NCBI GenBank assembly: GCA_907165135.1
Contig: OU015569.1
Coordinates: forward strand, 1,426,001 to 1,490,000
Direction of reading: 5' to 3'
From: Oikopleura dioica
Taxonomy: Eukaryota; Animalia; Chordata
Length of the DNA: 64,000 nt
The position numbers and the translations under genes are program-made. The notes under the pieces were generated by a model, which was not told where the DNA came from, searched no databases, and saw only the letters and a list, made by a program, of their open reading frames with translations. This document shows positions 1 to 64,000 of the stretch, piece after piece; the stretch's first letter is position 1, and every line of letters begins with the position of its first letter.

Positions 1-610
1 CCATTCCGCAGAGCAGAGCCAGAAATGAACACATCATTGGCGATTCCGTAAATTACTCCTCCGTACTCGACGATTTCAGGCTCGTCAGACGGATTCGTCG
101 TCGCAGTTGCCATCCAGCCGTCTGCTAGAATCACTGTTTTTTCGAAAGAACCTTCAAAAACCGTCGGGTTTTCAGATGCTTTTGGATTTTTAGCTCCGTC
201 CCAAAACGACATCGCAGCAATTTTAGAATGGAAATCATCTTGATCCCTAATGATTTTGATCTCTTCCAAATCGTCGCAGAGCTTAGAGCTCGAACAATCT
301 AAGAAAACGTCATTTTCTGTACGAGCTTTATCGAGTAAGAAATACCTATCCAAATTATATTCACTTCTTCGTCTTCTCTAAATTTGAGCATCATTCCTTT
401 CCACGCTTTCCTCGCTTGGTCACAACTCTCATCACACTGACTGGCATCAAGGAAGAGAGCAATGGTGACATAGCCAGTTCCGTGAATGACATTTTCGAAC
501 GTCTCTTCAGTCTGGTAAAATATCTGAGTTCCAAATTCACTCGTTACAGAATGCCATAAAAAGCTAGAATAAAGAAAAATTTTCGCATATTGAGCCACTA
601 GTTTCGCCAC
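1..610 (-). CDS. Thioredoxin/PDI-like fold protein, probably secreted; partial (3' end runs off the window), start uncertain
   Basis: The ORF 299..610 (TEETFENVI...CDESC...) splices across a 47-nt GT-AG intron (299-345) into WIDCSSSKLCDD..., the VDC..LC pattern of thioredoxin folds, and stays open to position 1. There is no CGHC motif. A signal-like MRKFFFILAFYGIL lies in a neighbouring frame. Confidence 0.6.
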
Positions 611-938
611 TAGTTGCCGCCTGAATGTCCTCTCCTCGCGGCAACAAGTAGCGGAGAGATTTAAATCTCCGAGTCATTTAAATGTCTGACTTCACCTTGA
701 AATAACTACGTTATTCTCCAATAATGTCACTTATTTCAAAAATTGACCTAATTAAAGTCTATAATTTATAGACGTAGACACAATTTTCTGAGTTAGAACT
801 GCCTTTACTTTGTAAATTTGCTTTTCCTGCAAAAAATGGAGTCGTAAGAAGAAAGATTTTTAAATAATAGAAATTATATTAAATAGTGAAATTTGAATAA
901 GAAGCATAACAATCGTGAACAGTTTGATTGAATATGAG

Positions 939-3900
939 CTAGAAATCGCGGAATGCCGGATTCGGCAGACCGGAGTCGATTTTCTTGATTTGAACTGGCA
1001 GTTGCGAGGATCTGTTCGAGTTCTCGTCCCGCGATCGCCGACGCGCCCCGTAGTAAAAGGTTTTTCGAAGATGCGGATCGTCTTCGTTTCTTCGTCCACG
1101 TTTCTGATTGAAAATTCGTAATTGAAACACAGTTTTTCGGAAAGAAATACCTTTTGTAAAAGAGAAGGACGAAAGCGATAAGAGTAGCGAAAGTGAGCGT
1201 AAAGAGGATGTTGTTGACCCAGTCGAGCACCAAAATCACTTTTTCAGTGTGGTAGGTCTTTTCGATGGTGAGCTTGGCGCGGTTGAGGGTCTCCATGTAG
1301 CGGAAGGCCTCGACCCAGAACTCGATGGCCGACGCGTCTCGATCCACTCCATCCGGAATCTCAAGCGGCGCGGCTCTTCGTCGACGGTCATTGTTTCCTC
1401 GCTGAATCGCTTCACAATCTGTTTCTGATGGTTGGCAGGGAGTTCCGCGGCAATGCTGAAGTTTTAGTTAGATAGTATCTCATCCAAATAAATGTCTAGT
1501 GAGTAGTCCTTGAATGGTAAGTACTTACTGTAACAAAGCATTTGTACTGCAGCTGCTGTCTATCTTCCAGATTGTCTCGGAAGAAAAAGTTTTTCCACTC
1601 GAGCTCGGTGTTGCCGTTGGACGCAACTTTGGTGAACTTCATGCCGAAAATTTCCTTCATGTCAGGAAGAATGCATCTGTTCTTGATGATGTATCGTTTG
1701 CGCTCTGGCTTCCGAAGATCTGTCACTTCGCACGACTCGATGGTGACGGCTGTTGGAGAATTGACCCGTGCATAGACCATGGCCTCGATGTAGAGCATGT
1801 TTGAAGTCGTGTCTTCATCGGTGATGATGTTTTTGAAGAGGGGATCTCGTGCCAACTGGAATGAAACTTCAGTCGCTCCTGGAATCACGTCCGTGAACTT
1901 GATCGGGTTCAATCGAGGAATCATCGACAACGGAGAAGCGTCAAGATCTTTTGGAGGCGGAAGCGAACACTGGACGCTAGCAAAGTGAATTCGCGAAGAA
2001 AAACTCGCTTCCAAGCACTTTTTGAGAGTCGATGTAAATTTCTGCGCGGAAGGTGTTGTCAATTAGAGTAGCGCCGCAGGACTCGACCATATCGTTGTAC
2101 TTGTAGTGCACCTTGAAAATTGTATTGAAAATATGAATGAATTGAAGATTTCATTTATTTACCTGAACTTCACTGGCGGCGCGGTCGAATATCCTCGTGC
2201 ATTTTTGAGCTGTGCCTTCATGTCCAACATAAACAACAAGCTTGTCGCCGTATGTTTCTTGTGGGAGGATGAGACCAGTTCTTTCGAGATTTTCCATCTT
2301 GATCGTGTCCAAGTCGAAGCCCGTCAGAGTACAGTCGAAGTTGTCACAAGTGCAGGTTTCGCGATGAATCTGGCAAGGGTCTTGATTCGCCAGAATACAC
2401 ATCGTTGATTGAGCCATCGCACATGCTGGGTACTCCGGATCGCATGGAGGGCAGTCAAGAAGCTGTTCAGTCGAACAGAAGTCCATTTCTTCGCAGCAGT
2501 TGGTTTCTTTGGTATTAAAGAGAGCTCCGTTCGAGTCGTAGCACCTTTGAGTTTCTGTAAAGCATCCGTAGCCGTTGCCGGTCGCGCATTCCGAGTTTTC
2601 ACAGCAAGGGAAATTGTCGTTACTGCATTTAGGAAGGAGACAGGTGTCGGTCTCTTCGTAGCTTGCGCAGGGAATGCCATGATCTCCGAGCTAAAAAATT
2701 TTTTGTTACTTTTATAAAAAGAAAAGAGTGAAATCTTACCGTGATGACGCAGTGTTTTGTAACAGCGATTCCATAAAAACTTCCAGCATCTGGATCGAAT
2801 ATAGCATTAGTGCAAAGCGAGTCCGTAATAGGAACACAGCTCCTAACACCATTATCTACACAAGAATCGTCGTCTTCACTGATATTTCCGATTAAGATGC
2901 ACCCGTGCTTGTCAGGATCGCAGACACCGACCTCATCAGTGGTGTAGCGAGCACCGACGATTTCTTCGCCGCCACAGGTGTAGAAGTAGGTTTGGCGACC
3001 ATAAGTGCACGAGCTATCGCATTCGAGTCGTTTTTCGAAGAGAATTCCTTGGCAGCCGTCAATGTGCTTCACCTCATGGGTGTTGCTGTCGATGCAGGAT
3101 TTGACATGCGATTCGCTGCAAAGCTGAAGACCAGGATCACTGCATGGCACAACTATATCTGATGTTCGAGTCACAGGCAACTCCCCAGGGCAGCTCTCGA
3201 CAATGGACTCTGTCTTGTAGCATTTATCACCGCTTTTGAAAGGTGCGCTGATCGAGGTGACTTCAGAGTGGTGTCCACAGCAGCGAGTGTTGCAAAGAAT
3301 TCGCTCCTCAAGTTTGATCTCTGACGGAATGCTGCATTGAAGATTCTCGGCATTAGGTCTCAATGATCGTCGACGAGTGTAATATTGCTCACCACACTTT
3401 TGCTCGCAGTTTTCGACTTTTTCGTTGTCGTCTTCGATCCATTCTGTGTAGACTTGTTCGTCGGTGCAGGTGGTTTGGCAGTAGAGTTTGTCGTTGTTGC
3501 ATGACTCGTAGGTGAACTCTATGGCAGGAACGTCAAGATCTTCGACATCGAAACAACCGTATAATTTTCGCTGGCAAGATGTGTCAGTGCATCTGCTGCA
3601 AGAGTCGTAGTCATTAGTCAAATAGAAAAGATCGTCGCTGAGCTTGCAAGTAGGATTTTTATCGTGATTGCAGAGGCACATTTCGTTGTCGACAGAAGCT
3701 GGGCAAACAGTATCAAGCTTGCAAAACTCAAGAAGATCGTCACAGTTGGAACTTAGCGAAACCACGGAGTTGTCTGCGCCGCTTACTGTAACGACAGGCG
3801 CGCTGCACCAATCCACTTCGCCCAAAGCTAAAAAAACATTTAAGATTTTTGTATTTTTTTTTTGTTCTGTTACCTTCTGACTCTACTTCTGCGCCATTTG

Positions 3901-5818
3901 TAAAAACTGCTGTAACTTTGATGAAGTTTTCATCAAATGACATCGACGATATTTCCCCAGCAACTCCTTCTTTTGGATTGAAAGGATAAGCGAGAGCATC
4001 AAGAATCACTAGACCTTCGTCCAAGACAAGAACGAGTTTCGTTCCATCTGGTGTCCAAAAGTACTTTTTCGGGGCGATGTTTGATGGGAAAAGATCTTTT
4101 GGTGTTTGACGGTCCTTCGACAATACCGCGAAGTTGATCTTGTTTGGGCTTGCAGCAGCGCCGAGTTCACTTTTGAGGTAAACTAGAACTTTGTTGCTCT
4201 TCGTGCCGAAAAGATGATAGTTTGATGCGGGAAAGCTTGCGGAGTAGGCTAAAGAATAAATAAGGATAAGGAAATAAAGCTTCTTTTCTTACCAGCGTCG
4301 ATGAGAAACCATTTCTTTTCAGATGGTAAGAAACCGTTAGCATCACAAACACATCTGTCGCCTTGATGAGTGGTGCTTCCTGGGCATTGTCCACATTCTA
4401 TCGTTGTGTCGCAGACTTCACTGATCGTGGTGGATTTTTCAGAAACAGCCTCTTCGTTGTTGATGAGAGTACACTCGCCAGTTCCAACATCGCCGCCGTT
4501 GCAAGCTCGTGATCGTTGACGCACGCCATCGCCGCAGATGCCGACGCAGGAGCTCCATTCCGACCAGTTCGACCATTGGCCGACGCGCGGGCAATTGAAC
4601 TCCACCAAGTTGCCATCTTTGTCCGTGTAACTGACTACGTACTGATTGTTGAAGTCGTCGACGAGCACGATCGCGGGGCAATGGACCGCGCCGTCGTTGT
4701 TGAGGAATGGAATGTAGATTTCGGAAGGTGAATCAGAGCAGCCAGGATATGCAGCAAAGTCGAAAGATGAAGCGTCAGGGTTGGAGACTCCGCCGGCTGA
4801 AAGAAAACAATAAGAATAAGACTCATTGAAATCAGTTAATTTACCGTCGTTTTCCATCTTTAGAGCGTTTTTCAGATGACAAGGGTAGACCAAAGCGCTC
4901 TTAAGTTGGAAAATTTACGATCAAACTAGGATGACAGTGGGAAAAAAATGATGAATGAAAATGCATAAAATGAATTTTTTCCAAAACTCTAAAAATGCAT
5001 CTGAGGTCATTTTTACCTATTTATGATTAAAAATTACGATCTTTGAATCAGAGGCTATGATTTCACCTGAAAAAAAGCGTAGAAAACAATTTTTTTCAAT
5101 TATTTTTCAGGTTGAAATAAACGATATTCTAATTTCTTGTTGATATTCTAATTATTAATCAAAAATTCCTAAAAACGCTCTAAAGTTGGTATTTTTTCAG
5201 ATGACAAAATATGGAAAATATTGGCAAAAACGCTCTTAAGTTGGGCGCTCTTAAGATGGAAAACCACGGTACTAACCTTTGCAGTACTTGACAGAGTCGG
5301 GAATGACTTCAACAGGACACACGCAGCTTAGCTCTATGTAAGCCTTGCCCGTGGCTTGAGCATCGGTTGTGTACTCGAAGGCGACCGGGGGGAATTCGTA
5401 CAAGGTCTCGAACGAGCCTCCAGAGCCAGCCACAAGCGTTTCTTCAATATAACCGCCGCAGTTGATTCCCTCTTGTAAGTTGACACTCGCGACGAGATCA
5501 CCATTATCAACAGCGATGGAGACGAGTGCATCATTACAAGAACTGTCGGCGTATTTGATGTCGGAGGCGAAGTTTGGCGGGGCAGAGCCATCAAACTATA
5601 TGAAAACAAGTAAATAAACAATCCTTCGCTGATCGACAATTATTGAAATCAAGGAAGAAAATCCTGAAAAAGTCTCTCTACTAGAAACTTACTCGAAATT
5701 CAGCGGGCTTTGAGAGATCTGAGCAGTCACAAGTCGAGGCGGCTCTTCCGCCTTCCAAAGCAGAGGAAGCGTAGACGACAAGGGGAAGGCACAGGATTAG
5801 ACCGGCAAGTCTCTCCAT
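939..5818 (-). CDS. Large multi-exon type I membrane protein: signal peptide, ZP-N-like region, TSP1 repeat, Cys-rich modules, ZP module, furin site, TM
   Basis: ATG at 5818 (MERLAGLILCLPLVVYASS). The minus-strand ORFs join by GT-AG introns. Motifs: WSNWSEWSSCVGICGDGVRQRSRAC (TSP1); ZP-C-like ESC...IIKNRC...FFF...YKC in ORF 1496..2062; RRRR cleavage site; TM ILFTLTFATLIAFVLLFY. The frame of the last exon is uncertain (stop at 939 or 860). Confidence 0.8.
4844..5269. mobile_element. TA-flanked MITE with CCGT termini (Tc2/pogo-like, IS630-Tc1-mariner superfamily) in an intron of the ZP gene
   Basis: Left TA|CCGTCGTTTTCCATCTTTAGAGCG and right CGCTCTTAAGATGGAAAACCACGG|TA form a 24-bp TIR with 2 mismatches. 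Internal CGCTCTTAAG subrepeats are present. Confidence 0.8.
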
Positions 5819-6753
5819 GATACCTAAACAGAACACTAGAAAGCATCTCTTATTTCCGGAAAATCTACCTCTCTTTACTCGAGTTTTCGACAGAGTGAAG
5901 AGCGTGTCCGATTTTCCGGGCTGCGCGAAATGCAGCCAGCTGCCCTCCAAAAACACCCCTAAATGCAAAAATCGCCAAATAAGGAATTTCGCTTAATTTT
6001 TTTCGTTATAAACAAATCAACTTGAAAATTTCCCTCTCCTGAACTTGCAAAATCGAAACATCAAAATATCAACGACCGTTTTCTTTTTCAAAAGAAAATA
6101 CTTTGAAATTCTTATCAAATAGATTTGACAAATAGTTGGAAAATAATGCCCTTGCAAGTTAAAATTTATCATTCTAATGCGGGATGAAATAATGATAACT
6201 TCAATTAAGGGTGTAGAGGAGTCTTCGCGGAGCAGTGGTCTAATCCGGCTTAGCCACTTGGCACAGTAGTTGTCTGCGATAGCTAACCCTGCTAAATGCG
6301 GCTCAGTGAATGGCGACTCAAGTAGGGTCACTCTTTGAGCCTTTCATCGAGAAGTAGCTTTTTAATTAACAAGGTAATCTCGCTAATTAATTTATGCGGC
6401 GAGTTCGAATTTCAAAATTATTTTTTCGCGAAATAATCAGCGCGAAACGTGCACCCCTCAATCAACACTCACTACAATGAGAATAAAGATAAGTTCTGAT
6501 CCTTATCGCTTCCCTCGTCGGATTTGCCGAAGTTTCAAAAATAATTTCCGAAAAAAATAGACCTAAATGAAATCTGACAGCGGTTTAGTATATTTGCTCA
6601 AATCGGAAATTGTCGCCGCCAGTCGGATTTGCGTATGCCAGATCCGGACGCCAGTTTTATAAACGCTAGAATCCTTTTTACCGAATAATTCGCCCCGTCC
6701 TTAATTTCATACCTTGTAACATGTGGGGATTTATAGGGGAAAGACATCGCAAA

Positions 6754-7127
6754 CAGAGTTGCAATTTTTGATTTATTTTGCTGAGCTGAGCTGACCTGAC
6801 CTGAGTAAAAATTTCTCTGAGCTGAGCTGAGCAGAGATGGCCTATTTCGAAGGTTACTGAGCTGAGCTGAGCTGGCCTTTTTTAGAGGTCATTGAGCGGA
6901 GCTGAGCTGAGCAGGCCTTTTGTTCAAGGTAGTTGAGCTGAGCTGAGCGGACCCTAATTGGAGCTGAGCTGAGCTGTTTTTTACTGTTTTTTTTTGTAGT
7001 AAAATTGTATTCAAATCAATCAGCTGAGCCGAACTGAGCTGAGTGAAAATTGTCTGAGATGAGCTGAGCGACTGCTCAGCTCACTCAGCCAGCTCAGCTC
7101 ACTCAGCTCAGCAAATTTGCAACTCTG
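6754..7127 (-). mobile_element. hAT-like MITE family A (GCTGA-rich), copy 1, opposite orientation to the other copies
   Basis: TIR CAGAGTTGCAA...TTGCAACTCTG; flanks atcgcaaa/gtcgcaaa (8-bp TSD with 1 mismatch). Confidence 0.85.
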
Positions 7128-8640
7128 GTCGCAAAACGAAGGTTTTATAGTGACATTCTTATTTAATCAAATCAAAGAAGAAAAGATGCTTTTGAAATAT
7201 TGCTTTTTAGACAAGATAAAGGAAAAAAAAGGGGTTGAGCGTTTTTTTTTGAGCGTAAGTGTCTTAGGACGCGCGCTAATGAGGTTATTCTAGGTTTTGT
7301 TTATTCTTTGGATATATCGAATCAGGAGTACAATGGGAGGCAGCTGAGGCAACTTCCTTTTGAAGTTTGCGTTTGATCGGAAATTATGCTAAAACACACT
7401 GGAAGGCGCAATTCGATTAGTTGGGAGCGCGGAATCTCGAAAGGAATGAAGATGCATCGCGGAATCTCTCCAATATTTATTTCGCGCATTGAGATAAGTA
7501 TTTTATAAAAAATGCACTTTTGAATTGTTGAAGCATATTTATCGAGAGATGTAATTGTCCGATTTTAGGAAATCCAAATTCGCCAGCCAAGAAATTGAGC
7601 TACCAAATTCTTCAGAAATTCAACTCTCTTCTTTCTAAGTCAAAACGACTCACTTAGGATGATATTAAATATATATATAACATAAGAAATGAAATATCAT
7701 TCATATTACCTCCATATAACAAGATTGATTTGTACTGTTTACAAACAAAAGCGCATATTTAGAATTATCATTTTGACAACCCTTACGTTAGACTTTTAGC
7801 AATACTGAAAACATTTACCCTTAGTCTGTTGGATGTCTAAGTCATCATCAACCATGTTGCTGCAATAAATTTATACGGAATTAAATATCAATATTTTGCT
7901 TGAGTTGTTGATTTTGCTTTTAAATTTTATTCAATTTTATAACAAAAGTAAGAGAGCACAGAAGATTAAAATATTATTTTAAACTTAAAGTAAACTTAGC
8001 GAATTACGAAAATCCTAGTTTTGTTGAACCATTTTAAAAAATATCATTTGGTTGCTTTCAAGTCATCATAGAAAACTGAGGAACTCACTTTTCAAACCCG
8101 CCTTTATTCGAAACCCTCAATCAGAAAAAGCCGAAAATAAATAAAAAAAAATAGGTCACCCAAATAATCTCAATCTCGATAATATCATCGTAAAGGATTA
8201 ATCGAACCAAAATAGGAGAAAACGGTTTTAAAGAAAACTGTATTTTTGCCTATGAGTAGATTTATTTTTGTCGGATTGTCGCTTTTCCTCAGTGTGTGAT
8301 ACTTTCTAACCATCTGGTTCAGCTTTGGTTGCTTATGTCACTTTCTGGTCAAACACGGTTCCGAACACGCTTTCCGCCTTATTCATATTTCGAATAATTT
8401 TCGAAAAAAATAAATCTAATTGTCCTTTGATTTCTGTTTACGCGTCAGACAACTTCTAACCCGCGCCAAGCAAGAAAAACGCGGCTACATCACACACGCC
8501 AAAACATATTTGCCAGTTCCTTAGCTGACAACCTTTTTCCTGATCCGGTCATATACAAAAGCACCCGTTGTTAAGAATACTTTTCATAGAACAATCTACG
8601 CCGCAGATAATATATGCCAGAATACGTCGAGATTCAACCC

Positions 8641-8872
8641 CTGGGCTCGGCAACCTGAGTCAGGCTCTGGAAGAGCTAAAATGCAAAGCCGCGTGGCGGC
8701 TTTTTTAAAAACGAAGCCGCAAAGCGGCTTCGCCAGGAGTTAACAGAAAATTTATATGGTTTAATTGCGAAACCGCTTCGCGGCTTCGTTTTAAAAAAAG
8801 CCGCTACGCGGCTTTTCATTTTAGCTCTTCCAGAACCTGACTCAGGTTTTCTACTCAGGTTGCCGAGCCCAG
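8641..8872. mobile_element. Palindromic MITE family B (CTG...CAG ends, CCTGANTCAGG core), long form
   Basis: Ends CTGGGCTCGGCAACCTGAGT / ACTCAGGTTGCCGAGCCCAG; internal GCCGC-nnn-GCGGC hairpins; flanks ttcaaccc/ttcaacct (7 of 8 identical). Confidence 0.8.
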
Positions 8873-9830
8873 TTCAACCTTCTTCTGATGGTTCGATTTA
8901 CGATTTATTGTCTTTTCCATGTTTGATAACCTGGATTTTTGTATTTGTTTTGCACCCCTTTTTGACTGGAAAATCTGAATAAAAGCCAGACTCGCTTGCT
9001 GATAGCGCAAAATTTATTCATTTTTAATAACGACTATGAAGATATTATTGATAAGTTGATTTTTTGTTATAAAATGAGTCCTTAAAATGGGATATAAGTA
9101 CTGTATTCGACATTAATCGTATCGGTATGGCGATTTTTATGACTGCAAAATTTCATTTACATCTTCATTTTTTGATAAAATGATTTCGCAATAAAAGATT
9201 ATAAGAAAAGAAAATGGCGGGAAAAGCTCCCGTCTCAGAATTTTGTATATCCATCTGTACTGAGTATTTATTCTTGATCTTTTAGTATTATCTGTTGAGT
9301 CCTTTCTGTGCGGCAAACAAATAAAGTGGCTTATTAGCGCGGAGAAATTTCAATTTTGGTTTTACGTTTGTCTGAGAAGCGGTGCTCGGCAGCCGCGGTT
9401 TCTCGTTTTCATTTTCTCACGAGAATAAATCGAAAGCAATGATTGTGGCGAAAATGAAAGTTGAATTTGCAAAATGTGATTTTGAATAGTTGTGGTCTGT
9501 CGCCACTCCCTGCAACTCGCCGCGCCAAGTTGTACCACTTACACCGAGTTTGACGCCTTTTCGAGGTGGATTACGCGGCTTAAACCTCCACCCGACACAG
9601 GAAAGCGCTTTGATAAAAAATCCAGTATACTGATTAAGGCCGCTACTCCCTTAATACATCGTTTGGCAGCGAAAGAAACAGCTTCTTTTTGATGAAAAAT
9701 CCTCAAAAGAGTCACATCAAAAGCTCCTTTCTAGCAATTTTTCGATCATTTTTTTATACAGAATGATTACATTTTAAGACCACCCCTATCAAAAAATATT
9801 CTTGCACTAAAAAGTTTCAATCAAAACTAG

Positions 9831-9915
9831 CTGACTCACTCAGCAATCTGAGAGAGCTATAATTAAAAGCCGCGTAGCGGCTTTTTTTTAAACGAAGCCG
9901 CGGAGCGGCTTCGCT
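9831..9915. repeat. Family B fragment
   Basis: TGACTCA followed by AAAAGCCGCGTAGCGGCTTTTTTTTAAACGAAGCCGC, matching the interior of 8641-8872. Confidence 0.65.
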
Positions 9916-11016
9916 AGAATTTAAATAAATTATCGAGAAAAGTGGCCTTTCAATAATCAATCATCTTCGCTAAGAAAACGGCCAATTTCTAGCGCTGGAT
10001 TAAAAAATAAAAACCGACCTAAAAGCTAAAAAAGTAAAATTTACTTTGCGCAAAATGCATAAATCTCTAAAAATGCGCTGATCGCGGTCGATTTCCGGCG
10101 CTGGATACAAAGTTGGATAGTTGTTTTAAAATTTGTTGCATTTTTCTTGGGCTAGGTCGATTAGCGGTTGTCTTGCGGGTGGCGGTGTTTTCACTTCTGA
10201 TTCCGGCTTGTCGAATGCCAGAAGCACTTCTTTCAGCTGTTTGTTAGCCGCTAAAACAAAAAGAAAAAATGAAAACAGAATTAATCTGACTAAATATACA
10301 ACTCAACTCGCAACTAATTTTAAACAAATCGGCGCTTCCAGCTGATCACTCTTGCTTGCGCTTTCTATTTTCCGAAAAATTACAAAATTATTCTTCGTTT
10401 TAAAAATTGAATTTTTGAATTTTCGACATTGAGTTTTCAAACTTCTCTTTTTTGCCAATTTTGCAGTTAGGCGGATACAAGTCGGGATATAGCCGGAACA
10501 TACATTTATCGTTTTGCTTATTTTTCCGTTTTTCAGGTTTCCGATGCGAGATCTGATAATTCCTTCCGAACTCGGGTGGTGTCCTGCCGTATATTAAAAT
10601 AGATTAAAATTCAAAAATAATATATCGCGCCCGATTTACCTTTTTTAAATTGACAATGCACAAACATCCCAAAAAGAGGAAAAAGTACAAGAGTTATTCA
10701 ATGGAAATTAAGAGCAGGTGGACATCGAAAAACCCCGATTTTCAAGCTTACATATCAGTTCATTGATGATGACACCCTTATTCGATAAAATCAAAATTAA
10801 GCTACAAAATATGATGAGGGGCCCCAAATTTAACGGTGAGGTGTCTGGAACCGACACAAAAATTTGGACGAATTTTGCGTTGAAATTTTCAACCAATCAG
10901 AAGCCAGGATTCGGCTCACCGGCCAATCAGCAGCCGAGTAGCCGCCCACGCATAATTTGTCGATATTTTTTTGTCGGTTCCACATGCCACCCCAATTTAA
11001 CGGCCGAATTCCTTAA

Positions 11017-11161
11017 GGATGTCCGCATCTAAACGGGATTATTGTTTTTCAACAGGGCCGCCATTTTATCGGATTTTTGATGAAACACGCCTGAGGCTTC
11101 TAAATCCGTTAAAATAGCAACCCTGTTGACGAATAATAGACCTGTTAAGATGCGGACATAC
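11017..11161. mobile_element. Degenerate fold-back MITE, TTAA on the left, GG start
   Basis: TTAA|GGATGTCCGCATC...GATGCGGACATAC with imperfect arms of about 55 bp. The right TTAA is 7 nt away and is shared with the next element. Confidence 0.5.
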
Positions 11162-11172
11162 AAGATACTTAA

Positions 11173-11253
11173 GGGTGTCAACATCGATTTTCGCATTTTT
11201 TCTGCGTTAGTTAAGGTACCTCCCTAACCCTTACTCAATCGATGTTGACACCC
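11173..11253. mobile_element. TTAA-flanked MITE family C (GGGTG...CACCC, Kolobok-like), copy 1
   Basis: TTAA|GGGTGTCAACATCGATT...AATCGATGTTGACACCC|TTAA: perfect 17-bp TIR. Confidence 0.8.
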
Positions 11254-11481
11254 TTAAGGAATAAATCGGCGGTTAAATTTGATGCCCCCTGTTTTGAAAA
11301 AAAACTATGGAAAATATTCCACACGATAAGGAGCCTATCCCCTGGAAAACTATCCATTAGAGTTAAATTCGCTGATTACAGTTGATTGTATCATTCCCAA
11401 AACATTTCCGCCTCGAAGCTACTTTCGTCTTTTTCTTTATTTTGAAAACCGAAATTTCCGAAAATGAAAAAAAAAATCTGT

Positions 11482-11510
11482 AAGTGATAAGAGTGTATTT
11501 CTTATCACTT
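11482..11510. promoter_or_regulatory. Inverted pair of GATA-type sites (TGATAAGA)
   Basis: AAGTGATAAGA-7 nt-TCTTATCACTT: perfect 11-bp inverted repeat. Confidence 0.4.
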
Positions 11511-11827
11511 CCTTGTCGCGCGCGGAAATTTAAATATTTTCATCTCTGGTTTTCAAAATTGTGGAAATGTGAACCTTATCGAGGCCAGAAGGGATTTGAA
11601 AAACCGAGGCGACATGCAACCCAAATCAAGAAAGAGGGAGGAAGCTAAATGGATTTAATAAATAGCGGAAGACAGAAAAAAAGACGTACTTTTCCCCCAA
11701 TTGCAGTTTATAACGATCGAACGGTTCGATTCGAACCTGATGCTTTAGTTATTGGCTCAAGAACCTGTGTACTTTCTCGCGTCAACGGGTCAACTTAACC
11801 TTACGACGACAAATGTTTCAACAAATT

Positions 11828-12173
11828 TTCAACACACTGAATCGTGAAAATACACCTCTCGGGGGGCTTTTGAAGCTTTGAATGCTCGAACTCGTACTTT
11901 CTCGCGTCAACGGGTTAGCTAAAGCTGGACTCGGCGGCCTGTGTAAAAACCTGAGTCAGGGTCCTGATTCAGGACTCCTGAAAGAGCTTTGGTGAAAAGT
12001 CGCGTAGCGAATTTTATTTTCATCAAAGTTCATTCAGGACCCTGACTCAGGTTTTTACACAGGCCGCCGAGTCCAGCTTTAGCTAACCCGTTGACGCGAG
12101 AAAGTACGAGTTCGAGCATTCAAAGCTTCAAAAGCCCCCCGAGAGGTGTATTTTCACGATACAGTGTGTTGAA
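11828..12173. repeat. 346-bp near-perfect palindrome with a family B element (11925-12076) at its centre
   Basis: Outer arms 11828-11924 and 12077-12173 are reverse complements with one mismatch and continue directly into the B TIRs. Confidence 0.9.
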
Positions 12174-12784
12174 TATCCGCATATTTAAATAAAAGAAGCC
12201 TCCTTTTTAGTTTGGAATTGGCTCTTGCGCGAGGGGTGTCTGAGATTGGCCGGGGATTAGAATATTTTGTGAAAATGGCAAAATGCGCCGAAACTCGATT
12301 TCGCCAAAAGACCAAATTGGATCCGCAGATGAGTGCCTGCGAATGTGCCTAACGAGATACTCAGATTTTGAATTTCAATTTCGCAGATTTTGAACAAAAC
12401 AGAATTCACAAAAATAACACTCCCACTGTTTGTTTTGACTTAACGATTTGAATAATTCCTAAAAAAGAATATCCACATCTTGAGTCCTCCTCTTCCTCAG
12501 CCGCAGTTTCTATCTATTTTGGCTCTGGAATCAGGGATTGATTCGCCCTTCGCGGAGAACAAAGAAAGAAATTCCTCCAAGTTCGTTTTCCGGATTTCCG
12601 CCGCGGCGCGCGATTCCTGTTTTTGTTTTTCGTTTACATTTTGTTGCTATTCCGTATTTTGTATCAAGCTCTGTTTGTTGTTTCTTTCTTTACATTGACA
12701 AAAATACCCGGGGACGCGTATTTTCAATCGCGTGGAATTCTTCGTGGAAGTTTTTACTTTTACTGATTTTAAAATGAACAAAAC

Positions 12785-13204
12785 CAGAGTTGCAATTTTT
12801 CTGAGCTGAGTGAGCTGAGCTGGCTGAGTGAGCTGAGCAGTCGCTCAGCTCAGTAATTTTGGAAAATGATCTTATCTGCTCAGCTCAGCTCACCTCAGAC
12901 AATTCTCACTCAGCTCAGCTCAGCTCAAATATTTTTGAATATGATCTGTTCCGCTCAGCTCAGACAACTATCACTTAGCTCAGCTCAGCTCAGCTCAATG
13001 ATTTGAATACAATTTTACTACCAAAAAACAGTAAAAAGCAGCTCAGTTCAGCTCAATCAGCTCAGCTCAGCTCTAATTAGGGTCCGCTCAGCTCAACTCT
13101 CTTAAACAAAAGGTCTGCTCAGCTCAGCTCCGCTCAATGACCTCTGAAATAGGCCAGCTCAGCTCAGCTCAGCTCGGAAAAACTAATCAAAATTTGCAAC
13201 TCTG
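12785..13204 (+). mobile_element. hAT-like MITE family A, copy 2
   Basis: CAGAGTTGCAA/TTGCAACTCTG TIR; perfect 8-bp TSD aacaaaac. Confidence 0.92.
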
Positions 13205-13621
13205 AACAAAACGTAAAATTCAAGACCACTTTTGCGCTAGAAATTTATGCCGAGTTTTGCTCTTGGGAGCGGGGGCGCTTAAACATCTCCATTTTTGGGT
13301 GTAAATCAGAGTAGAGTTTTGACACATTTCAAGAGCCCCTTTTCGCCGATCGCCAAACTCAAAACTTCAAGAGTTGAAGTTTCCCTTCGGAACTGTTTAC
13401 AGACAGACTTATCACACGCCACGATGGGAGAATATTCAAATCATCACAGATATGTTAAATAAATCGAGCCCGCCAGCTACCTAAACACTAACCTTATCTA
13501 TCAGAAAAAAACCGGGAGAAGTTTTCTAGCGAAATCATTTTTGAATTACTCAATTTCTCGAAAAATGAAAAACGAAGTCTGTTTTTTCTACCGTTAAAAT
13601 GGAGACTTCCTTGAAGCAGAC

Positions 13622-13686
13622 TTGCAAATTTTACTTTATTTTTGCTGAGCTGAGCTGATCTGGCCTGAGTAAAAATTTTTACTCAG
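13622..13686 (-). repeat. Family A end fragment
   Basis: TTGCAAATTTTACTTTATTTTTGCTGAGCTGAGCTGATCTGGCCTGAGTAAAAATT matches the left end of copy 1. Confidence 0.7.
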
Positions 13687-14399
13687 TTGAAAAATGATGT
13701 TCCTAATTTTTGACCTCACGTTATTGCTTTTTATTCTAGCTGTAGATTTTGCTTCCGTCGGATTTTGACAGAAAAGTAACAATTATGCGAGAAAATAAAG
13801 AGAAATTATTCAGCGGGTTTGGGTTTTTGTATTTTGTAGTGACCGCATTGGTGGCGTAAATTTGACACAATTGGCTGGACCGCGAGATTTTTGAAGAGTG
13901 GAGGAGAGATTCCACCGCCACCAAACGCTATTTGGGGCGATTATCTCGCCCAAGTCCACCCCTCAATATCCGCCAAGCCAATTAGCAAATCTACAGAGCG
14001 CAGAATTATCATTCAATATATTGGAAGCAGCTCAATTCCGCAGCAGCTAAATGCCATAATTCAACTCGTGAAAGCCGCAAGTTCGACTTTCTTTACGTCG
14101 AAAAAGGGAGTCTCTTCAGCGGCACGTGATTTGTGTGGAACTTACTGATCGACATCGCCATAATTCCGAAACATTATTTTCAAAATGGAAAATCATTTTC
14201 CTCGCTGATATTAATTATATCATATCATATATAATATCTGCAGACATCGCGCCGTCCGTGCGACAAGATAAGAAGCTCCAAACTCGGCGCGCAGCGTTTT
14301 TACATTTTAAAAAATAATACTGATAACGGCCTATCAAACAAAGGAAATTCGCGCAACGCAGAAAAATAATAGATTAATTTACAAATTCCGAATACTTAA

Positions 14400-14720
14400 C
14401 CCTTCCGCGCGCAAATGGTCATGCTAAGCCTGCACTTGGCAATCTGTGTAGAAAACCTTAGTCAGGTTCTGAAGAACTTAAGGGTGTCAACAACGATTTT
14501 GCCAATTTTATTACCACAGTTTAGGTACCTTCCTGATATTTGATTTCACATTTTTTAATGGAAATAACAGCTAATCGGATCTTAAGACAGACCCTTATTC
14601 GATCGTTGTTGACACCCTTAATTGAAAGGCCGCATTCTATCGCGAAGCCGCTGCGAATCTAACTCAGGTTTTCTACACAGGTTGCCACGGCCAATTATTT
14701 TGTCGATAAGCGAGGAAGGG
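14400..14720. mobile_element. piggyBac-like MITE shell (CCCTT...AAGGG) enclosing a B element (14430-14694), which encloses a C element (14482-14617)
   Basis: TTAA|CCCTTCCGCGC...GCGAGGAAGGG|TTGA; degenerate B TIRs inside; C copy with TTAA|GGGTGTCAACAACGAT...ATCGTTGTTGACACCC|TTAA. Confidence 0.7.
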
Positions 14721-15414
14721 TTGAACTTATGTGCGCGGCGAAAATTGAAGTTGGCGTGACTGTACAAACGAAGGTCCATCCAGTCGGCACTCGAGACGTC
14801 AGAAGTGATTTCTCTCGAGTATCATTCCTTGTTACTAGTTGAGTTGTTTTTTGGACAAATGATCAAAGAGAGCCAAAGTTTTCTCAAATCATTTTCGCAT
14901 TTCTTTGAACTTTCCAAATTGGAGCAACAAATCCACAAAAACCTCTGAGTGCTCTTTCTCAAATCTCCAAGTCCCCCACTCCACTTCGCAGCGCTAAAAT
15001 CGCCCTTTCATCAAAGCCAAACAAAATTTCATAAAAAGAAAATATCTTTTTTGAAATTGACAATTATCGCACTTGAGCATTTCACAAAATACAGTACTTT
15101 TACTGTTATTTCGCGACAATATTCTAAACGCGTAATATATAATTCTAATCACGTCCGTCATTAATAAACACTTGATTAGAGATTTAGTATGCGAGTTATA
15201 TGAGTAAGTATATGGGAAATGTCTCTGGGTGCGGATGTTTGTACAAGATGTGAGTGGGGCTGAGCGGCGCAATTACAAATTGGGGTTGAGTCGCTCCCAG
15301 ATTTCCATATAAAAAAAACTATCGCTTTAGAATTTAATTCCGAATTCCTGAAATTTATAAGAGACAAAAATTTTAAATAGGTGTCCCTATTTATTCCGGA
15401 CAACTACTTCAAGG

Positions 15415-15745
15415 CAGAGTTGGAAATTTGCTGTGCTGAGTGAGCTGAGCTGTCTGAGTGAGCTGAGCAGTTCAGCTCAGTGATTTTTGAAAATGATCTG
15501 ATCTGCTCAGCTCAGCCCAGCTCAGACAATTATCACTTTGCTCAGCTCAGCGATTTTAACACAATTTTACTTCTAAAAACAGCTCAGCTCAGCTCAGCTC
15601 AACTACCTTAAAAAAGGTCTGCTCAGCTCAGCTCAGCTCAATGACCCCCGAAATAGGCCAGCTCAGCCCAGTTAAGCTCAGCGAAATTCTCACTCAGGAC
15701 AGCTCAGCTCAGCTCAACAATAATAAAGCAAAATTTGCAACTCTG
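15415..15745 (+). mobile_element. hAT-like MITE family A, copy 3 (no TSD)
   Basis: TIR is present. The right flank is a B left end starting at 15747, so the TSD was probably lost. Confidence 0.85.
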
Positions 15746-15746
15746 C

Positions 15747-15783
15747 CTGCGCTGAGCAACCTGTGTAGAAAACCTGACTCAGG
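15747..15783. repeat. Family B single end (further fragments at 16311-16333 and near 19200-19220)
   Basis: CTGCGCTGAGCAACCTGTGTAGAAAACCTGACTCAGG. Confidence 0.65.
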
Positions 15784-16885
15784 CACCTAAAAGCTGAGCG
15801 ACTTGAGCGAAAGTTTTCTTCGAAAGAAGCTTAATATTTTTCGCTGGCAGGTTAAAGGCTGAAGGTGCGAAGGTATCAATTCCTTTCGGCTGAGTGACTG
15901 TAACTGGGTGCACTTGAGAGATTCATTTGATGTGCTTTGTGCAGTTCGAGAGTGCGCCTTCTGTCGCCTTTCTCGACTCTTGAGCAATTCCTGGCTGCTC
16001 TGGATTTATTATTAATTCTTGAATATTTATAGCTGCTCGAAGGTAAATAAATAAGTCCATCCCGTACGCCATTATCTAATTTATCATTTTTCATTTTATA
16101 CTTATTAGTAGCGCTTGCTGAGCAGATGACCCGTTCCAGTATTATCATTTCAATTATGCATTGCATTAGCTTAGCTAAGCATCACCAAATCAACAATCAC
16201 GAGCTTACGTATACTCGCCCATTACTCTCACTCGCTAAAGATCGGCTACTGTCAATAAGAAAGTCAGAACTTGATTTTACTTTAAAAAAAAGTTCCTTTA
16301 GGCCTTTAAACCTGTGTTGAAACCTGAGTCAGGAAGTTTTTGGCTGAAAATGGACAATTTTATGTGCATTTTGGCTTATGCAGTGAATGATGTTTTCGAT
16401 TTCAGAATTGTTTTCGTTTTTTGTTTTTGCTGGAAAAACGCTTAAAAATGCAGCGCGAGGCTAAGCTGTTTAGTTGACTCTAAATTTCACACCCTCGTTT
16501 AGCCACTCGCCAAAATATTTGCCCGCCCGAAATCACCACTCTACAGCTACCTCTACAATTTTATATCAAACCACTATCAATTACGCTTCTTGCGTTTTCC
16601 CCAGACCAGAGTCGGTCAATCTCAGTCTGTAACGATTCTTGAACAGTAACTCGCGAGATCTGACAGTAAAAAACCGCGCCGCCGTCCTCAAACTTTTCTC
16701 ATTATGGTTTCTTGCGTTACTTCCAGCCTATCTCTCCCAAAGTATTTTCGCATAAAATATTCAATCAGAAAATGTCAAATCGCGATTCCCAAAAATCGAA
16801 ATCGCTTCTTTTTGATGAGCGCTCAACCGAGATTTACTTTGCGGAGCACATTTGCGGCTGGTAATAGCAGTAGTAAATACAGTTT

Positions 16886-17308
16886 CAGTTTAGCCAAGTA
16901 CAGTAGTTAGCAGCTCTGAACTGCTCCGGACTAAGCTCGGCAATCTGAGTAGAAAACCTGAGTCAGGATTTGAAAAAGAGCTTTCTCAGACCCTGACTCA
17001 GGTTTTCTACTCACGTTGGAGAGCTCATTCCGAAGCAGTTCAGAGCTGAACTACTGTAATTTTTTGGTGAAAAATCTGTGTAAAAAACCTGTGTCAGGAT
17101 TTGAAAAAGAGATCTTTCAGACCCTGACTCAGGTTTTCTACTCAGGTCTGAGAGCTCATTCCGGAGCAGTTCAGAGCTGAACTACTGTACTTGGCTAAAC
17201 TGGTCCGGACAGAGCTCTGCATCCTGAGTAGAAAACCTGAGTCAGGGTCTGAAAGATCTCTTTTTCAAATTCTGACACAGGTTTTTTACACAGATTTGTC
17301 ACCAAAAA
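16886..17308. repeat. Complex palindrome nest: a TA|CAGT...ACTG|TA MITE (16901-17056) around a short B unit, plus a direct and an inverted B copy
   Basis: 17061-17150 and 17223-17308 are reverse complements. 16886-16930 is the reverse complement of 17160-17202. Confidence 0.85.
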
Positions 17309-18450
17309 GTCAGAATTGCCGATTTTTTTTTTATTAGCAAAAGGTCGCCACAAACAGTCAATACTACTGTATTAATTGCGCTGAATTCCCAGAGCAGACT
17401 TCGAAGTTGAATTTATTGCACTTCTATTTTTAATGTGTCCTTGCATTAAAAGAGAGTGTGCGTATTTGAAATCGTATTCAAGCGGAGATCTTCAAAGGAA
17501 TACATTTAATTCATTTCCAAAATATAATTAAAAATGGATGAATACATTTAGAACATCCACCGCGGAATTAGGAAGCCAGCAGACGCACCTGCTCACAATT
17601 TATATACACTAAACATAAAGGCTCATCCACCGCTCAAGCAAAATACAGCAAGAAAAATAACCGATTCTTTGTAAAATTGTAGCGATTGAAGGTCGCAATT
17701 AGGAGGAATACTTAAGAAAATGTTTATTTGAAAAAAAGACTTGACGTTACTTCTTCAAAGATTGATCTGAAGGCTGAAGGACAATGTGCGTTCAAGAGTA
17801 AATAAACAGAAGCTGACTGAAAATACAAAACAAAACTCAAAATTCTAGCGTGATAAATTGCCGGGCGCAATCATCAAGGTCACCTGCCAGATCAGCATTC
17901 GCGTTTTTTGACGGATTACTGTATTAGCGGCGGTTTGTATCAATGATGATCTACTGGCCTGGTTTGTCTTCAACAGACTTCGTTTTTCATAAATTAGGGC
18001 ATTTCAGTTGGCATTGAGATTGCTGGAGGAGAAGTTCTGGTGACTCGAATTTATTATGATTAGTTTTGAAATGGCTTGATTTGGATTTTCTATTTCTAGC
18101 GCTTTAGGAGACATTTCGTTATATAATTGAATAATCCCAAAATAACGAAATGGAAGTAGCATGAAAATAGTTTAGCCCCTTTTATTTTTAGAGGGAGTCA
18201 AATGGGTTCCTTTTTGAAGAGTATTTAAGTAAAAGTGACAGTCGCGATAGATCTACTCTGTTTGGGGCAAAACACTCGGAAGATGTTTTCCGTCGTTTGT
18301 ATATTTAAAACATAGATATTGTTTGTTTTCATTGCTTCTTTACAAGGCCGAAAATGCACCTTTCCAATGTGTTAGAATTTTTATAAATCGACTTGTCAAG
18401 TTTATGCATACACTTTCCAATTGTATTTCTTGTCTTTTCACTGCTAGAAT

Positions 18451-18786
18451 TAGAGTTGCAAATTTGTTGAGCTGAGTGAGCTGAGCTGGCTGAAAAGGAT
18501 CTGATCTGCTCAGCTCAGCTCAGCTCACCCAGCTCAGCTCTAATTAGGGTCTGCTCAGCTCAGCTCAGCTCAACCAGCTCAGCTCTAATTAGGGTCTGCT
18601 CAGCTCAGCTCAACTACCTAAAAAAAGGTCTGCTCAGCTCAGGTCAGCTCAATGACCTCTGAAAAGGGGCAGCTCACCTCAGCTCAGCTCAGTGAGCTCC
18701 GAAGTAGGCCAGCTCAGCTCAGAGAATTTTTTACACAGGTCAGTTCAGCTCAGCTCGGCGAAAATAAAGCAAAATTTGCAACTCTG
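18451..18786 (+). mobile_element. hAT-like MITE family A, copy 4
   Basis: TAGAGTTGCAAATTT/AAATTTGCAACTCTG; perfect 8-bp TSD gctagaat. Confidence 0.92.
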
Positions 18787-19904
18787 GCTAGAATGACCAA
18801 CAGAGTGGCCATGGCAATCTAATGGGTTAAGAGGTTATTTTGGCATCTCTTCCCATGGCAGTCGTTATCATTGTTGTGTTACATAACCGGTTGGAGTGGG
18901 ATTGATAAGCAGTTTCGTTATTTTTCAATTGAAGAATCGAAAAATGTTCGAATTGGCTTTGGAAAAACAGAAGTTATCTCAAAACAACAGAGACAATTTA
19001 AATTCTCGGTGGGAGACTCTTTTATTGATAAGAGCCCAGTCAAAATAATCGAAGTGGCGAGCGCCGTACTGTCTGAGCAAAATTATCGTTTTCATTTGGA
19101 AAGTGCCAAATCTGAAGCCTTTCAACTCTCAACGGCCAGATAACACAAAAGTGGAGACACAAGTCCGCATTCTCGCTTTCTTGGACAGCTCTCGAACGTT
19201 TGTAGAAAACCTGAGTCAAGATTTGAAGGACGATGGAATATGTATTAACACGAAAACATGCATTTCGAATTGATTTCATTTGCCTGGCATAAGTTTTACC
19301 GAAATCAGCGAGAGTGATTAATATTTGAAAAATATAACTTTTGGGAAAAAGCGTAGAAATGCTTGAAATTCCGTAAATTTCGGCGGTGGCCGCGGTGCAA
19401 AGCGTATTAAGGACAATAAAACTAGATTGGAATTCGATCACGTGTCGCGCCGAGTATTTTTTAGTGCCTTTCTCACGCCCGAACTTGCACTGGCTACAAA
19501 CAGGCCTAAGCCGTCTGATTGGATCTAATTGCCATTGCAGCTGATAATAAGTCCATAAAGGGGCACCCATAAAGACCTAAAGATCTACTCTCCTTGTTTT
19601 TATTGCCCCGCTGTGTGCACAGAAGTGCAATTAATCGCCGCTTAATTTTTAATCCGCAAAAGATGAGCCCAGAAAAGCAGACTAACGGTGTAATCCGCCT
19701 GCCATCTTGGACTTCCGGCGCATCGATTCGCAACTTTCAATAATTATACATTACATGCCTGATCAAATCCAAATGACGCCCTAAACCGATCTAAAGCAGC
19801 CAAAATTCGAATCGATTACAACTTTTTTAATTCACTTCCGAAACTGAACTTTTCTTGTTTCAATGTCAATTTCAATTAACAAACGATCAATAATCTAAAA
19901 CTTC

Positions 19905-20183
19905 TTACCCATAAATAGAGTAAAGCCAATTCATGGAAGTGATTTTATGGATCAGGTTTTTGATTGGCCGGTAGGCCAAATACAGCAATCTTATTGGATA
20001 TCCAAAAATGCACTTCTATAAATTGGTTTAGTCCCATAAATAAGGGTATCACCCAGAATAAACCAATTTATGGAAGTGCATTTTTGGATAGCCAATAAGA
20101 TTGCTGTATTTGGCCTACCGGCCAATCAAAACCCTGATCCACAAAATCACTTCCATGAATTGGTTTAACCCTTATTTATTGAC
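19905..20183. repeat. Family D: head-to-head dimer of a ~105-bp unit that carries its own terminal inverted repeats
   Basis: Arms 19926-20030 and 20059-20163 are reverse complements. Each begins CCAATT(C/T)ATGGAAGTG and ends CACTTC..AT.AATTGG. Confidence 0.85.
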
Positions 20184-21440
20184 CTCCCTCTTTAAGGGGG
20201 TCCCTTAATTAATCCAGTAAAGTCATTTTCAAAGCGGAGATCTGCAGTACTGAAAACGTTGGACTGCAGTATTCGGCTGCGCGTTTAATAGCGAGGTCGG
20301 TAAGCAATTATGATTCAGTTAATATGATTAAGGGGGTCAATACGATAATGAAATAATGTTTCATATCGGAAGGGGCTGCTAGTACCGTTCCCAGGGTCGA
20401 ACGGTTAAGCTGCTTTGCAAATGCTCCTCAATTATGAGCTTTTTGAGCTCGATTTGAGCTAGGGAGACATTTTTTGTCGGAAGGATGCAAAAAGCTTGAC
20501 CGGACAAATCCCAGAAAGCCGTTGAGCCGCACGATAGCCACCCGAAGCCATTTTCGCCATCAATTTATTCACAAGCCTATAGTTAACCGCTATACCTTCT
20601 CGAAAGCCCAGCCAGTTTCTATTCTAGCTTTCCACGACCTCGCTAATTGGAGGTTAATAACGCCGGCGCCAAGAATGAAATGCAGATTTTGGCACTTCAA
20701 AAATTAACTTTAACTTCCCGAAAAGATTTAGCCAAAAAGATGGTCTCCAAGACCAAAGGGGAAAATATTCAATTAGAAAAAAAGAGAGTCTGATAATGAA
20801 TAACTGCTAAAACATAACTGCGCATTCGAGATAGAATTTGCAGAACAACAAAGGGTTAAAGGGAGGTGAGTATTTTGTGTTTGGGAGATACACGACGTAA
20901 CGAAGGTGTCAAATGTCCAATTGACCTCGAAAATAGTAAATATATTTGCTTCTAAATAATTCTTATTTCCATTTTCATCGCCAAATCAAAAACTAATTAA
21001 CAACACATTCGATTAAAAACACAAGCAAGAAAAAGGCAGAGAAAGAATAACTCGAAAGTCGGATTTGGCCAAGGCCGCATAAATGGATTAACAATGAGAT
21101 TCAGACTTTTGAGATGGCTTTTCTTTCTATTAAACCAGTAATAGAACATATTCATTTTGAAATCGTTGAGTTGTCTGCGCTAGTTAATAGCAGATGAATC
21201 AAAAGCGAGACTTCCCGCCGTTTCCGTCGTAAAACAGCAAAAAGGAGCGTATATTTAGAATAATCTTTCAACAAGGAAAATATAATTTTACGATTTTTGT
21301 GATCCATCTTCTCTCGCCTCCAATTATTTACACACACACCGAGTTAGTGCGGCGAAGATCACCCATCCATTTTTGCCAATTATTTGCTCGTTGCTCAGTC
21401 AGTAACAGAATGTTATTCTGGCTTTAGGAGGTGACTTAAA

Positions 21441-21527
21441 GATCTGGGTTTTTATTGGCCGGTAGGCCAAATACAGCAATCTTATTGGCTATTCAAAAAA
21501 AAACACTTCCAATTTTTGGTTTAGTCC
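21441..21527. repeat. Family D partial copy
   Basis: ATTGGCCGGTAGGCCAAATACAGCAATCTTATTGG is identical to the interior of 19926-20030. Confidence 0.8.
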
Positions 21528-22398
21528 ATTTTTTGGTTTTTTTTTAAAGCTTCCAGATACAAATCTTTCAAGAAAAAAAATATTGCCATCGAATCTGGCC
21601 TAGAAAAAAACTTCCGAAAGAAGTGAGCGAACTTGTCAAATTTAAAGAAACGGGCGGTTGAAAGCGGCGCCGGGTAATTTCGCCTTTGAAGGCGGCGGGT
21701 AGAACTGATCTAGGGAGCACAGCTGGAATTGCGCTCAGAAGGCGCCCTTATCAGATTCCAGGAAGCGTCATTTTTATGGCGACCAGAAAGATGCCAGCGC
21801 CGATTCTGCTGATTCTAGCGCTGATTTTATGTCACTGCAGGATACTAAATCTCTAAAAGGGATCAATAAAACGATGCTGCTTTTCTCACGCCCCACGACT
21901 TTCATTCTCTTTATACAGGCTCCATTCTACAGGAGTCATAAACTATTTTCAGCAACACAATATTTTCAATGAAGCTTTTCGCTGAAAGAAGAGCTAAATA
22001 AAAGCGAAATAATGTATATTTATGTTATTCTGGTGGCTCCCTTTTCTTTGTTACCAGTTGGCAGTGTTGATCCAACAAGCTAATGTCGATTGAGATACAT
22101 TCGACATTAGTATTTGGCTGAAGATGAGGCCTGGCTTATTTTGGTAGTCTGTTTTTACAAATTACGCCGTTTGGGAATTTATTTTTTACGTGTCGCACCA
22201 ACAAGAATATAATTTTCTTTTCCCTGTTTTGGAGTATATTTTGGACATTGGCTTGGCGGCACACCGCGTTGCAGCCGACAAAAACGTGTACCCGACTCTA
22301 AAATCGAAAATCGAAAGGAAGAGCTTTAGAAATAAATAAATTTTCATCGCTATTAATCAAAATAAAAAAATGGGAGTGTAGATGATTGTGATTTTGTG

Positions 22399-22867
22399 CA
22401 GAGTTGCAAATTTTCTGAACTGAGTGAGCTGAGCTGGCTGAGTGAGCTAAGCAGTCGCTCAGCTCAGTGATTTTGGGAAATGATCTGATCTGCTCAGCTC
22501 ATCTTAGCTCAGACAATTTTCACTCAGCTCAGCTCAGCTCAATTATTTTCGAACATGATCTGTTTTGCTCAGCTCAGCTCAGACAATTATCACTTAGCTC
22601 AGCTCAGCTCAATGATTTGAATACAATTTTACTACCAAAACATAGTAAAAATAGCTCAGCCCAGCTCAATCAGCTCAGCTCAGCTCAGCTCAACTACCTT
22701 AAACAAAAGGTCTGCTCAGCTCAGCTCCGCTCAATGACCTCTGAAAAAGGCCAGCTTAGCTCAGCTCATCTCAGAAACCTCCGAAATAGGACAGCTCAGC
22801 TCAGCTCAAAGAAATTTTTACTCAGCTCAGCTCAGCTTAGCAAAATAAATCAAAATTTTCAACTCTG
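22399..22867 (+). mobile_element. hAT-like MITE family A, copy 5 (longest)
   Basis: CAGAGTTGCAAATTTT/AAAATTTTCAACTCTG; perfect 8-bp TSD attttgtg. Confidence 0.92.
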
Positions 22868-23434
22868 ATTTTGTGGATCGCGCGTTCAAGCAGCGTATTA
22901 ATATTAAATTAAATAAAAAGGAGATCATGTCTATTCCGCTCCAAATGCTCCAATACTGTAGCTAATTTGTTAGAAAAAAATAATTAAAAGAAAGTGCGGC
23001 TCCCCATAGATTTGGCTCTATATGAAGTCCATAGAATCTAACTCTTGTAAAGCGAAATTCAAAATAGACTCGCGGCGGCTGGTTAAAAGACCCCCCAAAG
23101 TGGAAGTCGCAATTGAAATTTTCTCAGATCGATTTCACAAAAATAACATTATTGCTCAAATCAGGGCATAAAAGAAATCGAACAATTTCCGCAAAGCCCA
23201 TTTATGGCCCTTGGAAATCGACCTCATTAGCCTTGTTTGCCATTTTTTGTACTCTTGGGCCGAATCAATATTATGAGGCTTCTGATCGCCTTTTGTACGG
23301 AATGGGGCTAAATCTAATTACCCCACAACTTTCATAAAAAATTAAAAGAATGTCAAGAAGACCAAGTCCCGCTTTTGAACCCTTTTTTTGAAGCGAGAAA
23401 ATTTAACGCTTTTTTATGCATTAGGGGCTTCAAT

Positions 23435-23657
23435 CTGAGTTTGGCAGTCTATGTAAAAACCTGAGTCAGGTTCTGATGAGTTTAAATGAAAAGCCGCGTA
23501 GCGGCTTTATTTTAAAAACGAAGCCGCAAGGCGGCTTCGCCAATATTTCAAAGTTGAAATGATTATGAGCGGCTTCGTTTAAAAGGCCGCTACGCGGCTT
23601 TCCATTCAAGCTCTTCAGAAACTGACTCAGGCTTTCTACGCAGGTTGCCGTGCTCAG
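23435..23657. mobile_element. Family B, long form
   Basis: Degenerate TIRs and the same GCCGC/GCGGC hairpins as 8641-8872; no TSD seen. Confidence 0.8.
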
Positions 23658-24219
23658 ATTTGCGCTGTCAAAAATGAAGCGTGATTTAAAAGTTAAAGTG
23701 TTAGAAATGTCGAATTGTATAAACCGCGCTTGAAAATACAAGGCGGACATTTGTAGAAGTTAGGATAAACAGGCTGTGATCTCCGGTGCTCGCTCTGAGC
23801 GTGGCCACTTCACACTTTCGACATTCCGCGCGAATAGTTACACTCTGCCTTCTTTGATCATTTTTACGACTCTTTGGCCAGTTCCAAATTTCCGCGCCAC
23901 TTGTACAGCTCTCACCAGAGAGAGTAGAATCAAAATCAAGTCTTGAGTGGTACTAAAATTTCGCGCTTTCTAGTGCGTTTGATATTTATCTGATGAAGCG
24001 AGCCTTTATCGCTTTCCCAGGCGACGATCTTCTTCTTCTTTTTTCCTTGCAACTTGAAATTGATGCTGTATGATGCAAGGTGCACCTATGCGCTGGAAAA
24101 TTGGGATTTCGTGGAATCGGAATCAAGAATTACAGATCAAATGGGACTTTCATTTATTCAATATCCCGCCTCTAAATCCTCCTCTTTCTAAGAGCGATCC
24201 TTGATTTATCAGCCTGTGA

Positions 24220-24435
24220 CAGGGTTGCAAATTTTGTGAGCTAGCTGAGCTGAGCTAGCTGAGCTACAACTTTGAGGTGACGGTCAGCTCAGCTCAATTT
24301 TTCTGAAGAAAGCTAGCTCAGCTCAGCTCAGCTCAATGGTTTTTCGAAAAGTGCCAGCTCAGCTCAGCTAGCTCAATTTTAACCTCAGCTCAGCTAGCTC
24401 AGCTCAGAAAAAAATTTCAAAAATTTGCAACTCTG
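24220..24435. mobile_element. hAT-like MITE, family A variant (GAGCTAGCTGAG units)
   Basis: CAGGGTTGCAAATTTT/AAATTTGCAACTCTG; perfect 8-bp TSD gcctgtga. Confidence 0.9.
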
Positions 24436-26425
24436 GCCTGTGATAGCTTGAAAAACATGTATTGACTAGAATACTTCCTGGCAAAGCCCGGAAAAAGTCC
24501 GGAATGCGCGCGCACGAAAAAATACAAGAAAAATGTTCGAAAAAAAAGAAAGGTTGAAGATTTTGCATATTTTGGAGTGTTTCGAGCAAACACTCTCAGT
24601 GTCGCGTGTGTCTGAATAAATGACCTGGTCATCGCGTTCAGCGTGTGCCTAGATTTGGGTCAGCAAGCGCTTCTGTACATAATGGGATACAATTGCGATC
24701 ACCTGCCGCGCCAAAAATGTTGATACTGATACGTGTGGGCTCGGCGGGAAACTACTAATCAGATTTTCAGCCCCAGGCGTGCCCAGAGCAAATATACCCA
24801 ATTGGGCACGCACTAAACAAAATCCCTTATACAAATCAGCTCAGCGGGACTCGGCCTGGCCTCCTTTGCAATTTTGATTTCGAGGATTAGCCACATTTGA
24901 TTTTCGTTGTTCCAAATTTAGCCCGGTACTAGCACTATCTACAGCCCGGTTTATGATTTTTCATGGCCGGAAGAGCTGATCAGCGGTGGTCAAATCATAG
25001 CTAATCGGTGGACCTTGGCCTGGGATTATCCCACAGTAAAAGCTATAAATATTTTCGCGCTAGTTTTTATTTTGACGGAGGCGCGCACCATCGATCAGAT
25101 TTAATATTTTAAGTGGGCGGCTATGCATTCTAATCTATCACCATTTTTATGTTGCTCTTTCTTTTCTTTTTTTCAATCAGGCAGCTGAGCGAGAGTTTTG
25201 TGTGCTCGCTCTTTGATGAGCGCAGGAAAATATTCTGGGCTCAAGGCCAAGGCGCCTCTAGAACCAAAAGAATTCACTCTCAGCCTTGATCTTTGCGAGC
25301 CACCCTTTCATGATTAACGGGTGCTGAGCGATTTGAACTCGCTCCTGCCCAGCCCAGATTTTGATTTTTTGAAAATCCACCCATCAAAAATGCTTCAAAT
25401 CAAAAACGCTCCATATTCGAGAGTCTCCTTCTTATCGAGCTGAATATTTTGATTCCCGGTTGATATTGAGCCAGCCGATCTTGGAAGGAATCAAGGCCGG
25501 AAAATCGGCCAGCAATGTTTATGTTTATAAAACAATATTGATAAGCGTGTTTTTTGGGTTGAAATTTCCATGTTTTAGGGCAAGAACAAGTATGCCAAAA
25601 GTATTGTTCGTATTCCAACGAAATTTGCCACGATTAGGAATGTCCACAATTCAATCGCTGGCGACTTCGAATCCAAATCTTCGTATTTTTGAGAGTTTGA
25701 AAATGAACTCAAGGGTTTGAACTTGTTTCTGCCAAAAAACAGTCAAAATCGCAACCTTTCAGAATTTTTCAAAGCTCTATTTCATTAAATTAACATCAAT
25801 AAGTTAGAAGCGATCCATTTTTTATCAATACTTTATTAAAAATAACGAATTCAAACTTGATTTTAGCACCTTCATGGATGGTCTTATTACGCGGCTTATC
25901 AGTAACAGGTTGATTTGAAGTGTTTTCTTTATAAATTGTTTTCATTTGCGCGGCGATAAAATTATTCGCGCCCGCCCGAAAGGTTTATTTACTGATTCGA
26001 ACATTCAGTTATATTTAGCTAGTTTTATATAAGAGCGGAGCTAAATATATATCATCCCTTTTTTCCATTGCAGATTTGATTAGCGAATGAGCTATGTTGT
26101 TGTTGTTGCAAGTTAACCCCCCTGCTGAGTTAAGCGTTTATATAACCGGTGGCGCGCGAGTGCACGTATATGGCTTTTCTGAGTTTGTATTCGCCCGTTG
26201 AGAGCCTTAGCTCGTCCAGGCGGAGCGCTGATTAAAGCACGCGCGCCCCCGCGCTCTACTGCCACCGCCAAATGTGACGAGCCACCGCGGTCGAATACAA
26301 ATCTCCAAGTCCACCGGATACCTTTACACAAAACACAGCACCAAAAAAATAAGTGCAAAAAGAAAATTCTTCCAACAGTTTTTTGAAAGAAGCAACTTTT
26401 GCGAAAAGAAAAAAAAAGAGCCGCC

Positions 26426-29400
26426 ATGACTCTAGCAATGGAGCAGGCCACAGTACAAACAGCCGCTACAGTTAACACACACAATACAGAGATTGCTGAC
26501 AGTATAACCTGCGGAGTCTGCGACGAGAAATTCTACCACGTGAGCAACTTCCTCAAACACAAATCCTCTTGCCAGGGAGAATCAGAAAAGCCAGAATCAG
26601 GTAAGTCAAGGAAGAGAGATTTCCCAGTAGAATAGAAATTAAGCCCCACTACAACAGTCTTATACAGTCACATTTGTATAATTTTAATCAGACAAATTTG
26701 TATCGTCCAAATTAAAAGCACAGGGAAACGTATTTCTATTTTGAATAAAAATATTTTTTTAAAACACTTCCCAACTCAATTATTTAAAAAATAACAACAG
26801 CCTTTTCCCATCAAAAATTTTTCTAAAAGGAGGATTTTCAGAGTCGCCAACAAAATCGGAGTCTTCGAGCTCGAGTTCCGAATCTCCCGGCGCCTATCTC
26901 TGCCAAGCGTGCCCGAACCTCGTCTACCCTTCCTCAGATCTGCTTCGTCTGCATCTTCTCGGTAAGTACAGTAAGAGTCCAGCAAGCGCCAGTCGATACA
27001 GTCAGTCCAGAGCGATGTAGAATCGATCTACATCGTCTAATGAGATTAATTGGTAGTTTTGACAACATGAATTGAATATTCAAATCGACTCAGGCTGCAC
27101 AAAAATATACCAAGGGTATCTTTGAATATAATTTTAATTTAAAATGGAATTAAGACTCTCACCGAGTGTATCTGCCAGCGGGCGTCGACCTTTCATCAAT
27201 GTTGCAAGAAACGAAAGCGTTTCAGGTTCATCCCGACACGGCTAAGAAAATCGCCACCCTCTGCCAGAGGTAAGTCCAGATAAGGGGCTTCAGTCTACTA
27301 GACAAACGGAAAGAAAAATGCATAAAATTCGGACTCATAAAACGTTGGAAACTTTTGCTTGCTGCCCAAGAGAGCATATCATTTATCAGCATAGAAACTA
27401 ACTACATAGCGTTGGGTATACCCTTAATTATAACGGAAGGCAAGATTCGATTTGCGTATGTGTCATGTATATCTTGCCAAGGAAAATTGAATTCATTAAC
27501 CCGCAGTGTATTTTCGAAACATTTTGGGCGCCGCTGTTTGCTTTTCGAAAACAATTTCAAAACAGCGCTTATTTTACATTTTTCCATATACAGAGAAATG
27601 GTACGAGCAAAAAAGCGCGAGTAGTTTTTTTCTTATTTCGCGAGAGGGCGATTATGCAAACTGGATTTCCCACTCGCGAATATCGCAGCACAACTTGATA
27701 AATTATTTCCACATTCAGTTTCGACTGGATGATGCATTAAGGAGCCCCCTAACGATCACTTTCAAAGGAGGAAATGTAATTATCTGAATAGGTTCACATC
27801 GTCAATTTTCTTATTTCATTTTTTTTTTCTTTTCGTCAAAAATTATGGTGGGGGTGCTCCTTAGCGTATTTTGGTACAAGGCTTCGTTTATTTTTCATTT
27901 CGCAAATGCAAATTCGAAATCGAAAGAGAAAAAGTAATTATTAATGTCTTTTGGCCGCATAAGTAAATTACACTTCTGCGGACATATTTTGCGGTCGCCT
28001 TTTATTGTATGCTAATATACAATATAAATACTCAGATCGCCAAAACTATTTTCTGTGGTCTCGCAGAATTTACGCGCCAAGCAGCAATAACACGCCATGC
28101 AAAACACTATATCTAAGAAATATAATTATTATCTTTGTTTCGCGACTTCCTAATCACTCTGTGCGCGAGTGTTTTCCTACCGGGGGAAATATATTTCCGA
28201 TTTCTCAAATAACAGAAATCTAAAATAAACGTTTAGCTCCAAGAAAAACACCTTTGACGAGACTGGCTCAGATGGCAACTCCGAAATCTCCGAAAGCCCC
28301 GACTCCGGCAACGACTCAGAACACAAGAAGGTAAGCCCGTGTTACTTTGAGCGATTTATACCCACAGTAACTCTCTTACCCGGTCCAAGTACTACACAAG
28401 CAACATTGATTCCGCGGTTTTAGTTTTCTTGGTTGCGGTCTGCGGTCGCTACAACCAGGGCGGGGTCGCTTAAAAAAAGACACCAATCAAAAAAAGCTGT
28501 TATTTGTTACTTTTGTTAATGTTTACTTAATTCTGTATTCAGGACCTCTCTGGCCAAGACCTGTCAGTCTCTCCTGGCGGGGGCAAGTCGTCTACCGAAG
28601 GCACTGATAGCGGCAACCACGAGCTCCGATCACCAGAAGTCTCAGCCGATGTGATCAAGCCCTCGCTTCCCAACATGCCTCAGATCCCCAGCCAGTTGAC
28701 GCGAAACTTCCTCGAGAACTTGGTCGCCAGCCGTCTTCGGGCCAATCTGGAGCAGCAGCAGAAAATCAACAACGAGAACAACAAACCTAGCGGACTTCCA
28801 CTGCCGAACCCCTTCGCTCAGGCGACGAATCCGCTCAATGGCGCTCCTCTGGTGCCCTTCCGCCTTCCATTCGCCGGTCTTCCACAAGCTGCTTCGGCTG
28901 CCGCGCTCAACTTCAACGCCTCGCCATTCAACCAACAGGCACAAGCTCAGCCTCAGCAGCCACTAAGTGTGATCGGACAGACCCGCCCTGCTGATTCCAA
29001 CACTCTCTACCAGCCCGCCGTCAAGAGACGACGACGCGGATACGGATCTGAGGTAAGACCAGCGCACCCTTAACTTGTAGGACATCCGGTATTCGATATT
29101 ATAGACTTTGGGTTGTAAACATGAAAGAATGATTTGACATTTTTGCGACTATTCACCATAAAGTCATTCATTTAAGACTTATCTATCTCTATAGCAGCGA
29201 CTTTTATTAACTTCATCATCGAAATTGAACTGATGTCATAAACGATTATCTAACTAAACATTCAGGTCGGTACTGAAAATTTGCGAATCGAACGAGACGG
29301 CGATGGATACATGTGCCCACTCTGCAACTACAAGTCTCGAGTCCGATCCAACCTTACCATTCATCTTCGAACTCACACTGGTTACAAGCCATACAAGGTA

Positions 29401-30168
29401 AGATCTCCTAAACTTTTCCATTTGATGTGCGAATTCTCTAAAAGAAAATAATCTTTTGAAAAGTTTTAAAACCTCAACCTAATTATTCAATTCTAGTGCC
29501 CATATTGCCCATACTCGTCCTCCCAGTCTGGCCCGCTGAAGATCCACATCCGTGGACACACCGGCGAGAAGCCCTACCGATGCGAATACTGCTCCTACGC
29601 TTCAACCTGCAGAGGAAACCTCAAGGTCCATCAAGAACGACACCACAAGGAAGAGATTCTCAAGCACGGCGTCAACGCTGGTATCCGCGGGCCCGGTCAA
29701 GAAAACACTTCGCCCAAGATGATTCCCGATGGACCTCTTGCCGTTAACACTTCTGTCTCAGCTGGCGAAGAAACCAAGACGAGCGCACCAGCTAGCCCCG
29801 AGATGACCAACCAGAGCAAACCGTCCGCTCCTACCTCACTTCCAAACTTCATGCCGACTTCCATCCCAAGCTCCACTCCGATGATGCCGAACCCTCTGTC
29901 GCAGTTCGCCGGTTTCCCACCTGCCAGCTCTGCCGCATCCTTCATGTCCCCATTCAATCCCTCTGGCCTTCTCAACATCTTGAGCCAACAACGAGCTGCC
30001 GGAGGACACCACTTCCCACTCAACCTTCCCACCCCACCAGCCGCTGGCGAGAGCGAAGGGGCCCAAGTATCTGAAATCGAAGAAGACGTTCCCGTCGAGG
30101 AGGAAATGCCCGTCAACGTCGAGCCCACCGCCGCCCCCGTCGCCGCCGACGTCAAAGTGGAGCTCTAG
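26426..30168 (+). CDS. Zinc-finger transcription factor: N-terminal C2HC finger, Q/P-rich middle, three C2H2 fingers (SALL/BCL11/ZFP64-like)
   Basis: GCCGCCATG at 26426; CGVCDEKFYHVSNFLKHKSSC; about 7 GT-AG exons. Spliced fingers: CPLCNYKSRVRSNLTIHLRTH-TGYKPYK-CPYCPYSSSQSGPLKIHIRGH-TGEKPYR-CEYCSYASTCRGNLKVHQERH. Stop at 30168. Confidence 0.85.
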
Positions 30169-30600
30169 TCTGACAAGCCATGTTCTCCAAAAAATCACCA
30201 ACAGCTCTGATATTCGAAAAGAAATAACTCTGCACTGAAATACTTTCCTTCCTACAACGTCGTTCTAGATATTTATTTCTATCCTTTTGGTATGCCCTCT
30301 TCCTTATGAGTATTCAATTCCGAGTATGACCCTACTACTATTACGCTCTGAACACTTTGCCACAATGCCTACAGGATCGCCCTGTACAGCTTATTTTTGT
30401 ATATACTGTGTCGTTAAATAAACAAAAAATATTTTAAAGCCTTGCTTTGTTTTTTTATAAAGCTCACGTTTTTATATTATTGGCATTATGAATATTCCTC
30501 TTGTAAATAAAGATAACGCTCGTGTCTAAAAGCTGATAAGAGAAAGAGCAATATATAACATTTTGCATCTTCGCTACCTCATCACACAAATTGAAAAAAA

Positions 30601-30849
30601 ATGATTTTGATTGATGCAAAAAGCAGAGAAATAGAATTGTACTCGAGAGAGGAACACATGATTGAACTGTCCATCATTCTCATAATTGCGTTTTTCGTGA
30701 TGCTCTGGGTGACTATTTTGCTCGTCTGGGTCTTTGTCAACTATAAGCCTTTCAAAACAGAATCTGTACAAAATGAAGACCGTCCGAATGGGCGAAAGAA
30801 ATCAACCTTCTCGGAATCAATCACTGGATCAAGAGAGAATATCATCTAA
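30601..30849 (+). CDS. Possible small single-pass membrane protein
   Basis: 82-aa ORF with one strong hydrophobic run (LSIILIIAFFVMLWVTILLVWVFV) and AATAAA about 25 nt after the stop; no family recognised. Confidence 0.4.
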   Translation: MILIDAKSREIELYSREEHMIELSIILIIAFFVMLWVTILLVWVFVNYKPFKTESVQNEDRPNGRKKSTFSESITGSRENII

Positions 30850-31459
30850 CAAGCGTTTCACTAAAAATTGTTAATAAAACTGATTGTTGGTTATATTTGG
30901 TTGTCATCCTTGATTTCAAAATGGAATAAGTTTTCAAAAATACCAATGCGACCTATCTTTCTTTACTTTCTATGTGTATTTTTGTCTATGTCTCGTCTGC
31001 CCTAGTCGTCTTGGATTGCTTTTTTTAAGTTTTTCCTGCATAAAATGAGCGAAATAGACTTCTTCGTTTAAAAAAGTCTACGGAAATGATCAATTATTAT
31101 AACATATATTATGTCAGAAGAGGATCTATTCAATAGATACGAAGGTGAGTAGCAGTTTAAATTCCTACTAAAACAAAAAGGGCTGAATGAATCAGTACGA
31201 ACGGCGAAAAGGAGTAGTTTGAGGGCGCATAGAACTAGTAAGGAGTAAATGAAAAGTGACGCTACTGTCCGTCCCTACAACGTAAAAGACAAGGAGTGAA
31301 AGCAAACAGAAGGAGGAAAATAAGCGTAAACAGGTATTAAAGAAATTGTTATCGTTGGTATCGTGTTTGTTTTAAATAAATAGATAAGAGTTTGTTTGAT
31401 GATAGAGAGAAGGAGAAAGCACAATAAAGCTCTGGTAAGTAGTTAAAAGACATGAGTTA

Positions 31460-31551
31460 CAGTGGATTGAGGGGTTTCACTCCCCAATTCTTGATCATCA
31501 AATTCATATTTTCCCGAAAACCTGGGGGCAGAAAAACCCCTCAATCTACTG
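31460..31551. mobile_element. Tc1/mariner-like MITE (92 bp)
   Basis: TA|CAGTGGATTGAGGGGTTT...AAACCCCTCAATCTACTG|TA. Confidence 0.8.
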
Positions 31552-31912
31552 TAATACTTGAACGAAATGGGACTAATTCTGGCAGTTCCTAGAGTGGCTG
31601 CCAGCTAACTGTTTTTTTTCAATTTTGATTTTAAATATCGGAAGAGCACGTGACACATAAATACGACGTACATTTACGCAGCGTACGAGAACTTTCTTGT
31701 CACATGCGGGGACGCCAAGGATTTTCTTTTCTGCAAGTCTGACGTCAAGAAACCATTCTCACTCCTTCCGGAGGCTGTTGCTGAATATTTTTGTCAATTT
31801 TTCAAGTTTTCAAAGACGCGTTTTTGGATTTTTATTTATTCTATTTTTATGAATTCAAAGCAGTTAACGAACTGGACAGTATAATTTATTGAGCAAGTAT
31901 GTTCAGAGTATT

Positions 31913-33744
31913 CTAGTGCGAGGCAGAAACGATGCTCACCTCAGTGACGTTCTCGCGCTCGTCGTCAAACATTTGCGCGACGACTTTGACCAGCGCGCCG
32001 GGAGTGTACTCCCATTGTTTTTCCTCTTTTGGCACCGCCAAGTTCAGTTCGTCCATTTTACCACTCAAGAAGTCCAGGTCCGGGTCCAGTTCGTCGTCAG
32101 AAGCGTCAGAGTCAGTGTCGAAGTCGATCGTCGGATACGCGTCCTCGTCAACCATGCAAAAGTCAAGATCATCCTCAGAGAAGCATTTCAGCATTCGGGA
32201 TTTAACTGATTTCAGGTTGAAAATAATGAAAACAATATTTTACTCACATGATGTTGGGGTGTAGTCGAATTCGTCAGTGATGGAAATAATGTTGTCCTTA
32301 GCCTTGTTGTTCTTGTTGTTTTCGCTGCTCGACCAAGTTCCCTTGAAGATAGTCATGCAGAGCAGAACGACCATTACTGCCGCAGAGGTCTGCGTAGTCG
32401 CCGATTTGGCGTTCTTGCCTTGGAACTGCTGGTTCACCACGTTTCGCAATTCGCGGACCTAGGAATCAGTCATTTAATTTCAAGCAAAATAAGCGTACCT
32501 GGCTCATCAAGGACTTGTTCTGCGCTCGTTCCTTTTCGAGTTCTCGCTCCAATCGCGACGATTTGCTTTCATAGTGCTTTGCCTTCTCCTCCAAATCGGT
32601 CATGTGTTCCTTTTTCCGGCGGCGGCTTTCTTGCGCCGACTTCTTGTTCTTAATTTTTCGCTTTGCTTTCTTGATGTTTTTCTCGTTCGCCTCCCAGTTG
32701 TTCTGTTCGAGGACTGCGTTGATTTCTGCCTGAGACATTTCGCCGTCGATGGTGAAATCCTCCTCTTGGATTTGAACACTTTCGGGTGCCTTTTCAATCT
32801 TGACGATTTTTGGCGAGTCGCATTTTTCGATTCTTGCCTTTTTCTTTGGCGTTGGTTTCTACAAGGATATGTTACAAATGCGACAAATAGTATGATCAAT
32901 TTCTTAATTTATTCTTTACCACAAAGGATTGACATTAAAAGGTTAGATAACATTTGAAACAGATGAAAATGTAGGTTCATTTTATAGTATTAATCATTGG
33001 AGACCTCCTCATGGGCATTACTCATTTTCATAACGCTTACCCTTACTATAGAATCATTTCATTATTTTTATAATCAATCTAAATTTTGCGGGGCTTATAT
33101 TCGCAAAACAGTCCAAAAGAGGGCGCAGGATGATCGACACCCTCAGTGGGAGAGAATTCTTATTTGGTTCGATCCTACCGATAATCATCTTCACAGAAAT
33201 TTATGTTTAGTTTGTAGGGTTTTAATTAATAATGTTATTCGTCTTATGATTGATACATAAATAGATAAACTGTACCTTTTCGCGAATCGAGATGCGTCTT
33301 TTTTCACAATTTCTCGTTTCAACTTCGCTCGCCGTCTTGATCACAATTTGCGTTGGTGTTGGTTTGTACTCAACAAGTGCATCGGATGTTTGACATGCCA
33401 GCTCGTTGTAGGTGATACTTGGCTGGGGCGAGTTTGTCGAAATCGTAGAGGTGGCCGACGATGGCGAGGATTGCGGAGAGCAGCCATGGCCTGAGTCGAT
33501 TTCGTACTGAGATTAATTTGAAACGAGGTAAAGGTAATTGGTCTTACTTTGATAGACGATAGTGAGCTCGCCTGGTCAAAAACTGCTGGGTCGAAATCGT
33601 TGATTATTGAATCCTAATCGGCTTGATTTAAAAAAAAAAACAAGGAATTTTTAAACTTACGAAATCGATATCGGTCTGAAACGGCGGAAGGAAGTCATCT
33701 TCGTAACAGTTGCCAATCACTGGATCGGCCGAGCCCTCGTCCAT
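31913..33744 (-). CDS. CREB3/OASIS-family membrane-bound bZIP transcription factor
   Basis: Basic region IKKAKRKIKNKKSAQESRRRKKEH plus zipper; TM preceded by TQT (TQTSAAVMVVLLCMTIF); luminal KSRMLK resembling a site-1 protease site; acidic N-terminus from ATG 33744; six GT-AG exons. The paralogue is not assignable. Confidence 0.85.
33071..33190. repeat. Conserved intronic non-coding element, copy 1 (CREB3-like intron 32859-33275)
   Basis: Shares four exact blocks of 10-17 nt, in the same order and with similar spacing, with 36681-36805. Confidence 0.75.
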
Positions 33745-34148
33745 GTGGCGCTTGTGTCGTTTCTCTGTTCTGTTGGAAAGAATAAAAACGCGCTAGTTCC
33801 CGCAGTGGGTGGTGGTGGGTTTGTTTCGGGCACACAAAACCGGGCGAGGTACCGAGAGCCAATCCCCCGAAACGTCTAAATATCAAACGGACAAAACAAG
33901 CACTAAGTCGCAACTAGGCGGAATTAATCACACCATGGATTGAAGAATGAAATTTTGTGAGTTTGAAGCACAGGCTCAATTATTACAGAAAAAGAAGGAA
34001 AGAAAAAATGGGAAACTCTTCGATTTACACCAGAAATCATAGAAAAGGGCAGAATCATTCAATCGGAAATTTCGCAGGCCATAAATTAATTAACGTTTGT
34101 GCAGAGATTCTCTTTGTTGATATCAACAAAATGACAGTGGAAAATTAT

Positions 34149-36976
34149 TTAAGCTAATGCTTCGAATGCAATAGCAATCATGACGCTACCCGCATCGGGT
34201 ACTTTTGCAGAGTCTCTTTCTTTGCAATAGGAGGCTCTTCCGGCCCTAGCTACCATATCCTTTGTCGCCTCTGCTCCTGCCCTCGCTGCTTTTGCCGCTT
34301 TATTCAGATCGGCAGAAGACTGCAGCTCTCGAAGAGCAGGACAAAGAGCATCGAGCATGGTTCGGTCCTGTTCAGCCGCTCGACCGATTTGCATTATTTG
34401 TGTACATCCGGACGAAAGGGCAGCGATTACAACTGGCGCCGTAAATTGCTCTTCCGAAATCTTTATCGTAGTAGCGAACGCGGTGAACAGCAAACTGAGA
34501 AGGCTTCCGGACGAACCGCCCATATCGTTTTCAAGCGCAGAGGCGATTCTGTAGAAAAACGCGGAAGGATCACAATCAAGCCCATCAATTGCTTTTAATA
34601 CAGCTTCGGCACCAAGAGCAACGGTCGATCCACAATCGCCATCGCCCGCAGCAGCGTCCAACTCGTTCAGAAGGTCTTTGGAAGCAATCAACGAGGCACA
34701 AACTTTCTGGACAATCGCGCGAACTCCAGAAACACCCCAGTTGACAGTCTTTGGGCAGTCAAAAGTTTCTTTTGTTTCTTGAGTGTCTATCTCTCCACCA
34801 GGAGTTGTCAGGGCTGGCCAAGCTGGGAAGGAACAAGGGGCGGTGATAAATTCACGGATCTCGGTGTTCATTTTTAAGAGACTGAAATTAGCGCCCGCCA
34901 TGTCCAACGATGTCATTATGTGACCAGAGCCCACAAGGGAAACTAAAGGAGAGCTTTAGCTACAGAAAAAAATAGAATTTAAAAGAACTCTTTATTTCTT
35001 CAAAAGAACTACATCGAATACATTATTAAAAATTACGACAAATAGACAAGCTAAATTAATCAATCGATTTTATTACCTTTTGCGTTCTGCGCTTCAATTT
35101 CTTCGACAATAGCCGTGATCAAATTCAGCTGCTCGATCTCTGTAAGTCCGCCGAGATTGTTGATCAAAAGAAGCAAATCGTCGCTGGGCGAAAGCTTGAT
35201 TCTCCGTTGAACAGGCTTCAAAAGTTCTTGGACGAGAGCACGCGTAGAAGTGATTTTGTATTTCCTGATTCCCGGCTCGCCATGGACGCCAAGCCCGAGT
35301 TCTACCTCTCCCGGATTCAACTGAAAAAAGAAAATAACGCGCTAGCTTGGAGTAGTGTTCAAGTGCGCACTAGTACAGACTCCGTGCCACCCGAAATGGA
35401 TTAATATTAATTCACTACTGCTATATGGAAGCTTGAGGCATTATCTACCTATTCAGCTACAAATTGGGATCTTTCCAAACAGGACTTATACACAATCAAC
35501 TTATAAATCTAGCTAGTCATCCGGGAGTAACAGCTAATTTTAAAAGAAGCTAATTTTTGAACTTTATTTTTAACTTACATTAATCCCCGACTCGCCACTA
35601 GGAAGCGAACATCCCGTGGCAGCAAAGCCAATCGTTCCCAGCCTGCTCTCTTCAGTCACTTCCTCGAAAAGCTTGCCCATGTATTCGAGATCTTTGCCTG
35701 CCTCAGCTGCAGCACCGAGAGTTTTTATCGCGGCGATACCGCCGAGCAGTCCTCTTCTTCCCACAGCCTATTTAATCAAGCATGAAAATTGTGAGAATAG
35801 CGTTTAATTAGCTACCTTGTCTTCTGACTCGAGCGCGCAATCGTCAGCGACGAAGTGAATAGAAACTCGAATACCCTCGGCTCTTGCTCGTTCCGCAGCG
35901 AGGCCAAAGTTAATTCTGTCCCCAGTGTAGTTGAATACTACGAGCATGACACCTCCAGGACCGGCTACTTTGCGCAAAGCAGCGAGAACAGCTCCTGCGG
36001 GAGGCGAGGCGAAAACAGAACCGGCTACAGCTGCGGTCAAACCACCTTTACGAGGATTTACGGATTAGTTGAGACGATATCGTTTTATGGGGAATTCTAT
36101 GGACCATAGACTATGGTCTTTCTAAAAGACCATCATCGATGTTTTGTACTCGTTCATAAATATCCTTTCCTTGACCGACAAGACCAGCAGCAAAGGGCTC
36201 ATGTCCCGATCCTCCACCAGAAACAATAGCAACCTTCCCCTCCTCTGCATTCCAGTCTCTGCGATAGACGACTCGCTAAAAAAGTCATTTGAACTTTTTG
36301 AAAATTTTGCAACTGCCGGAGCTTGCTACAAGCTTTTTACGAGCTTGAAATCATTATTGTTGCGATTGATCGCCCTTCCCCAAGGGGGAATTGTTTAATC
36401 ACAGCTTTTTTGCCTTGTTTTATATATTTATCGGGGACCAAAACAAACCTCTTTGCACCGCTTCGGGAAGCGATGACCTTTAAGATTGGCTATATAAATG
36501 GAGATATGTCTGGTAGGCGAATAACAAGTTACAATATCATTTATTTTTGAATACAAGGTTCAGTAGTACAAGATACAAAGAAAAAGTGAAGAAAATGTTT
36601 CATTTTACAGATTTCATTATGAACAATTTTCAACCCAGTATTAGAAACACTGTAAGCTATAGTTTCATTTTAAGTTATTGATGCTATCATCTAAACTTTG
36701 ACCATCTTTATTCATACAACTGTCCAAAAGAGGGCGCAAGATGAGAAAGATTCCTAGTGGGAGAGCATCATCATTTGGTTCGTTTTTAGTCACTGATAAT
36801 CATCTACTGTGGCGTCCGCTAGTACCCATTTTAGAACTCGTTCCCAAAAGAAAAAAAGACTTTACCCAACTCACCTCATGCAGCAAAAGGCCGAGCTTAT
36901 CTGTGGTTCGGACAAGGCCCGTCAAAGCGCATCTAACTGGGTCGTCATCCGTTATCAAATGACCACTGCGCGACAT
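34149..36976 (-). CDS. TKFC: Triokinase/FMN cyclase (dihydroxyacetone kinase, DhaK-DhaL fusion)
   Basis: Spliced [11 protein letters not shown]...|[27 protein letters not shown]...[10 protein letters not shown]...GRRGLLG...[11 protein letters not shown]...GDGDCG...DRTMLDAL...GRASY. Confidence 0.92.
36681..36805. repeat. Conserved intronic non-coding element, copy 2 (TKFC intron 1, 36276-36874)
   Basis: See copy 1; same orientation relative to the host transcript. Confidence 0.75.
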
Positions 36977-37098
36977 ATCTAAAGGAAATCTTGTTTTTCG
37001 AATGAAAAAAATAAGGGTTGATTTGTTTTTTTTACGGAACAAAGAAAAAGAATGGTTGTTTATTTATAGAAGGTAAGTCAAAATATAATCGCTGGTGT

Positions 37099-37678
37099 TT
37101 ATCCTTTCTTTCTGTATTTTCTGATGGTTTCTTCGACGAACTGGTCTTTGGCCGATTTGAAAGTGCCAGTTTGAAAGCTTTTCTTCGCATTCCCGCGCCC
37201 GAAGCCAAGAGGCGTTTTCACCTTCACCTCGGGCACGTGATCGAAGTAATTCTCGGTGACTTTGCCTTCACTCCGGAACTTGCGCGAGCCAAAAGACTTT
37301 CCTTTCGTATTTCGAACGCTTTCTGTAACAGTCCCAGATCGTTTGATTTTTAATAGTTCTTCGTATGCTTCTTTTATTTCGATATATTTGTCATTTTTTG
37401 CCTGAACATTCAAGTTTTCGCTTGTATTAAATTTACGAGCTACGAAGACTGGCAATTCTAAGACCACACTAGAACTTTACCTTGTTCCCTTGCGCCAAGT
37501 CCGGATGATAAATGCGGGACTTAGAGTAAAAGGCCTTTTTCAACTCTTCAGCGGAGGCATCTTGTCCGACTCCCAGCAGCTCTCTGTAATATGGAACCCC
37601 TTTGAAAGACTGTAGTGGCGTCAGGCGCACAGTACGAGTCGTTAGCTTCAGGGCCTGCCGAACATTTAGCATATACAT
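37099..37678 (-). CDS. J-domain (DnaJ-type) protein with a possible mitochondrial presequence
   Basis: YYRELLGVGQDASAEELKKAFYSKSRIYHPD, then KYIEIKEAYEEL after one intron; Arg/Leu/Thr-rich N-terminus. Confidence 0.8.
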
Positions 37679-37893
37679 CTAATCAATCAATTTTTAGATC
37701 ATTTTCTTTTTAAAATTTACAGTTTATTAAATATTATGATAAGGAATTTCAGAACAGGAGTTATCAGTTTAATGAAGAAGTGGAAGATGTTTTGAACAGA
37801 AGAAACAGAAGACGAAGGAATTCTAAGGCGTTATTGTGATTGATAAAGGAAAAGAATGGCTACAGTAACTTACACAGGAAAAAGGCAAAAGAA

Positions 37894-40168
37894 CTACGAT
37901 TCATTATTGGGAGAGAGCAAGGCCTGATCCCACGGGGTTTTTCGATGACGCTGGTAAAAGAGCATCGCGGATAATAACAAAATCCCGAACAGGATGAATG
38001 AAAGAGTGAGACCCAAAAGTAAGCTGGTAGAAGACTCTCGGAGACGAACAATTCCCGAATGTTCTTCTATCATATCGTCAGAGTGAAGTAGAGTCCAGGA
38101 TTCTCCATTTGAAGAAAGAACTGAAAACCCACCAGCGCTGAAAATTATTATCATCTTCTTGCATAATTTCTCTTCAAAAAACAGAGACTTGATAGCTGAA
38201 CCATGAGAATTCTTAGTCACGCAATGTTCTATTTGAATAACCACTCTATTTCAGTTCACTTTATTTGTGAACTCAAGTTCAACTGAAATGAACCAAGTTC
38301 TCTTATTGACCCATTTTTAATATTGATAATGCTTTACTTACGATTGAGTGAAGGATGATCCATTTAAAACAGTATTCGGATTAACTCTGAAGTATTTTTC
38401 GGGCATAGACAGGGGCGCATTTGGAAATAGTTCTTCTAGGACTTCTTCGCTAATTTCTTCACAAATACCGTGAACAGCAGCTTGAAGACCAGTTCCAGAA
38501 CAATCCCCTTTCGATTGGTAAACAAGCGCGTCAACAGGAATCGCATTTGCCCCGTTTTGAAAATCTTTGAGGAAGCAAGTAGACTTTAGTCCCGTTAGTA
38601 CTTTGTGAGATGTAGATGGATTTGAATAAGAAACTGTATAAGCGCTCTCTTCGGTTAAACAAGTCGTGCTCGATTTGAGTCCGTGAAGGTCAGTTTTCCT
38701 ATCGCCTTTGCCGCTATTTGGTGGGTTGTTGTCGCTTCCCGTCCAGTGAAGATTGATTAGGCCGGATTTGGGCACGCTGAGCACATTCGGGTGAATAGAC
38801 TGGTACATGTTCGGATACACCTCGAGCGAGTTTCCACGCTTGCCCGAGATAGTCAAGTCAACTATTTCATTACCCACGGATGGTTTTTCAACGGTGAAAG
38901 AATGCGTCCTGTCTTGGAAAGTTCGACCGTACTGGCCAGTATTGATGTTCAACTGATTTTTCACAAGCGGCAAGTCTTTGAAAATCTGCACTTGGGGATT
39001 CGCTCGGAGCTCGTAGCCTCGTTCGCCGCCATTTAGGCCATAGAGAGGGCCCATTCGCAGTTTTGAAGAAGACGAATCTTGAGTCGTTGGATAGTCGCCA
39101 GTGGAAATATTGTATCGGACGCGGATAGTACAGGGCGTATTCGTCGGAAAGTCATCAGGAATGCGCCACTGGAACTTGGAAAGTGTTCCTGGACCATTGT
39201 CGCCATGGAAATTATCGCGGCTAGGCGTTGGCGAGCCGCAGAAAGGCCTTTGATCGTTTTTCTCTGCCTCCCATTTTACTGGAACTGCGGAGAACTGATC
39301 GCAGCCTTCTTTGGTCAGCGGCAATTTCGGCCCATTTTCGCCAAGTGTTTCCAGATCCTTCTGATTGCGGACTTTACAATAGCCGGAATAATCATCAAGC
39401 GAGGCAAGGAGCTTGCTGCAATCTTGATAGTCGGTTAAAATGGCGATATCTTTCCAGGGGGAGCGACCCCAGTAAGGATAGTAATCGCGTTCTTCTGGAC
39501 ATTCAAGGCCGTAGCGGTTTCCGTTGTTGTTTTGCCTCGTGTACTGAGATTAAAACTTGAAGACTTTGAAATTAGACTTGGTTTACCTTGGCTGATGAGC
39601 CTTTGAGTTTTTGGGTGCTGGTGAAAAGGCCTTTGTTCCTTTCGCGAGCCTTGCAATAGGCGTAGTTGGCGTGACTCTCGTGCATTCCATGTTCTGGTTG
39701 TGGATCGCCTTCCAGAGGAATGGTACCAGGGTTTTTGCCATCGCGAAGTTCTCTCGAGCACATGTATTGGATAACTTATTAGGGCTTTCTTAAACTATCC
39801 TTGTTTCGGAAATAAAATTGATCAGAAAAAAACTTGTAAAATAAAACGAAACATCAATGGGATTGTCCCTTTGAGTAACTATTTAAAACCATTCCTGTAT
39901 CGCAGTGAGCATTTCCAGAGTTGCAGGAGTGTTGCTGAGTGTAAGATATGTCCAGTGTCTGGCCTCTATATAAGACCAGTTCCTGAAGTCCTTTATTTAC
40001 TCCTCCACGGTTGTTATTCTGCGAGTCGAACAAGCGATTGGCATTTTTCCTCGCTCTTCCATCTCCATTGAGTCTGTTGTTTGATCCTCGAGGATGCGTT
40101 ACATAGATATCTGCACTAACTACAGAGAGCGCTGATACGTATAGAATCCATTTTTCCTCCCATTTCAT
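37894..40168 (-). CDS. DD3-3-like type I membrane protein
   Basis: Signal peptide, then HPRGSNNRLN...NANRLFDSQNNNRGG, QQHSC, IRVRYNISTGDY, NTGQYGRTFQDRTH, GKRGN, HWTGS (motifs I recall from the DD3-3 family); C-terminal TM. Confidence 0.8.
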
Positions 40169-40202
40169 TCTGAATAAGCCTTTGATTTAGTAGTTTGTAG
40201 TT

Positions 40203-41205
40203 TTAGTTCTCGACTAAAAAGCGCAAAAACAAAGAAACAGCTTCGTCTGAAGTCTTGGCAGTCGGCAAATTGCGAAGGTAGGTGATGAATTGCTGACGAA
40301 CGCGCCCCAGTTGAACGGGTGTCTTCGCTTCTTCTAGCGTCACACTTTCTCCGATACAAGTCTAAACGTTTTGGTAAGTCCATGACCAGCATCAAAACGG
40401 GGCACCTTTACTGTAACGCCGCAACCTCCAGCGTCTTTCTGTGCACTTAGAATTTGCTTGATGATTTCTTTGACCTTCTTATCCGTCTCTTGAAGGAAAT
40501 CTGTGCTCTTCAGTGGCGGATTTGTCGTCGCTCGATTACTTTTCAACCCTAGAGGAAAAAGCTCAATAACTGCTCATTTCTCAGCGCCTTACCTTTGCCT
40601 GAAGCGGCCCCTAGAAGCGTCTCCTTCTCAATTTCCTCCTCGTCTAAAAGTGGGATAAGAGGCGACTCCCATCTTCTATTTTTGTCTGGTTCTTCCCATC
40701 TCATAATCAGCTCATCTAATTGTTGCTTCGTGTAACTTTCGCTTTCCCTAGCCTCATTTCTTTCTCGACAAAGCTGATGATTCCCAACTGGCACTACTGT
40801 ACAGCAAGTGGTACTGGCAGCGCGGGCGATGCACCAGAGCTCGTAGCGGAAACCCTTGATGTAATTTGGACTGTCGACAATTGTGATCGTGCTTTTTGAA
40901 ATGTACTTTTCTACTTGATTGCGAATTCTTCCTCGTGCTTCTTTTTCTGCTCCGAAATCGCCATAGTCTTTTCTAGCGTTTTTAATGTTAATTCTTTCTA
41001 TAAAAAGTCCTGCAAATCATAAAATACAAAACAAGTATTCTTAAAAACGCATTCCTGAATATTTCACCCCAGCCAATTCATCATTGACGGTAGTAATCGC
41101 GGACCAGCCGCGTTTTTCTAGCTCCGGCTTCAAAATTTCTCTAATTTCTTCCGTTCTTTTCGTTTTTCCAGAACAAGGCAGTCCACAAACGATGATTAGC
41201 GGCAT
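40203..41205 (-). CDS. KTI12: KTI12 (Elongator-associated P-loop protein)
   Basis: MPLIIVCGLPCSGKT; DSPNYIKGFRYELWC; RWEEPDKNRRWESPL; C-terminal LGRVRQQFITY reached through a 44-nt intron. Confidence 0.9.
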
Positions 41206-41814
41206 TCTTTCGTCCTTTTCTTTCTTCCCTTTTACGAAAATTCTTCTCTTTTACGCTTTTCTTCTGGCGCTGCTGCCTTCAGTGGGAAAATTCAATGATG
41301 ACTCATTCTGACACTCAACGACCAGCGACAATGAAAAAAAGCGAGCAAACTCCGGCCAGCGCGGACAGAGAAAAAACTAAATGATAAAATGAAACTCAAA
41401 GTTGGTTCGTTAACTGCAGATATGTTAGAATGCAATTTGATGTACTTTTGGAAGAAAGAGGAACGACAATGAAGAAATAATGATCAAATACGACATTCAT
41501 TCGAACAAGAAGATATTTTGCATGAAGAACTGACGAAACCTATTTCCTCATTAGCTTTACGAATTATTCTTCTGTATTCCCATTTTTTTAGCAAAATACA
41601 AACCTACGCGTAGTCTCTACCGGAGGCATCAGCCCGGTATCATCAAAAAACGCGAGAAAACTAAAACTGCCGGATTTATCCAACCCTTTATTTTTATCAC
41701 CAGAGAAGATATATTTTCATAAATAATAACAAACAGTTTACTGTAACCTTAGAACAATTATTTCTCACTTATCGCGAGCTCAAAATGATTCAATCTAAGG
41801 TTGAATATTTTCAG

Positions 41815-44800
41815 ATGTTAATAAAATTCGACGCGAAATCGGCCAGGGTGAAGGGTTTATCCTTTCACCCAAAGAGGCCGTGGATTCTCTGCTCGCTCCA
41901 CAATGGGTCGATTCAACTTTACGATTACCGAATGCTCACTAGAATCGAACAATTCGAGGAGCACGACGGACCAGTTCGAGGAATTGCCTTTCACAGTCAG
42001 CAGCCCCTCTTTGTTTCTGGAGGAGACGATTACAAAATCAAGGTTATTCATCTACTAATTCATTAATTAGCCAATATCAATTAGTGAAAGACATGTTTTA
42101 GCCTCTTACTAGTAGTAAAATTATCATTTGTAGCGATTTTAATCCTTGACAGGCTATTTTTTGAAGCAAGAGAAACTAACCTCCACGTTGGCCGTTGTGA
42201 CGTCAATAAAAGAATCAACGGCGCGTAGGCTACGTGGCCTTAGGAGGGAGCGCTAAATTCTAAACGATCCCTTTTAGGTCTGGAACTACAAGCTCAAAAG
42301 ATGTCTCTTCACCTTGCTGGGTCACTTGGACTACATCCGAACAGTTTCCTTCCACTCCGAGTTGCCCTGGATTCTTTCGTGCTCGGACGATCAGACAATC
42401 CGAATCTGGAATTGGCAGAGTCGCTCTTGCGTCTCCGTCTTGACCGGACACAACCACTACGTTATGTCTGCCCAGTTCCATCCAACAGAAGATCTCGTCG
42501 TCTCCGCCTCGCTCGATCAGACCGTTCGAATCTGGGACATTTCCAACTTGAAAACGAAGAACAGCTCCGGCGCACCTGGCATGTCCGGTCCAAGTGGTCC
42601 AGGAGGATCCAACAGTGGCAACTCTCCTCAATCGCTTGACCTCTTCTCCACCAGTGGTGCTCAGGTTAAATCGGTGCTTGAAGGCCACGACCGAGGAGTC
42701 AACTGGGCCTCTTTCCATCCTTCCATGCCATTGATCGTCTCTGCTGCTGATGATCGACAGGTCAAACTGTGGCGATACAACGAGACGAAAGCATGGGAGC
42801 TCGACACTTGCCGTGGTCACTACAACAATGTCTCCTGCTGCTTGTTCCATCCTCGTCAGGAGCTCATCCTCTCCTCATCCGAAGATAAGTCGATTCGAGT
42901 CTGGGACGTGCAGAAGCGAACCGGTCTCCATACCTTCCGTCGCGACCACGATCGATTCTGGATCATGTCTGCCCATCCAACTCTCAACCTCTTTGCAGCT
43001 GGCCACGATCAAGGTCTCATCATCTTCAAGCTTGAGCGTGAGCGCCCAGCTTACGCCAGCAACGGCAATTTGGTCTACTACGTCAAGGACAAGTTCTTGC
43101 GACAGTTGGATCTCACCACTTCCAAGGATACGCCACTCATGATGCTCCGAGCTACCACTCAGAAGGCACCAGTCTATTCCATGAGCTACAATGCGGCAGA
43201 GAACGCAGTCTTGCTCTGTACCCGATCTTCCAACGTGGAAAACTCCACTTACGACCTGTACCAGGTTCCCAAGTCTTCGGACTCTTCGAACCCTGATCAG
43301 CCAGAAGGCAAACGATCATCTGGATTGACAGCCGTTTGGGTGGCCCGAAACCGATTCGCTGTGATCGACAGAACTCATTCGATCCAGATCAAGAATCTCA
43401 AGAACGAAGTCACAAAGAAAATCCAGTTGAATGGAGTGGACGAAATCTTCCAGGCCGGCCCAGGACACTTGCTTCTTCGGGATTCGGAAGGAATCACGCT
43501 CTACGATGTCCAACAGAAGCGAAACCTCGCTCAGGCTAAGATCGGCAAGGTCAAATACGTCATCTGGTCGCCAGACAACTCCCAAGTCGCTCTTTTGGCC
43601 AAGAACCAGATCCTCATCTGCAATAAAAAGCTCGAAACACTCGCCAAAATCACCGAAAACCGCGTCAAATCCGCCGCCTGGGACGAAAACGGCATTCTCA
43701 TTTACACCACCGCTCATCACATCAAATATGCCCTTCCCAATGGTGACCACGGAATTATCCGAACTCTGTACGTCCCGATCTACATCACCAAGGTCCAGGG
43801 TAGCAAGGTATTCTGCTTGGATCGAGAAGCACGCCCTAGAATCCTCAACATCGACCCTACCGAGTACAAGTTCAAACTCGCCCTTGTTCAACGTAAATAC
43901 GACGAGGTCCTCCAAATGGTTCGTGGTGCCAAGCTCGTCGGCCAGTCTATCATCGCTTATCTCAAAGAGAAGGGATACCCAGAAGTCGCCCTTCACTTTG
44001 TCAAAGATGACAAGACCCGGTTCGCACTTGCTCTCGATTGCGGCAACATCGAAGTTGCTCTGGAAGCGGCTCGAAGCCTTGACGATAAGTCCTGTTGGGA
44101 GCGTCTTTCTGAAGCTGCCCTCCAGCAAGGAAACGTTGAAGTTGTTGAGCTCTGCTACCAGCGAACTAACAATCTCAACAAGCTTTCATTCTTGTATCTT
44201 CTCAACGGCAATCACGACAAGCTGAAGAAGATGATGAAGATCTCTGCTGTCAAAGGAGACGTGTCTGGTCACTTCCAGACTTCCCTCTACCTCGGCGATG
44301 TTGAAGAACGAATCAACATTCTCAAGGGTTGCGGACAGAAGTCGCTCGCTTACCTCACCGCCGCTACTCACGGTCTTTCCGAACAAGCTGAAGAAATTAA
44401 GGAAGGCGTCCAAGGTGAACTTCCGACTCCACTTGAAGATGCTGCGCTCCTTGTTCCACCACCATGCAAGACCAAGGACAACGGAAACTGGCCGCTGCTG
44501 ACCGTCTCCAAGGGCTTCTTCGAAGGTGCAATCAAGAACAAGGGCGCTGGCATTGCTGACGATGTCAACGATGATGATGACGATGGCAGCGTCGGCTGGG
44601 GCAATGATAGTCTTAACTCTGAAGCGAGTGACGACGAAATCGAAGCCAAATCCGAGGATGGCTCTGGTTGGGGCGGCGATTCCGATGACGACCTCGACAT
44701 TCCAGACGATATCGATATTGGACCAGATCCAGTCGGCGACGGCAGTTACGTTCCACCAACCAAGGGTACCAGCCAGGCAATCCACTGGGCCAACAACTCC

Positions 44801-45918
44801 CAGCTTGCTGGAGATCACGTTGCTGCTGGGTAAGTAGATTTAATTATTTATTTTTGTTTACAAAATCCCAGCTCCTTCGAGTCTGCATGTCGACTTCTTC
44901 ACGATCAGCTGGCAATGGTTGATTTCACTGAGATGAAGCCTGTCTTTATGCAGTGCTACGCCGGTGCTCGATCCTCTTTCGTCGGTCTTCCATCTCTCGT
45001 CCCTATGACTGGCTTCCCTCATCGCAACTGGCGAGATGCTGGACCAAAGAATGGACTTCCAAACATTTCCATCAAGCTCGAAACTTTGACTGACCGACTC
45101 CAGGAAGCTTACACTGTAAGATTGCTTCAGTTCATTCTCAATTTAACTTTGCTAATTTTAGCTGACGACCAAGGGTAAGTTCCAGGATGCCGTTGATACC
45201 ATGCGTCGAGTGATGCTCCTTGTTCCCTTGACCGTTGTCGACACCAAGAACAAAATCGCCGAGGCCCAAGAGCTCATCCGAATCTGCCGTGAATACATCA
45301 TCGCTCTCTCAATGGAAATTGAACGAAAGACCCTGCCAAAGGTTTGTTCTCGATAAAGCAACATCTAGTCCTAACATTTAATTCCAGAGCGAGGCCAAGC
45401 GCTCTTGCGAAATGGCTGCTTACATGACGCACTGTCAACTGCAGCCCAAACACTTGATCCTCTCCCTCAACACAGCGATGACCCTTGCTTACAAGATCAA
45501 AAACTTCAAGTCTGCCCACGCTTTTGCCAAGCGGTTAATCGAGATGGGACCCAAGCCCGAAGTCGCGCAAAAAGCTAGAAAGGTAAACCAACATCTAAGT
45601 AACACTCAGTAACTCTTGAATATTCAGGTTCTCGCTGCTTGCGAAAAGAATCTTTCCGACGAGGTCGCTCTCGATTATGATCAGCATAATCCCTTCGACC
45701 TTTGCGCTGCATCATACACGCCAATCTACAGGTAAACCCAGTCACTCAATTATCAGATACTAAACATACTTTTCAGAGGAAAGGCTGTGGTCAAGGACCC
45801 TCTCTCCGGAGCTTCATACCTTCCAGAATACAACGGACAAGTGTGTCGCGTCACCAAAGCCACGAAAATCGGCGCCGATGTTGTCGGTCTCCGCATTAGC
45901 CCTATTCAGTTCCGTTAA
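41815..45918 (+). CDS. COPA: Coatomer subunit alpha (alpha-COP)
   Basis: [23 protein letters not shown]; WD40 repeats in ORF 42314..44833; C-terminal [10 protein letters not shown]; 7 exons. Confidence 0.98.
42183..42238. promoter_or_regulatory. Cluster of bZIP-type sites in COPA intron 1
   Basis: CCACGT 42183-42188, TGACGTCA 42198-42205, TACGTGGC 42231-42238. Confidence 0.55.
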
Positions 45919-46161
45919 ATCACTATCTTAACTCCACTTGATAAAAACGCAAGTTTATGTTCAGCAACTTTCAATATTTTAGTATCATTCTAAGTGCAAT
46001 CTGTATTTAAAAATAAACCAAACTTCATTTCCCCAATAACAAAAAATCCCAACTAGAAAGTATCCGTACTTTCTACTTATTCGTGCATTACAGCATTTTT
46101 GCAGCAGTTGTTTGTATATTTATTGCATTTACATTTGTACAGGAATTTGGCCTCGCCTGTT

Positions 46162-49100
46162 TCAGGACTCGCTTGATAGCATTACTTTGTTGAATAGTTC
46201 GAGCACTTCGCCTTGCATCTTTTGGATTTTAGCTAAAACGAAAGATTTAATCGAATAATTTAAAATTAGCAAGAAAACTGGGAATTCCGAATAGCATCGA
46301 CTTTCTAGAAACGTTCTTCTTTTCTTATGAGAACCATAAGTATGTGAAAGTTATGATATTTAAACAATATTGGTCGAATGATCTGAATATCCATTTTTCG
46401 TCAATGTTTGCGGTTATCTTGGCTATGATTAAACTTAATGATCCGGAAAGCGATGGATCATCGGAGAACCTTGTATACGCCGGCATACGGGGAGTAAATC
46501 TCCATCTGAGCCAACTTACGACTACCCAGGTCGATGACCAGATCACCGATCAAGCCCGCCTATTTTTACGGAAGCATATGCTTATAAGTATGCTTCATTG
46601 AGTTATGACTGTCACTCGGAAAACATCGCGGCCCGATCTACTTTAGTTTAAACTCACACTGTTGTTCATTGAGTTGTGAGTTGATTTGTTCGAGCGCATT
46701 CTCCATGTCGGTATTTTGATTTTTCAACTTCGCATTCATATTCGAGATATTTCCCTCCGCGTTGTGAAGATTAATTAGCTAAACAATCAAATTGGTAACT
46801 TCCAACTTTCACTTACGTTTTCTTCAATTTTCTTGTTGGAGAGTTTGAATTCCTCACTCAGCGCGTCGAACTGCAAGTTCCAGTCCGACTTTTCGTTGGT
46901 TAGTTGTTCTCTTTCTCGGGTGCATCAATCATTCCCCAAAAAAAGGGATGAAATAAAAGTAGACTGATAAAGCACCTTTCCTAGTTTTGGCAACGTCAAT
47001 CTGTAGGTTCTTTAATCGATGGTTCACGCCCCTATCAGAACCTCAATTTGCTTTTATTAATTGACTACTTGTATAATCGTCTTACCAGAACCAAGAACAG
47101 CGTTTTTCGCCTTCAGCAACTGTTTCGACTGGTCAGATAGGTTTTCGAGCATTTTCGCATGATCTACGATTATTTACTAGCGGTTTTAAATCACGTGTTT
47201 TTGGACATACCGTTGTACCATTTTTTCATGACGACCATTGTGTTGATAACGCCCTTTCCAGCATCCGTCAGATTTCTGAACGACAGCTCGCCATCAATTT
47301 TATTCCCAAAGAGCAGATACTCCATCTCTTGTACCGATAGAGTTTGTTGAGTGACGAGTTCTTGCGCTTGACCAACGTCAGCACTAGAAGAGCGTTATAT
47401 TCCCGCCTGGGATGGTCTTATTCTTCACCTGACTTTGTTAACGCGCTGGGAGAAAGAGTCCCAGCGCTCTTCGTTGTTTGAAAATTGCACCACTAAAATA
47501 ATCATTCCAGAGATAATATTTCGTTTGAAAATTACCAGTGACTAGAACTAGCGAGAGAGTAATTGCGAGGCAGATTATGTTCGTAAGGAGCGATGCGTTT
47601 TTCTTCATCAAGTCAAAGGGCGTTCGTTTGAACAACACTGACTCGACATCTGTATCTATTGTACCTTAATCACTCTCTTGATAAATTAGTTACAATCACA
47701 CTGGGTACCTTGTTTGTGGAGCGAAAAGCGCGAGCGTGACTGAAGTAGTGGCGAAGTTCCATGTGCTCCTCCACCAGCACCGCCGCTCTGGTTCAATGCA
47801 CGAGGGAGCGAGTTAGTTTTCATCAAGCTTGATTTCTCTCTTCTTTCATTTGGGTGAAAACTTGCAATTAATATTATGATTGCTAAGAATAACATAAAAA
47901 GATTTAAATTCCTTTCGGCAGAATTCATCCCTTTTTCCTAATTTCATGATTATTGAGCGAGTAGTTTCTATGTAGCTGTGGCCTGATTGCTGGATAGGGC
48001 GTAATTTCATCGATGTTCTCTACAATCACACAATCTGCTTGATTCGCCCCGTCGTAAGTAGTGCTCGAGTCGGCTGTATGCGACGACATCGTCCTGCTTC
48101 GTTGCTTGCGTTTTCTCAACAGGCTCTTCTTGTTGCTCTCATTGCTCTCGCAGGTCTCATAGGCGCAGTTTTTGGCACAGAGCTCTCTGAAGCGCGTTCG
48201 CTTTATTTTTTATTTGCCCTTGCTATAATAACTTTGGCTTCTCTTTACTGTACTTACGTTGAACAGTAAAGCGAAGAGTCCTCTGAGTTGATTTGAAGGT
48301 GTCGAAATTAAAATTAAATTAAAAGACGTTTTGTTTACCTATCTGACTAGATAGAGATGAGCCAGCGCAGTCCAATCCCTCCAGATCGCAAAGATTCAAC
48401 TTCAAAAATATTTTTCGTGAAACGAGCTCTCTCACAACGAGATTGTTAGCTTAGCTACTGAACTTATCTGATCATATAAAAGAGCATCGTTTATTCTATT
48501 TAGGACATCATTTATAATTGAATTTGACATTGTTTTGAGGGAGTTTGAAGCGGTTAAAGAGTTTGGAGAAAGTGTGCAGTTGAATTTTTGACATCGATTA
48601 GTTGATATAAAAATAAAATAATGCCAGCAGGCATTGCCCAAATCTTAAGATCTTAGTGCCAAGGAAAAGCTCAGATCCTGGACTTTCTCAAACTGTCATA
48701 AGTACTCATTACTACGATAAAAAAGGGATGATTTTATCAATGAGAATTAAGGCAATTATTGAAGCATACCTCCTGAAGTTCGCTAAGACTTTCAGAATAA
48801 ACATCGGCGACGTAAAAACATCCGATCTTCTTTCTCACTCTTGGCTTCTTTGGCCGCGCTAGAATGCTAGAATATTGCACGGTTGAAATTTTTACTTTGA
48901 GAGGATCTATTTCCAAGAGAACGAATAAGACGTAGACTTCCTCGACCGCGCGATTTCCTCCTTGATCCCGAAAAGCTGCTTCTCAGTTTTTCTTGATAAG
49001 TTTCATCAACAATAATTATGGTACTTTGTCAAAGTTGAACTTTCGAAGAGTTGTGACCTTTGAAATAGAGTGCAGTTGAAACTTTCCTTCGATCGAGAGA

Positions 49101-49897
49101 CTTTTCCAAAGTCCATTCAGCGTCCTTGGGAATGGCTTTTTGTTGCTTCGCTGGGTGCGTCTAATTGATCAGAATGAAAAAGAAAAACAAAGACCTCGTG
49201 ATAAATATTTACTCGGTTGATGTACTACGACCGCGGAAGGGACCCCTCAGGGACTTTTCAAGGACGCGTTTTATTACGTTCAAGAAGTTCAAGAAAGAAT
49301 CATCTTCTAGCATATTTAATCTTCTTTACCTGGAGATAGCGATCGTTTCCTTTTCTTGATATCTGCACGCACCTGAAATTTCATGAGCATAAATTATTGA
49401 GTTTGATTTATATTAACCTTCGTGCTCTTCGTTGTCATCAAATACTTCAGTAGACTTTTCTTGGAACATAACTTGAGACTTTTCGTCTTTGACAACTTTC
49501 GGGGTCGAAGGTTCCATGTGATTTTCAAAGAATTGATCGATGAGTTCTTCTAAGTCTGAGAATTTGGTCTGCTCTGGAATGGGATCAAAAGAATCGTTAG
49601 ATTATTAAATCTACTGTTGAAGACTTCTTTATCCTTTCCTGGAAATTGAAAGTCGTTTAGATAATCAATCGACTCATTCTTTTCCTTGTCCTTTCGCGTT
49701 AGAGACATATATTTATCCGTGCATAAAACTTCGTCACTTCCATTTTCTGGCTAAAGTGACGCTAGTATAATTTGAAGATTATGAAAGCGAAAACTTACAT
49801 CAACACGAGTGCTATTGCTAGTAACACATTTATCTTCCTGTGTCGTTTGGGCTTTACTTGAGACAAAGTCCAGAAACTTTTGGGCGATTTCTCTCAT
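46162..49897 (-). CDS. Unknown multi-exon protein: basic/acidic N-terminus, single TM, C-terminal coiled coil; exon structure only partly resolved
   Basis: Short GT-AG exons encode KKRKRSLSP, RPKKPRVRKK, TM LLTNIICLAITLSLVLVTVV and heptad-rich segments (KEREQLTNEKSDWNLQFDALSEEF), ending KVMLSSES* at 46162. Confidence 0.6.
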
Positions 49898-50819
49898 TCC
49901 GCTCAAAATTACTCCCTTTTCAGTCACTCATCTGGAGTAACTGATCAAACAAATCCAAGACTTCCCTTTTTGGATCTTTTCGCTGCAAATCAAAGATCTT
50001 ATACGTTTACTTCAACATATCATATGGAATAAATAAGTTATTTTTCAATTAAACAAACTGTTTTTTTTTTTACTTTTGATTAAATTGCGACCCGATTTTT
50101 GTAATTTTCAAGCGCAATCCTGGCTCGCACATAATTGTGTTCAAGTCTCTCATAATGTTCTCTCTCGGTGCCTTCATTTTTATAGCTTAACTTTTCTTAT
50201 ACTAAAAAAGTTACAGAGACTGACAGTGTTCTCAAACTCAAAGATGAAAGTTTCTGTCCCGCTCTTGACATGCTAATTGATTTATGATGACATAACAAAG
50301 CGAGAAATCACTCATTTCCTAGTCTTTCCGCAAAAGTATTAATCTTATCCTCTTTGGCGCTAAAATATAAGACTGGAAATAAAAAGAAGACACTTTCAAG
50401 CAGCGAAAAAAACTACTTGAACGTCAAGGCGACAAGGATCTTCGAAACATGGTGTTCAAGAAATCGGGTTAAATTTGTACGATCCAGCTTGCAAGGCCGC
50501 TCAGTACGTCAAATTAGACTTCTATGCCGTCGTATCTTGTCTATCTCGAAAACTCGGCCTTCAAATCGGTGCTTTTTCAAGGTTTTCAAGGTTACTGATG
50601 ATAAATTTCCGCTTGTGACGCGTCTTTACAGTGCTTCGCCGAAGCAAATTTTGCATTCTGATTGTTTGCGAAGGGGTTTGTACAGGCGATGTCCTTGGAT
50701 TAAGCGTCCTTGAGTCGATAAGAATCACCGGAATTTTACTTCAAGGACAAATTCTGTTTGTTTCTCCTATAAATATCTCTCAACATCCTTCTCTAGGAAT
50801 CACAAACTGCATTTCCAAA

Positions 50820-52533
50820 ATGCCAGCAAAATCAAAGAGTGCCAAGAAGCCAGAGTCGGTGAAAGCCGAAACAATCAAATCAAAAAATGAAATCACAGGA
50901 ACAAGCTTCGCAGTGAAAATTGCAGTCGCAAGTGTTCTTTTCCTCTTGCTCAAGAATTTCGCTCATCGGTGAGTGGTAAATTTCATCTAACAAATGCTAA
51001 TTCTATTTTTAGAGGGATCGAAAAAGCTCTTGGCGAAAGCCGGGTTTATGAGAAAACAGAGCCTTTTTTCACGATCGATAACTTTATGGACGAAGAAGAC
51101 ATCGATGAGCTCCGCCAATTTCTTTACAAAAAGCGCCGATTTGTCACTGGACTCGATGCATTCTCCGACGACCGAGGAATCGAGCACATTGGCGAAGGAG
51201 TAGAGGCGGACGAAAATGGAAACTGCCCGAAGGATCTTTACCGAACTGAGCAAGGAAACTGCTTCATCCCCGGACGATTCGACATTGGCAAGCATTTCTT
51301 CCTCACCGGCGGTCTTACTGGAGCAAAAGAAACTTACGAAAAACTGTTGAGCTCAATCTACGCCTACTACGGAATTCTGCCAAAGGATTTCATCGAAACC
51401 AGTCCGATTCTCGAGCGACTTTTCAAACGACCTCAGTACGTTGAAGCTATGGACACTCTCTGCCGAAACCATGGCCAGGAAGATTACTACTTCAAACCGA
51501 CTCAGGTACTATCCAAATCTAACCACTCAAGTTTGCCCATCATCAAATCTTAGGTTAACATCGTTCTCGTCACTCCCGGCCAAGACTTGCCGCTTCATTA
51601 CGATAACGGATGGTTCTGGGGCGCCAATCGATTCACCATTCCCGACTATTTGACCGTCGCCATGACCACTTCTGGACTTTGGGATCACCTCAAAATTCGA
51701 CAAGCGCAATCTGTTGTTTACCTTCACGGCAGCAAGGACGACCCCATTTTCAAGCACGGCGGAAAGTAAGCAAAAAATATTGCGAGCAATTTCCTTATGA
51801 AATTTCTAGCTACGTCTTCTACCCTGATGGTCCTGGCGGTGAGATGCGACAAATTGTTCCAAAACGAGGAATGGGAGTGATCATGGACGGTGGTCAAATG
51901 TAAGATTTTAAAACCAATAACAAGTGATGATTGTTCTATTTAGTCCCCACGGAGGTCAGCGAATCGCCGAACATTACACTGTCGCCAACCACGGAGGCAA
52001 AGATCAGTTCCACCGAGTTGAGTACCAGAGCAACGATACTTGGTACATCATGAACGATGACGATATCATCTCCACCGTCAAAACTGAAGATCTCCGACTC
52101 AGCTTTGTCTGGCGCGGACTCTGCTTCGACAGCAAAGAGCACGCCGACTCGTACGACTCTTATCCAGGTGACTTTAGTAATGATAGAGAACAGATGGACT
52201 AACTCAAGTTTAGAAATCCCACTTGAAGAAATCCTCAACACCTTTGAAGCAGACATGAAGAAGCGAGGCGTCCTTCCTAAAAATGCTCCTCGACCACCAC
52301 CAAAAGAGTTTGCCCACACTCTCATCAAGACCTACATTTCCATGCCGCCACAGAACGTGCACAACACTCTTCCATTCAACTACTGCATAATCTCCAAGGA
52401 ATACCCCTGGCTCAAGACGATTCTTTCGCCGTTCTGCGAGGACGTACAGCCGTACAAGCGGCTGAACGACGAGCTCCCTCCTGCTCGTCCTTTCTGCGGC
52501 GGTAGAAAATCCACGAATTGTCCAGAAGAGTAA
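50820..52533 (+). CDS. Membrane-anchored 2-oxoglutarate/Fe(II) oxygenase-like protein
   Basis: N-terminal anchor (FAVKIAVASVLFLLL); spliced PGQDLPLHYD (HxD), YVFYPDGP, distal PHG, RLSFVWR; 6 exons. Confidence 0.7.
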
Positions 52534-52632
52534 TTTTTTACGGAAATGAAGATATGCTAAGTTTGTATACTCAAAACTGTTTGTTTATGTAATTAGTTTT
52601 ATCGACCCTGTTTGTCCTCGTTCAATGATAAA

Positions 52633-53213
52633 GACGCGCTTTTTTTAAGGTTGTGCAAGTTATTTTTCTTATTGTATGATTCTACACCAGGAACACCATA
52701 TATAGTTGGAATCAGTGAAAAATTCTGAGAACTTTGACCTTTTTAGTTTTCGAAAATTCCGTTTCCGGTCCGATTCTAGAGCCGGAAGTTGACGTAATTT
52801 AGGTGTAAGGGTAACGTGTGAGGTATCAAATTGATGCTCAGAAGATTCTGAGTCACCTCATCATCATTTCATAGGAAAAAACCGTCCCAACCGCGGTCTA
52901 ACCGACTGGTTAAACTATGAAAAAAAGCTTAAATTGATGAATTTTTTTTCAGTTTTAACCGGTTGCTTTCACCGGGATTCTCTTCGTAAATGAAAGGAAA
53001 TCTTCTGAGCATCAATTTAATAGATCACGCTTTACCCTAACTACTAAATTACGTCAACTTCCGGCTCTAGAATCGGACCGGAAGTGGAATTTTCGAAAAC
53101 TAAAAAGGTCAAAGTTCTTAGAATTTTTCGCTGATTCCAAATATATATGGTGTTCCTGGTGTAGAATCATACAATAAGAAAAATAACTTGCACAACCTTT
53201 AAAAAAGCGCGTC
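52633..53213. mobile_element. Fold-back element with ~215-bp TIRs (Mutator-like MITE)
   Basis: 52633-52848 and 52999-53213 are reverse complements, with few mismatches in the outer ~160 bp; G-starting ends; AT-rich flanks atgataaa/aaaataaa (imperfect TSD). Confidence 0.85.
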
Positions 53214-54188
53214 AAAATAAATACACATGTAAATATGAATTTCTGGTGAGTTTGTCTTTGTTTCTTTTTTATTTTGGACTCTTGGATCTCATAATCTTGC
53301 TAATCACTAGAAACCGGTTCACCGGACGCTCACTCGCCTCGAGTCAGACCCGAGGCGCCCTGTGAATGGCACGAGCTCGCGGACGGCGTCGTGCCCCCTC
53401 TAGGAGTCGGTTTTTCGTCATCGAGTCAGTCCCCGAAGGAACTACAGTAGAGGGCTTCTGAGGTTGTCCAACCGAACGAACGTATAGTCATCTTATGGTT
53501 TTTCGGCTCGAAAATATCAATGAAGTGAAAAAGCTAGAACAGTATTAGTGATGAATTAGTACTGTTTCCCTTACCAAAAGGAACTGCTCTAACGAATTGA
53601 CTACAAAGAAAAGCCTGTATGGGTTTGGTTTTGTAAAGTTCAAGAAATCACTTCCTTTCTGAATCACCAGACGGCCCTGCATAAGTCTTACAATTTCCTC
53701 AAAACCCAATTGAATCCTCCGCGCCAGCTGCTTCCTGTCCAATTGGTCGAGTTACGTCATTCCCGGCATCATCTTGATTTTCATCAGAGCGGCGCTTTTT
53801 TTTCATTTTTGGGGCATTTCCGAAGTCGCGAGAAAAAAAAGGAAGAATTTTCTAGATCGCGGGGCGCCGCCCCCGGTTTTCCTCGATGATCGCATTCGGC
53901 CATTCCTCGGTCCTCCGCTCACCCAAATTCGAGCAACAGGTAAATCAGAGAATTCGTCCTTGTCGAGTGCTTATTAGAGAAAATCTAGGCGAAAAATTAA
54001 GCGATTATTATTGGCTAAAATTTTACACGCCACGCGCTGCGTAAATTTGTGCTTATTCGCCGAAACAGGGATTTTTTCAACAAAATGATCGTTTTTTAAA
54101 GATTTTTTGGTTTTAGAAATTGTTGATTCAGAGAGCTAACACGATACGGTGCCCGTGTTTGGATCAGAAAGAGGCGCAAGACTACGAA

Positions 54189-57100
54189 ATGCGCCGCGCG
54201 TCGAACACTTACGACCCACGTGTCGATATTCGGGTAAGATTTCTCTCTTTTTACTGAACTGTAAAAACTCGCTTCCTTCTGTTCTTTTTTTCTGATATTT
54301 TACTCCGACTCTTCAGAACTATCCTGTGAGTCCCGAGAAGTACTTTTATCTCCTAAGGAAGGAAGGCAAATTAGAATCTTCTGAAACTTTTGATCTTGAT
54401 CTTGACTCATTCGAGGTTGATACCCTTATTCTATGTTCTCAAAGCAACGCGCTCTCTTTAGTACAACAGTCGGACGACCAACAAAGTCACCCGGGAGCAG
54501 CTTTTCAACGCGATCGACGCCTACAAGGGCAAAGATGCCGACGTCAAAGTTGCAGTGAAGGAGATCCAGCTCATCCTTGGCGAAAATCCCGACCTGATCT
54601 ACGAGGTGGACGATGACGGTGACAACGCGCTGATCCACGCGTGTAAGCGGCAAATCCACCCGCGATACCGCAACTTCTGGATTCGAAAAGGGCCCGACAT
54701 CGAGGTCGTCAACGCACTACTGCACTACGGCGCCGATCCCAATGCTCGAAATCAAGAAGGAAAAACAGCGCTGCATTACGCCTGTATGTTTGAACCGCGA
54801 AGCTCCAAAGTTCGGTTAGTTCTTACTTAAATTAAGCGGTAAAGAGCCTTACGCCTTTTCTAGTGATATGTACGAAACAATCACAAAAATCAACGAAGAG
54901 GAAAAGCGTCTTCTCACCCGAGTCGTCCGAAAACTCATCAAGTAACCTTTTTTTCACTGTCTGCTTTTCTTATTTTCACTCTTCAGAGCCGGTGGTGATC
55001 TTAGACTGCACGATAAAGATAACAAGCTGCCATTTGATTACGCAAAGGTATCATTGATTATTTAGTGACCGTTTACTAACTGTATCAAAAGGAAATCCAT
55101 CAAACACGATTCCGAAACGAGATGGTCAAGTTCCTCAGCTTCCAAAAGGAAGAGTTTATCCGCGACATTGATATGCATGTAGATCCAACTCGGTTGAATC
55201 GGGTGATTCCTGGCTTGAAGAAAAAGAATGCTAGAAAGGTGAGTGAATTAGAATGAAAAGGACGATCCAAGTGTCTAGGAGAAAAAGAGGAAGGAAGACG
55301 AGATTAACTCGTTTTTAGGGCCGCCTCTTCTAAAGGTACCAGATACATTCATCTCTAACTAAAATGAACTATTCAGACTTTGATGGGAAAGCCAAGTTTC
55401 ATCCTTGACCAGCCGAAGCTCAAGTTCACCGGTTTCGGAGTTGTGCTCGAGAAGACCGGAGGCAAGATGGGCGGCTTTGGCGAGGCGTGCTCCATCCCGT
55501 ACATTCACGACTCGACCCTGTTTGACCAGAAGAGCGAGCAGAAGATCCGCATTCGCCACTTGAGCCTCATCATGTCGCGACGTGTTTGGCGCGGGACACC
55601 TGTCACCTATCTTTCCCGCGAAGAGGATCTTCCCGACGAAAAGGGCGACCTGAAGAGTTTCGAACGTTCAGACAAGTACGATCATCTCAATGCTGAGATC
55701 ATGAAGAACTCGACCATTCGTCACCCGAATTTGCTTTTGATGATGGCGCTCGTCCACGATCAATCTTCGGCCCTCATCAAGGGAATCGTTTACGAACGAG
55801 TTGAGCTTGGCACAATGAAACACTTGATGAAAATCGGACAGGTACCAAAACTCTCCTTTGTCATTTTCTAATCGTTACTATTCTAGGAGATCGAGCCCTT
55901 CGAGTGGGTGCCGTTGATGACTCAAATTGCCGACGCCGTTCAATTCCTCCATGAGTCCAATATCATCCACCAAGCGATCATTCCTGAAGCTATCATGATC
56001 ATGTCGTCAAAAGTCGCGAAGCTCGGAGCTCTTTGTTTCTCCCGCCCCGCGAATGACAAGTCTTTCAATTACGAAAGTACCCGGATCCCCGAACGTCTCC
56101 ATCGATACATCGCCCCTGAAGTCCTCCGAAATGACCTTCCAACAAGAGGAGTCGACGCGTTCTCTCTTTGCGCTGTTCTTTTCGAGCTCATGACCGGTTA
56201 TGCTCCCTGGGCTTCCACTAAGGTAAGAAATTTCAAACCTCCATGTACTCAATACCAATTTAGAATGCAAAAGATCGCGTTAGTATCGAAATCCCTGCCG
56301 AGGCTCCGCCGACCGATCTCCATACAACTGTCCGAATCGGCCTCTCACTCGAGCTGCGGGAACGTAAAACTCGCCTTATCGACATCATTTACGTTCTTGG
56401 AAACATCAAGATGATGTACCACCGACTCGAGTGTGAATCGCGCAACACTGGATCCTATACTGGATCTTACCAGACAATGAAACGTAAGTCTGGTGTCAAT
56501 CGACACTGAAAATCATCCATATTTGTAGGCGCACAAAACTTGACCGATTCGCCAAACAGCAAAGCCTCCAGATTCTCCCGAGGTTCGAGATTTTCTCGAC
56601 CCTCAAAGTTGAGCTTTACTCGACGAAAATCTGCAACTCTAGCCGACGTCCGACCAGTGGGAAGTCTCCGATACTTTGAGGAGGTCTCTAGCAAGCGCCA
56701 ACGTAAGTTTAGAATGAGTACACAATCTACTTATACGCATTCAGCCGATTATTTTGTGGACATGAATGCAAATCCGACCCTTGAAGATCTTGACTACACA
56801 CAGCCGTTCCATCTTCAGTACGACACGCATACTGTCTCCGCCCCTCCAACCTCCCGATCGAAGCAATCGTCTATTCGAATGGAGCAGTACCTCACCGAAC
56901 AGCTTCAACACGTCTCCTTCAATAAAGAAGACATCAGTGAAAATGCGCCAACACCCGAGCGCCGACAAAACACTACTCCTGCGCGCGGAAACATCTTTGC
57001 TGATCTCCAGAAGGAAATTGACACGGCCCAGAATGAGCCTTCCGAAGGCTACGACTTGAATGGACTTCGCACTCAACTTGAAGATGCGAAGCGGCAGATC

Positions 57101-59067
57101 GAGGAACAAGAGGCGCAGATCAAATCGATGGAGGAGACACAAGACCTCTACGTCACTGCCCGCGAAGATCTCGACGTAACCCCCGAATGGTCAACGAGCC
57201 ACCCATTTGTCCGCCACGAAAGTCGACCAGTGCCATGCGCGTTCGACACCACTCCGACTGTGAGTCCAAAGAATCCTACGAGACTCAACTGAATGCAGCT
57301 TGGTTCGCCAAGCGAAAGGAGGAAGCTAAGAAGGCAAGAGAAGCAAAGGAAGAGGCGATGTTCAAAGTCCCAGAAGTGCCACAGGTGGACGCCAATTCAT
57401 TGAAGAAATCAGCTTCCAGCACCTCCAACGCGTCCTCCAAAGGATCCTTTAGCGCTGGTCTTATCAACCACTTCGAGCGAATTTCGGCCATTGCTTTGTC
57501 CAAGTCAGAGACCTCACTGCCCACACCACGAATTAAAGAGACAGAGCCACGAGAAGCCAAATCATCAATCTGGTTTGAATTTTCTCTCATGAAACTCATT
57601 TTTTTTAACTCTTTTTAGCCATAACTACATTGATGCGAGCATTGAGGAAAAGATCGAGATCTTGGCAGCGCCGTCTACATCTGCTACCGACACTGCCAAA
57701 TTGATTTTGAATGACACCTTCAACAAGGCAGTCCCAGCAAGCTGCTTGGAAGAAGCTATCGACGACAACAGTTTCGATAGTGAAGTTCTGCTGTCCGGTT
57801 CGGACGTTTCCCGAGCTCGCAGCTATACCGCGAGTATCAGTAGCATTGCCAGCTCGCCCTCTGAGACCTTGCCACGAGCAGAAGAGTCAACTTTTGAGCC
57901 CCCGACTGATCAAACTCTTGAATGGCAGTACGACGACTTTGTCGCCGAAAAACTCTATGGTAAAACAGGCAAAAATCAAATCTCTCAAACAATATCGTAA
58001 GGGCTCGATCTCAATGGAAAGAAAGTCTTCGGAAAGGGCGAACATCACGTCCCCGTGACCGAGTACATCGACGACGTCGATAGCGAAGAAGCTGTAGTCG
58101 TCAACCGCGAAGAGATCGATTACATGGAACCCAAACTCGTCGAAGCAAAGTCAAAGATGCGTGATGCAAACGAAATCCCTCGCATCTCAGTTCAGGTAGA
58201 CTTTATTGACGAGGTCCAGCTTCTTACAATAATTCCAGACCGCCACTCCACCATTTCCCACTCTCCGAAAGACCTCCGGCATGGATGTGCGCCAGCTGCC
58301 AAAGCCCAACTTGGGCTTGAGCGATCTTCAAGAGGAGAGCCTCAACGTCACCCAAGACCTAGGAAAAGTGCCGCAGACACCATCACGACTTTCCTTTCCG
58401 CAAAAACTTGCCAAGTTTCGAAATGCGGAAGCATCAACAAGCAGCGAAAAGTGCATCTTCACTGCTCCACGAAGCAAGGGAGACGTTACTGATAGCGACA
58501 AACCAACTCCGCTGTCCGTAGTGACCTCTACTCCATCCGTGGATCGATTCGGCAAGACAGTAAGTCATTATTTTCGGAATTGGATAGTTGGAAACATAGA
58601 GGAGAATTTGAATCAACTTTCATCGTTCAGGCACAGCTGGAGGAGTTTGATTTGAACGACTCTTTCGAAATCGAAGGAGATACAGCTCTTAGCTTGAAAG
58701 AAGACCAATTAAATGACGAATCCGATTCGGGAGAAGCTTCCGAGATCTCCTTCGTCGCGAAGCGCTTGTCCAGTCCTCTCCGAGAGGCAGAGGAGATCAA
58801 GCAGATGATCAGCGATTCGCAGACATCGTTACTCGCCGCAGAGCAAAAGCAAAGAGCCGCAGAAGGCATTGAAGGGCGACGGGCTATCCTTTCTCGTTGC
58901 AAGCAGCATGAAACCTTCTCCAAGTCAGTCGATTACGAAGGTAAGACGCTCTCTTCGATTATGTCAGTAATCAAAACGATGGAATAGGTTTTGCTGGACT
59001 TGAATCCGAAGAAGATGGAAACATGAACGAGACGATGACCATTTCCAAAGGAGGAAACAAATATTAA
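54189..59067 (+). CDS. TEX14: TEX14-like ankyrin-repeat pseudokinase with a long acidic/Ser-rich tail
   Basis: Ankyrin repeats; AGGDLRLHD (54988-55014); VWRGTPVT; AEIMKNSTIRHPNLLLMMAL; IVYERVELGTM; QIADAVQFLH; YIAPEV; YAPW. These are colinear with human TEX14 as I recall it. Catalytic K, HRD and DFG are not conserved. Confidence 0.8.
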
Positions 59068-59839
59068 AGAAAAACACTCCATGAAAAAACAGAAAAAAGA
59101 ACAAAAAAAACATGAAAAAATTTAAAAAAAAAAGAACAAAAAAATACACATCGCCTAAAAACTTTAGTGCGAAATCAGGGAACTATTATTTTCCCACTGC
59201 CATTTATCTTCAACAATTCCAGGCGTTTAGTTCCTTTTTGCGAGCTTTTCATCCTTTTTTGTTGACCTTCCATTTATCGTTTTGATTTTTGAATTTTTCC
59301 GCGGCCTCTTTCTTCTTTATTTTTCCATCGAAAAATATCGTCGAAAGGTTGCATTAAATTTTTATCCCATTTTTTGCTCTCAATAATTATTGATTAACTC
59401 ACTTCTGAAATAATTAAAGTAATTATTGCGCAAAATTTGTCTCTATTGAACACTGTCTTTGCTGCTATTTGCCCTGACAACTATGAGAGTTAATAAATAT
59501 CTATTTATTTTATTGCCTGACTTTTCGTACTGATATTTTCAAGCTTGAAAATCTCAGAGAGTCCCGAGTCCTTGCGAGTTCATCTTGTTTTGCAGCTATT
59601 TTTTTGCATCACCTGACCTTTGTCATCAACTTCAAATCAATCACGACTTCAGTAAATCAACAGGGTTATTACTGACATGTAGAAACGGTTTTTCTAAGAA
59701 ACCGAATAAATTATAAGTAATTATTTATTCTTAAAAAACGTAGTTTTAATAAATAGAACACGAAAAGTTTTTCCTGAATTCATTTAAAAAGTTATATTCT
59801 TGAAATTATCAAAATTTAAAATTTCTCGGAGTCGAGCCG

Positions 59840-60070
59840 CTGGCATTTGTGAGTCACTGGGAGGGTGGTGATTGGCTGGGCGGCGCCTTTGAAGTGCGAT
59901 TTGGCGAGTTCGAGGCGCAAGTTCCACCCAGAAACAGAGAAAACGGGTACTTTCCGCGCTTGGCTCTTCGCTCGAGTCGAGTTGGCGCGGCGGGACGGGC
60001 CGGGCCGGACTCCTGCTCGCGGAGAGGCGGGCGCGCGCGGCCCGACCCGCTGCTGACGTGGCACCAGGCG
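59840..60070 (+). promoter_or_regulatory. GC/CpG-rich putative SAR1 promoter with AP-1, CCAAT and UPRE/box-B motifs
   Basis: TGAGTCA 59850-59856, GATTGGC near 59870, GC boxes, TGACGTGGCA 60054-60063; acceptor ggattag at 60667 implies a spliced 5' end. Confidence 0.55.
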
Positions 60071-60687
60071 AGAAACAAATCTCAAATCTCCAAAACTAAA
60101 ATCCAACAAACTCAGAGTCTCGCCCTTTTTCAGTAATTACACTTTGCAAATACCAAAATAAGAGATTATCCTTTCCAGCACGAAGATTCTTCCGTATGTT
60201 AATTTTTTTAGTCTTTTCAAATTCAATTATTTGTAAATCTAAAAGCTTTTCTTCAATTATCGCTAATCTCTTAATTAATTTAACAAAGAACACTTTTCAG
60301 TTATCGATAAATATGATTATTTCTGTTATTATTTAATTTTTGATCTCCAAAATTATTATTTTTGTTAAGAAAAATTTTTAAGTCTCATTTTTTTCGAGTA
60401 CTATTCAAAAAAAATAAAAACAATTCTGTAAAATTTGATCTGAAACTTCAATTTTTCTATAGAATTAAGATAATTGATTTTTCTTTATATTGAGATTTAA
60501 AAATCATTTCTTGAAAATTAGTTTCGCTAAAAATATCAAGCTAGACATGTTATTTTGTCTCTTGGCTAGGCGAGAGTCTATTTACCAAGTTGGACCATCA
60601 TCACCAGTTTTAAGCTTTTCTTTTGTTTTAAATTTTCGAGAAATTCTTCATCGTCTTTTCGGATTAGACTGACACGAATTCGGAAAG

Positions 60688-61628
60688 ATGTTTTTGTGGG
60701 ACTGGTTTACTGGCGTGCTGAAGGGCCTCGGCCTCATGAACAAATCTGGTAAGGAATTCTGTACTGGGATCGGCAACCTGTGTAGAAAACCTGACTCAGG
60801 TTCAGAACATCTGGGTCTTTTCAGCTTCGTTTTCTAAAAGCCGCTACGCTGCTTTTCATTTGAGCTCCTTAAAACCTGACTCAGGTTTTCTACCGAGGTT
60901 CCCGATATCTGATTCTGTAACTAAGTATGTGAAATGCTGTTTAGGAAAATTGATGTTCCTCGGACTCGACAACGCCGGTAAAACCACCTTGCTTCACATG
61001 TTGAAAGACGACCGCATGGGAATCCACGAGCCAACACTGCATCCTACTTCTGAAACGCTTTCCATGGGTCAGTTATCCAGCTTGAAGACATTCTAACGGC
61101 CTTGTTCTTTTCAAGATCTTTAAAATAGTCTTTAGGTGGAATGAAATTCACGACTTTCGATTTGGGCGGTCACGAGCAGGCCCGCCGAGTGTGGAAAGAA
61201 TACTTCCCAGCCGTCGACGGAATCGTCTTCATGATCGACTGCGCCGACCAAGAACGTCTCTACGAATCCAAGGTTGGTCTTTCATCCCCTTTTTCTAGAT
61301 TACACTTACCGCCCCCTAGCATTTGTGTTCAAGAACCCTTCAAGTCGTCCGTTCTTTTACCCTTTAATTTCAGGCTGAGTTGGACCAGCTTCTGACAGAC
61401 GAGCAAGTGGCGAACGTTCCCGTCCTCATTCTTGGCAACAAAATCGACAAGCCGGGCGCTTGCTCCGAAGAACAGCTGCGACACTTTTTCCAAATGGCGA
61501 CCACGGGGAAGAACGCGCCGAGAATAGACGAATTGAACACGCGCCCGATCGAGCTCTTCATGTGCTCGGTGCTGAAGAAGCAGGGCTACGGCGAGGGCTT
61601 CCGCTGGTTGGCCAACTACATCAACTAG
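60688..61628 (+). CDS. SAR1: Small GTPase SAR1 (COPII)
   Basis: MFLWDWF; GLDNAGKT; HPTSE; [12 protein letters not shown]; NKID; [16 protein letters not shown]; 4 exons. Confidence 0.98.
60764..60911. mobile_element. Family B MITE in the first coding intron of SAR1
   Basis: CTGGGATCGGCAACCTG left end, degenerate right end, perfect 8-bp TSD attctgta (60756-60763 and 60912-60919). Confidence 0.88.
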
Positions 61629-62738
61629 AATGCTAGAATGAAAGAAAGAAAAACACACAACCGCCCTTACCCGCCCCAACAACTACAACTGCAAATATGA
61701 ATTCCGCAATAATGAATACAAATACAAAGAAACCTTATGATTATATGATATCTGCTCTCCGACAATAACCGAAAAGATGAAAATAATGAAAGTTATAACC
61801 CGCTTCTTAAAAAAAACACCAACCAACAAGAAACAACACGGACGACCTTTTTCACTGCTTTACAAAAAATTCTGATCAATATTCAAACTTGAGAGTGAAA
61901 AGTTTTCACTTAATGACGAAAAACCTTTAACAAAAACTTAAAAATATAATAAACCTTTCAAAATAAACGTTTATCGTCAACTCGTCTTTTGATCGAAGTA
62001 TTTACTAAATGCAAGTTATTAAAAAGGCTTTTCTAGTTAGTTTTTTTGTTTTTTAATTTTAAAATCTAGTCTATTCTTTTCGCAGTTTTTTGATAGTTCT
62101 TTACTTCTACGGGGAGATGTGTTTTACATGCAAATTTGTACTTGAAAATAGAAACTACGAATTCTCGGTTCTTCTGAAAATAATGCTCTCTAGAATTTCC
62201 GGGTAATGTAGTTCCTCGTATCTTCATGTTAGTTTGAAGGATTGAATTGAAGACATGATTGTGTGTAAATACATCTCTTTACTATTTTCGGTTCCGAGCA
62301 ATTTTCTCATTCTCCAAATCTCTAACATACTCACACTTCCAGATCCGCATCTCTAGCCTCTACCCAGCCTCTACTCATTCTTATATTATCACAAAAAGTA
62401 TCTTCAGCAAGAACAAAACTCAAACTAGACTATATAAATCTTCTTTTTTTTTCCATTTCGCGATGGCGAATTTAGGCTTATTTCAGTTGTCACCAACCTG
62501 GTTCCTAAATCTAAGTTTAGCTCGACTTCCACGATAATTTTCCCTTTTTTCCAGAGAAAATTTGCAGTTTTGATAGTTTCGAGCTAGTTATTTTTTTACT
62601 AATTCCCCTATTAAACTATTACCATGCTATAGTATCATTATCGTTTTACTCAATCGTGATTTGTCTATCAGTGCAATAGCAATTCTTTAATTCTGATTCT
62701 TTCGCCTTTAGTATATTTACTTCAGTTTCGGTATTCAA

Positions 62739-63630
62739 ATGTCTGGCTTGATCGGACTTGGCGGATATGGATCGGACTCAGATTCGGACTCTGCTTCCGG
62801 AAGTCCTGGCTCAAGAACGAGAGCATCGTCGTCTGGAGAGATGGAAGTCGATGGAAAGGACGTGATTACAGTTGGCGACGGGGATGCCAGTATGGATGAA
62901 GAGGAGATTGTCAATGCCGATGCAGCGGCCGAATTTTCTTCGGAATTGAGAAGGATGAGCAGGTATTTAAATAAAATTTTAAGGCCCAATAGACACCGTC
63001 TCTTAGTGCTGGGCTTCCTATAAGCATCCAACTTCCTCCACCTCCAACTGGCAAAATTGACCAGAACTCGAAAGTCCAGTACTTCAAAATGTTAGACGGC
63101 TACAAGAAAGGAATGAACATCAACAAGCAAATCAAGAGTGCGAAATCCTACAGGAACCCTTCAATCTATTCCAAGCTCATCGACTACTTCAACATCAAAG
63201 AAGGCGGCTCCAACTTTCCAAAAGATGTCTTTGACCCGACAAAGCTTAAAAATGATACGAAGTTTCATTACAAGGTTTGAAATTTGATAAAATAATAATC
63301 TCGATATTTCAACTTCCAGGAATTGTCGAAACTTCAAAATCAGCTTGAGGAAAAACGCCAAAAAGAAGAGAAGCAAAGAATCCTTTTGGCGAGAGAGAAA
63401 GAAGCAGGTCCCGCGGTTGTCAGCTCAAGATCGAAAAATCACAATGGAAAGTCCATCCCCGCCGTCGGTATTCTTGCCAAGAAGACATCAAAGGCTGGTT
63501 TTGAACATTATTTACTTAGAAAGAGATTGCTTGGGAATTTATTTTTCAATACTGAAAGGCTCGTGAAACGCTCAAGAAAGAAATAGGCGAGGTGAAATTT
63601 GGAAAGAGCAAATTTATGAGTCCTGATTAG
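62739..63630 (+). CDS. SAP30BP: SAP30-binding protein (HCNGP domain)
   Basis: LGGYGSDSD N-terminus; LPPPPTGK...KSYRNPSIYSKLIDYFNIKEGGSNFPKDVFDP. The stop is at 63586 if the 3' end is unspliced, or 63630 if a GC-AG intron at 63494-63558 is used. Confidence 0.85.
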
Positions 63631-64000
63631 GGTTATTCAAGACTGTACTTCGTAGAGTTCTGGCTTACTTGAGTCTATAATCTACTAGCCTAATGTTTGA
63701 AAAATATAATCCAACATTAGATATCGACTAGCGATTCCAAAACCTTGCGACAGGATCGAAGATAGCCCCTACTCTGCCAAGTTACGTGATTTCTCCAGCT
63801 TTTTTCTTCTCAACTGTCTAGAATTTCCTGTTCATGTAAATAATAACAGACTGCCCTTGACCGATAAGCTTACCGTGTCCTACTTTTTATCCTTCTCCGC
63901 AGATATATCGAATTCGCAAATTACTAAATATAGAATCGTGTTATTTCAGAAATCGGATTAGAAAAAGAATGGCTAGTTATATCAACCCAAAGAAGCGAAA

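Follow-up and report, generated by a model that had tools for sequence, protein, structure and literature searches.

A probable TEX14/NKF5-family gene with a degenerate kinase domain in the appendicularian Oikopleura dioica

Intercellular bridges between germ cells are ancient, and in mammals no protein other than TEX14 is known to be indispensable for them. A GPPX3Y motif in the TEX14 tail binds the EABR of CEP55 and, by occupying CEP55, keeps ALIX and TSG101 off, so that the germ cells stay connected; mouse TEX14 is also bound in vitro by centralspindlin/MKLP1. Oogenesis in Oikopleura proceeds in a coenocyst with ring canals. A gene at 54189-59067 on the plus strand of the window, that is, of the whole 64,000-nucleotide stretch of Oikopleura dioica DNA analysed here, raises the question of whether a member of the TEX14 family is present in this animal and what it could do there. 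A first-pass annotation, made from the sequence alone, had described the locus as a TEX14-like pseudokinase in an appendicularian-type genome and had proposed it as a ring-canal factor pointing to an older origin of TEX14-based bridges. Our literature search returned no paper naming TEX14 together with Oikopleura.

Gene model and transcription

The locus is a GT-AG spliced gene of 15 exons that encodes a protein of about 1317 amino acids, starting with an ATG at 54189 and closing with a stop codon that ends at 59067. It corresponds to the O. dioica NCBI model OKI2018_I69.XSR.g13658, which carries no assigned name, and its exons are 100% identical to CAG5094548.1 (O. dioica OKI2018_I69, XSR), in agreement with the appendicularian-type genome of the first-pass annotation. 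The spliced model was searched one exon at a time, and full-length comparisons were run on NCBI's own protein model for this gene (P0171), which has additional, non-conserved exons upstream of exon 1, from 53886, on the protein of a related transcript (P0002) and on a further relative (P0172). The features are as follows.

54189..54233, +: exon 1, with the start codon (MRRASNTYDPRVDIR); an open reading frame followed by a GTAAGA donor, its start backed by P0002, which likewise begins MRRASN
54462..54814, +: exon 2, ankyrin repeats 1-2 and the beginning of repeat 3 (Pfam Ank_4, E 9e-12; Ank_2, 3e-9); its donor is the RNA joint 54815-54863
54864..54941, +: exon 3, 78 nt, an insert within the last ankyrin repeat, detected solely through RNA contig joints (54815-54863 and 54942-54986) and present in P0171 and P0002
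54987..55047, +: exon 4, completing the last ankyrin repeat and carrying the family signature AGGDLRLHD; RNA joints on both sides
55092..55238, +: exon 5, linker between ankyrin repeats and kinase (RNA joints 55048-55091 and 55239-55376); no Pfam family, 45% identity to P0002
55377..55841, +: exon 6, degenerate kinase N-lobe without a Gly-rich loop and with the beta3 Lys replaced by Leu; no Pfam or PDB match, matches the TEX14-like protein P0130
55887..56222, +: exon 7, core of the kinase C-lobe (HRD to HQA, DFG to GAL/LC, APE kept); Pfam Pkinase, E 2e-15; RNA joints 55842-55886 and 56223-56263
56264..56483, +: exon 8, last part of the kinase domain (ERKTRLIDIIYVL), aligning with ER..L.D at the end of the TEX14 C-lobe
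56529..56702, +: exon 9, where the tail opens with a Ser/Arg-rich stretch; donor at 56703 backed by P0171, P0172 and P0002, which all skip the 42-nt intron 56703-56744
56745..57572, +: exon 10, tail, including a coiled-coil stretch and a frame break at the C-run 57180-57184; unspliced RNA contig 56746-57413
57180..57184, +: C5 homopolymer, one base shorter than in the RNA contig and in the relatives P0172 and P0002
57619..57959, +: exon 11, tail, with the islands AAPSTS..AKLI and TLEW.YD.FV.EKL; RNA contig 57648-57953
58002..58195, +: exon 12, tail, with the conserved islands GLDL and LV.AK.KMRD
58239..58559, +: exon 13, tail, with the islands TPSRLSFP.KL.KF and PTPLS.VTSTP.VDR; RNA contig 58298-58542
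58631..58940, +: exon 14, acidic tail, with the conserved islands AEEIK and C.QHETFS.SV
58988..59067, +: exon 15 and stop codon, preceded by a 47-nt intron; C-terminus the same as in P0171

The gene is real, and it is transcribed and spliced in poly-A RNA. Six of its introns are confirmed by GT..AG joints in poly-A RNA contigs from marine plankton, and such contigs, 95-100% alike, span 22 of 30 bins of the gene. Three species-labelled bulk runs (X5-X7) yielded 0-3 poorly fitting reads, too few to gauge expression.

The reading frame breaks at a single place. The window holds five Cs at 57180-57184 where an open frame requires six, and at this run the NCBI model invented a splice, leaving P0171 with a frame-shifted stretch (EWSTSHPFVRHESRPVPCAFDTTPT) not shared by P0172 and P0002. 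Taken by itself, the break would suit a pseudogene decaying in the sequenced individual, a reading that we consider extremely unlikely: the poly-A RNA contig (95-100% alike) carries one C more, behind 57179, which opens the frame and restores a reading matching P0172 and P0002 (TPRMV.EPP...RKSTSAMR); the frame is open everywhere outside the run; the ankyrin and pseudokinase domains are 69-89% conserved across three appendicularian lineages; and a single-base homopolymer miscount is a plausible error of assembly. The C5 is probably such an assembly error, or else an allele. A 47-nt intron at 57176-57222 was also considered and was rejected, because the RNA contig reads through it and the extra C repairs the frame.

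A degenerate kinase and its affinity to TEX14

The protein is built as the first-pass annotation had described it, with ankyrin repeats followed by a degenerate kinase domain and then a long tail. The ankyrin repeats and the Pkinase match fall on separate exons (54462-54814 and 55887-56222), and neither a Pfam family nor a protease domain was matched by the tail exons, which encode about 700 mostly disordered residues, among them a coiled coil and short islands of conservation. Among appendicularians, the ankyrin and pseudokinase parts are more strongly conserved than the tail, as illustrated by P0171 and P0002 (ankyrin region 73%, pseudokinase 69%, linker 45%, tail 40%). In the kinase domain, the Gly-rich loop is gone, the catalytic-loop Asn has become Ala, and the HRD, DFG and beta3 Lys positions are altered as listed above; the domain retains APE, the alphaC Glu, the Asp of subdomain IX and the Arg of subdomain XI. 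With its catalytic residues lost, the domain is, judged by sequence, catalytically inactive.

Vertebrate TEX14 (inactive serine/threonine-protein kinase TEX14; kinome family Other/NKF5) is organized in the same manner. Both proteins begin with three ankyrin repeats ending in AGGDLRLHD, both lack the Asp of HRD and that of DFG and have Ala in place of the catalytic-loop Asn, both contain HP.LL..MA, VYERV..G(T/S), APEV, PW and ER..L.D, and both end in a long, poorly conserved tail, for a total of 1200-1500 amino acids. The four TEX14 blocks named in the first reading are all found in the retrieved TEX14 sequences (AGGDLRLHD exactly, RHPxLLxxMA, VYERVxxGT and APEV). The two proteins differ in that HRD reads HQA in Oikopleura and HRS in TEX14, in that the beta3 Lys is lost in Oikopleura (VTYL) and present in TEX14 (VTVK), and in the 26-residue insert that the Oikopleura protein carries in its last ankyrin repeat.

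Database searches point to the same family. With residues 1-560 of P0002 as query, the best full-span foreign match was the TEX14 of the frog Hyla (E 1.4e-18, 85 bits, 28% identity over 71% of the query), the remaining foreign matches being ankyrin-repeat or generic-kinase alignments that cover mostly 10-30% and at most 41%. The N-lobe exon 6 was matched by TEX14-like P0130 only among about 150 kinases (20.6 bits versus less than 6), and for the C-lobe exon the first named family by best single domain, in a search of 1.84 billion proteins, was a catfish 'TEX14-like' entry; by itself this exon scores some bacterial kinases about equal to TEX14-like proteins. A kinase HMM built from vertebrate TEX14 only ranked the Oikopleura proteins next after the true TEX14s, with 124.9 bits for P0002 and 123.8 bits for P0171 (positions 7-304), the next non-family kinases reaching 95, 94 and 76 bits in a comparison set that, like the tree outgroups, was made up of kinases returned by the searches and is narrower than a full kinome. 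We know of no solved structure of TEX14; the best PDB matches were PknB, MAPKAPK2 and Aurora A, at no more than 44 bits over about 170 residues (no more than 42 bits for the C-lobe exon alone).

An order of ankyrin repeats followed by a kinase is common to several other families, and the gene might accordingly belong to that of ILK, TNNI3K, RIPK4/ANKK1 or DAPK. ILK and other ankyrin (pseudo)kinases do resemble the Oikopleura protein in placing ankyrin repeats N-terminal to a scaffold kinase fold, but they show no specific sequence affinity to it: none of these families appears among the best 60 PDB matches of the C-lobe exon or of P0171:60-640, and TEX14 aligns with 85 bits over most of the ankyrin-plus-kinase query. 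Membership of one of these families is therefore very unlikely.

The relationship was further examined in a maximum-likelihood tree (IQ-TREE, site-heterogeneous LG+C20 PMSF model) of 55 kinase domains, a set without the oyster, schistosome and sea-urchin NKF5 proteins. The appendicularian and TEX14 domains form one clade (UFBoot/SH-aLRT 100/100), and its SH-aLRT is still 100 with the 37 catalytic-motif columns dropped. The stem branches of the appendicularian and TEX14 groups are long (0.98 and 1.19), and some long-branch attraction may have contributed to their grouping. Such lengths are what would be expected if appendicularians had evolved an ankyrin-pseudokinase independently, from a TKL-like or other kinase, and if two fast-evolving dead kinases merely attracted each other in the tree; consistent with this, the pre-kinase extension, tail and CEP55 motif of TEX14 are undetectable in the appendicularian proteins, and in the TEX14 HMM test they lead the best active kinases by some 30 bits and not by hundreds. 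An independent origin is nevertheless unlikely. The clade persists without any catalytic-motif column and under a site-heterogeneous model, the domain order is shared with TEX14, no family other than TEX14 matches the N-lobe exon, and an exact 8-mer outside the kinase domain, GGDLRLHD, with which the last ankyrin repeat closes, occupies the equivalent architectural position in all 25 family proteins, whereas 388 other proteins, with about 1000 repeat ends between them, are without it.

Several comparisons were negative within their scope. An HMM of the TEX14 pre-kinase extension (51 positions) scored all vertebrate TEX14s at 59-102 bits and detected no appendicularian protein, and on these sequences we treat the extension as a probably variable element, not as one that defines the family. 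The ankyrin region as a whole scores no higher than generic ankyrin proteins, and tail HMMs compared between Oikopleura and TEX14 in both directions stayed below 2 bits. A profile search returned TEX14s, by construction, together with ankyrin noise, with no invertebrate TEX14 among the matches. Nor was there microsynteny with RAD51C and SEPTIN4, neighbours of TEX14 in human: no Pfam family was matched by the ORFs upstream, and the genes downstream, which by eye resemble a SAR1-type GTPase and an HCNGP-type protein, are not known to neighbour TEX14.

A second TEX14-like sequence came from ENA metagenome assemblies. The P0268-cluster ORF combines ankyrin repeats containing AGGDLRLHD with a dead kinase (HRD to HCN), reaches 422 bits with the TEX14 kinase HMM and falls within the clade of TEX14 and appendicularian proteins, where the 55-domain tree places it as sister to the TEX14s of frog, fish and mammals and not to the appendicularians. 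Unlike the Oikopleura gene, it is a single intronless 4.6-kb ORF, on contigs of up to 485 kb; it contains no GPP motif.

The reading that we prefer, with a probability of roughly 0.8, is that the locus represents the TEX14/NKF5 family in O. dioica, most likely as its ortholog, and that its product would be a non-catalytic scaffold. The architecture of ankyrin repeats, kinase-like domain and long non-globular tail is colinear with that of frog, fish and mammalian TEX14, and the name given in the first-pass annotation, a TEX14-like pseudokinase, agrees with the full-span frog match, with the HMM scores (124-125 versus at most 95 bits) and with the phylogeny, in which the kinase domains group with TEX14.

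The CEP55 motif and a possible role at ring canals

The proposal of a ring-canal factor, and with it of an older origin of TEX14-based bridges, found no support in this analysis: the GPPX3Y motif is absent, the tail has no similarity to that of TEX14, and CEP55 is reported from vertebrates only. The CEP55-binding motif reads GPPxSSY in mammalian TEX14s and GPPxxY in those of frog and fish. In contrast, the Oikopleura protein has neither GPPX3Y nor GPPX2Y; P0002 and P0172 contain no GPP whatever, and the one GPP of P0171 belongs to an annotated exon missing from the RNA contig. The peptide TATPPFPTL, at the start of the 58239 exon, was weighed as a degenerate GPPX3Y and rejected, as it has no Gly and no Tyr and reads APPRMPTL and ATPELPKL in the relatives. 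In a 2026 review, CEP55 is traced back no further than vertebrates, and Drosophila is reported to be without it. Because the motif is missing, the Oikopleura protein cannot use the mammalian CEP55 mechanism.

A different mode of action can be pictured. The protein would act as a non-enzymatic scaffold, whose ankyrin-pseudokinase module and tail islands may dock partners at the midbody or bridge, or at the kinetochore, as TEX14 does; if it acts at Oikopleura ring canals, another contact would be needed, for example with centralspindlin/MKLP1. Any role of the gene at ring canals is only a guess. The specific proposal that the O. dioica TEX14 ortholog stabilizes germline ring canals, in the ovarian coenocyst and in spermatogonial syncytia, without CEP55 is possible, if doubtful. 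If it were true, the bridge-keeping function of the ankyrin-pseudokinase core would predate vertebrates, and the GPPX3Y/CEP55 clamp would be a later, vertebrate addition.

Age of the family and significance

The 2026 review of germ-cell bridges describes TEX14 as vertebrate-only. Kinome catalogues already hold invertebrate entries: the oyster kinome lists EKC23692.1 under Other/NKF5, with human SgK307 as best match, and the Schistosoma kinome lists Smp_131630 under NKF5, named 'Tex14' and transcribed in males only. The sea urchin kinome misses just four human subfamilies, and NKF5 is not one of them. Neither the oyster nor the Schistosoma entry comes from a tunicate, and their likeness to the Oikopleura gene is one of catalogue classification alone. 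These two entries show that NKF5 extends beyond vertebrates. That the NKF5/Tex14 kinases arose before vertebrates is already implied by the catalogues and is not new at the family level.

The gain is accordingly moderate, since invertebrate NKF5/Tex14 entries were catalogued before and the ring-canal role is a guess. On the practical side, a protein of O. dioica that lacked a name receives one, along with a corrected gene model. For the family, a tunicate ortholog that has the ankyrin-pseudokinase core and lacks the CEP55 motif would separate an older scaffold module from a younger, abscission-blocking motif. Injection of DNA or RNA is an established means of knock-down in Oikopleura, and the gene offers a concrete ring-canal candidate in an animal that combines a coenocyst with workable knock-down.

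The gene and its placement in the TEX14 family

The gene encodes ankyrin repeats, a degenerate kinase domain and a long tail, and it lies among the following features of the window:

54189-59067, plus strand: TEX14-like gene; corrected coding sequence of 15 exons, ~1317 codons
54462-54814, plus strand: exon with ankyrin repeats (Pfam)
54864-54941, plus strand: 78-nt exon
55887-56222, plus strand: exon with the kinase C-lobe (Pfam)
56703-56744, plus strand: 42-nt intron
57180-57184: C-run in which the reading frame breaks
60860-61628, plus strand: downstream neighbour, SAR1-type small GTPase-like, three exons with an NKID motif (by eye, from the ORF list)
62739-63586: further downstream, HCNGP/SAP30BP-like ORF (by eye)

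The kinase domain has lost the Gly-rich loop and, through substitution, the other catalytic features (beta3 Lys to Leu, HRD to HQA, catalytic-loop Asn to Ala, DFG to GAL/LC), and is predicted to be catalytically dead, while its structural landmarks (the alphaC Glu, HP, APE, the subdomain IX Asp and the subdomain XI Arg) are kept. Neither the N-lobe exon nor any of the tail exons matches a Pfam family, and the N-lobe exon, which had no PDB match at E ≤ 1, falls weakly among kinase fragments in a language-model search.

The first-pass annotation had proposed a TEX14-like pseudokinase, and several tests bear this out. A kinase-domain HMM, trained on vertebrate TEX14s and P0268, a TEX14-like metagenomic ORF cluster, with no appendicularian sequence, gave 124.9 bits to P0002, the related appendicularian transcript protein treated as ortholog, and 123.8 bits to P0171, the NCBI model of the gene, both over positions 7-304, against 95, 94 and 76 bits for the next non-family kinases. 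In a maximum-likelihood tree of 55 kinase domains (IQ-TREE, LG+C20 PMSF), with outgroups sampling part of the kinome, four domains from appendicularians and six of TEX14 type form one group with 100/100 support, appendicularians being sister to the rest and both sides having long stems. The SH-aLRT of the joint branch stayed at 100 when the alignment was stripped of 37 columns covering Gly-loop/VAIK, the catalytic loop and DFG, and the grouping therefore does not merely reflect common motif loss. The 8-mer GGDLRLHD, at the end of the last ankyrin repeat, occurs in 25/25 family proteins having that region and in 0/388 other fetched proteins, among them ~1000 ankyrin-repeat ends; all the TEX14 blocks named in the first-pass annotation occur in database TEX14 sequences. 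By HMM, the short TEX14 stretch ahead of the kinase core is undetectable in Oikopleura, and the ankyrin region overall scores on a par with generic ankyrin proteins.

Relatives in sequence collections

Searched exhaustively against 1.84 billion representatives, the C-lobe exon recovered the gene itself as a fragment, P0002 (1225 aa, 74% identical in this exon) and numerous proteins with more than one kinase domain, which owe their scores to the addition of several domains. If only the best single domain is counted, the highest-ranking named family is the catfish ‘inactive serine/threonine-protein kinase TEX14-like’ (P0130, 53.6 bits), which is also the sole match of the N-lobe exon among ~150 kinases (20.6 bits versus under 6). 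Solved kinases (PDB) reached top scores of just 42-44 bits, and ILK, TNNI3K and RIPK4 were not found among the best 60 PDB matches. With P0002:1-560 as query, Hyla sarda TEX14 is the best full-span foreign match (E 1.4e-18, 28% identity, 71% of the query); the remaining foreign matches are ankyrin-repeat or generic-kinase proteins, mostly covering 10-30% of the query and at most 41%.

The C-lobe search also brought up several unnamed marine fragments (P0003, the P0036 and P0086 clusters and P0167; ENA/JGI/Logan) at 46-57% identity, which share the exon's IIHQ.I.PE and AKLGM.CF variants and probably stem from other appendicularians or pelagic tunicates; P0167 joins the Oikopleura proteins in the tree at 100/99. 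The P0268 cluster is an intronless ORF of 1523-1546 aa (loci L001 1377-5954 and L003 10001-14572) in ENA metagenome assemblies, where its contigs look eukaryotic and reach 485 kb. It carries AGGDLRLHD, a dead kinase (HCN for HRD) and no GPP motif, and is placed inside the clade of TEX14 and appendicularians.

Transcripts, gene model and reference sequence

The gene is compact, with GT-AG introns of 42-228 nt, mostly 42-49 nt. Poly-A contigs from a marine-plankton metatranscriptome (run X1), 95-100% alike to the gene, cover 22/30 bins, and evidence of expression comes from such bulk plankton RNA only. Five of the six GT..AG joints seen in these contigs agree with the by-eye exon model; the sixth, together with the others, brought out the 78-nt exon that had been missed by eye. 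The 42-nt intron, read through in that model, was exposed by comparison with P0171, P0002 and P0172, a further appendicularian relative, and the start codon at 54189 is backed by the N-terminus of P0002, MRRASN. A word search with the related transcript protein identified P0171 (1355 aa) as CAG5094548.1, ‘Oidioi.mRNA.OKI2018_I69.XSR.g13658.t1’, its exons matching the window at 100% identity; for the counterpart in North-Atlantic O. dioica, NCBI has only the name ‘unnamed protein product’ (CBY13614/13615/40181). By this identity the window belongs to the Okinawan O. dioica assembly, and the locus name of P0171 points to the piece labelled ‘XSR’. We take XSR to be the X-specific region; if so, sex-biased dosage of a TEX14-family gene may merit a look.

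The C-run reads C5 in the reference and C6 in poly-A RNA, where a contig (56746-57413) crosses it unspliced with one additional C, restoring a reading (…TPRMVNEPP…RKSTSAMRV…) in agreement with both relatives; C5 is probably a homopolymer error of the assembly. CAG5094548.1 bridges the break by a false splice and consequently contains a 25-aa frame-shifted stretch. P0171 also has an added exon, EKKRKEDEINSFLGPPLLK (window 55279-55335), omitted by an RNA contig that joins 55238 straight to 55377; this exon carries the sole ‘GPP’ of P0171 and could mislead a motif search.

Intercellular bridges and the age of the core

According to a review, mammalian TEX14 holds bridges open through GPPX3Y, which occupies CEP55 and shuts out ALIX and TSG101. 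Among the fetched TEX14s, mammals have GPPxSSY, and frog and catfish GPPxxY. No CEP55-binding motif of the GPPX3Y type was found in the appendicularian proteins, and a 2026 review traces CEP55, which Drosophila lacks, to vertebrates only, so that the mammalian CEP55-based mechanism would not be available to the Oikopleura protein. The tunicate gene and vertebrate TEX14 have in common the ankyrin-pseudokinase core; by HMM, the appendicularian and vertebrate tails show no relation in either direction. Within appendicularians, identity is 73% in the ankyrin region, 69% in the pseudokinase, 45% in the linker and 40% in the tail, where short islands (TLEW.YD.FV.EKL.GLDL, LV.AK.KMRD, TPSRLSFP.KL.KF, PTPLS.VTSTP.VDR, AEEIK and QHETFS) are invariant; a kept core with such a tail fits a scaffold bearing linear docking motifs. 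By homology, a ring-canal role for the Oikopleura protein is possible.

Our literature search found no publication treating TEX14 and Oikopleura together. Human SgK307 is TEX14. The oyster kinome lists an Other/NKF5 member, best matching human SgK307, that of Schistosoma haematobium assigns Smp_131630, termed a male-specific ‘Tex14’, to Other/NKF5, and the sea urchin reportedly lacks just the Axl, FastK, H11 and NKF3 subfamilies. At the family level, these catalogues are at odds with the 2026 statement that TEX14, too, is traced to vertebrates only, and the Oikopleura gene hence adds a new and unnamed member to a family already known. The useful twist is that the ankyrin-pseudokinase core predates the CEP55 motif.
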